DNA of 64,000 bases from an uncultured delta proteobacterium (lineage in GTDB: Bacteria > Myxococcota_A > Polyangia > Polyangiales > Polyangiaceae): positions 352,001 through 416,000 of the forward strand of contig CAVOKF010000004.1 of the NCBI GenBank assembly GCA_963696385.1, given 5' to 3'. How positions within the stretch are numbered: the stretch's first letter is position 1; the number at the start of each line of letters is the position of its first letter. Below the pieces are notes generated by a model. That model was not told where the DNA came from, made no database searches, and saw only the letters and a list, made by a program, of their open reading frames with translations. The position numbers were made by a program, and so were the translations under genes. Below are positions 1-64,000 of this stretch, in pieces.

Positions 1-150
1 GCCCATCGGATTGAGCGCCAAGTACTCGGCCTTCTGGTTGTCGCCCGCACGGAGGTCGACGAGAACCAATTCCACATCGACGTCGAGAAGCAACGCTGTC
101 ATGACAGTCTTGCGGGCATTGGCGGAAAACGGATGATGGTAAAGGTGCAC
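1..150 (-). CDS. Glutathione S-transferase family protein, N-terminal part (runs off window start)
   Basis: Manual translation from GTG at 150: MHLYHHPFSANARKTVMTALLLDVDVELVLVDLRAGDNQKAEYLALNPMG, a typical GST N-domain; not in the ORF track because it is truncated. Confidence 0.85.
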   Translation of the reverse strand, partial: MHLYHHPFSANARKTVMTALLLDVDVELVLVDLRAGDNQKAEYLALNPMG

Positions 151-454
151 GTCGGCCTTCGTGACCGAGGATATCTCTACCTCATGAGCGTGGGTCCGGG
201 TCGCCAAATGCTAGGTCGGTGCGGCAGGCCGCTTCGTCTCGCCATGGGACGGGGGCCCGATCTCGCGTTTCCGGTTGCCGGTTGCCGGCTGCCGCGCGGC
301 CCGGGGCCGTTCGGGCGTCCTTTTTTCGGCACGCGGGCGATCAAGGGATCTTGGTACAGTGCAGGTGATAGGTGTGCGTAAGTGACTGCGCAGGGCTCGC
401 CGAACAGGGGTCTGCGACGCTCTATCCCTTCGTGACCGACCAGGCGGCGCCCCG

Positions 455-1096
455 ATGTCGTTCGTCTCGTACTTCGTCCTCTCGCTCGGCTCGCTCTTCT
501 CCGTCGTCGACCCTTTCACGGCGGTTCCTATTTTCCTTGCGCTCGTCGGGACGCAGTTGCGTACGGTCAGGGTTGCGACGGCGATACGCGCCTCGGTCAC
601 GTGCTTCGTGGTCCTCACGGCCTTCGGTTTGGCCGGCAATGTCATCTTCGGCTTTTTCGGCATCACGTTGTCTGCCTTCAAGATCGCAGGCGGTATTCTT
701 CTCTTCGGCATCGGCTTCGACATGATGCGCGCCAAGCGCAGCGATACGCGGGCCACCGCGAAGGAGGCGACCGACGCCGAGGCGAGAGAGGACGTCGGTG
801 TCATCCCGCTGGGGGTCCCGCTGCTCGCCGGGCCGGGCGCCATCGCCACGGTCATGGTGCTCATCGGCAAAGCTCGCGAGGTCGGGGAGCGGGCCAGTCT
901 ATTCGTGGCCATCGCGGTCGTGAGCGCGGTGAGCCTCATCACCCTGCGATTGGCCGAATTCGTCGTACGGGCGCTCGGCAACACCGGGCTCAACATCGTA
1001 GGGCGGGTGATGGGGCTCATCCTCGCGGCGGTGGCTACGCAGTTCGTCATCGACGGGCTTTATGGCGCATTCCCCCGTGTGCTCGGTCGGGTGTGA
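455..1096 (+). CDS. MarC family integral membrane protein
   Basis: VVDPF, FKIAGGILL, IPLGVPLLAGPGAIATV, RVMGLILAAVATQF motifs; six hydrophobic segments. Confidence 0.92.
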   Translation: MSFVSYFVLSLGSLFSVVDPFTAVPIFLALVGTQLRTVRVATAIRASVTCFVVLTAFGLAGNVIFGFFGITLSAFKIAGGILLFGIGFDMMRAKRSDTRATAKEATDAEAREDVGVIPLGVPLLAGPGAIATVMVLIGKAREVGERASLFVAIAVVSAVSLITLRLAEFVVRALGNTGLNIVGRVMGLILAAVATQFVIDGLYGAFPRVLGRV

Positions 1097-1189
1097 CCGT
1101 GTGGCACGTTTCGGCGGGATCGCGGCTCGCGAGCCGGCCGGTATCGCTCGCAGCGGCCCGTGCCAAGTCCAGACGTCGCGCCCGCCACA

Positions 1190-1205
1190 CGGCACGTCAT
1201 TTGCA
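1190..1205 (+). promoter_or_regulatory. Putative sigma54 (-24/-12) promoter
   Basis: CGGCACGTCATTTGCA = GG-N10-GC with TTGCA -12 box, about 33 nt upstream of an ATG with an AGGAGG RBS. Confidence 0.7.
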
Positions 1206-1238
1206 CACACCATCCACGACCCAACAAGGAGGACCGCC

Positions 1239-1511
1239 ATGAGCCAAGCACGAAACGACCTGAAGGCTGAGTTCGACAAGAGTCTCGCGCAGCTGCAAAC
1301 GCTGCGCGATCAAGTGCGCGTCAAAATCCACCTCGCCGGGCTCGACGCGAAGGCCGAATGGACCAAGTTGCAGCCTCGGCTCGAGGCCGCCGAGAAGACG
1401 GCGGTCGAGGCCGCCGCGAAGGCCGCGGGAGACGTGAGCGCGGCCACGAAGTCCGCGGTCGACGACGCCGTGAAGGCCCTGAAGGAATTCCGCGCAAACT
1501 TCAAGGCATAG
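1239..1511 (+). CDS. Small helical/coiled-coil hypothetical protein (90 aa)
   Basis: AAGGAGG RBS then MSQARNDLKAEFDKSLAQLQTLRDQVRVKIHLAGLDAKAEW; Ala/Lys-rich amphipathic helices. Confidence 0.8.
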   Translation: MSQARNDLKAEFDKSLAQLQTLRDQVRVKIHLAGLDAKAEWTKLQPRLEAAEKTAVEAAAKAAGDVSAATKSAVDDAVKALKEFRANFKA

Positions 1512-1604
1512 GCACCGTTCGTTCGAAGGTCCGGGATCGATCGTCCACGAGCGGGGTTCGGTGACCCGAGTTGGGTAGCCTGCGCTCGCGGCCTTCGGTT
1601 CCGG

Positions 1605-4085
1605 TCACGCGGTCGAGCGAGGGGATTGCATCCTCGCCGCCCGCGCCTGCGCAACCCATTCGACGAACGCCGGCATGACCACGACGGCCGTCGAGAGGCA
1701 GGATATTTCGCCCAACACGGCGAGCAATCCAAAATAAAATAGCGCGCGGTTCTCTGCGAGGAGCAGCGACGAATACCCGATGACGGTCGTCATCGAGCAG
1801 AGCGTCACCGCCCCTCCCGTCGTGCGAACGGCGTCGGCCATCGAATGTCCCCTGTCGAGGGTCCAGCGGCTCGCTACGTTCACGGAATAATCGACGCCGA
1901 TCCCGAACGTAATCGGGAAAGCGATGAAGTTGGCAAAATTGACTTTGATGCGCAAAAGCATCATTGCTGCGGTCAACCAAAGGACGCCGAGCAAGAGGGA
2001 ACCGGCGACGAGCATCGTGGTTCGGCTTCTTCGCAACAGCGCGATGACGACGACGACGACACCGAAGAACGCCACCGCGCTTGCCAGCATGCCGTCGCGG
2101 CGAAGCGAATCCAAGATGTCCGCCGACAGCGCGAGCGATCCCGCGACGCGGGCCGCTCGACCCGGTACCGACGCTGCGGTCGCGCGCAGTCGAGACACGA
2201 AATCGATCAGCCGCGGTCCGAGCCACAGCGCCCGCCCCGGTCGCGGGTAAACCAGAACCGTTTTTCCGACCGTCCCGTCCCGCTCTCGAAGGCCCGCCAT
2301 GAGGGTGTCGGGCACGGTGTCAGCGCCGATCGGAGTCAAGGGGGCAGCCCCGAACCATCGCTCGACCAGCTTGCGCTGGTCGGCGGACAGCGAGGCGCGC
2401 ACTCGGGGCGTGAGGTCGTCCTGAATCTGCGCGGCCATCTCCATCTTCGGAGGTTGGCCGCCCGGGACGACATCATCGAGTGTCCGCACGCTCGCAACCA
2501 TCGAGTCGAGCGGAGGCTCCTTCTCCTGGGCCTTGAGCCGCCGGCCGATGGCCTCCGCCTGGGCGGCGTCGTCTGCGAGCACGACCGTGGGCGTGACGTA
2601 CGTGTTCAGCAGCGCGTCCATGCGTCGGCCCCAATAACCCTCGCCGGTCCGCCAGGTGTCCGCGCGCCGAAGCTTCGAAAAGTCCGTCTCGACCTGGTCG
2701 GGGCCGAACGAGCGCACCTCCCAAACCGACAGCGCGGCCAGAGCACACGCGGCTAGGACGACCGGCTTGCGGTTGCGGCAGGTCCACGCCGCGATCCCGT
2801 TCATGATCGCGCTCTGCTTCGGGGGGACGGGGCCCCGATCGACCCACGCGGCGAGCGGAGGCATCAGCAGAAACGCCAGAAGCCACGACAGCAGCATGCC
2901 GACGCCGCCAATGAATCCGAACTGTCGAAATCCCCGAAAATCCGTAAGCGCCAGCGACGCGTAGGACACGCCGGCGGCGAGCGCGGCCGAAAGGGTGCCG
3001 GTTCGAGACCCCCACACCGCCAAAACGAGCGACTCGCGAACGTCGATGCCGAGCCGGCGCGCTTCGGCATACCGAGCGAACAGGACAATCCCGAAGTTTA
3101 TCCCGTTACCGACGATAATCGAGCCGAGAAATGCGGTATTCGAGTTGAGCTCGTCGACTCGGAACGGCGGAAGCGAAGCCAATGCGAATGCGAAGACCGT
3201 GGCCAGGAGCAACGGAGGCAAGAGCACGAGGACGCTCTTCCACCATTGGTAGTAAAAGACGATGGCTCCGATGACGAAGAGGATGACCAGAATGCTCGAC
3301 AGCGAGAGATCCGTCACGAGCGCGCTCGTCTCCTCGACGTTGATCGCGATGTCGCCGGTAAAGCCGACGCGCATCCCGGGCGCGTAGGAGTCCGGATGCA
3401 AGGCCGAGAGATCGGCCTGGACTCGATCGAAGAGTGCCTTGCCCCGGCCCCCCGTGACGAATTCGCCCGCTTGAATGAGAATGAGAGCGCAGTGCTCGTC
3501 CTTGTTCGCGAAGTGGTCGCCGTCGAAGCGACGGGATCCGGCGAACCGCGCATCGTACTTGTGCTGGATGTCGTCCAAGCCGAGCGGCGGGGCAGGCTCG
3601 TCGTCGAGCAACGAGCCGGTCTCCTTCTCCGCCTCCCAATCGCGACGCGCTTCGATGCGATCCCGGATCGTGACCAGATCGGCCATATCCATGTAGAGCG
3701 GCGCGTGGTCCTCGATGAACTTTCGCTCGACCGCGTCTCCCGTCCGCACGGCCTTCACCAGATCGGGCGGGTAACGGCGCAGGCGGGCCGCGAGATCGTC
3801 GAGCATCCGCTCGGCCGGCTGGAGATTCTCGTCGCGAGCGAAGTCGACGACGACGCCGAGGTACTGAAGGCTCGGCAGTCGTTCGCGCAATTCGTCGATG
3901 GCGCGGACGCTGGGCGCGTTGCTCGGCAGCAGCTGTTCGAGCTCGCTCCGTAACCTCGAGTAAAGCTCGGCCGTGCGCCACGTCGCGGGCACGGCCAGCA
4001 CGAGCGCAGCGGCCCACAGCCAGGCGCCCCAGCGCAGAGTCCAAAGCGTGAAAGCGCGCGCTCCGGCGGTTGGCCGCCCGATCAC
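1605..4085 (-). CDS. MMPL/RND family lipid transporter
   Basis: Two repeats of periplasmic loop plus TM bundle; GNGINFGI and GIGVDYSV TM4/TM10-type motifs; GTG start overlaps the pgpA stop (GTGA). Confidence 0.88.
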   Translation of the reverse strand: MIGRPTAGARAFTLWTLRWGAWLWAAALVLAVPATWRTAELYSRLRSELEQLLPSNAPSVRAIDELRERLPSLQYLGVVVDFARDENLQPAERMLDDLAARLRRYPPDLVKAVRTGDAVERKFIEDHAPLYMDMADLVTIRDRIEARRDWEAEKETGSLLDDEPAPPLGLDDIQHKYDARFAGSRRFDGDHFANKDEHCALILIQAGEFVTGGRGKALFDRVQADLSALHPDSYAPGMRVGFTGDIAINVEETSALVTDLSLSSILVILFVIGAIVFYYQWWKSVLVLLPPLLLATVFAFALASLPPFRVDELNSNTAFLGSIIVGNGINFGIVLFARYAEARRLGIDVRESLVLAVWGSRTGTLSAALAAGVSYASLALTDFRGFRQFGFIGGVGMLLSWLLAFLLMPPLAAWVDRGPVPPKQSAIMNGIAAWTCRNRKPVVLAACALAALSVWEVRSFGPDQVETDFSKLRRADTWRTGEGYWGRRMDALLNTYVTPTVVLADDAAQAEAIGRRLKAQEKEPPLDSMVASVRTLDDVVPGGQPPKMEMAAQIQDDLTPRVRASLSADQRKLVERWFGAAPLTPIGADTVPDTLMAGLRERDGTVGKTVLVYPRPGRALWLGPRLIDFVSRLRATAASVPGRAARVAGSLALSADILDSLRRDGMLASAVAFFGVVVVVIALLRRSRTTMLVAGSLLLGVLWLTAAMMLLRIKVNFANFIAFPITFGIGVDYSVNVASRWTLDRGHSMADAVRTTGGAVTLCSMTTVIGYSSLLLAENRALFYFGLLAVLGEISCLSTAVVVMPAFVEWVAQARAARMQSPRSTA

Positions 4086-4552
4086 GGCAGCGCTCCGGCG
4101 GCACCCAGCACCGCAAGCACCATTGCGGCGACCGCACCCGCGGCCACGTCGTCCATCATCACGCCCCATCCGCCGGGCAGGCGCTCGAGCCATCGGATCG
4201 GGCCCGGTTTGGTCGCGTCGAGCAACCGGAACAGCAGAAAGCCAAGCCCCAGGGATCCCCATGACACGTGTTGCACCGGCACCATCGTCACGAGCATTCC
4301 CGCGACCTCGTCGATCACGATGACCTGGGGGTCTTTGACATTCAGCTCTCGAGCTACGACCGATGCCACCCAGACACCGACCAACGTCGCGGCCAGCGCC
4401 GCCGCCGCCACGCCGACGCGTCCGCCTCGAGCGGCGGCAAGGTACAGCGGAATGGCACCGATGGCTCCGGCGGTGCCGGGGGCCACGGGAGAGCAACCGC
4501 AGCCGAACCACGTGGACAGTACCCAGGCCAGCTTGCGGCCGCCGCCCCTCAT
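4082..4552 (-). CDS. pgpA: Phosphatidylglycerophosphatase A family lipid phosphatase
   Basis: APGTAG, KDPQVIVIDEVAG, FRLLDATKPGPI, GVMMDDVAAG; ATGA overlap with the upstream gene. Confidence 0.92.
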   Translation of the reverse strand: MRGGGRKLAWVLSTWFGCGCSPVAPGTAGAIGAIPLYLAAARGGRVGVAAAALAATLVGVWVASVVARELNVKDPQVIVIDEVAGMLVTMVPVQHVSWGSLGLGFLLFRLLDATKPGPIRWLERLPGGWGVMMDDVAAGAVAAMVLAVLGAAGALP

Positions 4553-5511
4553 GGCGAGCCGCCGCGCGCGCGCCTTTCTGGCGGAGCGGCGGCACGCGTC
4601 GCGAGGGTCGGGCGCAGGCGAATCACGCGCCCCGCGACGCCGACAATCACGACGCAGTAGGCGCTGCCTGCGACGACGTCCAACACCCAATGATGATCGA
4701 GCCAAACGGCGGAAAAGCACATCATGGCGTAGAAAAGAAGGCTCGCGATCCTCGTCGGGGCGCGGAAGACGGCCCAGCCTTCGAGCACGACGATCAAGGC
4801 ATAGGCAACGTGAAGGCTCGGCATGGCGCCGAAGACGTCGCTGGCCCGGCCGTACATGGCGTGGAAGTACGGCACCCCGATGAGCCCATCGACCCTCGCG
4901 AGATTGGGCCCCTCGCTGGCCTGCGCAAGCATGTCCACGTGGCAGCCATGCGAATGGTAATACCAGGGCGGCGCCGCAGGATAGAGATGGTAGGTGAGGA
5001 AGGCGGCGACGTTCAGCGCGAGAAAGCACCACCCGAAGCGCAGCATTCGCACGTAGTCGCGGAAATAGAGCCAAACGGCGAAGCCGATGCACACGAACAT
5101 GAACGTGGCGTACGGAACTGCGCAGAGGGCGTCGACGGCGGGGATCGATCGCGCTTGAAACCAGTCGTGCAGCGTCCCTTTCCGCCCACCGACGGTGACG
5201 CCGAAAAGTGCGATCTCGTGGGCGCGGAGGTCACACAGGTGGATGGTCTCGGGGGACAGCCCCACGTTCTCGACGACCTTCATCGTGGTGTAGAGCAGAC
5301 CCACCAGGGCGACCGGGTAGAGTCCGAGAAAGAGCCTCTTGGTCCTTGGCCCCGTCGCGAACAGCGCGGCAGCCGCGATGAGTACGGCGGCGTTCTCCCA
5401 ACGAAACGCGCCCGCCGCGGCTGCCCAGGCCCCGTGCACCGCGAACGGGAGCGGCGCGAGAATCGTCCAGCCGGGCCACAGGTCGCGAAGGTGACGCCAC
5501 AGACGCGCCAT
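4549..5511 (-). CDS. AUR1/inositol-phosphorylceramide-synthase-like PAP2 membrane enzyme
   Basis: YHLYPAAPPWY, FGAMPSLHVAY, WLDHHWVLDVVAG motifs characteristic of Aur1/IPC synthase-like PAP2 proteins. Confidence 0.82.
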   Translation of the reverse strand: MARLWRHLRDLWPGWTILAPLPFAVHGAWAAAAGAFRWENAAVLIAAAALFATGPRTKRLFLGLYPVALVGLLYTTMKVVENVGLSPETIHLCDLRAHEIALFGVTVGGRKGTLHDWFQARSIPAVDALCAVPYATFMFVCIGFAVWLYFRDYVRMLRFGWCFLALNVAAFLTYHLYPAAPPWYYHSHGCHVDMLAQASEGPNLARVDGLIGVPYFHAMYGRASDVFGAMPSLHVAYALIVVLEGWAVFRAPTRIASLLFYAMMCFSAVWLDHHWVLDVVAGSAYCVVIVGVAGRVIRLRPTLATRAAAPPERRARGGSP

Positions 5512-5670
5512 GTCCCGGCCTTGGCAGAACGCTAAGCTCCGCGCGGGTCGTGCGCGGAGCGGTGGGCCGCCGCAGTGCGAGTCGCCTTGCCCTGGGCAGC
5601 GTTCGAACGGCGTTCGCCCCCCACCGGCGCGCCCCGCGCGCCCCGGAGTCGGCGGGGCGGAGCAAGCGCC

Positions 5671-6984
5671 TTATTCATAGTACTCCGTGCCCAGATGGGT
5701 AATGATCTCTTCGCCCATCATCCAGCGCAGCGTATTTTTCAGCTTCGTCAGCTGAATGAAGAGATCGTGCTCGGGATAGAGACCCGGCGCGGTCATGGGG
5801 CTCTTGAAGTAGAACGACAGCCACTCCTGCGTCCCCTGAAAATCGGCGCGAGCCGCCAGGTCGAGCAGAATCGCCAGGTCGAGCACGACAGGCGCTGCGA
5901 GAATCGAATCGCGGCACAGGAAGTTGACCTTCATCTGCATCGGGTATCCAAGCCACCCGAACAGATCGATATTGTCCCAACCCTCTTTTGCGTCGCCGCG
6001 GGGCGGATAGTAGTCGATTCGAACTTTGTGTACGAAGTTGCCATACAGTTCGGGGTAGAGCTCCGGCTGCAGGATGTGCTCCAGGACACCGAGCTTCGAG
6101 ACTTCCTTGGCGCGAAAGCTGTCCGGATCGTCCAGGACCTCGCCATCGCGGTTGCCCAGGATGTTCGTGCTGTACCAGCCGTGAAGGCCCAGCATTCGCG
6201 CCTTGAAGCCCGGCGCCAGGATGGTCTTCATCAGGGTCTGACCCGTCTTGAAGTCCTTGCCGGCTATGGGTGTGTGAGTTTCCCGGGCGAGGTTCCACGC
6301 CGCCGCGAAATCCACGCAGAGATTGGGCGCGCCGTTCGCGAACGGCACGCGCTCCTTGAGACAAGCCCAGGCGTAGATCTGAGCGTTCGATATGCCCGGG
6401 TCGTTGAGCCGGAGCCCCTCCTCGAACGAGTTCACGGAGGCGTGCACGGGCCCGGCACTGAAGAACGCCTCCGTCGAGCCACACCAGACGGCGACGAGCC
6501 GCTCACAGCCTCGGTCACGCTTGAAGGTGCGAATGTCGTCTCGAACCTGCTCGACCATCTCGGCCTTCGACGTCGCGCTCTTCGTGTGCGTTCCGCTCAG
6601 GCGCTTGACGTACCCCGGATAGAAAACCCCCTTCATAGGGCGAATGCCCCGCAGTTCCTCCTTCACCTCATCCAGGTGATGGCGTTCGAGGACTTTGGCG
6701 TGCTCCGCGGCTTCGAAGGCATCGTCCGGGAAGATGTCCCAGCCGCCGAATTCGAGTTGGTCGAGCGTCGCCAACGGCGCAAAGTCCGCAATCCTGGGCG
6801 CGCGTCCCTCGGTGCGACGGCCGAGACGGATTGTGCCCATCTGCGTCAGCGAACCCACCGGCAGCGCTTTGCCGCGCCGAGCGAGCAGCGAGCCCGCGAT
6901 GGTCGTAGTAGCGACCGCGCCCATTCCGGGCAGCAGAACGCCGAGCTTACCGTCGGCGGGGCGAATGGATGTCGGCTTCTTCAT
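5671..6984 (-). CDS. ino1: myo-inositol-1-phosphate synthase
   Basis: PGMGAVATT Rossmann motif, WCGSTE, FANGAPN, GKDFKTGQT, NILGNRDG, CRDSILAAP, LSFYFKSP. Confidence 0.96.
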   Translation of the reverse strand: MKKPTSIRPADGKLGVLLPGMGAVATTTIAGSLLARRGKALPVGSLTQMGTIRLGRRTEGRAPRIADFAPLATLDQLEFGGWDIFPDDAFEAAEHAKVLERHHLDEVKEELRGIRPMKGVFYPGYVKRLSGTHTKSATSKAEMVEQVRDDIRTFKRDRGCERLVAVWCGSTEAFFSAGPVHASVNSFEEGLRLNDPGISNAQIYAWACLKERVPFANGAPNLCVDFAAAWNLARETHTPIAGKDFKTGQTLMKTILAPGFKARMLGLHGWYSTNILGNRDGEVLDDPDSFRAKEVSKLGVLEHILQPELYPELYGNFVHKVRIDYYPPRGDAKEGWDNIDLFGWLGYPMQMKVNFLCRDSILAAPVVLDLAILLDLAARADFQGTQEWLSFYFKSPMTAPGLYPEHDLFIQLTKLKNTLRWMMGEEIITHLGTEYYE

Positions 6985-7055
6985 CGTGTGGACCACGGGG
7001 TCTTCGAGTTCCGCCGCGGGCGGACCAGGCCGCCCGATGCGTGGCGCGAATGCCG

Positions 7056-7937
7056 CTAGGGTTCTCCGCCAATCCTGATGGGCCGGCCATCGTCGTTCCC
7101 CCACTCGTTCCACGAGCCGTCGTAAACTGCAACGTCCTCGCGCCCGAGCAGGCGAAGTGCGTTGAGCGGCACCGAGCAGGACACCCCGCCGTTGCAGTAA
7201 ACCACGACGTCTGCCGGGAGGTGCTCGACGTCGACGCCGGCTTCCGCGAAGACCCGGGCCAGGTCCTCGGCGGAACGGAATCGGCCCGTCGCCGGATCGA
7301 TGAGTCGAGCATAGTGCACGTTGAGGGCGCCCGGGATATGGCCTCCTCTGCCGGCCGCCGTCACCTGCCCGCTGTACTGTTCCGGAGCTCGCGCGTCAAT
7401 CAGCAGCACGTCCGGACTTCCGATGCGATTCATGACCTCGTCCGCGGTGCGGCGCAGAGCGCGGCGTGGCGACGGGGTGAAGCGAGCGGGCGGCCGTGCG
7501 ACCACGTCGCGCGACGTCGGCCGACCTTCGGCCACCCAAAGCGCCCACCCGCCATCGAGCACCCGTACCGCGTCGTGACCGTAATGGCGAAGGGCCCACG
7601 AGAGTCGGCCTGAAAACACCTGGTTATAGTCGTCGTACGCGACGACGAGAGCCTCGTCGCCGATTCCGAGCTGCCCCATCCTCGCCGCGAAACGGTCGGC
7701 TTTCGCGATCTGCACCGGGACGGGATCGCTCGTGTCGACGATGTCCTGGGTCCAATCGACGAAAATGGCGCCGGGCACGTGCGCCGCCAGATAATCGTCG
7801 CGTTTCGGCAGGTAGCGGGGCTTGCTTCCGGGTGGCAGGACTTGCCCGCGCACGTCGACCAAACAGAGCCAAGCCGCTCCAAGGTTGGCTTGCAACCAAT
7901 CGGTCGAGACGACCACGCTCGCTGCTGCACCGCTCAC
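7056..7937 (-). CDS. Tandem-rhodanese sulfurtransferase (SseA/MST-like)
   Basis: HVPGA, VLDGG, GHIPGA, active-site YCNGGVS, C-terminal YDGSWNEW. Confidence 0.93.
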   Translation of the reverse strand: MSGAAASVVVSTDWLQANLGAAWLCLVDVRGQVLPPGSKPRYLPKRDDYLAAHVPGAIFVDWTQDIVDTSDPVPVQIAKADRFAARMGQLGIGDEALVVAYDDYNQVFSGRLSWALRHYGHDAVRVLDGGWALWVAEGRPTSRDVVARPPARFTPSPRRALRRTADEVMNRIGSPDVLLIDARAPEQYSGQVTAAGRGGHIPGALNVHYARLIDPATGRFRSAEDLARVFAEAGVDVEHLPADVVVYCNGGVSCSVPLNALRLLGREDVAVYDGSWNEWGNDDGRPIRIGGEP

Positions 7938-8374
7938 GGGGCGTGCTTTTCGACCATCGCGCCGAGGCGTGGCACCGCGGATTCGACGTTCTTTTTCGCG
8001 CTTGCCCGGAGCTTGTCGTAGGTTCCTTTGACCAGCCCGCTCTTGCTTCGCTTTGCTCGTTCGTCCGTGATGCCGAGCAACGCGTCGGCGACGCGGGGAG
8101 TGTTCGCGGCGAAGTACTCGCGCACCCCCGTTCCGGCGCTCTTTGCTTCTTGGTAAATGGGGTCGAGCGCTTGCGAGAACTCGGGCAGCAAATCCGCCAC
8201 GACCTGTCGGACAAAGCCCGGTTTGACGCCTTGAATCGCCTTGTAGCCCGCTTTTATCGCGAGACCCGTCAGTCCACCCTTGTCGGCGACCTCAGCGTCG
8301 ATGAGCGCAACGCAGTCGTCGACGACGAGGATTTTCTTGGATTCCGAGGTCAGGGCTTCGACGAGGTTCGGCAT
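7934..8374 (-). CDS. Conserved hypothetical protein (DUF6918-like)
   Basis: VVDDCVALIDAEVADKGGLTGLAIKAGYK...VADALLGITD; stop overlaps the sulfurtransferase start (GTGA). Confidence 0.7.
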   Translation of the reverse strand: MPNLVEALTSESKKILVVDDCVALIDAEVADKGGLTGLAIKAGYKAIQGVKPGFVRQVVADLLPEFSQALDPIYQEAKSAGTGVREYFAANTPRVADALLGITDERAKRSKSGLVKGTYDKLRASAKKNVESAVPRLGAMVEKHAP

Positions 8375-8573
8375 CGGAGGGGGCTCTCTTTCCGACCGAG
8401 CGCTTAGCACAGCTGATGCTCCCGGGACGTGCTTGGTTCCGACAGCGCCGGTCCCGTCTCGGCAGGCCGACGCACCCGCCGGGCGGGCGGGCGCGTCGCC
8501 CGATCCTGCCGGTTTACGGTTGGGCGCGACAAAGTGCGGCCCGTTGCGGGCCGCCTGCTACGCTTCGTCGCGG

Positions 8574-10499
8574 ATGGTCCGGCGCGTCATTTGGATAGCG
8601 GGAGCCGTACTCGGCGCCGCGGTGGTCCTGTTCGCGACCGGCCGCCTGGGTTCGTTCCGATCTTCGCAACACGCGAGGGAGCCTTTGGTGTCGCCGGGCC
8701 CCGCCGTGGCGTCCGACAAGCCCATGCCTTCCGCGCCGGCGGACGAATCGCGATCGCATCCGTTCCGCGTGCCCGCCGGCCACGCCCCATCCTTGTCGTG
8801 CGACGCCGCGCGAGCAATCGTCGCGCAAGCGCGCGACCAGCTCGGCTACGTGCCGGACCCGGTGGACGCCCGTTCCCTTTCCGAGGCCGCCGCCGATTGG
8901 CTCGATCCGTATGGTCTTTGGACCGTCGCCCCGGATGCGCCCGTGTCCGACGTTTTCGACCGCCGCGCCGTCGCTCTTCTGGCCGACCTCGAGGGCCGAT
9001 CGCACGGCTGCGAGACGGCGAAAGCCATCGGCGATTCGCTCGCCGCCTGGACATCCGAGCTGCGCGCGGTGTTCGACGAAGCGAGCGCCCGGAGCCCCGT
9101 CGGGGCCGACGCGCTGGACGCAGCTTCGTCGGCCGCTTTCGAAGGCGCCACCGTGACTCGTCCGGCACGCGCATTGGCGGCGACCCTCGGCCGCCGCATC
9201 GGCATCGTCGCGCGGGCGCTCGGCGAGCGAGCGGCTCCCTACGTCGAGGCGGCGCGCGAGCGGTACTTTCCCATGCTGGACGGCGAAGGGTGGGCCCGAC
9301 TCGTTCTGGCCGCTGCGGTTCGGGCGTACGTGCCGGCCATCGATCCGCACGGGGCATGGGCTCCGATGGACGAGGAGTCGAGTGTGTATGAGGTCGATCT
9401 GGAGGCGCGGCCGCCGGGGCGGCTTTGGGAAAAAGCCGATCGCACGGCGATCGGCATCAAGATCGACTCGGGCGCCACGGCGCCTCTCGCCGACGGGGAC
9501 GTCGTCCTCTCGCTCGCCGGTGTGGCCACGGCGGGTCTCAGCTACGAGCAGATGGAGCAGCTCGGGTATGCTACGTCCGAGGCGCACCCGGCTGCGCAAG
9601 CGGTCGTTCTGCGCGAAGGAGAGCGGTTGCCTCTGACGGTTTCGCTCGAGGGTGCCGACGGCGACCCGAAGAGCGCCGCCGAAAGCGGCGACGATGCCGA
9701 TGATCTTCCGGTCGAGCGGTTCGAATACGGCGATGGGGACGCGATCGTCGTCGGCATCCACGACGTGCGCGACGATCTGGGCGATGAGCTGACGCGATCG
9801 ATTCTGCACCAACGAGAGCGCGACGGCCGTTCCATCACCGGCGTGGTCCTCGATCTCCGTGGCAATGGGGGCGGATCGACCGACGGAGCCATCGATGCGC
9901 TCGGTTTGTTTCTGCCGGGAGCGCCGTTGTTCCCCATGAAGAGGCGCGATGGATCCGTCGAAACCGATCGCGCACCAGAGCCCCCGAACGTCGACCGCTG
10001 GTCAGGCCCCGTCGCGACCCTCGTCGACGGGGACACGGCGAGCGCCGCGGAGATGCTCGCGGGCGCGCTGGCGTCCTATCGTCGTGGCCCGATGGTCGGG
10101 GCGACGACGTTCGGCAAGGGGTGTGCGCAGGAGTACCTCGACGACGACATCCGAGAAGGAGTGCTCCGGTTGACCACTCTGTTGTACGCGTTGCCCGACG
10201 GCACACCCGTGCAGCGCGTGGGGCTCACGCCGAACGTGCGCTTTCCCTTTGGCATCGACGGCAACGATCGAGAGGCGACCTTGCCCCACGCGCCGCCGCT
10301 GTGGCGCGGTCCCGACGTAAGGGACCGCTCCGTGCTCGCACACGTCGACGATGGAACTTGGACGACCGCCTGGCCGCCGAACGGTGGCAATGTCGGCCCG
10401 TGCAAGGATGCCGACGTCTGCCGATCTCTTCGGTTGCTTGGCGCGATGGCTCCCACCGCGCGCCGCACGACCCGGGGGGTCACGAACAAAGGTCGCTAG
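8574..10499 (+). CDS. S41 family carboxy-terminal processing protease, membrane-anchored/secreted
   Basis: N-terminal hydrophobic segment; DPH, LDLRGNGGG, TASAAE (catalytic Ser), TFGKG (catalytic Lys). Confidence 0.88.
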   Translation: MVRRVIWIAGAVLGAAVVLFATGRLGSFRSSQHAREPLVSPGPAVASDKPMPSAPADESRSHPFRVPAGHAPSLSCDAARAIVAQARDQLGYVPDPVDARSLSEAAADWLDPYGLWTVAPDAPVSDVFDRRAVALLADLEGRSHGCETAKAIGDSLAAWTSELRAVFDEASARSPVGADALDAASSAAFEGATVTRPARALAATLGRRIGIVARALGERAAPYVEAARERYFPMLDGEGWARLVLAAAVRAYVPAIDPHGAWAPMDEESSVYEVDLEARPPGRLWEKADRTAIGIKIDSGATAPLADGDVVLSLAGVATAGLSYEQMEQLGYATSEAHPAAQAVVLREGERLPLTVSLEGADGDPKSAAESGDDADDLPVERFEYGDGDAIVVGIHDVRDDLGDELTRSILHQRERDGRSITGVVLDLRGNGGGSTDGAIDALGLFLPGAPLFPMKRRDGSVETDRAPEPPNVDRWSGPVATLVDGDTASAAEMLAGALASYRRGPMVGATTFGKGCAQEYLDDDIREGVLRLTTLLYALPDGTPVQRVGLTPNVRFPFGIDGNDREATLPHAPPLWRGPDVRDRSVLAHVDDGTWTTAWPPNGGNVGPCKDADVCRSLRLLGAMAPTARRTTRGVTNKGR

Positions 10500-13317
10500 G
10501 ACCGAAGGCGGCGTGGGCAGGGGCGTCGCCGGTCGAAATCGAAGAGCGAGGGCTACGGAGCTGGTGCAGATCGAGGGGTGACGCCCATGCGCCGCGGTCG
10601 AGGAGCCGGCCGAGCGCGACCCGAACGGCGCGGTGGGGAATCTCGGCGTCGCCGAACACGGCTTCGACGACTTCGGCGATCTTGACACCGCCGGAGCCGC
10701 GGATCTCGACCTCCACCGACAGGGCAACGAGGTCTCCGGCGATGTTCGCGCGCGAAAGCGAGCCGGCGAAGCCGGCATCGGCCAGCCGGGCAGAGCGCAA
10801 GAATTCGCGGACGTTTACCCGCTTACCGATTCCCTCGATGCGGCGTATCACGATCAGTTCGCGCGCTTGGAGCGCCGCTGCCATCCGGTCTTCGATGGCG
10901 GAGATTCCTCCGAGGGCCTCCGCGACGCTCCGGGGAATGCCCACCGCATAACGGGCCGCGTTGACGACCCGCGCAATGCCCGGATCTTCGGGGCCGAGCT
11001 TCGCTCCGGCGACGAAGCGCAGTCCCGGTTGGGACCCCGCCGAAAGGTCGTCGAGAATCGCGGCGGGGTCGAGTTCCGCCTCGATCTTCACGTCGAGCAC
11101 TTCGGTCAGGCTCGCAACGCCCAAGGACAGGGCGGGGGTGAATGTCATGTCGGGCTTGGGGTGGAACCCCTGCGAGTAGTGGAGCGGCAGCGCGAGCCGG
11201 CGAAATGCACGCGGCAGCGCGCGGATCACGTCCAGATGGGACAGGAACGCGGCTGGGCCGACTTTTTCGTAGACGAAGCGATAGCGTCGGGCTTCACCCT
11301 GCGGCAGAGCCCAAGGGCGAGGCTTCCGGTTCGTCTTGGGCGACGGGGCCGGAGCCGGCGGACGCGGCTCGTTGGCACCGAGCTTGGCCAGATAGACGCG
11401 GCGTTGCTCGCGCATGGCCGACAGGTCGCACGCGATCCCGCAATCGTAGCAAACGAGCTTTCGCGATTCATTGTTCGCATCGCGCAGGTTGGTGGCGTGC
11501 ACGAACGCCCCGGCGACCTTTCCGCACGGCAGCGACAGGTGCTGCTTCATGGCCTTGCGATATTCGCGCAACAAGAACCCGTCTTCCAGGCCGACGTCGA
11601 TGTGATCCCAAGGGAGACGCGACGCAACCGGGATGGTCGTCAAATACACCTTCGGGTCGATGCCCTCGGCGCGGAACGCGGATTCCCAGACGGCGATCTT
11701 CTTCTGATCCTCCCACGAATCGAACCGCGCCCCGGCGCGATAGGCCCGCTCGAGGACGGCGGCGAGTGTGCGATCGCCGCGGGCGAACACGGCTTCGAGC
11801 CATGAGGTGTCGCCGTCGTGGACGCGCAGATCGACTCCGGCGCGGTGCGATTCTTCTTCGAGCCAGCGCTGTTTTTGGCGGATGGCGTCCGGGGCATCCA
11901 TGGCGCACCACTGGAACGGCGTGTGCGGCTTCGGAACATGCGTCGAGACACTGACGGTGACCTTGGGGGCGCCGGTCGCACCGAGCTCCTTTCTCACCCG
12001 CTTGCCGATGGCGCGCGCTCGGCCACCCACCTGAGCAATCGCCCGGACGTCCTCTTCCCGCTCGGTCGGCAGACCAATCATGAAGTAGAGCTTCATGGAT
12101 TGCCAGTCGCGCGAGAAGACCCGCTCGGCCGTGGTCAGGAGCTGTTCTTCCGTCACGTTCTTGTTGATGACGTCGCGCATTCGCTGCGTGCCCGCCTCGG
12201 GAGCAAACGTGACTCCGGTCGCGCGCACGCGCGCCATGTCGTCCAAGACGTTCTCCTCGAGCCCGTAGGCGCGAAGGCTGGAAACTCCCAGCGATACCCG
12301 CTTTGGGGCCAGGGCGTCGGCGACCTTCTTGACCAGCGGGGCGATGCAGGAATAGTCGGCGGTCGACAGAGACGTGAGGCTCGCCTCGTCGTATCCGCTC
12401 GAGCGGACCGCACTCACGATCGTGTCGACGATCTGCTCGGGATCCCGTTCGCGCACGGGCCGATAAATCATCCCCGCCTGACAGAACCGGCAGCCCTCGG
12501 TGCACCCCCGCGCGACCTCGATCGATACGCGGTCGAAGATCGCCTCCGGCCCGCCGATCGGCCCATCGTCGGGAAAGGGAAAGCGGTTCAGATCGGCGAT
12601 GATCGTGCGCTCCACCGGAAACGGCAGGTCCCCCGCGGTCGGTCGATCGACCACCGTGAAGCCCGTGTCCGGGTCTCGGTGCGTTACGTAGAGTGACGGT
12701 ACGTACACGCCTTCGAGCGCGGCGAGCGCGCGCAATCGCTCGGCGCGCGAAATTCCGGCGCGCTTGGCGCGCGTCCACGCGAGGGCGACCTCGCTCGTGC
12801 GCTCCTCTCCGTCGCCGATGACGATGGCGTCGAGAAAGGGGGCCAAAGGCTCGGGATGCGTGGCGGTCGGGCCGCCCGCGACGACGAGCGGGTCGTCTTC
12901 CCCGCGCGCATCGGATCGAAGCGGAACACCGCCGAGATCCAGCATCGTCAGTACGTTGGTGTACGTCAGTTCGAACTGCAGCGAGAAGCCGACAACGTCG
13001 AAGTCGCGCAGCGGTCGCGCCGTTTCACTCGACACCAGCGGGATGCCGCGCGATCGGAGTTGCGCCTCCATGTCGATCCACGGCGCGTAGGCTCGTTCGG
13101 CAAGCGTACGCGGGTCATCGTTCAAGATTTTGTAGAGGATCTTGAAACCGAGATGGCTCATCCCGATGTCGTAGATGTCGGGAAACGCCAAGCAGACGCG
13201 CGCCTCCACGGCGCTCCAGTCCTTGACCCGAGCACCGAATTCGCCACCGAGGTACCGGGCGGGCTTCTGGACGAGGTGGACGAACGAAGCATACGGGTGT
13301 TCAGCAAGCCCAGTCAT
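10480..13317 (-). CDS. Radical SAM protein (TIGR03960-type) fused to a DUF2344/TIGR03936-type C-terminal domain
   Basis: KPARYLGGE, FPDIYDIGMSHLG, CTEGCRFC CX3CX2C motif, YFMIGLPTE; C-terminal FLSHLD...YSQGFHPKP. Confidence 0.9.
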   Translation of the reverse strand: MTGLAEHPYASFVHLVQKPARYLGGEFGARVKDWSAVEARVCLAFPDIYDIGMSHLGFKILYKILNDDPRTLAERAYAPWIDMEAQLRSRGIPLVSSETARPLRDFDVVGFSLQFELTYTNVLTMLDLGGVPLRSDARGEDDPLVVAGGPTATHPEPLAPFLDAIVIGDGEERTSEVALAWTRAKRAGISRAERLRALAALEGVYVPSLYVTHRDPDTGFTVVDRPTAGDLPFPVERTIIADLNRFPFPDDGPIGGPEAIFDRVSIEVARGCTEGCRFCQAGMIYRPVRERDPEQIVDTIVSAVRSSGYDEASLTSLSTADYSCIAPLVKKVADALAPKRVSLGVSSLRAYGLEENVLDDMARVRATGVTFAPEAGTQRMRDVINKNVTEEQLLTTAERVFSRDWQSMKLYFMIGLPTEREEDVRAIAQVGGRARAIGKRVRKELGATGAPKVTVSVSTHVPKPHTPFQWCAMDAPDAIRQKQRWLEEESHRAGVDLRVHDGDTSWLEAVFARGDRTLAAVLERAYRAGARFDSWEDQKKIAVWESAFRAEGIDPKVYLTTIPVASRLPWDHIDVGLEDGFLLREYRKAMKQHLSLPCGKVAGAFVHATNLRDANNESRKLVCYDCGIACDLSAMREQRRVYLAKLGANEPRPPAPAPSPKTNRKPRPWALPQGEARRYRFVYEKVGPAAFLSHLDVIRALPRAFRRLALPLHYSQGFHPKPDMTFTPALSLGVASLTEVLDVKIEAELDPAAILDDLSAGSQPGLRFVAGAKLGPEDPGIARVVNAARYAVGIPRSVAEALGGISAIEDRMAAALQARELIVIRRIEGIGKRVNVREFLRSARLADAGFAGSLSRANIAGDLVALSVEVEIRGSGGVKIAEVVEAVFGDAEIPHRAVRVALGRLLDRGAWASPLDLHQLRSPRSSISTGDAPAHAAFGPSDLCS

Positions 13318-13507
13318 GAGCGACTCCTTACCACTACCGCTGCGGAGAGCATGCACTCTCAAGTCCGGTCGCCCCTCAACGAAGCTGCGTGCGTCGTTGA
13401 CCCGCACACACGGGCCCTTGCCGTCCGCCCCTCTTTTTGCCCCTCGCTGCGCCGCCGTAGGATACTACATAGAAGACAACGCTTTAGCCGGACGAGGGTC
13501 TTTCGGA

Positions 13508-14956
13508 GTGTCGCGGGTCCTGATCGTCGACGATAGTCCTTCGGTTCGCTCGCTCTTGGCGGCGCGCTTGAGGGCCTGCGGCTACGAGGTCGACGAAGCC
13601 CACGATGGAGAAAGTGGAGCGGAGAAGGCGGTCTCCGGCGCGCCGGACGTGGTGGTGACCGACCTCCACATGAAGGGCATTTCGGGTGTCCAGCTTTGCC
13701 GCATCCTGCGAAATGACGCCGTCACCGCGCACATTCCGGTGATGCTGTTGACCGCTTCGGGAGACAAGCGCTCACGATTCTGGGCGCGTACCGCCGGGGC
13801 CGCCGCATACCTCAGCAAGGATCGTCTCGACGACCTGGTCGGGCTCCTGCCGACCCTGATCGCGTCGGCTACCGAGCCGGCGCCCGGGGCGGGCGACCAC
13901 GCTCCCCTTCGGCGGCGCACGTTGCAGGAGCGCATGTCGGCCATCCTCGATTCGGCTCTCTTCGAATCGGTCATCGCCGGCGAGGTGCGAGCGCTCGCGA
14001 GCTCCGGCGATCCCGCTCGTCTCTTCGACGGCCTCGTCTCGTTGATGGCCGATGTCCTCACGTATCGCTGGATGGCGGTACTTCCGGCACGGTCGTACGA
14101 GCCCTTGTTCGTGCATTGCCATCCGGAGGAGCGCGATGGCATCGAAGCGGTGACGCTCGGGGTCCTCGGGATTCCGGCCGGCCGTTCGGTACAGGTCGTG
14201 TGCGATGACCGCGCCGTCGCCGGTGGGACGGAATCGCCGGTCGACATGGGAATCGCATTTGGCGGGACTCAAGTGGGTCGGATCGCCCTCACTCCGACGG
14301 CACGCGGACTGTCGCGCGACGACCAACGCACCATAGCGCTCGTGGCAAGCGAGCTGGGCGGTCCGCTCCAGATGAGCGCGCTTTATCAAGATGCGCAGCG
14401 TCTGGCGACGACCGACGCGCTCACCAACCTGCTCAATCGGCGGGCCTTCCTGGAGATTATGGAACGCGAGCGCGCCCGTGCCGACCGGCACGCGTTCGCT
14501 CTGTCGCTTCTATTGCTCGATATCGACCATTTCAAGGCCGTCAACGATTCGCGGGGTCACGCCGCGGGCGATGCGGTTCTGAAAGGCGTGGGGAACGTGT
14601 TGGTGAAGGTCGCCCGCCGGACCGATTGCGTCGCTCGCTGGGGCGGAGAAGAGTTCGTGGTCGCGCTTCCCCAAACGGGCGAAGCGGGGGCGCGCATCGT
14701 GGCTGAACGCTTGCGCCGGGCGATCGCCGAGTCGTCGCATGTCGTCCCTCAGGGCCCGCCCATGACCGTCACGGCGTCGATCGGCATCTCCAGCGCCGAG
14801 GCGCCATGGAAAACCGAGAGCTTGGTCGCCGCCGCGGACGCGGCGATGTACGCAGCGAAGCAGCGGGGGAGAAATCGCGCCGAGATTCTTGCGGCGTCAG
14901 AAATGTCCACCGACGTCCGCCGGATGCGCGCGGCTTCGATTACGTCTTCGAAGTGA
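13508..14956 (+). CDS. Response-regulator diguanylate cyclase (REC-linker-GGDEF)
   Basis: VLIVDD/TDLHM receiver; TDALT, DIDHFKAVND, RRTD I-site and RWGGEEF active site. Confidence 0.93.
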   Translation: MSRVLIVDDSPSVRSLLAARLRACGYEVDEAHDGESGAEKAVSGAPDVVVTDLHMKGISGVQLCRILRNDAVTAHIPVMLLTASGDKRSRFWARTAGAAAYLSKDRLDDLVGLLPTLIASATEPAPGAGDHAPLRRRTLQERMSAILDSALFESVIAGEVRALASSGDPARLFDGLVSLMADVLTYRWMAVLPARSYEPLFVHCHPEERDGIEAVTLGVLGIPAGRSVQVVCDDRAVAGGTESPVDMGIAFGGTQVGRIALTPTARGLSRDDQRTIALVASELGGPLQMSALYQDAQRLATTDALTNLLNRRAFLEIMERERARADRHAFALSLLLLDIDHFKAVNDSRGHAAGDAVLKGVGNVLVKVARRTDCVARWGGEEFVVALPQTGEAGARIVAERLRRAIAESSHVVPQGPPMTVTASIGISSAEAPWKTESLVAAADAAMYAAKQRGRNRAEILAASEMSTDVRRMRAASITSSK

Positions 14957-15716
14957 AGGTCGAAGGCCGCGTCAAACGGTCGGCGGCGTCCGATTTCAGG
15001 GCCGTGGGCAAGGCACCGCATCCGCAGGTCTCGGGAGCGTGGGCCTTGTGATAGACGAGCTCGCAGCGCGGGCAGACGCGGGCATCCGGCTCGAACGAGA
15101 TGACCTTGCCGCTGGCCGCGCAATGTTTGCCGACCACCTGCGGAGGCTCGACCGGCAGCACCGTTCCGGCGCTCGAGCTCGGCTCGGGCAGCGTGGCGTC
15201 TTGCGGGACGTCCACGATGGCGGGTACGCGCTCGCGCGCCTCTTTGACGATCCAGGCGGCCGCTTGCCCATGGGTCGCCGCCTGCGCGACGACGTGCATC
15301 GCCGCCCCGGCATCGTCGTGACCGGTCACGCGCACGGCCTCGCCACGCCATTCGATCCGCTCGACCGCGTACCACGGCATGCGGCGAATGGGGCCCTTCT
15401 CGACCGCGATGCCACGGTCGCCGACGCGCAGCGGGGGCTCGCCGCTCGTCCCGACCCAAATCGCCGCGCCGACGAGCAAGGCCCCCACCGTGAGGATGTA
15501 CGGCGCTATCTTCAACGGTTCGACGGTCGGGTCGCTGATGAGGGGTCCGAGTTTTTCCCAGGCGCCTGCGCCCATCGCCAAAGCGCCGATCGCGCCGATG
15601 GCATAAGACACGATCGGGCTCAACGTCGCGCCGGGCTCGAAACGCCTTTCGTGGCGCGTCTGAGCCTTGTCGCGTTTGGCGGTTTTCGTCTTCTTGGCCA
15701 TATGGGCGGTCGACAT
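14940..15716 (-). CDS. Membrane protein with a PH-like domain and a C-terminal RING-like Zn-finger
   Basis: Two TM segments; C-terminal CAASG...CPRC...YHKAH...CGCG. Confidence 0.65.
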   Translation of the reverse strand: MSTAHMAKKTKTAKRDKAQTRHERRFEPGATLSPIVSYAIGAIGALAMGAGAWEKLGPLISDPTVEPLKIAPYILTVGALLVGAAIWVGTSGEPPLRVGDRGIAVEKGPIRRMPWYAVERIEWRGEAVRVTGHDDAGAAMHVVAQAATHGQAAAWIVKEARERVPAIVDVPQDATLPEPSSSAGTVLPVEPPQVVGKHCAASGKVISFEPDARVCPRCELVYHKAHAPETCGCGALPTALKSDAADRLTRPSTFTSKT

Positions 15717-17146
15717 TAGTCGGATTCGGCCCGTGGGCCAGCACGATGGTCCTCGACGCCCAGGCCTTCCGAGTCAGGGTGCATGCGCGCGATCTCGTCG
15801 TAGAGGTAAACGGCACTCTTGATTCCCAAGTGGTAATTTTCGAGATCGAGCCACTCGTTGGGTGCGTGGGCGTTCTCGTCGGGTTGGCCGAAGCCCATCA
15901 GCAAACACGGTTTGCCGGACGCATCGGCGATGGTCCGCACGAAGGGGATGCTGCCGCCCTCGCGAATGAACACGGTGGGCTTTCCGAACGCCTTGCTGAA
16001 TGCGCGCTTCGCGACGTCGTAGATGGGGTGATCGGTCGGGGCGAGGTACGGCCGTCCGCCGTGCAGCACATCCAGCCGGACTCGCGTCCCCCCGGGCGCG
16101 ATCCTCCGGAGGTGTTCCGCCACCTTGCGCGCGATGTCGTCCGGTTCCTGGTTGGGCACCAGTCGGCAGCTGATCTTGGCCTGTGCCCGCGCCGGGATGA
16201 TGGTCTTGGCCCCGTCGCCCTGGAATCCGCCGCCGATTCCGCAGCAGTCGAGGGTCGGCCGCGCCCAGATGCGCTCGAGGGTCGAGTAGCCTCGCTCACC
16301 CGAGACGCTCGGCGCGCCTGTCGAGGCGAGCCACTCGGCCTCGTCGAACGGCAAATGAGCGATCGCGTCGCGCTCGCCCGCGCTGAGCGGCACGACGTCG
16401 TCGTAGAAGCCCGGGACCGCGACGTGCCCCTCCGCGTCGTGCAGCTGCGCGATCATCCGAGCGAGCGCGTTCACCGGATTGGCGATTCCGCCGCCGAACG
16501 ACCCGGAATGAAGGTCCGACGACGGACCTTCCACGAATACCTCGAGGTAGGACAGCCCCCGCAGCCCCACGCAGAGTGAGGGGATGCCACGGCCGAACAT
16601 CGCCGTGTCGCTGACGCAAACGAAGTCGGCGCGCAGATCCTGCGCGTGATCGCGGAGCAATCCATCGAGGTGGGCGCTGCCGACCTCCTCTTCGCCCTCG
16701 ACGATCATCTTGACGTTGATGGGCGGTCGTCCCGTCGTTCGGATGAAGCTCTCGATCGCTTTCGCGTGGATGTAAACTTGGCCCTTGTCGTCGACGGTGC
16801 CACGGCCCCAGAGGCGTCCCGACCGCACGGCGGGTTCGAAAGGCGGCGAGATCCACTCGCCCAGCGGGTCGACCGGCTGCACGTCGTGATGTCCGTATAC
16901 GAGCAAGGTGGCGCCGCCCGGCGCAGACAGCCATTCGGCGAACACGGCCGGGTGACCCGGCGTCGGCCACACCGCCACTCGATTGGCTCCGAGCTCGCGC
17001 AGTCGTGCGGCAAGATGCTCGGCACTCGCCACGACGTCCGGCGCGTGCGCCGGGTCGCTCGAAACGGATGGGATCCGAACCCAGTCGATGAGCTCATCGA
17101 CGAACCGCTGCCGATGGCGGTCGATGAAAGCAATGACTTCGTGCAT
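15716..17146 (-). CDS. M20 family dipeptidase
   Basis: YGHHDVQP, GRGTVDDKG, EGEEEVGS, DLHSG, GGSIP, AHAPNE. Confidence 0.93.
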   Translation of the reverse strand: MHEVIAFIDRHRQRFVDELIDWVRIPSVSSDPAHAPDVVASAEHLAARLRELGANRVAVWPTPGHPAVFAEWLSAPGGATLLVYGHHDVQPVDPLGEWISPPFEPAVRSGRLWGRGTVDDKGQVYIHAKAIESFIRTTGRPPINVKMIVEGEEEVGSAHLDGLLRDHAQDLRADFVCVSDTAMFGRGIPSLCVGLRGLSYLEVFVEGPSSDLHSGSFGGGIANPVNALARMIAQLHDAEGHVAVPGFYDDVVPLSAGERDAIAHLPFDEAEWLASTGAPSVSGERGYSTLERIWARPTLDCCGIGGGFQGDGAKTIIPARAQAKISCRLVPNQEPDDIARKVAEHLRRIAPGGTRVRLDVLHGGRPYLAPTDHPIYDVAKRAFSKAFGKPTVFIREGGSIPFVRTIADASGKPCLLMGFGQPDENAHAPNEWLDLENYHLGIKSAVYLYDEIARMHPDSEGLGVEDHRAGPRAESD

Positions 17147-17165
17147 GGCGTCGGAGAAGGTACGG

Positions 17166-17783
17166 CTACTTTGCGAGCAGCGCGAGCGCGTCTCGGAGCA
17201 GCTCCTCGAGCGGCGCCGTGCTCGTGCGCTCTTCGAGGGCAGCCGCCGCGCGCTCCGCTTCGGCGGGCTTGAATCCCATCCCGGTGAGCGCGCTCCTCAG
17301 TCGCTCGGCCCCGCCGGTCGCGCGACGCGCCGAGGGGCGGGGCGGGCCGGGATCCGTCCGGGAAACGCCGAGGGTCGTCGGCAGCTTGTCTCGTAGCTCG
17401 AGAAGCAGCCGCTCCGCAATTTTCTTTCCAATGCCTGCGACCGCCGTCAGGGCCCCGAGATCGCGGTGGGCGATGGCGTGCGCAAGATTCGCAGCCGGCA
17501 GGGCGCCGAGTACGGCGATGGCGATCTTCGGGCCGACGTTCGAAACGTTGATGAGCGCTCGAAAGGCGAATCGTTCCGCTTCGTCGGCAAACCCGTAAAG
17601 GGCCAGCGCGTCCTCACGAACGTGGGTGTGCACCCAGAGCGTCACGTGTCCGGCTTCGTCGAGGTGCGTGCGCCCGAGTGTCCCGAGGGGTGCGGCGAGC
17701 TCGTAGCCCACTCCGCCCACGTCGAGCACGATGCCGCCGTCGGCTTCCTGAGCCACGATCCTGCCGGTGAGCCGGCCGATCAT
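17166..17783 (-). CDS. ruvA: Holliday junction branch migration protein RuvA
   Basis: MIGRLTG, GGVGYE, HVRED, LYGF, VSNVGPK, GIGKKIAERLLLELRDK, ALTGMGF. Confidence 0.96.
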   Translation of the reverse strand: MIGRLTGRIVAQEADGGIVLDVGGVGYELAAPLGTLGRTHLDEAGHVTLWVHTHVREDALALYGFADEAERFAFRALINVSNVGPKIAIAVLGALPAANLAHAIAHRDLGALTAVAGIGKKIAERLLLELRDKLPTTLGVSRTDPGPPRPSARRATGGAERLRSALTGMGFKPAEAERAAAALEERTSTAPLEELLRDALALLAK

Positions 17784-17793
17784 GGGCCGAACC

Positions 17794-19275
17794 CTACCAC
17801 GCGCGTTCGCTTGCGCTGCGCCGAGGTGGACCCCCCGGTACGCGCACGCGACTGGAGCCGCGCGATCGCGACGCAGCGAGGGCCGTCGCGCGTTCGGGCG
17901 ACGGTCGCGGCGGGCGCAGCGCCGCGGCAGCGAGGATCGCGAGGACGGGCGTGACGACCACGTGATAGCGGTCCTCCCCGAAGAAGATCGCGTGCGTCGC
18001 GATCGTCGTCCCAAGCAGTCCGAGCGCGAGCGCCAGCGCTGGCGAGAACTTCGGACGGCCCGGAACGGGCAGCCATGGGGCCACTGCCGCCCACACGGCG
18101 AGGGGCCAGAGCGTGGGCGACTCGCGGGTGAACGCGATGAGAGCGAGCAGCGCCGTCACCCCGAGGAGGGCCCCTTGCGCGGTCCACGGTCGAGCGCGAC
18201 GCGGGAGCGGGAAAGCCATGCCTCCGAGGGCAGCGGCTGCGAGCACGAGACGATGCGCAAGACTGGTGACGTCGCGCGCGAAGACCCGCCTGGGTTCGGG
18301 CCACGCGTCCGGCCGCGCCTCGTGCAGGTATTCGACCGCGAACGACTCGTGATCGAACGTGTACCCGAGCTTGGCCGGTATGAGCGCGAGCCAGCGCATT
18401 GGACGAGCGGCGATCTGACCGAGTGCGTACCGAAACCAGCAACGATCCTGCTGAACCTGCCCGGTGACGTCGCGGCACCCGTCGCTCGAACGAAGTGTCT
18501 CGTAGCGCCCGGTTGCGCGCGGGAATGAACCGATGGCGAGATTCCAACCCGTATTGGTGCTCACGAGCGCGCATCCATCCATCACCCTGCAGTTTCGGGC
18601 GGTCCACGGAAGCACCGGCACGAGTGCGAAAAGGCACGCCGCGAGCGCGGCGCGCAGCCGCGCGGGTGTCCGATGGCCACCGAGGACGGCCATGAACGGC
18701 GCACAGAGCAGCGCTTGCGGGCGGGTGAGGGCGGCAACGCCGAGAACGAGAGAGCCGACGACGATGCCGCGGAAAGCGCGCGCGTCGCGGACGGCCAGCC
18801 AGAAGGCCGACAGCGTGAGCAGCGCCGCGAGGGGCTCCGTCATGACGAGCGCGGCGTAGAGAATCAGCCCAGGATGGAGCGCGACGATCAGGCCGGCGAC
18901 GCGAGCGCGCGCGGACGACAGAGCGTGCCGCGCCAGCGCCCAGGTGACGACCGCGACAGCCGCTCCGACGAGCGCATTGGCCACCGCCGCGACCGATGGG
19001 CTCGCACCGAGCACTCGATACCAAAGTGCCAGAAAGCCACTGTAGCCGACCGGATAGTGGCACCACGGGTGCCAGACGAGATGGCCGGCGACGGTCCGGT
19101 CGTCCGAATAGCCGAGTCCCGCCGCGATGCGGCGCGCTCCGTAGTCGTAATAGTGGCCGTCCCAAACCGGTTCGCCCGCGTAGGCGAGGGCCGCGCACAA
19201 CCGGGGCACGAGCGCGACGATGAACAGCAGCGTCCCAAACGCGGTTTCTCGCCGCTCGCCCTCGGGCTGATTCAC
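17794..19275 (-). CDS. ArnT/GT-C (glycosyltransferase family 39-like) polytopic membrane protein
   Basis: VWDGHYYDY, HYPVGY, VMTEPL, ALTRPQ, PWTARN, EDRYH; many TM helices; GTGA overlap with the upstream gene. Confidence 0.75.
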   Translation of the reverse strand: MNQPEGERRETAFGTLLFIVALVPRLCAALAYAGEPVWDGHYYDYGARRIAAGLGYSDDRTVAGHLVWHPWCHYPVGYSGFLALWYRVLGASPSVAAVANALVGAAVAVVTWALARHALSSARARVAGLIVALHPGLILYAALVMTEPLAALLTLSAFWLAVRDARAFRGIVVGSLVLGVAALTRPQALLCAPFMAVLGGHRTPARLRAALAACLFALVPVLPWTARNCRVMDGCALVSTNTGWNLAIGSFPRATGRYETLRSSDGCRDVTGQVQQDRCWFRYALGQIAARPMRWLALIPAKLGYTFDHESFAVEYLHEARPDAWPEPRRVFARDVTSLAHRLVLAAAALGGMAFPLPRRARPWTAQGALLGVTALLALIAFTRESPTLWPLAVWAAVAPWLPVPGRPKFSPALALALGLLGTTIATHAIFFGEDRYHVVVTPVLAILAAAALRPPRPSPERATALAASRSRGSSRVRVPGGPPRRSASERAW

Positions 19276-20858
19276 GCGAGCTCTTTGCCCCGCGCGAGCC
19301 GATCGTCGCGCAAGCGGCGCAGGTAGGTCTTGTGAACTTGAATCGGATCGAGGCTCAATTGCTTGGCGAATTCGACCAAAAATCCGCGCGTGTAGACGAC
19401 GGCAGGCAGTTCGTCGAAGCGCTCGTCTTCGATCGCCTGCAGGTGAGCGCGCCCGATCTTGGTCTTCGCGCACAGATCGGCAAGCTCCAGGCCTTGCGAC
19501 TCCCGCACCTTTCGCAGCAAGGCGCCCGTGAACTCCGTGTCGGGGCCGATCTCGCGCTGCAGCTCATGCTGCAGCATGAGCTGCTCGGCGACAAGCGCAG
19601 GCCGCGTCGTCTTTGCCGACACGGCGAGCGGCTCGGGCTCTGGAAATGTCGACAGATCGTAGGCGCGGCGGCGCACCGCATCGAGAAGGGTGTCGTACGC
19701 TTCGTCGAGCTTGCGCTGCGCCGCGGTCAACTGTTCGGCGTCGAGAAGCGAAACCGTCGCGAGACCGCCGGTCGCGTAGATTTCACGCTGCCTTTTGTAG
19801 GCGCGCCGGATCTCTTCGTCGCTGGCCGATCGTGTGACTCCGAGGACGGCGTAGAGCGTCGGTTCCTCGAGCGGGGCAGGCGACGACGGCGTCATCCGCT
19901 CGACCTTCGAAGTGGCCAGCGCGAGGACTCTTCTCGCGATTCGCTCGACGTTGCGGGCACTCTTGCTCGCGGGGCTATCGACGAGCAGCGGCTTGTTTCG
20001 ACGCACCGTCAGCCACACCGTGTCGTCGTGCTCGATGTGCCCGAGCTCGTCGAGCGCCACGCCGTAGTGGCGCGACACGAGGCTACTCATCCACGCACCG
20101 AGCTCCGTGTCCATCCGCACGCGCGTCTGATTGACGACCAGCTGGACCCGCAGGGCCTGCGCTTCCGCCCACGCGATCTCCGAGAGCACTCGGTCGATGC
20201 GTGCGAGCTTGTGGACCAGATCGATCGGCGACGGCAGCCTGCCCATCTCGATGAGGGCGCGGTCGACGAGCGACGTTCGGAGCTTGTCCCGAAGCAAGAG
20301 TCGGCGCAGACGGCGGCGGAACGCAACGCGCAAAAATCGATACGTCGTCTCGATGGCCGGGGGCTCGGGGACCGTGACGGCGATCGGAATATCCGCTGCC
20401 AGCATGAGATCGAGACCGGGCTCGCTGTGGCCCGAGCCGACGTCGATGACGGCATAATCGGCCGGCAGCGAGCGCAGCGCGGCAAGCCAACGAACCTTTC
20501 TCTGCGAGCGCAGTGGGGCGGCGGGGGCCACCGCGTCGTGCGCGGCGGGTAGGAGCGCGAGCCCCGGCACAGTCGTCGCAACCAGGGCGCCGAGCAGGCC
20601 CTCGGGTCCCCCGGCGCCCAGTTGGGGCTCGACGCGGGCCGCTCTCAGTCCGAAGTGGGCGTGCAAATTGGAGCCGCCCGCGTCCGCGTCGATGAGCACG
20701 ACGGAGCGTCCGAGCTGGGCCAAGTACACGGCGAGATTCACGGCGACGAGGCTCTTACCCACCCCACCGCGTCCCGCCCCGACCGCGACGACGCACGGCG
20801 TGGCTTGGGCCGCATCGGCCTTGTCCGGTGAGTCCTCGTACGGGCGGGTCGGCGTCAT
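19272..20858 (-). CDS. MinD/FlhG-like ATPase fused to a J-like domain and a RodZ-type HTH
   Basis: GRGGVGKS, IDAD, VTVPEPPAI; TLYAVLGVTRSASDEEIRRAYKR (no HPD); GALLRKVRESQGL...YTRGFL. Confidence 0.85.
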   Translation of the reverse strand: MTPTRPYEDSPDKADAAQATPCVVAVGAGRGGVGKSLVAVNLAVYLAQLGRSVVLIDADAGGSNLHAHFGLRAARVEPQLGAGGPEGLLGALVATTVPGLALLPAAHDAVAPAAPLRSQRKVRWLAALRSLPADYAVIDVGSGHSEPGLDLMLAADIPIAVTVPEPPAIETTYRFLRVAFRRRLRRLLLRDKLRTSLVDRALIEMGRLPSPIDLVHKLARIDRVLSEIAWAEAQALRVQLVVNQTRVRMDTELGAWMSSLVSRHYGVALDELGHIEHDDTVWLTVRRNKPLLVDSPASKSARNVERIARRVLALATSKVERMTPSSPAPLEEPTLYAVLGVTRSASDEEIRRAYKRQREIYATGGLATVSLLDAEQLTAAQRKLDEAYDTLLDAVRRRAYDLSTFPEPEPLAVSAKTTRPALVAEQLMLQHELQREIGPDTEFTGALLRKVRESQGLELADLCAKTKIGRAHLQAIEDERFDELPAVVYTRGFLVEFAKQLSLDPIQVHKTYLRRLRDDRLARGKELA

Positions 20859-20934
20859 CGACGACGGGATGTTTACGTCAAGGCGTCGCGCGGATCACCA
20901 CGTCACGCGGTTTTTGACGTAAAAGCGTGACGCG

Positions 20935-21942
20935 ATGCACGTCACCGTCCTGGGCGCCGGGTACATGGGTAGCGCGATCGCCTGCGTCGCTCGCCGACGG
21001 GGCCACGACGTGCGCTTGTGGGGAACGTGGCTCGATGACGGCTTGCTGGAAGCCTGCGAGCGCGGCGCGCCCCATCCCCGCCTCAAGCTCGCCCTGGACG
21101 GCATCGCGCTGTTGCGGTCGGCGCGCTTGGCCGAGGCCCTCGGGGGCGCCGAGCTGGTGGTCTTGGCGGTCAATTCGGAGGGCGTCGTGCCCGTCATGAC
21201 GAGGGCCGTTGGATTTCTGCCGAGCGTCCCGGTGCTGAGCGTCACCAAAGGCCTCCTCGAATCGTCCGTCACCGGGCACATGGACCGCGTCGACGTCGTA
21301 GCGGCGCAGGCCCTTCGGCGTGCCGTTCGCTTCGTTCACGCGGGAGGGCCGGCGAAGGCCATGGAGATCGCCCGAGGCGTCTTGACGTGGATGCAGTTCG
21401 CGGGCAGCCCGGACGATGCAGAGGCGTGCGCGCGCGCTCTTCGCGACGACGCGTTGGTCGTCAGCGTGACCGATGACCTGGCCGGCGCGGCCCTGTGTTC
21501 GGCGCTCAAGAACGCGTACGCGACCGGTCTCGGGCTCTGGGATGGGTACGTCGGCGCCGACGCGCACAATGCGCGCGCCGCTTGCTTCACTCAGGCCATC
21601 GTCGAATTGCGAGCGCTCGTCGCCGCCGGCGGCGGGCGCATCGAGACCGTGCACGGGCCGGCGGGGATCGGCGACCTTCACGTGACGGCGGCCGCCGGGC
21701 GCAATCGGCTGTTCGGCGAGCGGGTCGGCAGAGGCCAGCCGGCTCGCGAGGTCGCCGCCGAAATGAGTGCTTCCGGCGAGCTGACGGAGGGCTATCCGGC
21801 CATTTCTGCCGCATGGCGTTTTGCCCGCGAGCAGGGAGTCCGCGATCTGCCGCTCTTGGAGTCCATCCACGCCATCGTGTGGGAAGCGGCCGACGTGGGC
21901 GACACCCTCGCGCGGTTTCGCATCCTGCCGGCCCAACTATAA
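20935..21942 (+). CDS. gpsA: NAD(P)H-dependent glycerol-3-phosphate dehydrogenase
   Basis: VLGAGYMG, SVTKG, ALKNAYA, AGIGDLHVT, GRNR, TEG. Confidence 0.85.
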   Translation: MHVTVLGAGYMGSAIACVARRRGHDVRLWGTWLDDGLLEACERGAPHPRLKLALDGIALLRSARLAEALGGAELVVLAVNSEGVVPVMTRAVGFLPSVPVLSVTKGLLESSVTGHMDRVDVVAAQALRRAVRFVHAGGPAKAMEIARGVLTWMQFAGSPDDAEACARALRDDALVVSVTDDLAGAALCSALKNAYATGLGLWDGYVGADAHNARAACFTQAIVELRALVAAGGGRIETVHGPAGIGDLHVTAAAGRNRLFGERVGRGQPAREVAAEMSASGELTEGYPAISAAWRFAREQGVRDLPLLESIHAIVWEAADVGDTLARFRILPAQL

Positions 21943-22860
21943 CGAATGAAAGTCGAGCGTGATGTCGTCGAACCGAATCTCGAATGCGCCGGAGGGTCCG
22001 GTGACGCTCGTGGCGATCCCGAGGGTCGGTTCCCCGGGCCCGAGCCAACCCGGAGGGATGGTCGGCGGCGGAAGTCCCCCGCCGTTCGCGCCCGTCGTGA
22101 ACACAATCGTCCCGCTGCCGTCTTGGGCGCGGGTGACTTCCAGGTTCAGGCGAATCCATTGGTTCTCGAAGACCTCGGCGAGCGGTACGGGAACCGGAGC
22201 CATCGACGATGCGGAGGACGAATCCTCCTCGGCGCCGGAGGCGTCGAGGGACGCCGCGTCGCCCGAATCGACGCCGCTCGCGCTCGAGTCGAGCTCGGGG
22301 TTGATGACCTTCACGCAGTCGTGCGCGTTCGGAAGGAGCACCATCGAGATCTCGACGTTGTCGGCCATGGTTGCCGGCGTCAAGACGAGGGCTATGCACA
22401 ACGAGGGTTGATCCGCACTCTCGGCGATATCGGCGAGCAGGAGAAACCCCGCGCCGATGGCGTTCGGATCGTCGGTCAGGAAGTTGGCCTGGGCGACTTG
22501 CACATCGACGCCCAGGGTCACGTCATCGAACGTTCGATTGGGAAAGGCCGTTTCGAGTCCCGTAGCGGCCGAGACGCCGGCCGGCATCGGATCCGCCTCG
22601 GTGTCGAGGGCGAACGGCGGCGATACATCGGACGGGACCAGCGTGCGGCTCGTGCCGGGCGGCGGCGTGGGCGATCCCGGCCAGGCCGCGAAGGCATTGG
22701 CCTCATCCGCGTGATCGAAGTCCTCGCAAAAATCGTGATGGTTGGCTGGCTGGTCGCACCATTCGAGCGAGACGTCGTGCACGCCGACGAGCGACGCGCA
22801 GCTCGCCGTCGCGACGAGTGCGCCGAGGCTCGCGACCGCTACCGCGGCATGCCGATTCAC
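21937..22860 (-). CDS. Hypothetical acidic lipoprotein
   Basis: Signal peptide with lipobox ATASC; FCEDFD motif, beta-rich acidic body ending RFDDITLD; GTGA-coupled to the upstream gene. Confidence 0.7.
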   Translation of the reverse strand: MNRHAAVAVASLGALVATASCASLVGVHDVSLEWCDQPANHHDFCEDFDHADEANAFAAWPGSPTPPPGTSRTLVPSDVSPPFALDTEADPMPAGVSAATGLETAFPNRTFDDVTLGVDVQVAQANFLTDDPNAIGAGFLLLADIAESADQPSLCIALVLTPATMADNVEISMVLLPNAHDCVKVINPELDSSASGVDSGDAASLDASGAEEDSSSASSMAPVPVPLAEVFENQWIRLNLEVTRAQDGSGTIVFTTGANGGGLPPPTIPPGWLGPGEPTLGIATSVTGPSGAFEIRFDDITLDFHSL

Positions 22861-23912
22861 CACGTGCCTCGCGCCACCGCCCCTGCGCCGGCCCAGCCGG
22901 CCATGGGGGCAAGACCGAGCGATCCCGCGGGCGACGACGAACCGGGGTGGGCCGTCCAGTACAGCGCGATGCCGGCAGCGACCAGCAGGCCGCCCGCTGC
23001 GAACGCGACATCCAATCCGGTCGCCGCGTGGCGCGCGTCGCTCACCGCCGAGTAGCCCGTGCTGTCGCAGACCCCGTCGACACAGTGCCCGTGCGAGTCG
23101 CTCTCGCGAGCCAGCGCCACGGCTCCGAGGACGCCCCCCCCCAGGAGCACCGCCACGCCCACGCCACCGACGACCCACCCTGCGGTTCGTTGCCCGGGGC
23201 CGGGGTGGGGCCCGGTGGGCGCGGCTCGCGTCGCTCCGTTTCGGGCCGCTTCGGGCCAGGCCGATCCGACCTTTCCGATCGGGGAGGGGGTGGGCGCCGG
23301 CTCCGGCGCAAGCTCGAGGGGAGGCACCTCGATCGATGCCCTTGCGCCCGCTCCCGGGATCGGCGCGGTCGTTTGCCACGTCCGCTGGCCGGGCGCGCTC
23401 GCCTCGACGACATGAGTCCCGGGGTCGACGGGGATGGGCGTACCCCATTCGGCGCGCCCGACCACCTCGCCATCGCGCCGAATCTGCAAATCGACACGAT
23501 CGGCCTTCTGGGGCACAACGATCGTGAGCAGCGGTAGGGTCGGCTCGAGTTCGGCGACCCGGTCGAGGGCCATGCGGGCCCGCTCGGGCTGGTTGGCTTT
23601 GCGCGCCTGGACCGCGGCCTCTTTGAACGTGACCCACGCGCTCGCGATTTGGCCGCTGCGGTCATAGCAAGTCGCCAGATTGAGGATCGTGCCGGGCGCC
23701 GGATCGATCCGTTCGCTTTCAGCGAACTTCGGGCAAGCGGACGCGGTTTGACCCGCGGCCATGAGATCGCGTCCCTGCTTGAAGAGCGCTTCGGCCGCCG
23801 CCTGATCGGATCCGCTCTGCCCGGCGACGGGCGCGGAAAGCGTCAGCGCGGCGAACGCGACGCCGACCAAGACAGCTGCCGCGCGCGCGCGTTTCGGACG
23901 GGTGCTCAGCAA
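22857..23912 (-). CDS. Secreted TPR plus PEGA-like protein with C-terminal membrane segments
   Basis: Signal peptide; AEALFKQGR...ACPKFAES...NLATCY TPR; PVDPGTHVVEASAPG; typical myxobacterial architecture. Confidence 0.78.
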   Translation of the reverse strand: MLSTRPKRARAAAVLVGVAFAALTLSAPVAGQSGSDQAAAEALFKQGRDLMAAGQTASACPKFAESERIDPAPGTILNLATCYDRSGQIASAWVTFKEAAVQARKANQPERARMALDRVAELEPTLPLLTIVVPQKADRVDLQIRRDGEVVGRAEWGTPIPVDPGTHVVEASAPGQRTWQTTAPIPGAGARASIEVPPLELAPEPAPTPSPIGKVGSAWPEAARNGATRAAPTGPHPGPGQRTAGWVVGGVGVAVLLGGGVLGAVALARESDSHGHCVDGVCDSTGYSAVSDARHAATGLDVAFAAGGLLVAAGIALYWTAHPGSSSPAGSLGLAPMAGWAGAGAVARGTW

Positions 23913-24143
23913 GAGCTCACCATGAGGGCGATGATACGGCGACCTGCCGCGGACGCGGCATCTTTACGACCACCGCCCTCTCATGCGGCAGAGGGACGCC
24001 GAACCGAGGCCGAACCGAAACGGCGGGCTTCATGGCAGCGGCATCGGCATGAGCCCGATCGGTTCGGCCCGCGGTGGGGTTTGCTCGCGCGCGGGCGCTC
24101 CACGCTTGCAGTGCCGTCGGCGCGGCAGTTAGATCATCGCGAG

Positions 24144-25598
24144 ATGACGCTGCCCCCCGCGGCCTTTTTCGACGCCGTCGCACGCGACTTTCCGTCCGAT
24201 CTGCTGACGCGAGACGCGTCCGACCTGACCGAGTACGGGCGCGATTGGACACGCGTCGTCGAGCCGGCACCGTGCGCCATCGCGTTGCCGAGAACGGCCG
24301 AACAGGTCGCGCGTCTCGTCAAGCTCTGCGCGGTTCATTCGGTCCCCGTCGTCCCCTCCGGGGGGCGCACCGGGCTTGCCGGCGGAGCCATTGCGGCTCG
24401 CGGCGAGCTCGTGATGTCACTCGCTCGCATGCGGGCCCTCGGTCCCGTCGACGTCGTCGGGGGCACTGTGCGCGTCGAGGCGGGCGCGATCACTCAGGCC
24501 GTGCACGAGCACGCAGCGCCCTTCGGTCTCACCTGGCCGATCGATTTTGCTTCGAAGGGGTCGAGCACGGTCGGCGGCAACATCGCCACGAACGCGGGTG
24601 GCGTACGCGTTATCCGCTGGGGCCTGACTCGCCAGTGGGTTCTCGGACTCCGGGTCGTTCTGGCGAGCGGCGACGTCCTGGAGATCAACGGTGCGCTCGA
24701 AAAGAACAACACGGGCCTCGACCTTCGCCAGCTGTTCATCGGCAGCGAAGGAACGCTCGGCATCATCACCGAAGCGACGCTCAAACTCGCGCGTGTCCCG
24801 GATCGGGGCGCCGTGTTGCTCTTTGCAGTCGATGACCTGGCGGCTGTGCTGCGCCTGTTTCGAGAGACGCGCGCGTCTCCGTTCGTCATCTCCGCCTACG
24901 AAATGTTCACGGACGTATGCCTGGCGCGCGTTCTCCAGCACCGCAAGATCCGCGCGCCGCTCTCGGCGGCGGTCAGCCATTACGTTTTGGTCGAGATCGA
25001 ATCCCCTCCGGGGGGTGATGCGCTCGAGTCCTGGGTCACGTCCCTTCTCGAGCGCGAAGTCGTGAGGGACGGCGTGCTGGCTCAAACGGCCACAGAGGCG
25101 CGCGATCTATGGGCGTTGCGCGAATCGATCAGTGAGTCGCTGTCGGCGACCGGAACTCCCCACAAGAACGACGTCGCTTTGCCCATTGCCGAGCTCGAGG
25201 ACTTTTGCGCCGCGCTCGGCGCGGTCTTTGCGCGCCGCTATCCCGGCTGGGAAATTTGCCTTTTCGGCCATATCGGCGACGGCAACCTCCACGTCAACGT
25301 CATGAAGCCCGAGGGAATCGACAGGGCAAGATTTCTCGCCCGAACCCAAGAAGCCGACCGCGATTTGTTCGACCTGGTGCGCCGTCACGGTGGAAGCATC
25401 AGCGCGGAGCACGGCGTCGGCCTTCTCAAGAAGCCATGGCTCGGCTGGTCCCGCTCTCCCCAGGAGATCGCCGCGATGCGAGCGGTCAAACGAGCCCTGG
25501 ACCCCGCCAATCTATTGAACCCCGGCAAGATCTTCGACGCCGCCGACGTGGCGACCCCACCCGAAGACCCAGGTGCTCGCGGGGGGCGCGTTCAGTAG
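24144..25598 (+). CDS. FAD-binding oxidoreductase, D-2-hydroxyglutarate/D-lactate dehydrogenase family
   Basis: PSGGRTGLAGG, GGNIATNAGG, FIGSEGTLG, FGHIGDGNLH, SAEHGVG, LNPGK. Confidence 0.9.
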   Translation: MTLPPAAFFDAVARDFPSDLLTRDASDLTEYGRDWTRVVEPAPCAIALPRTAEQVARLVKLCAVHSVPVVPSGGRTGLAGGAIAARGELVMSLARMRALGPVDVVGGTVRVEAGAITQAVHEHAAPFGLTWPIDFASKGSSTVGGNIATNAGGVRVIRWGLTRQWVLGLRVVLASGDVLEINGALEKNNTGLDLRQLFIGSEGTLGIITEATLKLARVPDRGAVLLFAVDDLAAVLRLFRETRASPFVISAYEMFTDVCLARVLQHRKIRAPLSAAVSHYVLVEIESPPGGDALESWVTSLLEREVVRDGVLAQTATEARDLWALRESISESLSATGTPHKNDVALPIAELEDFCAALGAVFARRYPGWEICLFGHIGDGNLHVNVMKPEGIDRARFLARTQEADRDLFDLVRRHGGSISAEHGVGLLKKPWLGWSRSPQEIAAMRAVKRALDPANLLNPGKIFDAADVATPPEDPGARGGRVQ

Positions 25599-26821
25599 AG
25601 GATTCTCGTCTTGATGCTCGTCGCCAGTGCCGCAAGCGCCTTCTTCACGTCGCGCGACACGTCTTGGTCCAAGTCCATCACGAGGTAGCCGATGTCCGGG
25701 TCGGTCGCGAGGACCTGGGCGGCGATGTTCGCTCCCATGTCGCTGACGAGGCGGTTGATGTCGCGCAGCACGCCCGGGACGTTCTTGTGCACGTTCAAGA
25801 TGCGATGCTTGCCGGAGGTGAGGGCCGTATCGATGTGCGGAAAATTCACCGCGCCGGTCGTGACGCCGGCATTGACGAACTTGATGAGCGCCGCACCCAC
25901 CTCGCGGCCGATGGCCTCTTGGGCTTCCGCCGTCGAACCGCCGATGTGAGGCGTCATGAGCACGTTGCCCAGCCCTCGGAGCGGTGTGGCGAACCCATCG
26001 CTGTTCGACTTGGGTTCCTCCGGGAAAACGTCGATGGCTGCACCCGCCAGATGGCCCGTCTTGAGCGCCTCCGCGAGCGCGGGAATGTCGACCACCGTGC
26101 CGCGGCTCGCGTTCAGCAAGTAGCTGCCGCTGCGCATCCGCGCCATTTCGGCCGCTCCGATCATACGTCGCGTCTGCGGCGTCTCGGGAACGTGCAGCGT
26201 GACGAAATCGCTCGCGAGCAGCAGTTCGTCGAGCGTTTTTTTGGACTGGTTGTTGCCCATCGGCAACTTGGCCGCGACGTCGAAGAAAAGCACGCGCATG
26301 CCGAGACCTTCGGCGATGACGCCGACCTGCCGTCCGATGTGCCCATAGCCGACGATACCGAGCGTTTTGCCACGGATTTCGTAGGAGTCCGTCGCGACCT
26401 TGCGCCACTGTCCCGCATGCATCTCGCGGACGCGGTCGCCCAGGCGGCGAGACAGCATCACGATTTCTGCCATGATCATCTCGGCGACGCTGCGCGTATT
26501 CGAGAACGGCGCGTTGAAAACCGGAACCCCGTGGCGATTCGCAGCGGCCAACTCGACCTGATTCGTTCCGATGCAAAAGCAGCCGACCGCCAACAGGCGC
26601 CGAGCGCGCGCCAGCACGGCATCGGTCACGAGCGTCTTGCTCCGGATGCCGAGCACGTGCACGTCGTCGATTCGATTCGCGAGCTCTTCGGTTGCCAGCG
26701 CGCCCGGCAGCGTCTCGATGTGAAAGCCTTCGCCGCGAAAGAGTTCATGGGCGCTCGGGTGAATGTTTTCGAGCAGCAGAATCTTGATCTGGTCCTTGGG
26801 AAATGACGTGGGAGCGGTCAC
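25592..26821 (-). CDS. serA: D-3-phosphoglycerate dehydrogenase with ACT domain
   Basis: GIRSKT, CFCIGTNQV, NTRSVAE, GYGHIG, NASRG, TPHIGGST, HKNVPGVL. Confidence 0.96.
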   Translation of the reverse strand: MTAPTSFPKDQIKILLLENIHPSAHELFRGEGFHIETLPGALATEELANRIDDVHVLGIRSKTLVTDAVLARARRLLAVGCFCIGTNQVELAAANRHGVPVFNAPFSNTRSVAEMIMAEIVMLSRRLGDRVREMHAGQWRKVATDSYEIRGKTLGIVGYGHIGRQVGVIAEGLGMRVLFFDVAAKLPMGNNQSKKTLDELLLASDFVTLHVPETPQTRRMIGAAEMARMRSGSYLLNASRGTVVDIPALAEALKTGHLAGAAIDVFPEEPKSNSDGFATPLRGLGNVLMTPHIGGSTAEAQEAIGREVGAALIKFVNAGVTTGAVNFPHIDTALTSGKHRILNVHKNVPGVLRDINRLVSDMGANIAAQVLATDPDIGYLVMDLDQDVSRDVKKALAALATSIKTRILY

Positions 26822-27174
26822 GTTCGCGGGTGTAACTCGGCCTTCCCGAGGCCGCTAGGCCCCCGGCGCCGCAGCGACGGGCGGATCGGCGGGGCAGATG
26901 CTCGGGCGACGAATCGAGTGCGTTGCGCCCTGGAGCGCTGGCTCGACGAGCCGGACACGGGCCCGTCGAGTGGCTCGAAACCGGGAGCGCCGCCCTCGTC
27001 GTTTCGCGGCCCGTCGGCAGCCCCGGCGCGCTGGGACGTCGTGTTGGGGGGTGGGTGCCCCTGCTGGTCTGTCCGGGACCGGTCCGAAGCCCGGCGGGTC
27101 GTCGTGGCACAAAACGATCGCGTCCGGCGGGAATAACCTTCCCGTCCGTCGGTTTTTCGCGGCAGATCTCTCAG

Positions 27175-27202
27175 TTGACAAGAGCCTTCCCATCGGTACG
27201 AT
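27175..27202 (+). promoter_or_regulatory. Putative sigma70-type promoter for the ABC operon
   Basis: TTGACA-N16-TACGAT about 155 nt upstream of the ATG at 27359. Confidence 0.55.
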
Positions 27203-27358
27203 GCGCCGCCACTTCCGTGATGCCCTTGCGCGTTTGGAGGAGAATTGCCTCTCGGGCGAGCGACATCGGGGGGGATGACGCGACGTTCACGGTTGCACCG
27301 CACGGCCGCGCGCGGCCGTGTCGTCTCTCGGACACGAACTGTTCAGGCTGGAGCCGAA

Positions 27359-28492
27359 ATGTCCAATGACGTGGTGATCTCCGCAGTCGATCTGTCGAAG
27401 AGCTTTGGGTCCTTCCGGGCGCTCGACAAGGTTAATTTCGAGGTAAAACGTGGCGAGATCGTGGGCTTCCTCGGGCCGAACGGCGCCGGCAAGTCGACGA
27501 CGATGCGCATCCTGACGTGCTTCATCGCACCGACCGACGGCACCGCGCGCGTCAACGGGCACGACGTGTTCGACGAGTCGCTGCAAGTCCGCGAGAGCCT
27601 GGGGTATCTGCCGCAGCGCGCTCCCCTTTACCTCGAAATGAGCGTGCTCGAGTACCTGCGCTTCGCTGCCGAGCTCCGTCACCTGGACGCCGAGACGTTT
27701 CGAAAGCATGCGAAGAGCGTCGTGGAGGTCTGCGGTCTCGCGCAGGTGCTGGGCAAAGAGATCCGCCATCTGTCCCACGGCTACCGGCAGCGGGTCGGTC
27801 TCGCGCAAGCCCTGATTCACGATCCGCCGATTCTCATCCTCGACGAGCCCACGAGCGACTTGGACCCGAACGAGAAGGCCGAGTTTCTGGACTACTTGAA
27901 GCAGATTGGCGAGCAGCGCACCGTAATGCTGTCGACGCACAACCTTGCTGAGGTCGAGGCGTCGTGTGCACGCGCCATCATCGTCTCGCGCGGACGCATC
28001 GTCGCGGACGGCCCCCTCGACGAGATTCGAGCCAAGAGCGGTCGTGTCCGGTACGTCGTTTCCATCCAGGAATCAGCGGGTGCCCGTCCGTATCGCGGTC
28101 GCGGCGCGCCCCCGAAGAAGAGCGAGGCCGAAGACGTGCTCGGCAAGGTCGACGGCGTCAAGAAGCTGAGCGAGCTGCCGACCGACGAAGGCGCGCTCGC
28201 ATACGAACTCGTCAGCGAGCGCGACGTCGATCTGCGTCCCGAGGTCTTCCGGGCCGTTGCCGACAAGGGTTGGGTGCTCCTCGAATTGCACCGCGACGCG
28301 CAGACACTCGAGGACGTCTTCCGGGCGCTTACGATCGGCGACGAACGTCGCAATCGCCGGCTGTCCGCGAGCGGCGACGCCGACGCCGACGCCGACGAAG
28401 AGGACGAACGAAACGACGACGACGATTCGACTGGCGCGGCGCGCACGCATTCGCGCGACGCCGCAAAGGCCGCGAGCGAAGAGCGGAGTTGA
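27359..28492 (+). CDS. ABC transporter ATP-binding protein (GldA-like)
   Basis: GPNGAGKST, LSHGYRQR, ILDEP, STH; acidic C-terminal tail. Confidence 0.93.
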   Translation: MSNDVVISAVDLSKSFGSFRALDKVNFEVKRGEIVGFLGPNGAGKSTTMRILTCFIAPTDGTARVNGHDVFDESLQVRESLGYLPQRAPLYLEMSVLEYLRFAAELRHLDAETFRKHAKSVVEVCGLAQVLGKEIRHLSHGYRQRVGLAQALIHDPPILILDEPTSDLDPNEKAEFLDYLKQIGEQRTVMLSTHNLAEVEASCARAIIVSRGRIVADGPLDEIRAKSGRVRYVVSIQESAGARPYRGRGAPPKKSEAEDVLGKVDGVKKLSELPTDEGALAYELVSERDVDLRPEVFRAVADKGWVLLELHRDAQTLEDVFRALTIGDERRNRRLSASGDADADADEEDERNDDDDSTGAARTHSRDAAKAASEERS

Positions 28493-28496
28493 ACCA

Positions 28497-29261
28497 ATGC
28501 GAAATATTCTCATCATTGCCCGTCGCGACCTACGCGCCCAGTTCAACTCGCCGGTGGCCTACGTGGTCCTCGGCGGGACGATGCTGCTTCTCGGTGTCGT
28601 CTTCTTCGTCATCCCGCACATGAGCGTCGGCGCGGAGTTGGTCGGCGGGTTTTGGGACATCGACCACGCGACGGTCGAACAAATGTTCACGTACATTCCG
28701 CCGCTGCTCAGCGTGTTCGTGATCCCCGCCGTCACGATGCGTTCGCTGGCTGCGGAGAAAGGGACCGGGACCCTCGAGCTTCTCATCACGATGCCCGTGC
28801 GCGACAGCGAGGTCATTCTGGGCAAGTACCTCGCGGCGTGCACGATGGTCTTCGTTCTGCTCGCGGCGACCGTGATTTACCCCGTCGCCATGTTCGTGTG
28901 GCCGTGGCACCTCGGGGCACTCGATTGGGGGCCGGTCTGGTCGGGCTACGTGGGCTGCTTTCTCTTCACGTGTGCAGCGGTCGGCGTCGGAATGATGTTC
29001 TCGAGTCTGACGGAAAGCGACGTCGTGGCGTTTTTCTTGACGACGGGCACGTTCGTCATCCTCTACGTCATCGGCGCCATCGCCGCGCTGTTTCACGGAG
29101 GCGCCTTCGCCGATGCGGTCGACTTCATATCGTTTCAGAGTCGCTATCGTGCATTTCCTCGCGGGCTCATCGACACGCGCGCCGTCGTTTACTTCTTTTC
29201 GGTCGCGATCCTGTGCTTGCTCGTGAGCTTTCGTTCGCTCGAGAGCCGCAAGTGGTCCTGA
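28497..29261 (+). CDS. ABC-2 type permease (GldF-like)
   Basis: FNSPVAY, PAVTMRSLAAEKGTGTLELL, ILGKY, RGLIDTR. Confidence 0.9.
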   Translation: MRNILIIARRDLRAQFNSPVAYVVLGGTMLLLGVVFFVIPHMSVGAELVGGFWDIDHATVEQMFTYIPPLLSVFVIPAVTMRSLAAEKGTGTLELLITMPVRDSEVILGKYLAACTMVFVLLAATVIYPVAMFVWPWHLGALDWGPVWSGYVGCFLFTCAAVGVGMMFSSLTESDVVAFFLTTGTFVILYVIGAIAALFHGGAFADAVDFISFQSRYRAFPRGLIDTRAVVYFFSVAILCLLVSFRSLESRKWS

Positions 29262-29293
29262 TCCGGTATTGGCTCTGACAGATTGGGTTCCCC

Positions 29294-31120
29294 ATGGAAA
29301 AGCGTAAAAAGACCGCAGTCGAAAGCGGAGTACTCATCGCCATCGTTGCGGCGATACTCGTGGCCCTGAACGCCCTCTCGGCGCTCGGAATCTACGCGCG
29401 CAAAGACGTGACGAAGACCGAGAAATTCACTCTCTCGAAAGGCAGTGGGGCGCTGCTCCGATCGATGAAGCAGGACCTCACCGTCGATGCGTACGTGACC
29501 AAGGGCCTTCCGAAGCTCGATGCGTTCGTCCGCGACCTGCGCGATTTGCTGCAGGAGTACTTGAACGCGAGCGGCGGCAAGTTCCACTACACGATCATCG
29601 AGCCCAAGGACGAGGACACCAAGAAAAAGGCCAAGGAGGCGGGGCTCGTCGAGCAGCCGTTCGGAGAGGCGACCGACGAGAAGGAAGCCGTCACGGAAGG
29701 CTACATGGGTTTGGTCTTGCGCTACGGCGAGCAGCAAGACGTCATCAAGTTCTTGCCCCCGGACCGCACCGACGGTCTCGAGTTTTGGATCACGAACAAG
29801 ATCCGAGAAATTCGGGACAAGGGCGATGACATCCATCACAAGATCGGGGTTCTCACCGGCCACGACGAGATCAAGCCGAGCGAATCGAATTTGGCGCCGA
29901 GCAGCATGGGCAAGTTCGCCATGCAAACGATCGTCACGCAGAATTTTCCCTTCTATACGTTTCAGGACGTGGACCTGAAAGGCGGTGACGTCCCGGTTCC
30001 CGACGAGCTCGACGGGCTCCTCATCACTCAGCCCGGCAAGGACATCTCGGAGAAGGAGCTCCGGCGCATCGACCAGTTCGTGATGAAGGGCAAGTCGCTG
30101 GCTCTGTTTGCCAGCGCCGTGAACGTCAAAGCGAACGATGCGTCGATGGACGCGAGCCTCAACCTGCACGGGCTCGACAAGCTGCTCGGCGGCTACGGCA
30201 TCGACGTCGACCGGGACGTCGTGCTCGATCTCTGGCACCACGTTCGGCTGATCGTGCCGACGATGGGCGGTATGGCGAGCGCGGAGCTTCAGGCCATCCT
30301 CGATGTCCAGGACGATCCGCGGTTTGCGGGCAGCGAACAGCTCATCGATACGAGCTTTCCGTGCCTGTTCCGCGTTCAGGATCTCGCGGTTCCCTTTGCA
30401 TCGAGTCTCACGTTGAAAGCCGACAAGCAGCCCGGCGCAAAGATGCGTGTCGTCGCTCGTTCGTCGCCTTTCTCGGTGCACCTGACGGGCGACACCGTCG
30501 ACCTCAAGCCCTTTCAGAAGTGGGCGGGCAAGCTCAAGGGGCTCAAACAAGAGCAGTACACCATCGGCGCCGACGTCGAGGGGACGCTGAAGAGCGCTTT
30601 CGCGGGCGGCGGCGAGAACCAGGGCGTCGACGCGCCGGCGGAGAGCGCCAAACCGGCTCGTGTATTTCTCCTTTCGTCGTCGCAGTTCCTGACGAATCCG
30701 CTCGCGCGCGCAGGCAACGGCCCGGACATGGGTCAGTACGGCATGATGATGCCGAACCTCGGGGGCGACGAACAGTTGATCGCTTTGGCCGGCCCCTACA
30801 CGCAGCAATTCGTGACCGGCTCGATTCTCGTGTTCAAGAACACGCTCGACTGGTTGAGCGGCGACACGGACTTGCTTGCCGTCAGCGCAAAGCTCTTGAG
30901 CGATCCGAACCTCGTCTACGGCGACAAGATCAAGGTCACGCCGGATGAGACCGAGGAGCAGCTGCGCAAACAGGAGGACGAGCTCAAGGCTGCTCGAAAA
31001 GACGAGCAGCGCAACATCGAAGTGCTGCTCATTCTCGGCATCCCGCTGCTCTTCGGGGCGTACGGTCTCGCTCGGTGGCGCTTGCGGATGAACGCACGCT
31101 CGCACGTCTCGCTCGCGTAA
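29294..31120 (+). CDS. GldG-like ABC auxiliary component
   Basis: DVTKTEKFTLS, GYMGLVL, IGVLTGHDE, IDQFVMKG, NTLDWL; N- and C-terminal TM anchors. Confidence 0.85.
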   Translation: MEKRKKTAVESGVLIAIVAAILVALNALSALGIYARKDVTKTEKFTLSKGSGALLRSMKQDLTVDAYVTKGLPKLDAFVRDLRDLLQEYLNASGGKFHYTIIEPKDEDTKKKAKEAGLVEQPFGEATDEKEAVTEGYMGLVLRYGEQQDVIKFLPPDRTDGLEFWITNKIREIRDKGDDIHHKIGVLTGHDEIKPSESNLAPSSMGKFAMQTIVTQNFPFYTFQDVDLKGGDVPVPDELDGLLITQPGKDISEKELRRIDQFVMKGKSLALFASAVNVKANDASMDASLNLHGLDKLLGGYGIDVDRDVVLDLWHHVRLIVPTMGGMASAELQAILDVQDDPRFAGSEQLIDTSFPCLFRVQDLAVPFASSLTLKADKQPGAKMRVVARSSPFSVHLTGDTVDLKPFQKWAGKLKGLKQEQYTIGADVEGTLKSAFAGGGENQGVDAPAESAKPARVFLLSSSQFLTNPLARAGNGPDMGQYGMMMPNLGGDEQLIALAGPYTQQFVTGSILVFKNTLDWLSGDTDLLAVSAKLLSDPNLVYGDKIKVTPDETEEQLRKQEDELKAARKDEQRNIEVLLILGIPLLFGAYGLARWRLRMNARSHVSLA

Positions 31121-31138
31121 GGGATCCGATCGGACACA

Positions 31139-32194
31139 ATGGCCATGTCACGCGAAAAACTCATCATCATCGGCGCCGTCGTCTTGGGGCTTCTCGGAGT
31201 GCTCGTCTATCGCCAGATGAAGCAGGACGAATCGTTGGGAGCCGCCCCCGCGATTGCCGTGCAGTTTCCGAGCGTCAATGCGCCCGACGACATCGACAAG
31301 ATCAGCGTCACGAACGGTGAGAAGCCGGAGGTGGTGCTGGAGCGAGTACCCGATCCGAAGGGCACGCCGACGGACGCAGGCCCTGCGACCAAATGGGTTC
31401 TGACCAAGCCGTTGCACGCCGAGGCCGGTCAGCAGGCCGTCAAGGATCTGATCGCCAATCTCAAAGACATCAAGGTCGAGTCGCAAGTGAATCTGAGACT
31501 CGACGACGAGGTCAAAAAGGAAAAGCAGCTCGATGCCGCGCACGCGCTTCACCTGGTCGCGTGGAAGGACGGCGACAAAAAGGTCGACGAGTTTTTCGGA
31601 AAAAGCGGGGCCGCCGGACAGCTGGTGGTCGTGGCCGACAAGCCCGGCGCGGTCTGGGCGGCCAAGGGGTACTCGTCGTACCTCTACGCGAAAGAGCCGA
31701 AGGATTTTCGCGACAAGGAGATCGTGCACTTCGATGACGCGAGCATCGGGGCGGTGACTCTCGTCAACTCGCACGGCACCTTCGCGTTCACGAAGGTCGA
31801 CGGGAAGTGGACCGGGCTACTCGGCAAAAAGCCCATTGAGCGGCTGGACCAAGAGAAGGTCAAAGACATGCTGCGCGCGTACAAGTCGCTGAGCGCCGAC
31901 GACTTTGGCGACGGAAAGTCGCTTGCCGAAACGGGCCTCGACAAGCCGGAGGCGCAGGCGACATTCCAGTCGAAGGGCGACGAGCCCAAGACGTACGGGA
32001 TATGGCTCGGCAAGATCTCGAACGGCACCGACCGCTGGGCGAAGCGGGCCGAGGACGACGCCGTGTTCCAGATCACCAGCTACGCGGCCGATTGGTTGAC
32101 GGCCGATAGCTCCAAGTACCAGTCTCCGCTGGACGGGGGCGCCGCCGGCGGCGGCGGACCCAAGAAGACCAAGAGCGACGCGGGCAAGAAGTAG
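31139..32194 (+). CDS. DUF4340-like membrane-anchored periplasmic protein
   Basis: N-terminal TM; ETGLDKP motif; position after a gldG-like gene is typical. Confidence 0.75.
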   Translation: MAMSREKLIIIGAVVLGLLGVLVYRQMKQDESLGAAPAIAVQFPSVNAPDDIDKISVTNGEKPEVVLERVPDPKGTPTDAGPATKWVLTKPLHAEAGQQAVKDLIANLKDIKVESQVNLRLDDEVKKEKQLDAAHALHLVAWKDGDKKVDEFFGKSGAAGQLVVVADKPGAVWAAKGYSSYLYAKEPKDFRDKEIVHFDDASIGAVTLVNSHGTFAFTKVDGKWTGLLGKKPIERLDQEKVKDMLRAYKSLSADDFGDGKSLAETGLDKPEAQATFQSKGDEPKTYGIWLGKISNGTDRWAKRAEDDAVFQITSYAADWLTADSSKYQSPLDGGAAGGGGPKKTKSDAGKK

Positions 32195-32306
32195 CCTGGG
32201 CTCCGCGCGCGTAAACGGCCCTTCCCTTTTGCAGATGCGGGCGAGACGCGAGGGGGCCGTTTCCGCTGCCCGGGGCGGGAGCCTCGTCCCACCCACCGCC
32301 GCCGCG

Positions 32307-33410
32307 CTACCCCGACCGGAAAGCCGAACGCACGCCGCGGCGGCCACGCCGCCGGACCGAGGCCTCACAACGGACGGCCGCGCACGTGCGAAGCCGCCAC
32401 TGGGCTCGCCCGGCACGCCTGTCCTGAGAGCCTGACCGCGCTCGGACCGCCGGAGAGATCCGGCGGGCCTGGCCGAACCGATCAGTGTGCTTTTCGAAAA
32501 TATCCATCACGTCGCCGAGCAGCTTGAGCGCCTCGGCGCGGGGTCGCTGGAACGCGTTTCGTCCCATGATGCTGCCGAAGCCTCCGCCCGCGGCGATGCC
32601 CCGCACGTCCTCGAGCAGCTCCTCGGTCCCTTTCGTTTCGCCGCCCGAGAAGATGACGACACGCTTGCCGTTGAAAGAGCTCTGCACGACGTGGCGGACA
32701 CGATCGGCCATCGTCTTTGTCGGAATCGCGTACTTTTCGAACACCTTCTTGGCCTCGGCCTGCTCGATGAAGTCCTTCGGCGGCTTGACCTTCACGATGT
32801 GCGCGCCCAGCTCGCAAGAAATGTGGGCGGAGTAGGCGACGACGTCCACGGCCTGCTCGCCCTCTTTCGAGAGCCCCGACCCGCGCGGGTAAGCCCAGAC
32901 GATCGTGGGAAGCCCCACCTCTTTCGCTTCACGGATGAGCTCCCGAAGCGCCTCGTACATCGGGTTTCGCGCGGCGGATCCTGGGTAAATCGTGTACCCG
33001 ATGGCAACGCAGCCGAGCTTCACCGCGTCCTTGACGCTCGCGGTCACGGCGCTGATCGGCTGGTCAATTTTCGCCAGCGAGTCGGAGTTGTTCAGTTTGA
33101 GTATCAGGGGAACCTGCCCTGCGAACCGATCGGCCGACGCTTCCAGGAACCCGAGCGGGGCGGCATACGCGTTGCATCCCGAGTCGATCGCGAGCTGCAC
33201 GTGGTAGTCGGGGTCGTAGGCCGGTACGTTGGGCGCGAAGGACCGAGCTGGGCCGTGCTCGAACCCTTGGTCGACGGGCAGAATCACGAACTTGCCGGTG
33301 CCTGCCAACGCACCATGGTTCATCAAGCGAGCGAGGTTGGTCTTCACCCCGACGTTGTCACTCGAGTACCACGATAAAATGTGTCTCACACGATCGGTGG
33401 CGACGGCCAT
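32307..33410 (-). CDS. fbaB: Class I fructose-bisphosphate aldolase (DhnA/FbaB type)
   Basis: LPVDQGFEHGP, GYTIYPGS, WAYPRG, AHIVKVK, GSIMGRNAFQR; the last ~58 codons look like low-complexity read-through. Confidence 0.92.
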   Translation of the reverse strand: MAVATDRVRHILSWYSSDNVGVKTNLARLMNHGALAGTGKFVILPVDQGFEHGPARSFAPNVPAYDPDYHVQLAIDSGCNAYAAPLGFLEASADRFAGQVPLILKLNNSDSLAKIDQPISAVTASVKDAVKLGCVAIGYTIYPGSAARNPMYEALRELIREAKEVGLPTIVWAYPRGSGLSKEGEQAVDVVAYSAHISCELGAHIVKVKPPKDFIEQAEAKKVFEKYAIPTKTMADRVRHVVQSSFNGKRVVIFSGGETKGTEELLEDVRGIAAGGGFGSIMGRNAFQRPRAEALKLLGDVMDIFEKHTDRFGQARRISPAVRARSGSQDRRAGRAQWRLRTCAAVRCEASVRRRGRRGVRSAFRSG

Positions 33411-33532
33411 GACTAGCGCTCCTCGGCTCCTCTGGAAGCCGCGCGCAGACTAGCCCCGTCCTCCGCGCATTGGCAAGGGACCGCGTCGTGGGCCCGCCGG
33501 CTTTTTTGCTCCCGTGGGCTCGCGCGATCGTC

Positions 33533-34210
33533 TCAGACGCCCGTCGCGTCCTCCCCCCAAATGTACTTGTGCATTTGAAGCTGGACGCGCACAGGGACCG
33601 CATCCTCGAGCACCCAGCGGACCAATTCTTTCGGCGGAAGTCGCCCGAAGACACCGCTCGCGAGCAAGTTCGGCGTTCGGTCGAGCAGGCGCCGTTCGCG
33701 AATCGTCGTGCGCATCCATTCGTAGTCGACGCGATCCGCCAAGACGAACTTGAGCTCGTCGCGGGGACCCACGTGATCGAGGTTGCTCCAGCGATTTCTG
33801 TGCGACTCGCCGCTGCCCGGGCACTTCAGGTCCATGACCTTGTGCACCCGGGCGTCGACCGGTGAAAGGTCGGCCTCTCCGCTCGTCTCGAGCAGCACGG
33901 TCCTCTTCAAGTCGCAGAGCTCGGAGAGGAGCGGCACGACGCCCGGCTGCAGGAGCGGTTCGCCGCCGGTGATCTCCACGAGCGGCGTTTCGTGCGCCAT
34001 GACGGCCTGCACGACGTCTTCACGGCGCATCCGCGTTCCGCGGTAGAACGCCTGGGGCGTATCGCACCAGACGCACCGCAAGTTGCATCCCGTCGTTCGC
34101 ACGAACGTGCAGGGAATGCCGGCAAACGTCGACTCGCCCTGAATGCTCGCGTAAATCTCATGGACGACGAGAGTGTCCGCCTTGCCCACGGGCCTGCAGG
34201 TGTACTGCAC
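33533..34210 (-). CDS. queE: 7-carboxy-7-deazaguanine synthase (radical SAM)
   Basis: SIQGES, GCNLRCVWCDT, ITGGEP, ETSG, KFV, QLQMHKYIW. Confidence 0.88.
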   Translation of the reverse strand: MQYTCRPVGKADTLVVHEIYASIQGESTFAGIPCTFVRTTGCNLRCVWCDTPQAFYRGTRMRREDVVQAVMAHETPLVEITGGEPLLQPGVVPLLSELCDLKRTVLLETSGEADLSPVDARVHKVMDLKCPGSGESHRNRWSNLDHVGPRDELKFVLADRVDYEWMRTTIRERRLLDRTPNLLASGVFGRLPPKELVRWVLEDAVPVRVQLQMHKYIWGEDATGV

Positions 34211-34234
34211 CCCGCTCCTTCTGTCGCGACGCTC

Positions 34235-34483
34235 TCAGCCGCCGTCATCGGCCACGATCTCGGGAACCGGCATTTCGCCTGCGTCGGCATCGTAGGTGGG
34301 CGCGGTCCGAGGCCCTCGTAGGGGGGGTAGCTCGTGCGTACAATGTCGCGTGAGCGCCCACGCGGCGCCCGCAATGGCCATGGCTCCGAGCCAGAACGTG
34401 CGGATCAGCAGTACGGGGGCTGCGCGCGGCAGAAGCGGGGTAGGCCGGCCCCGAGATCGGGCGGGTCTCTTCGCGAAGGGCAC
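34235..34483 (-). CDS. Small hypothetical single-TM protein
   Basis: 82-aa ORF filling the gap, one hydrophobic segment, tail YDADAGEMPVPEI. Confidence 0.5.
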   Translation of the reverse strand: MPFAKRPARSRGRPTPLLPRAAPVLLIRTFWLGAMAIAGAAWALTRHCTHELPPLRGPRTAPTYDADAGEMPVPEIVADDGG

Positions 34484-34568
34484 CGGCCCAATCGATAGGT
34501 CCTCGCCATCTGCGCTTCAATCCGCCTGGTGTACGCGGTTGCCGTCCCGCAGAGGATAAGCTCGGGGC

Positions 34569-35394
34569 GTGACCGCCCCGCCGCACGGACCGCCGTGGAG
34601 TCTGCCGATCCCGCAGGCGCCGCTGGCGTTCGTGGATCTCGAGATGACGGGACTCGACGTGGATCACGATCGCGTCGTCGAAGTGTGCGTCGAGCGCTTC
34701 GTTGGCGCTGCTTGCGTCGCGTCCGTCAGCTCGGTCGTCGCATCCCGGGGTTCGCATCGGCGGCGCGGCGGAGGTCCACGGCATCGGTCCCGCCGAAGTC
34801 GCGGGAGCGCCGACGTTTGCAGCGATCGCCGGTTCCATCCTGGCGGTTCTCGACGGCGCGATCCTGGTCGCGCATGCGGCGTCGTGGGATGTGAAGTTTC
34901 TGCGCGCCGAGTTTGCTCGTGCCGGCGAGCCGGTCGAGATCGACTCCTGGCTCGATACGTTGATCCTGGCTCGGCGCGCTTTCGCCTTCCGGTCGTATTC
35001 GCTCGATGCGCTGTGCCGAGAGCTTGGCATCCAACGGGGCCGAGCCCATCGGGCCGAAAGCGACGTGCGCGCTCTTCGGGACCTGTTCGGGCGCTGCGTC
35101 GCCGTCCTCCAGCCGGTGAGCGCGCGCGATCTGTGGGAAGTGCGCATCGGCGACCGACGTGCGCGGCAAGCCATCGTCGACGCGTGCGAGGCGGCCGCCA
35201 AGCACAGAGCCCCGGTCGTGTTGACGTATCGCGCGGCGCGCCGGGCGGCCGAATCGATGTCGATGGTGGTCGTCGAGGTCCGATCGGACCTCGACCCGCC
35301 GCAGGTTGTGGGGTATCAGCTCCCGGGGCGCGGCAGGCGGCAGCTTCGGGCCGACCGCATCCTCCACGTCGAGCCCGCCCCCGCCCTTCCCTGA
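34569..35394 (+). CDS. DEDDh 3'-5' exonuclease with a C-terminal WYL-like domain; +1 frameshift near 34740
   Basis: Frame 1 FVDLEMTG...SSVV joins frame 2 HPGVRIG...VAHAASWD...HRAESD; C-terminal VVLTYR...VVGYQL...RRQLRADRILHVE. Confidence 0.8.
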
Positions 35395-35406
35395 GATTGA
35401 TCCTCG

Positions 35407-36768
35407 ATGCGCTCTCGCAGCTTGCCCGTACTCGTTGCTCTCTACACAGCTCTCATCGCGTGCGGGCCTTCGCTCGGGTCCGGGGGCGGCGCGCGATCTG
35501 GGCCGGCGGCCCAGTGGCTCGATCGCGCCAAGGCCAGTTATCGCGCGGCGGATTTCGACGATGCTCGCGAATCCGTGGGTCGAGCGCTGGCCGCGGCGCC
35601 GAACGATGCGGAGGCCCGAATTCTGGCTGCGCGCATCGCGCTCGTGCGTCTCGACTACGCCGAGACGCTCCGGCTGACCGAAGGACTCGATGCGAGCGAC
35701 GCGCACGCGGCGAGAGGTCGCGCCTACTGGTATTCGGGGGACGTGGAGCACGCCGCCGACGAACTCGAGGCGCTGCTCGCCGATCCGGCAGTCAAAGATC
35801 CCTGGGCTCGCGACGTCGCCGCGCTCGCGCGGCGCGGAGTGGGCCGGCACCCTTTCGAGATGTCGGGGGGGCTGGTCGGCCCCGTGGACATGCCAAAAAT
35901 GCTCGACCGCGTGCCTCTCGGCGCGGCCGACGTGGTTCCGTGTGAATTGGACGGCGAGAGAATCCTCGCGCTGGTCGCGACCGGATCGAGCGAGGTGCTG
36001 CTCGACTCCAACTCGCGCAGGGAGCCGGCGTGGGTCGACCTGAGGTTCGACCGGCTCGAAGTGAAGGACGTTCCCGCGCTCGTCCAGGATCTGACCCCCA
36101 TTTCGCGTCAGATCGGAGTGCCCATCAAGGCGTTGTTGGGGGCGCAGCTGTTGCGGCACGCGCATGCGACTTTCGATCGGCGGGGCGACCAGTTCATCGC
36201 ACGGCGCCAAGATGCCACGCCGCCCCCCGATGCCAGCCGGGTGCCCCTTTACTACCTGCGCGGCGGCGGCATGGTCCTGCGAGCGACCGTCACGGCACGC
36301 GACCAGGATCCCATCGCTCTGTTCGTCGACAGCTCTCGGCCGTTTCCGCTCCTGCTGCAGGACGCAGCTTGGAAGCTGGCGGGGGTCGACCTCACCTCGC
36401 TCGCTTCGTTGCCCGATTCTCCCAACGTCAAGCACGGCACGGTGCCGGTGTTTCGGGTCGGCGGATTCGATCTCGCACGAATGCCGGCTATCGAGGGCTT
36501 GGACATGGGGGAACTGGCGACAGGCCTCGACGTCACGCTCGGGGGGGTCGTGGGTGCGGATCTCCTCGCGTTCTTCCGTGTCACGTTCGCCGACGACGGT
36601 CGATTCATTTGGATTGAGCCCGACCCCATGCTTCTCGGCCCGACGTCGTCCGCCGCAGGCGCGGCCCCCGCGCCGGCGACGAACCCGGCCGCGGGCTCGC
36701 CAACGCCCGCGACTCCGGCGTCCTCCGCGCCCCCCGGGCCTGCGGCTCCGGGCCCCAAGCCGCGATGA
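35407..36768 (+). CDS. Lipoprotein with TPR and two degenerate retropepsin-like domains
   Basis: Lipobox LIAC; TPR helices; ALVATGS/LFVDSS and ALLGAQLL/GVVGADLL motifs; Pro/Ala tail. Confidence 0.68.
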   Translation: MRSRSLPVLVALYTALIACGPSLGSGGGARSGPAAQWLDRAKASYRAADFDDARESVGRALAAAPNDAEARILAARIALVRLDYAETLRLTEGLDASDAHAARGRAYWYSGDVEHAADELEALLADPAVKDPWARDVAALARRGVGRHPFEMSGGLVGPVDMPKMLDRVPLGAADVVPCELDGERILALVATGSSEVLLDSNSRREPAWVDLRFDRLEVKDVPALVQDLTPISRQIGVPIKALLGAQLLRHAHATFDRRGDQFIARRQDATPPPDASRVPLYYLRGGGMVLRATVTARDQDPIALFVDSSRPFPLLLQDAAWKLAGVDLTSLASLPDSPNVKHGTVPVFRVGGFDLARMPAIEGLDMGELATGLDVTLGGVVGADLLAFFRVTFADDGRFIWIEPDPMLLGPTSSAAGAAPAPATNPAAGSPTPATPASSAPPGPAAPGPKPR

Positions 36769-37268
36769 GCGGTGTCGCGATCGCCCGCCTCGCCGTGTAC
36801 GCCGGCAGCTTTGACCCGCCTACACTGGGGCACCTCGATCTTATCGAACGGGCCTCCGCGCTCTTCAGCGACGTCATCGTCGGGATCGGCCGCCATCCCG
36901 CGCGGAGCCCACTGTTCTCCGTGGAAGAACGAATCCGGCTCGTGTCGCTCGTATCGTCTCACCTCGCCAACGTGACTGTGGACGCATTCCACGGACTGCT
37001 CATCGACTTCTGCAAGCAGAAGCAGGCTCGGGTCATCGTGCGTGGGTTGCGCGCGGCGACCGACTTCGAATACGAGCTTCAAATCGCCCATGCAAACGCG
37101 GATCTCGATCCGGAGGTCGATACCGTATTTCTGCCGACACGCACCAAGAACGGCTTCATCAGCGCTTCGCTCGTTCGCGAAATCGCGAGCCATGGCGGTG
37201 ACGTCAGCCGTTATGCCCCCGCGGTCGTCTGCGAGGCACTGACGCGCAAGTTTGCCGATTCGAGGTGA
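36765..37268 (+). CDS. coaD: Phosphopantetheine adenylyltransferase
   Basis: YAGSFDPPTLGHLD, RGLR, DFEYE, ISASLVREIA. Confidence 0.96.
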   Translation: MSGVAIARLAVYAGSFDPPTLGHLDLIERASALFSDVIVGIGRHPARSPLFSVEERIRLVSLVSSHLANVTVDAFHGLLIDFCKQKQARVIVRGLRAATDFEYELQIAHANADLDPEVDTVFLPTRTKNGFISASLVREIASHGGDVSRYAPAVVCEALTRKFADSR

Positions 37269-38131
37269 TCCCCGTGTCTCCCATTTCTCAGGCGCCTGCC
37301 TCCTCCATCGCGGCTCGACTGGAAGACTGCGTGTTTGCCGTCCGCAAACGGGTCGGCATCTCCCCGAGGGTCGGCCTGGTGCTGGGTAGCGGTCTCGGCG
37401 CTTTCGCAGAGACGCTCGAAGGCTTGGTGAAATTCCCGTACCGCGATTTGCCCCATATGGCCGAGTCCTCAGTGGCCGGGCACGACGGCAACCTGTGCTT
37501 CGGCACCGTCGCCGGCGTTGCCGTGGTGTGCATGCAGGGGCGTGTGCACCTGTACGAAGGCCATGCGGTCGACCGTGTGGTTCAGGGGGTGCGGACGATG
37601 GCACGGCTCGGGGTTGGTTGCGTTCTCGTGACGAACGCCGCGGGCGGGCTTCACGAGTCCTGGTCCGCCGGGGATCTCATGGTCGTGACCGACCACCTGA
37701 ACTTGACCGGGACCTCGCCGCTCATCGGCCCCAACGACGACTCGATCGGACCTCGCTTTTCGGACATGACGAATGCCTACGATCCCGAGATCCGGCGGAA
37801 GTTGGTGGAGGTGGCGCGGGAAGCGAACCTACCGCTGCACCAAGGCGTCTACGCAGGCCTGCTCGGACCGCAATACGAGACGCCGGCGGAGGTGCGCATG
37901 CTGCGTGGGCTCGGGGCGGACGCCGTGGGCATGAGCACGGTTCTCGAAGTGATCGCCCTGCGCCACATGGGCGTGCGCGTCGGGGCGCTCTCGTGCATCA
38001 CCAACCTAGCCGCGGGAATTTCGGATCGACCCATCGCGCACGCCGAGGTGGAGGCGACGGCGCGGCGGCGAAGGCCCGAGATCGTCACGCTGATCTCGGG
38101 TTGGATCGCGCGGGTCGCACAAACGCCTTGA
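37265..38131 (+). CDS. Purine nucleoside phosphorylase (trimeric PNP-I type)
   Basis: LGSGLG, GRVHLYEG, TNAAGG, GPQYETPAE, GMSTVLE, ITNLAAG. Confidence 0.94.
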   Translation: MIPVSPISQAPASSIAARLEDCVFAVRKRVGISPRVGLVLGSGLGAFAETLEGLVKFPYRDLPHMAESSVAGHDGNLCFGTVAGVAVVCMQGRVHLYEGHAVDRVVQGVRTMARLGVGCVLVTNAAGGLHESWSAGDLMVVTDHLNLTGTSPLIGPNDDSIGPRFSDMTNAYDPEIRRKLVEVAREANLPLHQGVYAGLLGPQYETPAEVRMLRGLGADAVGMSTVLEVIALRHMGVRVGALSCITNLAAGISDRPIAHAEVEATARRRRPEIVTLISGWIARVAQTP

Positions 38132-38541
38132 CGAAGACCTCCGACCTCGCCCTGCTTGTGCAGGCTGCCCGCACTGCGCGGATCCGCGCCTACGCGCCGT
38201 ATTCGAAGTATCGCGTCGGAGCGGCGGTCCTCACGGCCGACCGTCGCATTTTCAGCGGCTGCAACGTCGAGAACGCGACCTACGGTGCGACACTGTGCGC
38301 CGAGCGGTCCGCGATCGCCGCCATGATCGCTGCGGGCGAAAACCGGCCGATCGCGTGCGCGGTCGTCACACGAGGCCCTATACCCGGCGCACCGTGCGGC
38401 ATCTGCCGGCAAGTGCTCGCCGAGTTCGCGCGCGACATGCCGATCCTACTGGTCGCCGAAGACGATCGCGGGGTCGTCACGAAACGCCGGCGGCTGCGCC
38501 TGCAGGCACTGCTGCCGCACGCTTTTCGAATGGCCCGCTGA
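38128..38541 (+). CDS. cdd: Cytidine deaminase (homotetrameric type)
   Basis: AYAPYS, GCNVENATY, CAER, PCGICRQ, LLPHAF; TTG start overlaps the PNP stop. Confidence 0.93.
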   Translation: MTKTSDLALLVQAARTARIRAYAPYSKYRVGAAVLTADRRIFSGCNVENATYGATLCAERSAIAAMIAAGENRPIACAVVTRGPIPGAPCGICRQVLAEFARDMPILLVAEDDRGVVTKRRRLRLQALLPHAFRMAR

Positions 38542-38665
38542 CCTCGGGCGGGCGGGCCTCCAGACCGCTCCTGCCGAGGGATCGCGCCCCCAACGGTGGG
38601 CTCCGAGCCACCGCAGGATGGCGCCACGCAGCCGAGCAATGACCTGCAATCCATAGGTTACGGTT

Positions 38666-38681
38666 TGGCACGCCTTGTGCT
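38666..38681 (+). promoter_or_regulatory. Putative sigma54 promoter of the multiheme lipoprotein operon
   Basis: TGGCACGCCTTGTGCT = GG-N10-GC, 24 nt upstream of ATG 38706 with a GAGGGAG RBS. Confidence 0.72.
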
Positions 38682-38705
38682 GATTCACGCGGTGAGGGAG
38701 TTTGC

Positions 38706-41031
38706 ATGAAACGCCGATGCACAGCGCTGACCGTGTTCGCGCTCGCGGGTGCCATCGCCCTGACGAGCGGCTGCACCCAATCGACCGAGGCGAGCGCCGT
38801 GGGAGTGCAGGCCATCCTGTTTATCCAGCGCCAGACCCTCGTGACGACGACCAATCCCGACGGCACGACGACCCAGACGTTCGACGTCGACACCGGCAAC
38901 ACTCAGGTGCTCGACTACACCCGTTACGAGCCCGGAGGCAGCTTGAACCTGCTCTCGCCGGCCCGCTCGGACGGCACGAAGACCAACCTGACCTCGGCGT
39001 TCACGACTGCCGATTTCAACGGAGCCGACGTCTCGTTCGACGGCACGCAGGCCGTCTTCTCGATGAAGACCAGCCCGACCGACAACTACCACATTTATAC
39101 GGTTGATCTCTCGCCAGGGGCGGATGGCAAATTTGGAAATGCACCAAAAGACCAATGGTGCCTGGAACGACGTGAGTCCCATCTACGTGCCCGGCGGTCT
39201 CATCGCATTCGTGACCGACCAAATGTACACGGCGATGGGAACCCGCCACGACGAGTACGAGCATGCGCGCGGTTCGCTGCAGCTGGCGACCATCAGCGTC
39301 GATGGCGGAGACGCGGATCGTCACCTGTTCACGCAAAATCTGTCCCACTCGGTCGCACCGTTTCTTCGCTACGACGGGAAAATTGGCTTTTCGCAGTGGG
39401 AGCATTTCGGCCCGGTCAACGACGTCAAGCTTCGCGCCGTCAACCCCGACGGTACGCAGGAGGTCGCCGTAGGCGGCCAGCACGACAACGGCGGCAACGA
39501 GACGAAGCCCTGCAACGCCCTGTTTACAGCACGAGAGCTTTCGCCCAACGTCATGATCGGCATCGGCACGGCACGCGACCGGACCATTCACGCCGGAGCG
39601 CTCGTTCAGATCGACTCGCGAAACCAGACCGATCCGGTATGCCTCGATGCCAACGCGTACACCAACGGCGGCACCGTCGGGCACGCGTGCCTCGACGAGG
39701 AGCACACGGCGTATTCGGTCTTGACCCCGGACGTGCCCCTTACCGCCGACCCTTCCGCGACCTCCGTGGGCCGGTACCGCGAGCCGAGCCTCTTGCCCGA
39801 TGGGCGCATCCTCGTTTCCTGGGCCGACGGCTCGGTCAACGATCAGAACGAGCTGTCGCTGACGCCGCCGGACTTCGGGATCTACCTGTTCGACCCGAGC
39901 ACCGGCAAGAACGAACTGGTCTACAACGAACGCACGACCTGGGAGCTCAATGCCCTCGCGGTCATGGCCCGCACCGAGCCGCCGGTCATTCCGAGCGCTC
40001 AGCATGTCCAAGACTCCACCATCGCGGCGCATTTCGGATCGGTCGATATTTCCCAGACGTCTCTCAACGAAACGGTGGACGGCGCGGAGTTCGCGAACGT
40101 TCCGCTCGGCCAGGCGCTGCACGAAGGTGCGGTCGCCGTGCGTGTCATCGAAGGCTTCTCGACGGAGTCTACGCCCGGCGTGTCGATGTTCGGATTGACG
40201 CTGTTCGAAGGTGCGGCCGTGCTCGGCGAGGCGCCGGTGTTCAACGACGGCAGCTGGCTCGCGGACGTGCCACCGTACTTGCCCATCCACCTGCAGCCCA
40301 TTGACGAGTACGGGCTCGCGATCCGCAATCAGCAGCTGTGGATCAAAGGCATGCCGGGCGAGACTCGCCGCTGCATTGGCTGTCACGAATCCCGCACGGA
40401 CCCGGGTGTGTTGGCACTCGGTCAGAACCCGACGGTCGCCGAGCAGCAAGGCGCTCAGCCGTTCACCGAAGCCATCGCGGACCGAACCGAGTTCCCATGG
40501 GACAAGAAGGTGCAGCCGATCCTCGACGCCAAATGCGTCAGCTGCCACAACTCGACCACGACCACGTATTACGATCTGACGCAAACCGACCCGGTGACCG
40601 GGCTATCGACGACCTATCAGATCCCGACCCTCGATCTGTCGAGCACACCCATCACGGTCTATTACGACGAGAGCGTGGCCACTTGGCCCGCGTCGTACGT
40701 GTCGATCTTCTATCCGGCGACGATTCAGATGGCGGGCGATTCCACCGGCCAGATCACGGCCGGCATTGTGCCGCCGATGTGGGGTGTGCCAGGAAGCGCG
40801 CGCGCATCCGTTCTCACGCAGACGCTCAACCTGCGCGCAGCCGACGGGACGACGGCCTGGCCGATTTCCACCCATCCACTGCACCCGGAAGACCAGGGGG
40901 TTCAGCTGACCGACGCCGAGCGAAAGACGATTGCGGTGTATCCGATGGACCTCGGCGGGCAATTCTACTCTCGTCAGAATACCAACTTCGTGCCGTTCAC
41001 GACCGGCGACCCGGTCACCCCGGCTCAGTGA
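38706..41031 (+). CDS. Lipoprotein with beta-propeller-like region, hydrazine-synthase-alpha-like middle domain and two CXXCH sites; +1 frameshift at about 39135
   Basis: Lipobox LTSGC; removing one G in TTTGGAA joins DGKF to EMHQKTNG (about 774 aa); VRVIEG...LGEAPV..DGSW...VP...PIDEYGLAI...GETRRCIGCHE; VQPILDAKCVSCH. Confidence 0.8.
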
Positions 41032-41045
41032 TTACCGAGGACGCC

Positions 41046-41993
41046 ATGAGATTGCGAAAGATGAAATGGCTCAGGCTCGCCTTCGGTTGCGCCTCTGTCT
41101 GGGCCGCGACCTTTGCTTCGATCGATGCCCGGAGCGATTCGCCGCCGGTGCAAGTGACGCCGAACGCGGACGCGGGCGGCTTCGCCTCGGTGTACGGGCA
41201 GATTCCGCCGAGTCAGGTCGAGTTCTTGTCGACGCCGGAGTCGATCAAGAACGCGGCCGCCACAGGGGGCCCGTCGTTGGTGTGGGAGGTGCTCGAGCAC
41301 GGCGAACGAGTCGAATGCCTCGACTGCATCCCGTTCGTCGCACCGCTGATCTACGCCTCGGACCCGCGGGTGCGCGAGATTGCGGCGTGGTGGTTGCGCC
41401 GCCGCGTCTTGGGCGTCTTCGGGCCCGGACAAGTCTACCAGCAAACGATCCAAACTCTGCAGAGCGACCCGGATCCCCTTCGCCGTTCGTACGCCGCAAC
41501 CGCGTTGGGCGAGTTCTTCGCGCCTCCCGGAGTTGCGGCGTGCGCGGCCGCCCTGAGCGACAGCAGCGCGATCGTTCGGGCCGCCGCCGCCAGCGCACTC
41601 GGCCGGCTCAACAGCGACGGAAACGGCGCGCTCTCCACCGCTCTGTCCGATTCCGACTCAGGGGTCAAGCTGGCCGCGTTGTCGGCGGCGGAACGCATCA
41701 ATTCCTTCGTCGCCATCGCCAACGTCGCTGCTCTGACGACCGACCCGTCGGCCGACGTCCGTCGGCGCGCCATCGAAGTGCTCGACACGCTGGACGCCGC
41801 CGATACCGTCGTGGCCGTCACGGCTGCGGCGCAGAACGATTCCGATGCGACCGTGAGAGCCGAGGCGTGTCATGCGCTCGGCACCTTCGGCGACCAAGCC
41901 CCGAGCGTGCTTTCGGTCCTCCAGCAGCTCGAGACCCAGGACCCGGACACGTTCGTGCGCGACGAGGCTCAAATCGCGCTGCTGAGGCTCTGA
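41046..41993 (+). CDS. Secreted HEAT-repeat protein with a CXXC motif
   Basis: Signal peptide; HGERVECLDC; repeated LxDxxxxVRxxAxxALG units. Confidence 0.85.
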   Translation: MRLRKMKWLRLAFGCASVWAATFASIDARSDSPPVQVTPNADAGGFASVYGQIPPSQVEFLSTPESIKNAAATGGPSLVWEVLEHGERVECLDCIPFVAPLIYASDPRVREIAAWWLRRRVLGVFGPGQVYQQTIQTLQSDPDPLRRSYAATALGEFFAPPGVAACAAALSDSSAIVRAAAASALGRLNSDGNGALSTALSDSDSGVKLAALSAAERINSFVAIANVAALTTDPSADVRRRAIEVLDTLDAADTVVAVTAAAQNDSDATVRAEACHALGTFGDQAPSVLSVLQQLETQDPDTFVRDEAQIALLRL

Positions 41994-42014
41994 CGGAGCG
42001 GCTACCATGATGCC

Positions 42015-45000
42015 ATGCGCCTTGCGAGCCTTGCCGGTGGCCTGATCGCTGCCGCCGTCGGTGCGTTCGCGGTGTCGTCGTGCACGACGCTCGAGCCGCA
42101 GCCGTCGACCTACTTCGACAGCACGATTGCTCCGGGCCTGCAGACCTCGTGTGTGCGGAGCAATACCGGCGCGGGGTGCCATGTCGCCGACGCCAAGGGC
42201 AATGCCTTCGGCAACCTCGACTTGACCAGCTTCGATGGCATCAACCGCAGGCGCGATCTGCTCATCGATTACGGGCCGTACCTGCAACCGGGCTTGCTCG
42301 TGAAGAACATCGGGCCGTTTCAGGTCACCGTCGCGCTCTGGGACGGCACGAAGGTTCTGGTCACCACCGACATCAAGCACGTCGGAGGCGCGGTCCTCGA
42401 TCCGACCGGGGGCGACTATCAGACGCTCCGAAGATGGATCGAAAACGGGGCGACGGTGAACAATACCGGAGTCCCTCCGTCCGACATTTCGACGACCCCC
42501 TGCACGGACGTCGTTCCGTCGGCAGCGGGGTTCGACCCGACGACGGACCCGGCCACCGCCGATTATCCCGTGTTCGTTCAAAGCGTCCAGCCGGTGCTCT
42601 GGAACCCGGCGTCCACTGACTCCTGCGCCTCGGGCAATTGCCACGGGACGATCGTCAATGCGCTGTACTTGACCTGTGGCACGAGCGCGGAAGAGGTTCG
42701 GTGGAACTACTTCGCGGCGGTGAACTACCTCGCGGCCACGGCCGAGGACAGCGAGATCGTGCGGCGTCCGTTGGCCAGTTCCCAGGGCGGCAGTTACCAC
42801 GAGGGCGGTCCGATCTTCGCGTCCGTCATGGACCCCAACTACCAGGCGCTCGTCAACTGGGCGCAAATGCACGGGCCCGTGCAGACCGGTCCGCTCGATC
42901 CGGCATTTCTTTTCTTTGCCCAGAAGGTGCAGCCTGTGCTCGCGAAGAAGGGCTGCATGATGGCGCAGTGCCATTCGGCGGCGATGTTTCACGACTTCCG
43001 ATTGCGTGGCGGATCCGCCGGCAGTTTCTCGCTCACGACGACGCAGAGAAACTACGCGTTCTCGGTGGGACAAATGTCGTTCGAGAGCGACGACGTCAAT
43101 GCCAGTCGTCTCGTGCGGAAAAACCTGTTCCGTCCCGATCTGCTCGACGGATCCACGGGCATCACGCATCGCGGAGGCCCGTTGTTCGAAGACTTCGGGT
43201 CGGTCGACAGCGACGCGTCGCCGGGCACGATCGAGGCCCCCGATCGCGGCGCGCTCTGCGACGGCCACATGCCCGCCTACGACTACGACAACGGCGACGT
43301 CGATGCGATTCCCGCGTATTGCGTCGTTCGCGAGTGGCATCGGCGTGAGCGTGTCGAGCGGGCACTCGCCGCGGTTTCGGCGGTCGTCTACGTGAGCCGG
43401 CCCATCCCGGCGGCGCCGGATCGGGCGCAGGACTTCGACGTATTTGCGGGCGGAGCCAGCCTCCATATCGCGGCGGCGACGTTCCAAGCGTCCGGATTGC
43501 AGATCGGGACCGACCAGGCCGTCGACCTTTCGACCTGCGGCTTGGGCACTTCGCCGGACGTTCGCCGGCCCGCGGTCTCGTGGGATGGTGCGACGATCGC
43601 CTTCGCGGCTCGCGCGACGGCGAGCGATCCTCTGGCGATCTACACGATGAACGCCGACGGCACGGGCTGCGCGGAGCAGCCGGACATCTCGGCGATGCAC
43701 GACGCCTCCCTGACGAGCGTTCCGAACGGCGACAGCATCCTCGTGCACGATTTCGATCCGGCTTTCAGCCCGCCAGGGCCGGACGGCGTGCAGCGCATCG
43801 TCTTCGCATCGACGCGCGGCAACCTCGATTCGAACGGTATCGCGACCACTATCCCGGCGTTCGACTACTCCGGCCCACAGCGCACGCCGTCCGACCCCAC
43901 CAAGCCGAATGCGAACCTCTACGTGCTCGAGCCCGATCCCAGCGGATCGGGGACGCTGCGTGTCCGTCAATTGACCTGGCAGCTCGACATGGAGCGCTTT
44001 CCGAGCTTCATGGATGACGGGCGACTGGTTTTCACCGTCGAAAAGCGCGAGCCCGGGTTTTATCAGTTGGCGCTCCGCCGACAGAATCTCGACGGCGGCG
44101 ATTACCATCCGCTGTTCGCTCAGCGTGGAAGCATCGGCTACGCCCAAGCGACGAGTGTCGTGCAGTTGTCGGACAAGAATTTCGCCGCCATTTTCAGCGA
44201 CGTCACGGCGCAACACGGCGCGGGTGCGGTCGCCGTGTTCAATCGCTCGATCGGCCTCGACTTCACCAGCCCGAATGCGAGCGACTATCCAGTCGACCCG
44301 ACCGTCATCGTGCCCTCCTCGGCCTCCGCTCCCGAGGCCGATTTCTTCCTGCACTCGCTGAGCCCGCCGTTCGTGGACGGATCGTACTCGAGCCCTTCGG
44401 CCCTGCCGGACGGCCAAATGCTCGTCAGTTACGGCGCCGGCGATCCGGCCACCTTCGGGGGCGACTACGACGTGTACGTGATGGACCCCGCGACAGGCCA
44501 GAAGGCGAAACTGCTCGGGACCGCCGGCACGGCCGAGGTCGATGCCGTGGCCGTATACCCTCGGGTTTCGAAAGGCATTTTCGCTTCGAGGCCGGACGAG
44601 CCGAACGGCAACACGTCCGTGCAAGTCGGTCAGACCACGGCGGACGTGACGGTCTTGAACATGCCGGTCCTCGCGTCGCTCCTTTTCCAAAACACGCCTA
44701 CCGGCCGCTTGGTCGAGGCGGACCTCAAGAGCTTCGACGTCTGGGAGGAACTTCCACCGGACGTCATGAGCTTTCCGGCATGTGGGGACAACAACACGGT
44801 ATGTGACTCATTGGGGCCGTCCGGCATGGTTTACGTACGGCGCAGACTTGTCGGAACGGTGCCGCTCTTCGCCGACGGATCAGCCCATTTCCTGATCCCC
44901 GGAGGACTACCCATTCTGCTGCACCTTCCGGCCGATTCGGAGTCGGCCCGCATGAACCTGCCGCGCTGGCAGCGTGAGACGATGACGTTCGTGCCCGGCG

Positions 45001-45212
45001 AGAACGCGCGGCAGTCGTTCTCCACGACATTTTTCGACAATCTCTGCGCCGGCTGTCACGGCGCCATCAGCGGTCGTCCGGTCGACGCAGCGCTCAATCC
45101 CGATTTTCTCACGCAGGCCTCTCAGGTGCAGTCCGTCGGAAGTCCCGCCACGGACTGTTCGGGGCCTCCGGGATCGCGAGGACCGGTGCAGGGCCCGCCG
45201 TCGTCGCCGTGA
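42015..45212 (+). CDS. Large multiheme lipoprotein: three cytochrome-c-like repeats, TolB-like propeller, HZS-alpha-like domain
   Basis: Lipobox AVSSC; CVRSNTGAGCH, CASGNCH, CMMAQCH; PAVSWDG/DPAFSP/PSFMDDG propeller blades; LVGTVPLFADGSAHFLIP...CAGCH. Confidence 0.8.
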   Translation: MRLASLAGGLIAAAVGAFAVSSCTTLEPQPSTYFDSTIAPGLQTSCVRSNTGAGCHVADAKGNAFGNLDLTSFDGINRRRDLLIDYGPYLQPGLLVKNIGPFQVTVALWDGTKVLVTTDIKHVGGAVLDPTGGDYQTLRRWIENGATVNNTGVPPSDISTTPCTDVVPSAAGFDPTTDPATADYPVFVQSVQPVLWNPASTDSCASGNCHGTIVNALYLTCGTSAEEVRWNYFAAVNYLAATAEDSEIVRRPLASSQGGSYHEGGPIFASVMDPNYQALVNWAQMHGPVQTGPLDPAFLFFAQKVQPVLAKKGCMMAQCHSAAMFHDFRLRGGSAGSFSLTTTQRNYAFSVGQMSFESDDVNASRLVRKNLFRPDLLDGSTGITHRGGPLFEDFGSVDSDASPGTIEAPDRGALCDGHMPAYDYDNGDVDAIPAYCVVREWHRRERVERALAAVSAVVYVSRPIPAAPDRAQDFDVFAGGASLHIAAATFQASGLQIGTDQAVDLSTCGLGTSPDVRRPAVSWDGATIAFAARATASDPLAIYTMNADGTGCAEQPDISAMHDASLTSVPNGDSILVHDFDPAFSPPGPDGVQRIVFASTRGNLDSNGIATTIPAFDYSGPQRTPSDPTKPNANLYVLEPDPSGSGTLRVRQLTWQLDMERFPSFMDDGRLVFTVEKREPGFYQLALRRQNLDGGDYHPLFAQRGSIGYAQATSVVQLSDKNFAAIFSDVTAQHGAGAVAVFNRSIGLDFTSPNASDYPVDPTVIVPSSASAPEADFFLHSLSPPFVDGSYSSPSALPDGQMLVSYGAGDPATFGGDYDVYVMDPATGQKAKLLGTAGTAEVDAVAVYPRVSKGIFASRPDEPNGNTSVQVGQTTADVTVLNMPVLASLLFQNTPTGRLVEADLKSFDVWEELPPDVMSFPACGDNNTVCDSLGPSGMVYVRRRLVGTVPLFADGSAHFLIPGGLPILLHLPADSESARMNLPRWQRETMTFVPGENARQSFSTTFFDNLCAGCHGAISGRPVDAALNPDFLTQASQVQSVGSPATDCSGPPGSRGPVQGPPSSP

Positions 45213-45260
45213 GGGCTCACGCGGAGCGTGACGCGGGGGCGATTTTGCGTAAATAGCGGC

Positions 45261-47390
45261 ATGCGCCTTTCGCGGAGTGGACTCGCCGCCCTACTGCCGT
45301 CCGCCGTCGCCTTCGCCGCATGCGGCTCGGGGGCCCTGCCCCCCCCCCGGGGACCCGTAACCGTCGCCCCTAGCGCTGCCCCGTCCGCTGCGTCGGGCGC
45401 GGCCGATGCCGGTGCCCCGGTGCGGCTGAGGGGACCCGACGAATCCGCGCTCGATAGAACGGCGCAGCCGTGCGACGACTTTTACGAGTTCGCTTGCGGC
45501 GGCTGGATGAAGTCGACGCCCATCCCGGAGGACGAAGCGAGCTGGGTGCGCAGTTTCAGCGTCATTCACGACGAAAACATCAAGGCCCTGCGAGACATCC
45601 TCGAACGGGACGCCCGCGGTGACGTGCGCGGAGATGCGTACGGCAAGCAGCTCGGCGACCTCTGGTCGTCGTGCATGGACGAAGCCAGCGTAGAGCGCAA
45701 AGGTCTCGACGAACTGCGACCGGAGCTCGATGCGATCGATCGGGTCCGGGACGCTCGGTCGCTCATCGAGGAGCTCGCCCGACTTCACTCGATAGGGGTC
45801 GGCGCCGCGTTCGGTTTCGACAGCGAGATCGACTTCAAGGACGCATCGCGCATGATCGCGGGTGTCTCACAGGGCGGTCTCGGACTCCCGGAGCGCGATT
45901 ACTACTTTCGGACCGACCCGCGCACGAAGGCCATACGGAACGAGTATTCGGGGCACGTGGCGCGCACGTTCGAGCTGGTCGGTGAAACTCCGGCGGCGGC
46001 GCAAGCCGACGCGGCGGCCGTCATGAGGATCGAGACGCGGCTCGCCCACGCGTCGATGACGAACACCGACCTGAGAGACCCGCAAAAGGTGTATCACCTG
46101 CTCAACCTCGAGGGTCTGAAGAAGATCGCTCCGGACGTCTCGTGGGATGTCTACCTCGATTCGCTGGGATTCCCGAGCATCGTGTCGATCAACGTCGCCG
46201 AGCCGGACTTCGTGAAAGAGTTCGACGCGATGGCCAAGTCCACCGACTTGGGCGAGTGGCGAGCCTATCTTCGCTGGCACCTCGCGGCCTCGGCGTCGCC
46301 GTGGCTGTCGGAGCGTTTCGTCGCCGAATGGTTTCACTTTCGTCAAGTGCTGACCGGAACGAAGGTGCTGCAGCCCCGGTGGAAGCGCTGCGTACGGTTC
46401 GCGGATCAATGGATGGGCGAGGCGCTCGCGCAACCGTTCGTTCGAGAGACGCTGGGCGAGGACGGAAAGCGAACGGCCGAGCAGATGGTGGCCGGCATCG
46501 AAGAGTCGATGAAGGGCGACATCGAGTCGCTGTCGTGGATGGATGACGCGACCCGCCTCAAAGCGGAAACCAAGCTCGCGAAGATCACCAACAAGATCGG
46601 TTTTCCCGCGAAGTGGCGCAGCTACGACGGGCTCGCGATCGATCGGTCGTCGTTCGTGCAGAATGCCGAGCGTGCGACACAGTTCGAAGTGCGACGCCAG
46701 CTCGCGAAAGTGGGCAAACCCGTCGACAAGGACGAGTGGGAAATGACTCCGCCGACGGTCAATGCGTATTACGAACCGACGATGAACGAAATGGTGTTCC
46801 CGGCGGGCATTCTTCAGGCCCCATTTTACAGCAACACTCAGGCCGCGCCGTTGAACTTCGGCGCGATCGGGATGGTGGTCGGCCACGAGCTCACGCACGG
46901 ATTCGACGACGAAGGACGCCAGTTCGACGCGGAGGGCAACTTGCGCGATTGGTGGTCGCCGGCCGTCGCCGCCGAATTCGACAAGCGCGCGAAGTGCGTC
47001 GAAAGGCAATTCGACGAATACGTCCCGATCGATGACGCGCACATCAAAGGAAAGTTGACCCTCGGCGAGAACATCGCCGATCTTGGGGGCGTGAAGCTAT
47101 CGTTTGCCACGTTCGAGCGCGCCGAAAAGACCCATCCGACCGCGACCGTCCCAGGCGGGTTCACGCCCGAGCAGCAGTTCTTTCTCGGCTTCGCGCAGTC
47201 GTGGTGCGCAAATTATCGCCCCGAGTCACTGCGTCTGCTCGTGGCCACCAACCCCCACTCGCCGCCCAAGTTTCGGGTGAACGGTCCGCTCTCGAACGTC
47301 GGCGAATTCGCGGCGGCATTTCAGTGCAAGGAGGGATCGCCGATGGTCCGAGGCGGGCACGACCCGGGACCACGCTGCGAAGTGTGGTGA
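45261..47390 (+). CDS. M13 family (neprilysin-like) metallopeptidase lipoprotein
   Basis: Lipobox FAAC; PCDDFYEFACGGW, VNAYY, GHELTHGFDD, GENIAD, HSP, terminal CEVW. Confidence 0.96.
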   Translation: MRLSRSGLAALLPSAVAFAACGSGALPPPRGPVTVAPSAAPSAASGAADAGAPVRLRGPDESALDRTAQPCDDFYEFACGGWMKSTPIPEDEASWVRSFSVIHDENIKALRDILERDARGDVRGDAYGKQLGDLWSSCMDEASVERKGLDELRPELDAIDRVRDARSLIEELARLHSIGVGAAFGFDSEIDFKDASRMIAGVSQGGLGLPERDYYFRTDPRTKAIRNEYSGHVARTFELVGETPAAAQADAAAVMRIETRLAHASMTNTDLRDPQKVYHLLNLEGLKKIAPDVSWDVYLDSLGFPSIVSINVAEPDFVKEFDAMAKSTDLGEWRAYLRWHLAASASPWLSERFVAEWFHFRQVLTGTKVLQPRWKRCVRFADQWMGEALAQPFVRETLGEDGKRTAEQMVAGIEESMKGDIESLSWMDDATRLKAETKLAKITNKIGFPAKWRSYDGLAIDRSSFVQNAERATQFEVRRQLAKVGKPVDKDEWEMTPPTVNAYYEPTMNEMVFPAGILQAPFYSNTQAAPLNFGAIGMVVGHELTHGFDDEGRQFDAEGNLRDWWSPAVAAEFDKRAKCVERQFDEYVPIDDAHIKGKLTLGENIADLGGVKLSFATFERAEKTHPTATVPGGFTPEQQFFLGFAQSWCANYRPESLRLLVATNPHSPPKFRVNGPLSNVGEFAAAFQCKEGSPMVRGGHDPGPRCEVW

Positions 47391-47404
47391 TCCGCCTCGC
47401 GCTC

Positions 47405-47571
47405 AGTACAGCGCCCCGCTAAACGGTACCCAGTTACGCTGGGTACGCCTGCGTTGCAGGCTGGCGCTGCACTATAAGACGGTTTCCTTGGGCTTCGCCC
47501 CAAACCGCCAATCGCCTCCCGGCGATTGAAGTACACCGCCCGGCGGATCCCTGCGTTCTGGGGCGGTCTAC
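47405..47571. repeat. Multi-hairpin palindromic intergenic element (MITE/REP-like or structured RNA)
   Basis: Six inverted-repeat pairs, e.g. AGTACAGCGCC/GGCGCTGCACT, GTACCCAG/CTGGGTAC, CAATCGCC/GGCGATTG, GTACACCGCCC/GGGCGGTCTAC. Confidence 0.65.
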
Positions 47572-48669
47572 TCAGCCGTGGCCGCCGACGACGAGTTCGT
47601 CGGCGTGTACGACCACGGCGAGTTCGGCGAGGGGATCCGAGAGATCCTCGCGCGCCTTGCCGGCGACTCGCGCCGCGTCGGCCGCACCGCAGCGCGCCAG
47701 GCCTCGGCCGATTTCGCGTCCGTCGGCGTCAATGAGACGGACGGCGTCGCCGGCACGAAAATCGCCTCGAATCCCCAGCACGCCGATCGACAGCACACTT
47801 CGGCCTTTCGTCAAAAGGGCCAGCGAGGCTCCACGGTCGAGAACGATGTCGCCGCGCGGCCGGAGGGTGAACGCGATCCAAGTTTTTTTCGCGCTGAGCC
47901 GCTCGGCCGAAGCCACGAAGAGGGTCCCGACGTCTTCTCCGGCGAGCAAAGCGTCGAGCGCCCTCGCGTTGCGCGCGTCGGCGACCACGACGTTGGCTCC
48001 CGCCAGGGTGGCGCGCCGCGCCGCCTCGACCTTGCTGGCCATGCCGCCGCTGCCCACCTGGCTCGTCGACTTGCGAACGTGAGGGACCGCCTCGCTCGCT
48101 ACGTTTCGTACGACCGGAACGCGCCGACCTTCGGCGTCGAGCAATCCCTCGACGTCGCTCAAGAGCACGACGAGCTCCGCATCGACCAGGGGCGCCACCA
48201 TCGCCGCGAGCTGATCGTTGTCCAATTTGATCTCGTCGACGGCCACCGAGTCGTTTTCGTTGAGAATCGGGACTGCGCCGGCCTCGAGGAGCGCGCCGAG
48301 GGCCGCGCGCGCGTTGTTGCTGCGGGTTCGATCCGCGAGGTCTGCGTAGGTCAAGAGAACCTGCGCGACGGCAAGCCCGCGCGCGGCAAACGCATCCCCA
48401 TAGGCCTGCATGAGCAGAGATTGCCCAGCGGCCGCGGCCGCTTGCAGGCGGGCGATCTCCTTCGGCCGCGCGCGGTATCCGAGCTTGCGGATGCCGAGGG
48501 CGATGGCACCGCTCGAGACGATGACGAATGACGCGTGCGGATGTGCGGCGCACGTCACGGCCAGGCGCTCGAAGACGGAGGCCCCCTCGGCGGCCAAGGC
48601 CCGAGATCCGATCTTGACGACGATACGCCGTGCGCGCGCGACCGCAGCACGCGCGTCACTCGATTCCAC
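47572..48669 (-). CDS. proB: Glutamate 5-kinase with PUA domain
   Basis: VVKIGS, VSSGAI, AAAGQ, NENDSV, DND, GSGGMASK; C-terminal PUA domain. Confidence 0.95.
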   Translation of the reverse strand: MESSDARAAVARARRIVVKIGSRALAAEGASVFERLAVTCAAHPHASFVIVSSGAIALGIRKLGYRARPKEIARLQAAAAAGQSLLMQAYGDAFAARGLAVAQVLLTYADLADRTRSNNARAALGALLEAGAVPILNENDSVAVDEIKLDNDQLAAMVAPLVDAELVVLLSDVEGLLDAEGRRVPVVRNVASEAVPHVRKSTSQVGSGGMASKVEAARRATLAGANVVVADARNARALDALLAGEDVGTLFVASAERLSAKKTWIAFTLRPRGDIVLDRGASLALLTKGRSVLSIGVLGIRGDFRAGDAVRLIDADGREIGRGLARCGAADAARVAGKAREDLSDPLAELAVVVHADELVVGGHG

Positions 48670-49318
48670 GCAAAAGTCCTTCGTCGAAAGCTCCGTCGAG
48701 CCGGCTGGCCAGTCGTTCCGGGACACCGGCGGTCAAGGCCAAGACGCCGTCGACGAGCGCCGTCGCCGCAGTGCGCTGATCGTCGACGACCGGATGTCGC
48801 TCGACGAGGTCCGTTCGAAACGTCATGGCTCTCGAAAGGGCGCCTTCGATCGCGCCCCGAATACGCCGTGCTTCGTCGCCGTCGATCCGCACCGAGCGTT
48901 GGGTCCGGCCCCGTTCGAGATAGCGGTCGAACAATCGTCCGAGTACGTACGTGTGCAAGGCGGAGTGCACCGGCCACACGAGACCGACGGGGGCCAGTCT
49001 CGCCACGGCGCGGACCGCGATGCGCGTGGCGAAAAAGCGCAACGCGGCCGCCATCCACCCTCGACGGACACCGGGGGCGAGCGGCTCTGCGAGAACGGTG
49101 CGCGCTTCGCAACTCAGTGAGAGACCATGCCGGACGGCGATGTCGTGCACGAGTGCGCCGCGAATGCCGCGCGCAAGTGCATCTGGAATCCACGGCACCG
49201 GCAGCGCACCTGCGAAAGCGCCGAACGTGGCGTACACGCCGAGACGGCTGCCGCCGACATGGCCGCGGCGCTCTGCGACCGTTTCGCCAGCGCCGTCCGC
49301 GAAGGGGGGGTGGAGCAT
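48656..49318 (-). CDS. Hypothetical protein (DUF697/EcsC-like)
   Basis: FAGALPVPWIPD...LVHDIAVRHG, TYVLGRLF; GGGGG RBS after the upstream stop. Confidence 0.55.
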   Translation of the reverse strand: MLHPPFADGAGETVAERRGHVGGSRLGVYATFGAFAGALPVPWIPDALARGIRGALVHDIAVRHGLSLSCEARTVLAEPLAPGVRRGWMAAALRFFATRIAVRAVARLAPVGLVWPVHSALHTYVLGRLFDRYLERGRTQRSVRIDGDEARRIRGAIEGALSRAMTFRTDLVERHPVVDDQRTAATALVDGVLALTAGVPERLASRLDGAFDEGLLRGIE

Positions 49319-49331
49319 CGACGCCCCCAGT

Positions 49332-50210
49332 CTACGCGAAGGCGCCGGCGAGAGGATGAAGCTCGAGAACGACGGCGTTGCATTCGAGGGCGATTCGTAA
49401 CAGTTCCGTCGTTGTGAGCGGGCCAATGTCCAGGCTCAAACGCGTTGGGGCCGTCGGATTGGAGGGGACCAGCAAACGCGCACCGCGCGTCGCGACCGCT
49501 CCTTCGAAGGCGCGCACATCGCCGGCCAGTCGAAGCGAAAACGCATGTTCACTCGATGCGATCTGAGCGGGCGCTCCCTGGATGGCCACGCGGCCACCGT
49601 CGATCAGAATGGCCTCGTCGGCGGCCAGTCCGACGGCCGACTCGAGCGAAACGCGTGCGGCGAAAAACGCCGTCCGACGCCCGGCAAGTGCGCGTACCAC
49701 CAGGCGCAAGAAGGCGCCGCGCGCCTCGGGCGGTAAGTCGACGCCGGGGTCCTCGACGAGCAGCACCGGGGCGCCCGTCGCCAGGGCAGCGGCTACGACG
49801 GTTGCCCGGCGCACGGTGAGCGATGCCCGTTGGAGCTTGGCCCGCGCGAACGGGGAAATCGCCAATTTCTCCATGGTCTCGCTCGCGGCGGACATCGCCG
49901 CGTCACGCGGTTGACCGGCCAGGCGCGCACTCCACGAGATGTACTCGAATGGCGACCACCGCAACGGCAACCTCGGATCGAGCGGCGCGGCGGCGCACAC
50001 GCCCGCTCGGACCGCTTGCAGCGGCCCGAGCCCCGCCACGCGAATCTCTCCCTGCTCGATCGCTCGGAGCCCCGCCATCGACTCGAACAGTGCGCGAGCG
50101 GCGCCGAGCACCAGCACCCACTCGCCCGTCGTGGCGAGCGACAAGCCTTCGATCGCCGGCACAGCCCCCACATCGACGCGCAGCGACGAGGTGGTCAATA
50201 AGGGGAACAC
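49332..50210 (-). CDS. Degenerate ABC-ATPase-like protein
   Basis: ABC fold remnants (IEGLSL, GEIRVAG, LLVEDP, ADEAILIDGGRVAIQG) but no Walker A GKT/S, LSGGQ or H-loop. Confidence 0.7.
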   Translation of the reverse strand: MFPLLTTSSLRVDVGAVPAIEGLSLATTGEWVLVLGAARALFESMAGLRAIEQGEIRVAGLGPLQAVRAGVCAAAPLDPRLPLRWSPFEYISWSARLAGQPRDAAMSAASETMEKLAISPFARAKLQRASLTVRRATVVAAALATGAPVLLVEDPGVDLPPEARGAFLRLVVRALAGRRTAFFAARVSLESAVGLAADEAILIDGGRVAIQGAPAQIASSEHAFSLRLAGDVRAFEGAVATRGARLLVPSNPTAPTRLSLDIGPLTTTELLRIALECNAVVLELHPLAGAFA

Positions 50211-50240
50211 CGAAGGATGATAGACTCGAGCGACGCGGGC

Positions 50241-50256
50241 TGGCACGTATGTCGCA
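50241..50256 (+). promoter_or_regulatory. Putative sigma54 promoter
   Basis: TGGCACGTATGTCGCA = GG-N10-GC, 34 nt upstream of ATG 50291. Confidence 0.62.
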
Positions 50257-50290
50257 AGGACTTCGCTCCTTCGAGGTCGGCAACCCCACG

Positions 50291-51193
50291 ATGACGCGAA
50301 TGTTCCGTGCTCCCAGCCGTTGGCGAGCCCCCATGACCGGGGGCTCGGTCCCCCGCAATCTCGGGCCGATCGCGACCGCGCTGGCAGCGGCCGTGGCGTG
50401 TTCGCAGGGCGCCGGCGATCAGGTGACGCCCCCCGTCGATCTGGGGATGACCAGCACGATTGCCCCCTATTACAACGACGGCAATCTCACCTTGTATCAG
50501 GTGAACATGCCGATTCCGCTGCCGGTTCGTCGTCCGACGGCAGACGAGTCGCAGGGCCTCGGGCCGGCACCCTCGGGCACGCCGTACCCTCATGCGCCAT
50601 TTCTGACGGCCGGCGACGAGAGTCTCGAGGTCCATTACGTCATTTCCAATCTGGACACGGCACCCCACACCGTGTCGCTGCTCATCGACCCGTGGAACGA
50701 ATTCGTACGATGGAGTCCCGGGGTGACGGTCGTCAGCGACGACGAAACCGTTCCGAATTTCGGCTACGACTTGAGTTTCTGGGTCGACGCGCTGTCTCGG
50801 GTGGAGGGTGACATGACGCAGGACGACACGCAGGAGATCGCGATCAAGCTCGCCGCCGTCGAAAATGTCCTGTCCCAGCAGCAGACCGTTGCGACGTCTG
50901 CCATGGACAACGGTTCGCCGGATGCGACGACGCTCGTCAACCATATCTTCGATGCCCAGAACTGGTCGAACACCGGCGACCCGCTTTTTGATCCGTGGAT
51001 CCCTCCCGTCATCGCGGGTCTGACCGGCTTCGATCTCGGACTTCGCACCGTCGACGGTCCCGCCAACATCGCGGTCGAGATCACGATGCAAGTCGAGGAC
51101 CTCAACGGCAACCGTTTCGTGGTTCAGGGTTCGAACGTGCCGCAAATGGGCATCCCCGCCACGGTGCTCTCCCCGCCCGCGGCGCGCTTCTAG
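50291..51193 (+). CDS. Hypothetical acidic lipoprotein
   Basis: Lipobox-like AVAC; strong coding-style codon usage; start may be 50334. Confidence 0.72.
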   Translation: MTRMFRAPSRWRAPMTGGSVPRNLGPIATALAAAVACSQGAGDQVTPPVDLGMTSTIAPYYNDGNLTLYQVNMPIPLPVRRPTADESQGLGPAPSGTPYPHAPFLTAGDESLEVHYVISNLDTAPHTVSLLIDPWNEFVRWSPGVTVVSDDETVPNFGYDLSFWVDALSRVEGDMTQDDTQEIAIKLAAVENVLSQQQTVATSAMDNGSPDATTLVNHIFDAQNWSNTGDPLFDPWIPPVIAGLTGFDLGLRTVDGPANIAVEITMQVEDLNGNRFVVQGSNVPQMGIPATVLSPPAARF

Positions 51194-51221
51194 GAGCCAT
51201 TTTCGAAAGCCGACTGGGTCG

Positions 51222-51249
51222 CTCGTGCACTCCGACGGCGGTGCACGAG
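51222..51249. terminator. Hairpin between convergent genes
   Basis: CTCGTGCAC-N10-GTGCACGAG perfect 9-bp stem; no U-tract. Confidence 0.45.
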
Positions 51250-51264
51250 TCCGCTCGGCCGGAT

Positions 51265-52707
51265 CTAATCCACACTTCCGAGTTTGCGCTCGATGGCCTC
51301 GATGTGCGCGCGCACCTCGGGGTCGTTCGAGCGAAGGGCCTCCACCTTGCGAACGGCGCTGATGATGGTCGTGTGGTCGCGATTTCCGAACGCGCGACCA
51401 AGCTCGGGAAAGCTGCACTTCAAGCGCTGCTTGCACAAGTACATTGCAACGTGGCGGGCGAACGCGATGCTCTTGTGCCGATCTTTCGAGAGCAGATCGG
51501 TCGATCGAAGCTTGAAGTGGTGGCAGACGACGCGCTGAATGTCCTCGACGCTCGCTTCGTTGGGGCGTGACGTCCCGGTCGCCGCAATCTCGGTGCGCGC
51601 GAAGTCGAGCTCGATCGGCTTGCCGAGCAATGAGGCCTTGGCCGCCAGGCGGATGAGCGTTCCTTCGAGCTCCCGAACGTTGCTTCGAACGCTTTGTGCA
51701 ATGTACACGCATACGTCGTCGGCGAGCTCGATGTGCTCGAGTTGGGCTTTCTTTCGGACGATGGCCACGCGGGTCTCGAGCTCGGGCGCCTGGATGTCGG
51801 CGACCAGTCCCCATTGAAAGCGCGACACGAGCCGCTCCTCCATCTTGTCGAGCTGCTGAGGATACTTGTCGCTCGTGACGACGATTTGCTTGCTCGCCTG
51901 GTGGAGTGCGTTGAAGGCGTGAAAGAACTCTTCCTGCGTTTGGGTCTTTCCGGCCAGAAAGTGAATGTCGTCGACCAGCAGCAGGTCGCATCGATCGCGG
52001 TATCGAGCGCGAAAATCGTGCATGCGCTGATCGGTCAGCGCTTGAACGAACTCGTTAACGAACTTTTCGGCGCTGATGTAGACGATGCGGGCTTCCGGCC
52101 GTTCGTCGCGAACTCGGTGGGCGATGGCGTGGACGAGGTGCGTCTTTCCGAGACCGGTGCCGCCGCAGACAAACAGCGGATTGTGCCGCCTGCCGCCCGC
52201 CCCCGCGGCGGCCATCGATGCAGCGTGGGCGAGCTGGTTCGAGGGGCCGACGACGAAGTTCGCGAAGGTGTATTTTCCGTTGAGGCCCTCGAGGAGGGGA
52301 GCGAGAGCGAGCGCGCGCGACGGCAGCCCTGGCGGAGTCGAGCGCCGAACGCCACCCTCTCCCGGCCGAGACATGGAGTCGTCCGGAGCGGGTGGTCGGA
52401 CCGACAAGGCGCGCGGCTTGACCGGTGCAAAAGGCGCGGGCCGGTCGGCGACGGGGCGATCCAGCGCCCCGTCGATGGTCCAACGCACTTGAATGCTCAG
52501 GCCCGTGTTCGCCGCGAGCCGCTCGCTCAACGTGGGCAAAAAATAGTCGTCGACCCATTGCCGAACGAAGTCGTTGCGCGCTCGCAGCGCGAGCACACCG
52601 TCCGTCAGGCCGTCGAATTGAACTCCGGAAAACCACTGATCGAAGCTCGCGGGCGATTTTTCGCGCGTGAAAGCAACGGCCTCACCCCAGCTCCGCTCGC
52701 CTGACAT
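51265..52707 (-). CDS. dnaA: Chromosomal replication initiator DnaA
   Basis: YTFANFVVGPSN, NPLFVCGGTGLGKTHL, LLVDDIHF, RLVSRFQWGL, NVRELEG, RDHTTI; GAGGT RBS before MSGERSW. Confidence 0.97.
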   Translation of the reverse strand: MSGERSWGEAVAFTREKSPASFDQWFSGVQFDGLTDGVLALRARNDFVRQWVDDYFLPTLSERLAANTGLSIQVRWTIDGALDRPVADRPAPFAPVKPRALSVRPPAPDDSMSRPGEGGVRRSTPPGLPSRALALAPLLEGLNGKYTFANFVVGPSNQLAHAASMAAAGAGGRRHNPLFVCGGTGLGKTHLVHAIAHRVRDERPEARIVYISAEKFVNEFVQALTDQRMHDFRARYRDRCDLLLVDDIHFLAGKTQTQEEFFHAFNALHQASKQIVVTSDKYPQQLDKMEERLVSRFQWGLVADIQAPELETRVAIVRKKAQLEHIELADDVCVYIAQSVRSNVRELEGTLIRLAAKASLLGKPIELDFARTEIAATGTSRPNEASVEDIQRVVCHHFKLRSTDLLSKDRHKSIAFARHVAMYLCKQRLKCSFPELGRAFGNRDHTTIISAVRKVEALRSNDPEVRAHIEAIERKLGSVD

Positions 52708-52959
52708 CGAAGGCACCTCACGCACACGACCCAGGGGTGTTCCATCCAAGTCGCCGTGCTCGTGGATGGGCATTGCGGCCTGCGCCAATTCACTCGACAA
52801 CCAACCAACTTCGACGTTCAGCCCCATGACCCCAGTCCCTTCGCGACAAATTCCCAAAGCTCCGCTGCGATGCGCTCGCGGGCCAAGCGGCACCGGGGCT
52901 CGCCGGCCCTCAGCGGCCTACCCGCACCCCGTGCAACGAACACCAGCGGTCACCACACG

Positions 52960-52980
52960 TTTTCCACAACCTGTGGATAA
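52960..52980. promoter_or_regulatory. Pair of oppositely oriented DnaA boxes
   Basis: TTTTCCACA-acc-TGTGGATAA; both match TTWTNCACA, one is the perfect TTATCCACA. Confidence 0.85.
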
Positions 52981-53634
52981 GGATAGAGGAGTAGCCCAGC
53001 CTTTCAGCAGACAATGATGAGGAGTATCGATGCGATGGCGCGAAACGCGTCAGGGATTGGACGGCGCCCAATCTCGCCGATCGCCCGCGCGTTGGAGAGG
53101 CTTGGAAGGATCACCTCGTGCCAGGCAACCCCATGTGAGAGCATCTCGTAGGAGGAGCCCTTTCGGACCTACAAAAACCGGTGCTCCGAAGTCTCACAGA
53201 GTGAGCGTGAGACGCGGAGGAACCGGAAGAGAAATGGCATCTCATCGGACGCGGTGACGACTCCCATCATTGGATCCAATGAGAACGCGCATGGAGCTAC
53301 CACCCCCGCTCGCCGTGCGTCCATGGCTTCGTTGTTCGGGCTCTCAAGGTGGCGGAAACACGGGTGTTTTTTTCGTGCAGTGCACCCGTGAGGAGGCGTT
53401 CGCCGGGGCGTCACGATCGCCTTCAATGCCGAAGTCGGCGTTATGGCTTTCGAATCCGCCGTGGTGCATCGAGCTCGTCCTTCGCGGTGGCCGTTTTTGG
53501 CTCAGGCGCGGTGTCAAGAGTCGACGAGACGGCGTCTTTTGCGCAACAGACTCGAGACCGAGGGTTGCCGTGGCGTCATGTTCCGCGCCGGCGGAAAACT
53601 CGTCGGGCGTTGCTGCCGCTGTTAGGGTCGTGCC

Positions 53635-54621
53635 GTGCGTACCCTGGGAGAAGCGGTAGTCGTTTCGGCTACCGCGCTCGGCTCACTGTTGTTCGCATCG
53701 GGGAATGCGGCCGCGGCTCCCATGTCGATCTCACCTGAGCAGGCGTACGATCTCGGAGAAATCCCGAGCGCCCGGGCGGTTGGCATGGGCGGATCGCTCA
53801 ACGCCCTTGGGGTATCGACGAGCTCGCTCTACTTGAACCCAGCCAACCTGCCGCTCGCGCGCGTCTATCACTTCGAAACGCTGGCTGCCTATATCCCCGA
53901 GGCAAGTCGGCAGACGTATGGCCTTGCAGTCGCCGACTCCATGACCGGCAAGCTCGCGGGAGGTGCGGCGGCGACCTGGTCGCTGCTCGACCCGAGCGGA
54001 ATTCATCGAACGTGGACCGATATACGGGCCGCGTTCGGCTTTCCGCTGGGAGATCACCTTGCGCTCGGGGCTGCCGCTCGCTGGCTCCGCGTCGAGCAGG
54101 ACGCTTCCGCGGGCCCGTTCGGAGCCAGTCCTGCGTCGAGCGGGACCGCGAACGCTCCCATCTTCAACGCGATCACGTTCGATGCGGGAGCGACCGTCAG
54201 CATCGGAGACGGATTTCGAATGGCGGCCGTGGGTCACAATCTGACGTTCACGAACACTGCGCTGGCCCCGACGACCGCCGCCGCGGGCGTCGGTTACTCC
54301 GCCCAGGTGTTCGCGATCGAAGCGGACGGATTGCTCGACTTCACGACCTGGGGGAACACGCGCGGCCGCATCATGGGAGGCGGCGAGCTCTTTCTCGCGG
54401 ACCACTACGCGATCCGCGCGGGGTGGCGCTACGACGGCGGGACGAAGCTCAACACGCCCTCGCTCGGTTTCGGTTACATCGACCCGCACTGGAGCGTCGA
54501 GATCGGGGCTCGCCGCGATATCGAGGCGGAGCATGCGTCCACGCTCGCGGTCCTGTCGCTCCGCTACTTTTACGATCCCAACGCCTCGACGTCGCCGGCC
54601 GATCAGCTGGGCGGGTTCTAG
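53635..54621 (+). CDS. Outer-membrane beta-barrel protein (PorV/FadL-like N-terminal plug)
   Basis: Signal peptide; SARAVGMGG...SLYLNPANL; alternating amphipathic beta strands. Confidence 0.72.
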   Translation: MRTLGEAVVVSATALGSLLFASGNAAAAPMSISPEQAYDLGEIPSARAVGMGGSLNALGVSTSSLYLNPANLPLARVYHFETLAAYIPEASRQTYGLAVADSMTGKLAGGAAATWSLLDPSGIHRTWTDIRAAFGFPLGDHLALGAAARWLRVEQDASAGPFGASPASSGTANAPIFNAITFDAGATVSIGDGFRMAAVGHNLTFTNTALAPTTAAAGVGYSAQVFAIEADGLLDFTTWGNTRGRIMGGGELFLADHYAIRAGWRYDGGTKLNTPSLGFGYIDPHWSVEIGARRDIEAEHASTLAVLSLRYFYDPNASTSPADQLGGF

Positions 54622-54741
54622 TCTCTAGGTTCTAGGAGTCCGTTTTTTGGCCCTGCGGATCCATCCGCGGGCGCGCGGCTCCCGCGTGCGCCCCTCGCCG
54701 AAGCGGCTTTGGGGACGGGCGACGGACGGGGCCGACCGCCG

Positions 54742-55881
54742 TCACATCGAGGCACGATACAATGCGGCGAGGTCGTCGCGTGCGGTGGCGCGCGGGTTGC
54801 TGCGGTGGCACGCATCCTCGAAGGCTTTGTCGCTCAGCCTGGGCACGTCCGCTTCGGTCACGCCCTCGAATCGAAGGCCGCTCGGGAGCCCGACGCGTTC
54901 TCGCAGGCCGCGCACAGCGTCCGCGCAGGCGCCGGAACGCGGGTTCAAGATGGCCCGGATGCGGTCGAGCTTGGCGTGCACCGCAACCTCGTTGAACTCG
55001 ATGACGGCGGGAAGGCAGAGCGCATTGGCCAGGCCGTGGTGCAACCACTTCTCGCTCGAAAGCGGGTGCGCCAGCGAATGGCACGCGCCGAGCCCCTTTT
55101 GGAAGGCGACCGCGCCCATCATCGCCGCCTTCATCATGGCGCCCCGCGCGACCAGGTCCTCGCCGTGCTCGACGGCGCGGACCAGATGAGCCGCGCAAAG
55201 CTCGAGGCCCCCGAGTGCGATGGCGTCGGCCATGGGGTGGTCTCCGATCGAAACGAATGCCTCCAAGCAGTGCGTCAATGCGTCGAACCCGGTGGCCGCG
55301 GTCACACGAGGCGGCATCGACCGGGTGAGCTCCGGATCGAGCAGGGCGGCCCTGGCGAGTAAGTGCGGGCTGAAGATGACCGTCTTGCGCCCGGTCGCGG
55401 CGAGCGTGACCACGCCCGAGCGGCCCACTTCACTGCCCGTGCCGGCCGTGGTCGGAATCGTGACGACCGGAGCGACGTTCGGGCCGATGAATTGGCCGCC
55501 ATCGGCGGCATCGTCGTAGTCGGCGAGCGGTCGATCGTGCGTCGCTCGCAGAGCAATGAGCTTTCCGCAGTCGAGGGGCGACCCACCGCCGACGGCCACG
55601 ACGCACCCGGCGCCGTGCTCGCGGAACATCGCGGCGCCGTCGATTACGTTTCTTTCGACGGGATTCGGGTCGACGCCGTCGAAAACGACGGTGGAGACCC
55701 CCCCGTCGTCGAGGATTTGGCGCACGCGCGCGGCGATGCCGACGCGCACGATTCCCGGGTCGCACACGATGAGGGCCCGTGTCGCGCCGATCCGCCGAAC
55801 GTGGTCGATGACGGTCGACACCGCGCCGACGCCGAACCGAATCGTCGTCGGAAAAGCCCACGTGACGAGCGAGTCCGTCAT
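54742..55881 (-). CDS. Iron-containing alcohol dehydrogenase
   Basis: GGGSPLD, PTTAGTGSE, DALTHCLE, HSLAH, HHGLAN. Confidence 0.94.
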   Translation of the reverse strand: MTDSLVTWAFPTTIRFGVGAVSTVIDHVRRIGATRALIVCDPGIVRVGIAARVRQILDDGGVSTVVFDGVDPNPVERNVIDGAAMFREHGAGCVVAVGGGSPLDCGKLIALRATHDRPLADYDDAADGGQFIGPNVAPVVTIPTTAGTGSEVGRSGVVTLAATGRKTVIFSPHLLARAALLDPELTRSMPPRVTAATGFDALTHCLEAFVSIGDHPMADAIALGGLELCAAHLVRAVEHGEDLVARGAMMKAAMMGAVAFQKGLGACHSLAHPLSSEKWLHHGLANALCLPAVIEFNEVAVHAKLDRIRAILNPRSGACADAVRGLRERVGLPSGLRFEGVTEADVPRLSDKAFEDACHRSNPRATARDDLAALYRASM

Positions 55882-55899
55882 GGGCCTGGGGCTAGCACG

Positions 55900-57249
55900 T
55901 CAAACCGCCTCGAAGTAGCGTCCGAGCTCCCAATCCGTGACCGCCCGGTCGTACTGGCGGCATTCCCAATCGCGGGTTCGGGCATAGTGATCGACGAACG
56001 CCTCGCCGAGGAGCGCAGGAGCGATGCGGCTCGCCACCAGCCGGTCGGTCGCTTCCCGCAACGTTCGGGGCAGCGGTGCGACCTCGCCTCGGTCCGACGC
56101 GTTGCCCTCGATGGGGGGCGGGGCTTGCGTGGCGTGCTCGATGCCCCATAGTCCCGCCGCCAGCGTCGCGGCCATAGCGATGTACGGGTTGATGTCCGCT
56201 GCAGGTTGACGGTGTTCGACGCGGGTCGATGTGGCATTTCCGGGGATGGCGCGGATGGCGCACGTTCTGTTCTCGATGCCCCAACTCGCGTTGGTCGGCG
56301 CCCAGACGCCGGGTACGTACCGCTTGTAGCTGTTGATCGTCGGCGAGATGAGGGCCGTGAGCTCGGGCATGAGCGCAACCTGCCCGCCGATGTAATGCTG
56401 GGCGACTTGGCTCAGGCCGTGCGGGCTGAGCGCGTCATGGAAGGCGTTTCGTCCTTCCCTCCAGAGGGAATGGTGCAGGTGACCGCTCGATCCGGGGAGC
56501 GCGGCATTCCACTTGGCCATGAACGTCACGGAGTAGCCGTGCCGTGCGGCGACCTGCTTGAGCGCGGTCTTGAACAGCGCGGCTTTGTCGGCCGCGCGCA
56601 GCGCCGAGTCGTATCGGATGGCGGCTTCGTAGACCCCCGGCCCGGTCTCGGTATGCAGACCCTCGATCGGGATCCCGAAGCTCGCGAGATCGTCCAAGAT
56701 CGAGTGGCAGAAGCTGGAGTTTTGGCCCTCGCGCACCCACGAATAGCCGAACATGCCGGGCGAGATGGACTCGAGCTCGCGGAAGCCTTTGGCGTGCAGC
56801 GACTGCGGCGACTCCTTGAACACGAAGAACTCGAACTCGGCCGCGAGCACGGGATCGAAACCGAGAGAGAGCGCGCGCGCGATGACCTCGCGGAGGACTC
56901 CGCGCGGGCACGCGGGATGGCGAGAGCCGTCGTTTCGCACGAAGTCCAGCAAGAACGCGGCCGTGTCCGGCTCCCAAGGCAGCACGCGAAAGGTGGATGG
57001 ATCCACCCGCGCCCGAGTATCGGGATATCCCGTGTGCCACCCGGTCAGTCGCGCGTTGTCGTAGAGGGCGTCGGCGGCGTCCCAACCGAAGATCACGTCG
57101 CAGAAGCCGATCGGCTCCTGGAGCGCACCCCAAAATTTGTCGAGCGCCAGGTACTTGCCGCGCAAGATTCCGTCGACGTCGTAGCCGCCGACTTTGACCT
57201 TGCGAATGCCGTGGCTGTCGAAGGCCTCCTTCAGCTCTTTCGCGTCCAT
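55900..57249 (-). CDS. Glutamine synthetase family protein (gamma-glutamyl-amine ligase type)
   Basis: DVDGILRGK, EFEFF, HTETGPGVYE, TFMAK, SSGHLHHSL, NSYKR, ENRTCAIR, NPY. Confidence 0.9.
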   Translation of the reverse strand: MDAKELKEAFDSHGIRKVKVGGYDVDGILRGKYLALDKFWGALQEPIGFCDVIFGWDAADALYDNARLTGWHTGYPDTRARVDPSTFRVLPWEPDTAAFLLDFVRNDGSRHPACPRGVLREVIARALSLGFDPVLAAEFEFFVFKESPQSLHAKGFRELESISPGMFGYSWVREGQNSSFCHSILDDLASFGIPIEGLHTETGPGVYEAAIRYDSALRAADKAALFKTALKQVAARHGYSVTFMAKWNAALPGSSGHLHHSLWREGRNAFHDALSPHGLSQVAQHYIGGQVALMPELTALISPTINSYKRYVPGVWAPTNASWGIENRTCAIRAIPGNATSTRVEHRQPAADINPYIAMAATLAAGLWGIEHATQAPPPIEGNASDRGEVAPLPRTLREATDRLVASRIAPALLGEAFVDHYARTRDWECRQYDRAVTDWELGRYFEAV

Positions 57250-57309
57250 GAACGCGAGTGTATCGCGGTTTGGGCAACGGCTTCGGCAACGCGTGCCGCG
57301 TCGAATCGC

Positions 57310-59529
57310 TCAGGGAGCCAACTTGACATAGCCGTCGACGATGGTTTCGTACGCAGCGGTCAAGAAGAGTCGCGCGTCGGCTACCGACTCGGGCGGATCG
57401 CCCGGTGCCGCACTGGCAAAGTCACGCTGTTCGGCGTGAAACTGCGCGCCGATGATCGGCCATGCGCGGTCGCGGGAGCGGAATGCCTCGGTGACGGTGT
57501 CGCACCAACCCGGTCCGTGCGGATTCGGGAACCCGCCGTCACGCGGTCGCGCGGGAACGACGTTCGGACCGCAAAAGGCGCTCGTCGCGAGGATCTCGAA
57601 CCGCTGCAGCGGCCCCCCCGGCAAAAACGCGTCGGTGCGGATGGCGTCGGAGTGGGACTCGGGCAGCGCCTGAGTCGTCGAGCGAAGCTGCGGGCCCGCC
57701 AGGTCGACGAAGAGCGGATCCTCTGGCACGAATTCGACCTTCGCGCGCAAAGGGTGCGGATCGGTCGGCCAGGCCCGTTCGAAATCGGCGGGGGGCGCAA
57801 ATCCCCGGATCGGGCGTCCGCTCGTTCGCCGCAGCACACGATCGATCGTGCGAAGATCGTCCTCGATGGGCGCCGGCTCAGCTCGGCGTGCCTCGAGCAG
57901 AGCCAAGATTTGCGCCCCTCCGCAGAAGCCGAGAAAGGGCGTCACCCGATTTCTGACCGCACCCACCAGTTGGCCCATGCCTCCGGATCGAGCGTCACGC
58001 AACGGGTCCCAATGCCAGCGCGACGGCTGCGCCGGGTCCGGCCCGGTCTCCGTTGCGTAGTCCCAATCGTTCGACCCACTGAGGACGGCGATCGGAGGGG
58101 GGCTGCTGCCCGCGAGAAACGGCTCGTCGAGCTGGGGGTCGTCGCCTTCGATCGACTCGAGCGCCTCGCCCGTCTGATCGCGTGCCGGCGCGTCCAGGGG
58201 GTCACCGTGCGCACCCAGCGATCGAGCGTACCGATCGTCGGCCCGGAGGACCGGCAGCAGCGGAGCGAACCGACTCTGCAAGAACTTCGCGTGGTACGCG
58301 TCGTTGGTGAGTTCGGCCCCGGGCGTAAGCTTGGACTGCCCCGCCGGGTTCGCGTTGACGCTCAAGATCCACGGACTGGCCAGAATGGGTCGCGGGTCGT
58401 CGGCGCGATACGCCGCGATCTCGCGCACCACCGGGACGGCGCCCACCTCAGGCACGCCGGTGGCGCCGGTGGCCCCGACCATCACCAAGCGCAGCGCCAT
58501 CACCGGGTGAGGTTCCGAAATCGTCAGCAGGCGCCGACGGACGGGCACGATGGAGCCGTCGCTCCGCACGGGCTCGACCCCGATCGTCCGGAAATGCCTG
58601 CCGTCTTCGCTGATTTCGACGGCGTAACGGATCGGTGCCCACGCGATGGCGTAGTTTCGCCCGCCCCCGGTCCGCGGCACGCTGGTGGCATCGAAGCCGA
58701 GCACGATGCGCACTCGGTCGATCGGCTGCGGCTTGGACCAATCGACCCGGAGCGTCCAGCGGGCCTTGCCGGGAGCACCCGCCCAGCGGCGCGCGTAGGA
58801 CCCGTCGATCGCATCGGCGGCGCTAAAGCCGGGGTAGGCACCGTCGTCGCTCGCCCGGCCGTCGCGCGAGACATCGCGCGCGCCTTCGATCGCCTGCACC
58901 TCCCGAAGCACCGGCGGCCCGGCGTTGGTTCGGTCGATGACGAGGCGAAGACCGCACGCGTCCACGTCGACGAACCAGGAGCGACGCGTCGGCTCGGCGA
59001 GCGCGTCGCGGGAGGCCGAGCTCGATGGGTCGGAGCCGTCGACCGCGGTCCAGACGCCGTCATCGGACGTCGACATCGAATCGCACGTCCGGCCATCGAG
59101 CGTGGGCTCGCGGACTTCCCAACGAAAGGAGGTGGGGACGCCGCTCGTCGGCGAGTTGCCGAAGTGGGCTCGGATGAGTCCGAGGTGCACCGGGTGCGCA
59201 AATGAGGCGCTCCACCGCCACTGGTTTTCGCCCGCGCGGCCCGCCCAGACGGTTTCTTCGCGACCGTCGGCGGCGAAACGCGCGTTGTCGCCGGTGGGAT
59301 TGGCCGCGCGGACCGCCAAGAGCTCAGGGGCGTGCAGCGCGTCGAGCAGCGCGCTGCGCTCGTGGGCGCTCACCAGCGCGCCCGCCGACGCCGAGCGGGT
59401 ACTGGACAGCGCGATCGGAAGCGTCGCCCCGAGCGAGACGACGGTCATGCTGACGAGCGGGGTCCAACGCACGAACCGTGGGTGACGGACTGCAGGGCGC
59501 GCGTCGTCGCCGCTTGTCGCGCATTTCAT
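57310..59529 (-). CDS. Putatively secreted protein: two discoidin (F5/8C)-like domains plus a class I glutamine amidotransferase domain
   Basis: Signal-like N-terminus; AADG...W and AIDG...RW/YAVEISEDG repeats; VLSGS, FLGFCGGAQ, ESHSD, GAQFHAE; start uncertain (59448-59529). Confidence 0.75.
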   Translation of the reverse strand: MKCATSGDDARPAVRHPRFVRWTPLVSMTVVSLGATLPIALSSTRSASAGALVSAHERSALLDALHAPELLAVRAANPTGDNARFAADGREETVWAGRAGENQWRWSASFAHPVHLGLIRAHFGNSPTSGVPTSFRWEVREPTLDGRTCDSMSTSDDGVWTAVDGSDPSSSASRDALAEPTRRSWFVDVDACGLRLVIDRTNAGPPVLREVQAIEGARDVSRDGRASDDGAYPGFSAADAIDGSYARRWAGAPGKARWTLRVDWSKPQPIDRVRIVLGFDATSVPRTGGGRNYAIAWAPIRYAVEISEDGRHFRTIGVEPVRSDGSIVPVRRRLLTISEPHPVMALRLVMVGATGATGVPEVGAVPVVREIAAYRADDPRPILASPWILSVNANPAGQSKLTPGAELTNDAYHAKFLQSRFAPLLPVLRADDRYARSLGAHGDPLDAPARDQTGEALESIEGDDPQLDEPFLAGSSPPPIAVLSGSNDWDYATETGPDPAQPSRWHWDPLRDARSGGMGQLVGAVRNRVTPFLGFCGGAQILALLEARRAEPAPIEDDLRTIDRVLRRTSGRPIRGFAPPADFERAWPTDPHPLRAKVEFVPEDPLFVDLAGPQLRSTTQALPESHSDAIRTDAFLPGGPLQRFEILATSAFCGPNVVPARPRDGGFPNPHGPGWCDTVTEAFRSRDRAWPIIGAQFHAEQRDFASAAPGDPPESVADARLFLTAAYETIVDGYVKLAP

Positions 59530-59585
59530 CGCTTTCGTTGCACGTCCGTTGAACGATGACGCCACGTCACGCCTCGGAATTTCGT

Positions 59586-59607
59586 GTTCGGATACGGTTC
59601 GGATACG
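59586..59607. repeat. 11-bp perfect tandem direct repeat, possible operator
   Basis: GTTCGGATACG x2 in the gap upstream of the discoidin-GATase gene. Confidence 0.55.
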
Positions 59608-59681
59608 GGTTTGCAATCTAGCGCACAAACTCGAATCTTCGCCCGTTCATTCCCGTCCGCGCCATCCCAGGTCCAATCCCC

Positions 59682-60290
59682 TCATTCCAGGTGATGGACG
59701 TCGGCGATGCGGACGAGCATCGGTCCCCGATCTCCGAACTCGAACGAGGTGATCGAAGCCGGGGGACATGCGACGTGACTGCGGAAGCGACCGAGCGGCA
59801 TGCCGAGCAGCGCGCACACGATGACCCGAATGGTGGCCTTGTGGCTGACCAGCATGACGTTGCCCTTCGGGTGCTCTCTTCGGGCGAGCAGGACGACGGG
59901 AAGAGCGCGGGCCGCGATCGCAAAGGCGCTCTCGCCTCCGGGCGGGGATACGAGCGCCGGGTCGGTGCGCCACCCCTCGAAGGCCTCGGGCTGCTCACGG
60001 CGGATGTCGGCCTCCGTACGCCCTTCCCAGGAACCGTAGGCAATCTCGCGAAGTCCGTCCGAGAAGGTGGGCCGAAGCTGGCATGTCTGCGCGATCGGCT
60101 CAGCCGTGGCGCGCGCCCGCAGCTTCGGGCTGCAGTAGAGCGCGTTCAACCCGAGCGGCCTCGCCGCGCGAGCGACCCGCTCCGCTTGAGCGACGCCATG
60201 GGCCGTGAGCGGCGGATCGAGATCGCCGCAAAAGATGCCCTCAGCAGCTTGCGTCGTCTCGCCGTGGCGGACCAAGTGAAGCGTGAGCAT
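59682..60290 (-). CDS. Histidine phosphatase (phosphoglycerate mutase-like) family protein
   Basis: LVRHGET, SPKLRARATA, LREIAYGSWEG, PPGGES, VSHK. Confidence 0.93.
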   Translation of the reverse strand: MLTLHLVRHGETTQAAEGIFCGDLDPPLTAHGVAQAERVARAARPLGLNALYCSPKLRARATAEPIAQTCQLRPTFSDGLREIAYGSWEGRTEADIRREQPEAFEGWRTDPALVSPPGGESAFAIAARALPVVLLARREHPKGNVMLVSHKATIRVIVCALLGMPLGRFRSHVACPPASITSFEFGDRGPMLVRIADVHHLE

Positions 60291-60469
60291 GCCGATCCAC
60301 CCTATAGGACGACGCGGGTCATCCGCGTACCCCCCTTCGCGTGGGTGATTCCTCGCCACGTTTCGGCCAGCCCAGCGGCCGTCGTCCCGTCGACACCGCA
60401 CGTTGCGGCGAATGTTCGAACCGCGCCGCTCTCGCGGCGGCCTTCGGCGCGCGCGACGCGCGCGCGCAC

Positions 60470-62188
60470 TCATCGCCGATACGCGTGCGCGTCCGCCTCG
60501 GCTCGTTCCGCAAGCGCTCGGTCCCCGGTTGCCTCCATGACGAAGGCTCGTGCCCGAAGCAGGGATGCGGAAGCCCGCGCCAGGTCGGGCTGGTTGGCCG
60601 CGCGTTGGGCGAGTCGGTCCCGCGCCGGGGCCGTTGCATCGAGAGCGCGGCGCCGGTCGCTCGATCCGCGCGGCTCCACTTCGAAGCGGTCGAAAAGCGC
60701 AAGGGGCACGAGATGACGGCCTACCGCGGCGCCCCACCGCGGATCGTATGCCGTCACGAGCGGCCGGGTCCCGGCCGCGGACGAGAGGGACGCCTCCGTG
60801 GGCGTGCCCGTCAGCTCGATGTCCCGCCAGAACGGCACCAACGACGGTTCCCGCGTGATCTCGCGCCACGGCGGTTCGCATCCGCCGCACGTGGCCACGA
60901 CGAGGATGTCGTCGCGCAACTGCCCCTGCCCCCGGGCGGCCCGGGCTCGGGACAAGACGAACGGGTCGCCGACGACCGCGATGCTGTTGGGCGGAAGCGT
61001 CCCCCACGCCACCTCGTTCCAGAGGGTCGCTGCCTCCGCGCTCTCCGATCCTTGCGCCGATCGGGCGAGGACGTCGTCGGCGGCTTCTACGGGGAAGACC
61101 ATCGCGAGCAACAGGACCATCGCGGCGCTGGCACGCGCCATAGGAAGGCGCGCTGCGGCCACGGCGCGCACCGCGGTCTGCAGCGCCACTCCCACGAGCA
61201 ACGCGAGCGCCGCGTGGGCTGCGAGCAGCGGCGCACCGAAGCGCATCGGGCCGGCCGGGGCCCCGACCCAGGCACAGGCGAGGCCGAGGGTCGCGACGAC
61301 GACGAGTGCCGCGGTCAAGGGCCGCGCTCGTTCGAACCGCGCGGCAATGGCCGCACCGGTGGCGGCGAGCACGAGAAAGACGGGGCCCGCGTCGCTTTGC
61401 AGAAAACGCGTGGGCGGGCCCGCGACCGACGCACTCGCGTCTCCGAGCCACCCCTGGGCCAACGCCGGCTCGAGAGCAACGCCATCCAGACGCACGTGCG
61501 CGATCGCGACGAGCCACGGAGCCAGGCCCAAGGTCGCCGCGGCGATCGCGGCCGGTCCGTGATCGCGCCATGCGGTGGCAAGGCAACGACGCGAGTGGGG
61601 CGTCGACGCGAAAAGCGCGCTGCAAGCGGCGAAGGCGCACACGCCGTCGAGGGGCTCGTACCCTGCTGCCGCGGCAAGAGCGAATGCGGTGGCCATCCAC
61701 GACGTTCGGCACCCGTCGTGATCCCGCCCGGCCGCGATCGCGAGCGGCGCCAGGATGAGCATCGCCCCGGTGACCGAACCGCCGACCATCACCGCTTCCG
61801 TTTGCCAGGGAATGCCGAGCGTGGCGGTCAACGCTGCAATCGCGGCCACGATGAGGGCGGCTGGCCCCCGGCCCACGGAGCCAAAGAGCAGACGGCGGCC
61901 CAGCCGAAAGAGGATGACGCTCGAGGCCGCAGCGACGAGGCCGCTCGAAAGTTGGCTGCGTGCCGCCAGCGTACCGACGGGCACCAGCGCCAACAGGTTG
62001 TCGAGGGCCACGTCGAGCGCGCGCCATGGCACCGGTGCGATCCCCATGACCCGCGCGACGCCTGCATCGCAAGCCGCGCTCGCGGCATCGGTGACGCGCA
62101 GCGCGGCGAGCAGCGCCGGTGCAAGCGCACAGACGGCGGCCATCGCCACGCCGGTGCGCTGGCCCATCGGCGAGTTCATCGCCGCCAT
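60470..62188 (-). CDS. Polytopic membrane hypothetical protein (distantly DUF2723/GT-C-like)
   Basis: Many Ala/Leu-rich TM segments then LPPNSIAVV...LRDDILVV; start uncertain. Confidence 0.6.
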   Translation of the reverse strand: MAAMNSPMGQRTGVAMAAVCALAPALLAALRVTDAASAACDAGVARVMGIAPVPWRALDVALDNLLALVPVGTLAARSQLSSGLVAAASSVILFRLGRRLLFGSVGRGPAALIVAAIAALTATLGIPWQTEAVMVGGSVTGAMLILAPLAIAAGRDHDGCRTSWMATAFALAAAAGYEPLDGVCAFAACSALFASTPHSRRCLATAWRDHGPAAIAAATLGLAPWLVAIAHVRLDGVALEPALAQGWLGDASASVAGPPTRFLQSDAGPVFLVLAATGAAIAARFERARPLTAALVVVATLGLACAWVGAPAGPMRFGAPLLAAHAALALLVGVALQTAVRAVAAARLPMARASAAMVLLLAMVFPVEAADDVLARSAQGSESAEAATLWNEVAWGTLPPNSIAVVGDPFVLSRARAARGQGQLRDDILVVATCGGCEPPWREITREPSLVPFWRDIELTGTPTEASLSSAAGTRPLVTAYDPRWGAAVGRHLVPLALFDRFEVEPRGSSDRRRALDATAPARDRLAQRAANQPDLARASASLLRARAFVMEATGDRALAERAEADAHAYRR

Positions 62189-62209
62189 GGTACCGTGCGA
62201 CCCCGCACC

Positions 62210-64000
<1,791 letters not shown>

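Follow-up and report, generated by a model that had tools for sequence, protein, structure and literature searches.

A three-gene set for two hydrazine-synthase-alpha-like haem lipoproteins and an exported HEAT-repeat protein in Polyangia, most likely serving a non-hydrazine redox reaction

The closest described relative of the proteins reported here is HzsA of 'Ca. Kuenenia stuttgartiensis' (PDB 5C2V/5C2W; PF18582; NF052339), the alpha subunit of hydrazine synthase (HZS), a soluble enzyme with one alpha. HzsA combines a propeller, a middle domain with haem alphaI (proximal ligand Tyr591) and a C-terminal bis-His haem alphaII domain with His772; its zinc ligand Cys303 is not retained in all anammox bacteria (PMC12758564). 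According to PMC12607021, haem alphaII lies beyond electron-transfer range of the other haems. Alpha-like homologues outside anammox bacteria have been described as functionally uncharacterised (PMC12758564, PMC10732223), and no non-anammox alpha-like protein of confirmed function was among the top matches reported (PMC12758564). The published HZS-like clusters (clades I-IV of Hagglund et al. 2025, PMC12758564; hzs-like genes of Suarez et al. 2023, PMC10732223) are defined by an adjoining beta-gamma gene, to which clades I-III add an FG-GAP gene; His772 is absent from clade I, and clades II and III have no alphaII.

The window analysed here is a stretch of 64,000 nucleotides from an uncultured member of the Polyangiaceae. 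It carries three genes on the + strand, in the order lipoprotein (gene 1), HEAT-repeat protein (gene 2), lipoprotein (gene 3), with the following features:

38576..38591, no strand: upstream palindrome with GGGGG-N6-CCCCC as its family consensus and its centre some 82-83 nt 5' of the sigma-54 site
38595..38612, no strand: weaker second palindrome between element and promoter, seen in the window
38666..38681, + strand: sigma-54-type -24/-12 promoter (GG-N10-GC), TGGCACGCCTTGTGCT, kept in relatives
38706..41031, + strand: gene 1, lipoprotein of some 774 aa in which all the parts of HZS-alpha are present: a propeller of six blades, the haem alphaI motif inside a middle domain, and bis-His haem alphaII in a C-terminal domain
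39135..39136, + strand: one extra base shifting the frame of gene 1, an assembly error
39250..39483, + strand: conserved propeller-loop residues of gene 1 (orthologue alignment), D182-E183-Y184, H214, W231-x-H233, N238 and H259
40372..40386, + strand: gene 1 haem alphaI motif CIGCH, C, C and H in 44/44 rows, with a two-residue gap and no Tyr591 equivalent
40534..40884, + strand: gene 1 haem alphaII motif CVSCH with distal His726 (40882), all four residues in 44/44 rows
41046..41993, + strand: gene 2, exported 315-aa HEAT-repeat protein (Pfam HEAT_2, E 1e-27; signal peptide identified by sequence inspection)
42015..45212, + strand: gene 3, 1065-aa lipoprotein with three N-terminal cytochrome domains, propeller and HZS-alpha middle domain with CAGCH (45045)
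42102..43361, + strand: gene 3 tri-haem module, C46-X8-C55-H56 with H122, C204-X4-C209-H210 with H262, and C314-X4-C319-H320 with H385

Genes 1 and 2 lie 14 nt apart (41032-41045) and genes 2 and 3 21 nt apart (41994-42014), as a first-pass annotation of this DNA had stated. Its assignment of genes 1 and 3 as lipoproteins was borne out by signal peptides with a Cys23 invariant in 20/20 and 21/21 aligned rows, respectively. All six putative haem c sites that it had listed were found, with ligands conserved in relatives: CxxCH at 40372, 40534 and 45045, CX8CH at 42150 and CX4CH at 42624 and 42954. A second His is invariant for four of the six motifs, so these four are probably electron-relay haems. 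CcmF- and CcmH-type cytochrome c maturation genes are encoded in the host genome. The proposed relationship of genes 1 and 3 to HZS-alpha was backed by profile, structure and alignment comparisons; in the Pfam HZS_alpha check it held for gene 1 (60.1 bits, cut-off 26.6) and fell short for gene 3 (18.2 bits, E 0.0038, below the cut-off). PF18582 matches are precomputed for many close relatives of gene 3, though gene 3 itself is below the cut-off, and gene 3 matched the gene 1 family profile with a probability of 100% (E 1.3e-47).

The triad is real and, in these soil myxobacteria of the class Polyangia, most likely serves some non-hydrazine redox reaction in the cell envelope. In the reading that we prefer, with a probability of roughly 0.55, a sigma-54-controlled operon of oxygen-respiring Polyangia would encode an oxidoreductase with six haems, held by lipid anchors beyond the cytoplasmic membrane, its binding and chemistry being deduced rather than observed. 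Catalysis would fall to gene 1, where haem alphaI, His-ligated in the usual way, would lie next to a group of conserved His, Asp and Glu residues on the face of the propeller. Four bis-His haems (gene 1 alphaII and the three gene 3 domains) would form an electron relay replacing the missing gamma subunit, and gene 3 would hold its own alphaI-type haem at a diverged second site. Gene 2 would be a partner tied closest to gene 1, its dithiol helping assembly or redox servicing of the complex. The complex would carry out a multi-electron reaction on a small diffusible molecule under oxic conditions; as a guess at the substrate, peroxide- or oxygen-linked chemistry comes first, tentatively, and N-oxide turnover comes next as a doubtful second choice.

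Gene 1 is not one open frame in the assembly, a point missed by the first-pass annotation. Relative L052, whose gene 1 is intact and 94% identical, does not have the extra base, nor do contigs of DNA runs X1 and X2 and RNA run X15 (X7 had no coverage there); the sample behind the assembly may be X1 or X2. The extra base is an assembly error, and a pseudogene is thereby ruled out. For gene 1, the structure of the L052 orthologue was modelled (pLDDT 82.9, pTM 0.82). The model aligned with 5C2V_A at Z 32.8 (rmsd 3.4, 582 residues aligned), and a Foldseek comparison of gene 1 with 5C2V gave E 1.5e-29. How far apart the haems would lie, and where the His cluster would sit, are estimates from homology to 5C2V. 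Among 44 orthologue rows, the propeller-loop residues are conserved as D182 42, E183 43, Y184 43, H214 42, W231 44, H233 44, N238 44 and H259 28, and they are also common among 57 more distant rows. These residues are a candidate catalytic or metal-binding cluster next to haem alphaI; a strict metal-site reading is weakened because H259 is His in only 28/44 rows and H186 in 36/44.

5C2V is the best structural and sequence match, and the His772 equivalent is retained: gene 1 His726 aligns with chain residue 745, which is HZS His772, and His726/727 is present in 44/44 rows. Both points would suit a true hydrazine synthase, or N-N bond formation by the anammox mechanism, which is nevertheless very improbable. 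Tyr591 falls into the two-residue gap of the gene 1 profile, and no conserved Tyr follows the haem alphaI motif in the gene 1 or gene 3 alignments. H259 of gene 1 aligns with Cys303; this position is His in 28, Phe in 8, Glu in 6, Gly in 1 and Asp in 1 of 44 rows, and the matching place in gene 3 is Arg in 66/66. The C-terminal frame of gene 1 reached 55.6 bits and gene 3 16.3 bits against the HzsA cut-off of 800 bits (NF052339), and identity to HzsA in structural alignments is 16-24%. No beta-gamma-like gene was found in the host genome with three beta-gamma-like queries, nor, with one query at E 1e-15, in 72/84 triad carriers, and no beta-gamma neighbour recurred beside the triad among the loci examined; moreover, the hosts carry oxygen-respiration genes. 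With neither Tyr591 nor Cys303, and with no beta-gamma partner detected in the host genome, the triad seems unfit for hydrazine formation and appears not to be a hydrazine synthase.

Compared with HzsA, both genes 1 and 3 share the propeller and the middle domain with haem alphaI, and only gene 1 ends in a bis-His alphaII domain that keeps a counterpart of His772. The triad differs in consisting of lipoproteins, in its two diverged alpha-like paralogues, in the three N-terminal haem domains of gene 3 and the HEAT partner, and in the lack of a beta or gamma subunit. It shares with the published HZS-like clusters a canonical His-ligated alphaI, the two-residue gap at Ser590/Tyr591, the missing Cys303 and a likewise uncharacterised function, and differs from them in lacking beta-gamma, in retaining His772 and in its pair of paralogues and its HEAT/CxxC gene. 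The paralogues L089, L092, L094 and L096, which occur as single genes in Polyangia, fit the published type better than the triad does. This arrangement was not found in PMC12758564, PMC10732223 or literature searches, which also returned no characterised orthologous operon; the earlier description of the system as undescribed thus stands for the arrangement and not for alpha-like homologues outside anammox, which were already described (PMC12758564, PMC10732223).

The gene 3 model (pLDDT 85.5, pTM 0.88) aligned with 5C2V_D at Z 32.3 (rmsd 3.6, 479 residues aligned, chain range 31-668); gene 3 has no C-terminal alphaII domain and lacks the D-E-Y and W-x-H motifs of gene 1. All twelve residues of the tri-haem module are present in 66/66 rows, which probably makes it three bis-His haems, and the first motif is CX6CH or CX8CH in every row. 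Domain 3 is a repeat of domain 2 (probability 96.9%, E 2e-10); links to domain 1 and to alphaII are weak (probability 8-67%). The N-terminal part fell into unnamed or cytochrome c clusters of the ESM Atlas (0.89-0.92). A wide structural search with gene 3 gave propellers only among the matches listed, with 5C2V absent, and barely probed the N-terminal module, which therefore has no solved-structure match. Literature searches, at the level of search results, gave no description of CX6CH/CX8CH motifs.

Gene 2 had been described as having HEAT repeats and a CLDC motif, and both are present; the CxxC (41316-41327) starts a predicted helix with no His after it, and reads CGPC in one relative, L085. 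Both cysteines (C91, C94) and E84, R110, W115 and W116 are found in 50/50 rows, and the motif R-E-x3-WW-x3-R is invariant. In the ESM Atlas gene 2 matched generic HEAT clusters only. Since the CxxC is invariant, a thiol-redox or maturation role may be assigned to gene 2 as readily as that of a scaffold. Complex prediction with gene 2 as partner scored 0.00 in both runs, which used fragments (gene 1 orthologue 32-759, gene 3 30-149, gene 2 56-202), and is counted neither for nor against a complex.

A dedicated maturation factor rather than a lasting subunit is thus a possible, if less expected, account of gene 2, with genes 1 and 3 still forming a redox enzyme; it would keep cysteines reduced and aid haem attachment at CX6-8CH, as CcmH, NrfF-NrfG or SirG do for NrfA/SirA. 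The invariant CxxC with no following His, its CGPC variant, the atypical first motif of gene 3 and a dsbD gene divergent from gene 1 in eight clustered loci (annotated for L041) fit this account. HEAT-type CpcE/F lyases, which attach tetrapyrroles to Cys, are a precedent, and the CpcE match of gene 2 (E 1.4e-5, far below the cut-off) reflects generic HEAT similarity only. CcmH and NrfFG have a CxxC-plus-TPR build. Atypical haem motifs of other bacteria require dedicated factors (PMC6976685). Of such helpers, CcmH/CcmI, NrfF/NrfG and SirG resemble gene 2, in build only, as exported proteins with CxxC and helical repeats encoded with an atypical-motif cytochrome; gene 2 differs from them in its HEAT repeats, in lacking a CcmH Pfam match and in having no adjoining synthetase gene. 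No CcmH domain (PF03918) was found in gene 2 at E 0.1; the sole PF03918 match in the genome lies elsewhere, adjoining ccmF, and the host has its own CcmF/CcmH. Further points against such a factor are that the loci examined show no recurring ccmF copy dedicated to the triad, that CX4CH motifs occur in paralogues with no adjoining gene 2, and that the closer linkage of gene 2 is to gene 1, whose motifs are all canonical.

Conservation of the triad, as had been proposed, was seen class-wide: 84/201 Polyangia genomes have all three genes, 117 have none and 0 have one or two. Genes 1 and 2 are adjacent in 81/84 carriers (the other three are split over contigs) and genes 2 and 3 in 76/84; gene 3 is retained even when relocated, for example 40 kb away in G246. 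Co-loss is expected of any operon, and this distribution is therefore no proof of a complex. No neighbour pointing to a substrate or electron donor recurred among the triad loci clustered. The nine distant single-gene paralogues fetched all combine domains 2 and 3, the propeller and the alphaI and alphaII motifs in one chain. Distant single-gene paralogues adjoin genes for beta-gamma-like propeller/peroxidase, DUF3570, ApbE or thioredoxin; their neighbourhoods are extracytosolic redox clusters of the ApbE/DUF3570/thioredoxin/DsbD kind described in PMC8238504. The triad has the flanking dsbD in the eight loci but, unlike those clusters, no recurring ApbE or DUF3570 neighbour among the loci examined.

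Extracellular electron transfer, one of the options raised earlier, here through a conduit on the outer surface that would serve anaerobic respiration, could be supposed from multihaem lipoproteins, from near-identical DNA in peat, wetland and soil sequencing runs, and from the DUF3570 and ApbE genes beside distant paralogues. It is disfavoured, and improbable, because a cytochrome c oxidase gene is present in 83/84 carriers (77/117 non-carriers, kin not being independent) and no porin gene recurred beside the triad among the loci examined. The triad occurs in only 1/41 genomes with no oxidase match, its haems sit in single-haem domains and not in a stacked multihaem chain, and the decahaem family of MtrCAB-type porin-cytochrome systems (TIGR03507) matched at E 0.019 with 13.4 bits against a cut-off of 209.3.

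Counted for the preferred oxidoreductase were the fold matches, the invariant haem ligands, the all-or-none distribution and the single-chain fusions in distant paralogues, together with the redox clusters of these paralogues, the divergent dsbD, the CcmF/CcmH genes, the oxidase in carriers and an RNA-run contig. This contig spans 38708-40634 and is not proof of transcription; no contig covered gene 3 in the one RNA run examined, which carries no weight either way. Counted against it were the missing D-E-Y and W-x-H motifs of gene 3, the out-of-range alphaII of HZS (PMC12607021), 77 oxidase-bearing genomes with no triad, the lack of a substrate- or donor-naming neighbour and the lack of an informative regulon.

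A more specific and rather doubtful version has the triad work as an alpha/alpha-prime enzyme independent of beta-gamma: haem alphaI, paired with a non-haem metal on H214, H233, H259 and carboxylates and served by the enzyme's own four-haem relay, would perform undescribed nitrogen-oxide or oxygen chemistry. If true, it would show the reaction type from which the HZS alpha site evolved, and would place such chemistry in abundant aerobic soil myxobacteria. The triad bears on the origin of hydrazine synthase as a single-operon version of the alpha fold in a common soil class; being compact, free of beta-gamma and present in 84/201 sampled genomes, it is a practical place to learn the role of this fold outside anammox. 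Of further interest is its CX6-8CH haem motif, which comes with a candidate dedicated helper. Its significance is tempered by the existing catalogue of the HZS-alpha-like family.

The sigma-54-type promoter reported earlier at 38666 has GG-N10-GC spacing and is conserved among relatives; a site with >=8/10 matches to the consensus lies 5' of gene 1 in 31/43 relatives, against 5/43 on the opposite strand and 0/43 inside the gene. The element GGGGG-N6-CCCCC (9 or 10/10 match, centred 78-86 nt upstream) was found in 22/37 relatives, against a mean of 0.2 and a maximum of 2 in 300 shuffles, and many relatives carry a second copy with its centre 48-62 nt upstream. Promoter and predicted activator site are both position-conserved in relatives, and the element is likely a sigma-54 activator site, for which no description was found in literature searches at search-result level. 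If the triad were no enzyme but sensed redox state or gases through its haems, or formed an envelope complex with no catalytic role, as part of a stress or developmental programme under sigma-54 control, this would account for the conserved control region, for TolB-like propellers as interaction platforms and for patchy loss within families (for example 11/34 in f28 and 7/15 in f1). Such a role is unlikely: no transmembrane or signalling partner recurred beside the triad among the loci examined, and six conserved haems with a family-wide polar cluster fit catalysis better.

A wider regulon sharing the element was rejected, as no further promoter was clearly above controls; for the same reason regulation gives no functional clue. 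Three other genome sites scored 26.6, 26.2 and 25.9 against a control of 23.6 and lie inside a gene, in an integrase region and before a molybdopterin-type gene (reading of the translation). A good sigma-54 site was lacking at 13 of the 14 lone upstream elements examined from the best 16 in the genome. In five relatives the combined pattern recovered the operon in four, plus five other places, against seven control matches. The element and promoter of the operon itself gave the highest composite score genome-wide (31.2, against <=23.6 at control distances), and the protein that binds this conserved candidate site would reveal the inducing signal.

Re-reading the window sequence confirmed the positions that the first-pass annotation gave for the promoter-like site, for the three genes and the gaps between them (14 and 21 nt), for the CLDC motif and for all six haem motifs. 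The operon (triad) consists of:

38706..41031 (+), gene 1, related to the alpha subunit of anammox hydrazine synthase (HZS)
41046..41993 (+), gene 2, HEAT protein with a signal peptide
42015..45212 (+), gene 3, related to the same alpha subunit

The annotation had overlooked a break in gene 1, the reading frame of which is interrupted in the assembly by one extra base at 39135-39136. This base was absent from L052, a relative's locus (94% nucleotide identity) with an intact gene 1 (774 aa), and from contigs of DNA runs X1 and X2 and RNA run X15, the three of four sequencing runs that covered the place; it is an assembly error. The X2 contig showed no other differences from the window, and one of the DNA runs, X1 or X2, may come from the sample that gave the assembly. 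Small indel errors are scattered through the assembly: in an exonuclease gene (Pfam RNase_T, 34569-35394), a single additional base near 34740 broke the frame that was continuous in L052, and two further single-base gaps (near 32473 and 32497) affected the end of an aldolase gene. The nearest named relatives were uncultured Polyangiaceae, and near-identical DNA was found in soil, peat and wetland sequencing runs.

Genes 1 and 3 had both been read as HZS-alpha-like; the Pfam HZS_alpha model recognised gene 1 (60.1 bits; cut-off 26.6) but not gene 3 (18.2 bits, under the cut-off). Structural models were obtained for gene 1 (L052 sequence; pLDDT 82.9, pTM 0.82) and gene 3 (pLDDT 85.5, pTM 0.88), and HZS alpha was the best structural match of both (gene 1: Z 32.8, rmsd 3.4, 582 residues; gene 3: Z 32.3, rmsd 3.6, 479 residues), followed by TolB propellers (Z about 26). 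The complete alpha build was present in gene 1. Gene 3 comprised three extra N-terminal domains, the propeller and the middle domain, without the C-terminal domain of haem alphaII. The N-terminal domains carried the haem motifs CX6-8CH, CX4CH and CX4CH, each with a second His, and their twelve haem-site residues were kept in 66/66 aligned rows, many of them close kin. Profile comparison showed domains 2 and 3 to be clear repeats and connected them weakly with domain 1 and with alphaII. For genes 1 and 3 together, we infer two haems of the alphaI type and four with bis-His ligation.

Gene order was the same in 19 of 20 loci, chosen from the best gene 3 matches within the taxonomic order; one of the 19 carried a 1.9-kb insert and the twentieth locus stopped at a contig edge. 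Among eight loci selected by gene 2, mostly from other orders, seven had the same arrangement and the remaining one was cut by a contig end. In a class-wide sample (201 genomes, completeness ≥90%), 84 genomes carried all three genes and none just one or two, after weak HEAT-only matches (5 genomes), weak gene 1 matches (9 genomes; E 5.8e-28 or worse) and genome G413 (gene 3 match a single-gene paralogue adjoining a beta-gamma-like gene) had been set aside. Genes 1 and 2 were adjacent in 81/84 carriers (split over contigs in the other three) and genes 2 and 3 in 76/84. A separate tally (86/151) takes in G123, a genome marked unpublished, and no other claim depends on it. In a phylum sample, the gene 1 profile matched 26/301 genomes, every one in class Polyangia. 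Matches to cytochrome c oxidase subunit I occurred in 83/84 carriers versus 77/117 non-carriers, counts in which kin are not independent. Second gene 3 copies (41-44% identical) stood alone, with no gene 1 or gene 2 adjoining, at four loci (L097-L100) of genomes that also had the triad.

The triad is a real, tightly conserved and uncharacterised variant of the HZS-alpha-like family, a large family in which 3080 representatives were counted at E 1e-10. PMC10732223, in the part available, suggests that hzs-like enzymes form a broad family. In the accessible text of PMC12758564, non-anammox alpha homologues are tied to beta-gamma neighbours, the top matches being without confirmed function; the triad is not mentioned there, and the supplement, as far as available, enters at least eight Polyangia proteins (672-977 aa) as weak HZS-A matches. 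Searches of openly accessible papers listed none on the triad or its upstream GGGGG-N6-CCCCC element.

Distant Polyangia paralogues united domains 2 and 3, the propeller, alphaI and alphaII in a single chain (9/9 fetched). Because such fusion proteins join them, alphaII and the N-terminal haem domains are suggested to act together. The triad seems to descend from the duplication of such a gene, with copies that then specialised: one would have retained the family propeller motifs (D-E-Y, N-x-S-H, W-x-H) and alphaII, and the other would have lost both and acquired a third haem domain. In five annotated paralogue loci, a beta-gamma-like propeller gene was present in four, DUF3570 in three, and ApbE, FG-GAP, thioredoxin or peroxidase genes in single ones; such loci resemble clusters described in the available portions of PMC12758564 and PMC8238504. 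Single-gene four-haem paralogues stood in clusters at L089, L090, L092, L094 and L096, with beta-gamma-like propeller/peroxidase, DUF3570, ApbE, thioredoxin, FG-GAP or DUF1501 genes; at L090, one copy lay directly 5′ of cytochrome c and nitrous oxide reductase genes.

The triad is not a hydrazine synthase. In HZS, Tyr591 ligates haem alphaI, and zinc is bound by His587 (accessible text of PMC12607021) together with Cys303 (PMC12758564, part available). When gene 1 was aligned to HZS alpha, the place of Tyr591 was a two-residue gap, and the Cys303 position held His in 28/44 rows and Cys in none. NCBIfam HzsA model NF052339 (cut-off 800) gave 55.6 for gene 1 and 16.3 for gene 3. No beta-gamma-like gene was found in the window's genome with three queries; one query matched 14/201 genomes, including 12 of the 84 that carry the triad. 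The His772 equivalent, kept in 44/44 rows of gene 1, counts against this verdict, and clade I homologues lack His772 according to the accessible part of PMC12758564, in contrast to gene 1. A true hydrazine synthase is extremely improbable.

The reading we favour, with a probability of roughly 0.55, is an oxidoreductase of the cell envelope whose active site would be at haem alphaI of gene 1, supplied by a four-haem relay that would stand in for the gamma subunit. Next to the site would lie conserved His/Asp/Glu on propeller loops, the same that hold Cys303 in HZS; homology and the secondary structure of the model suggest that these residues are near the haem. As a guess, peroxide- or oxygen-linked chemistry is put first. 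Against this reading, H259 (aligned with Cys303) was not invariant in gene 1, haem alphaII is isolated in HZS (accessible text of PMC12607021), and no donor or substrate was indicated by any triad neighbour among the genes compared. A sensor or structural complex is unlikely, and extracellular electron transfer, one of the chemistries first proposed, more so. Gene 2, with CxxC in 50/50 rows, could be a dedicated maturation factor, a somewhat doubtful reading that is compatible with the oxidoreductase; dedicated cytochrome maturation is the subject of PMC6976685, as far as available. CcmF-type and CcmH-type genes were present in the window's genome, and a dsbD gene was divergent from gene 1 at eight loci.

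Activator sites of sigma-54 promoters have a characteristic position and symmetry. A sigma-54-type site (≥8/10) preceded gene 1 in 31/43 relatives (controls 5/43 and 0/43). When relatives were aligned on this site, a palindrome, GGGGG-N6-CCCCC (9 or 10/10 matches), appeared with its centre 78-86 nt upstream in 22/37 (shuffled controls: mean 0.2, maximum 2); of the 43, L052 was left out as nearly identical to the window, and five others because their promoter site was weak or uncertain. A second copy closer to the promoter was often present. In the window the palindrome lies at 38576-38591 and, with the promoter, gave the top score in the genome; position and symmetry fit a candidate activator site. 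No further targets of palindrome plus sigma-54 site stood out in searches of the window's genome and relatives. Another strong copy, at 50337-50356, lacks a sigma-54 site at the spacing expected and overlaps the beginning of a lipoprotein gene (50333-51193) that has no Pfam match.

Downstream of gene 3 lies an M13 metallopeptidase lipoprotein gene (45228-47390, +), which many close relatives share at this place but more distant loci lack; it is outside the conserved module. At L041-L051, several families had a divergent dsbD flanking the triad, with genes for a membrane protein, DUF4398 and OmpA after the triad. Because dnaA (51265-52893, -) lies about 6 kb downstream, the replication origin of the window's genome is probably near the triad; this was not so at most relatives' loci. 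A gene pair at 29294-32194 (+) with ABC_transp_aux/DUF7088 and DUF4340 domains presumably encodes Gld-type ABC transporter accessory proteins. Elsewhere in the genome (G000:C1:113839-124100), a cluster of genes for multihaem cytochromes, each with 5 to 19 motifs, adjoins a gene for cytochrome c oxidase subunit I and might be a porin-cytochrome or metal-oxidation locus.
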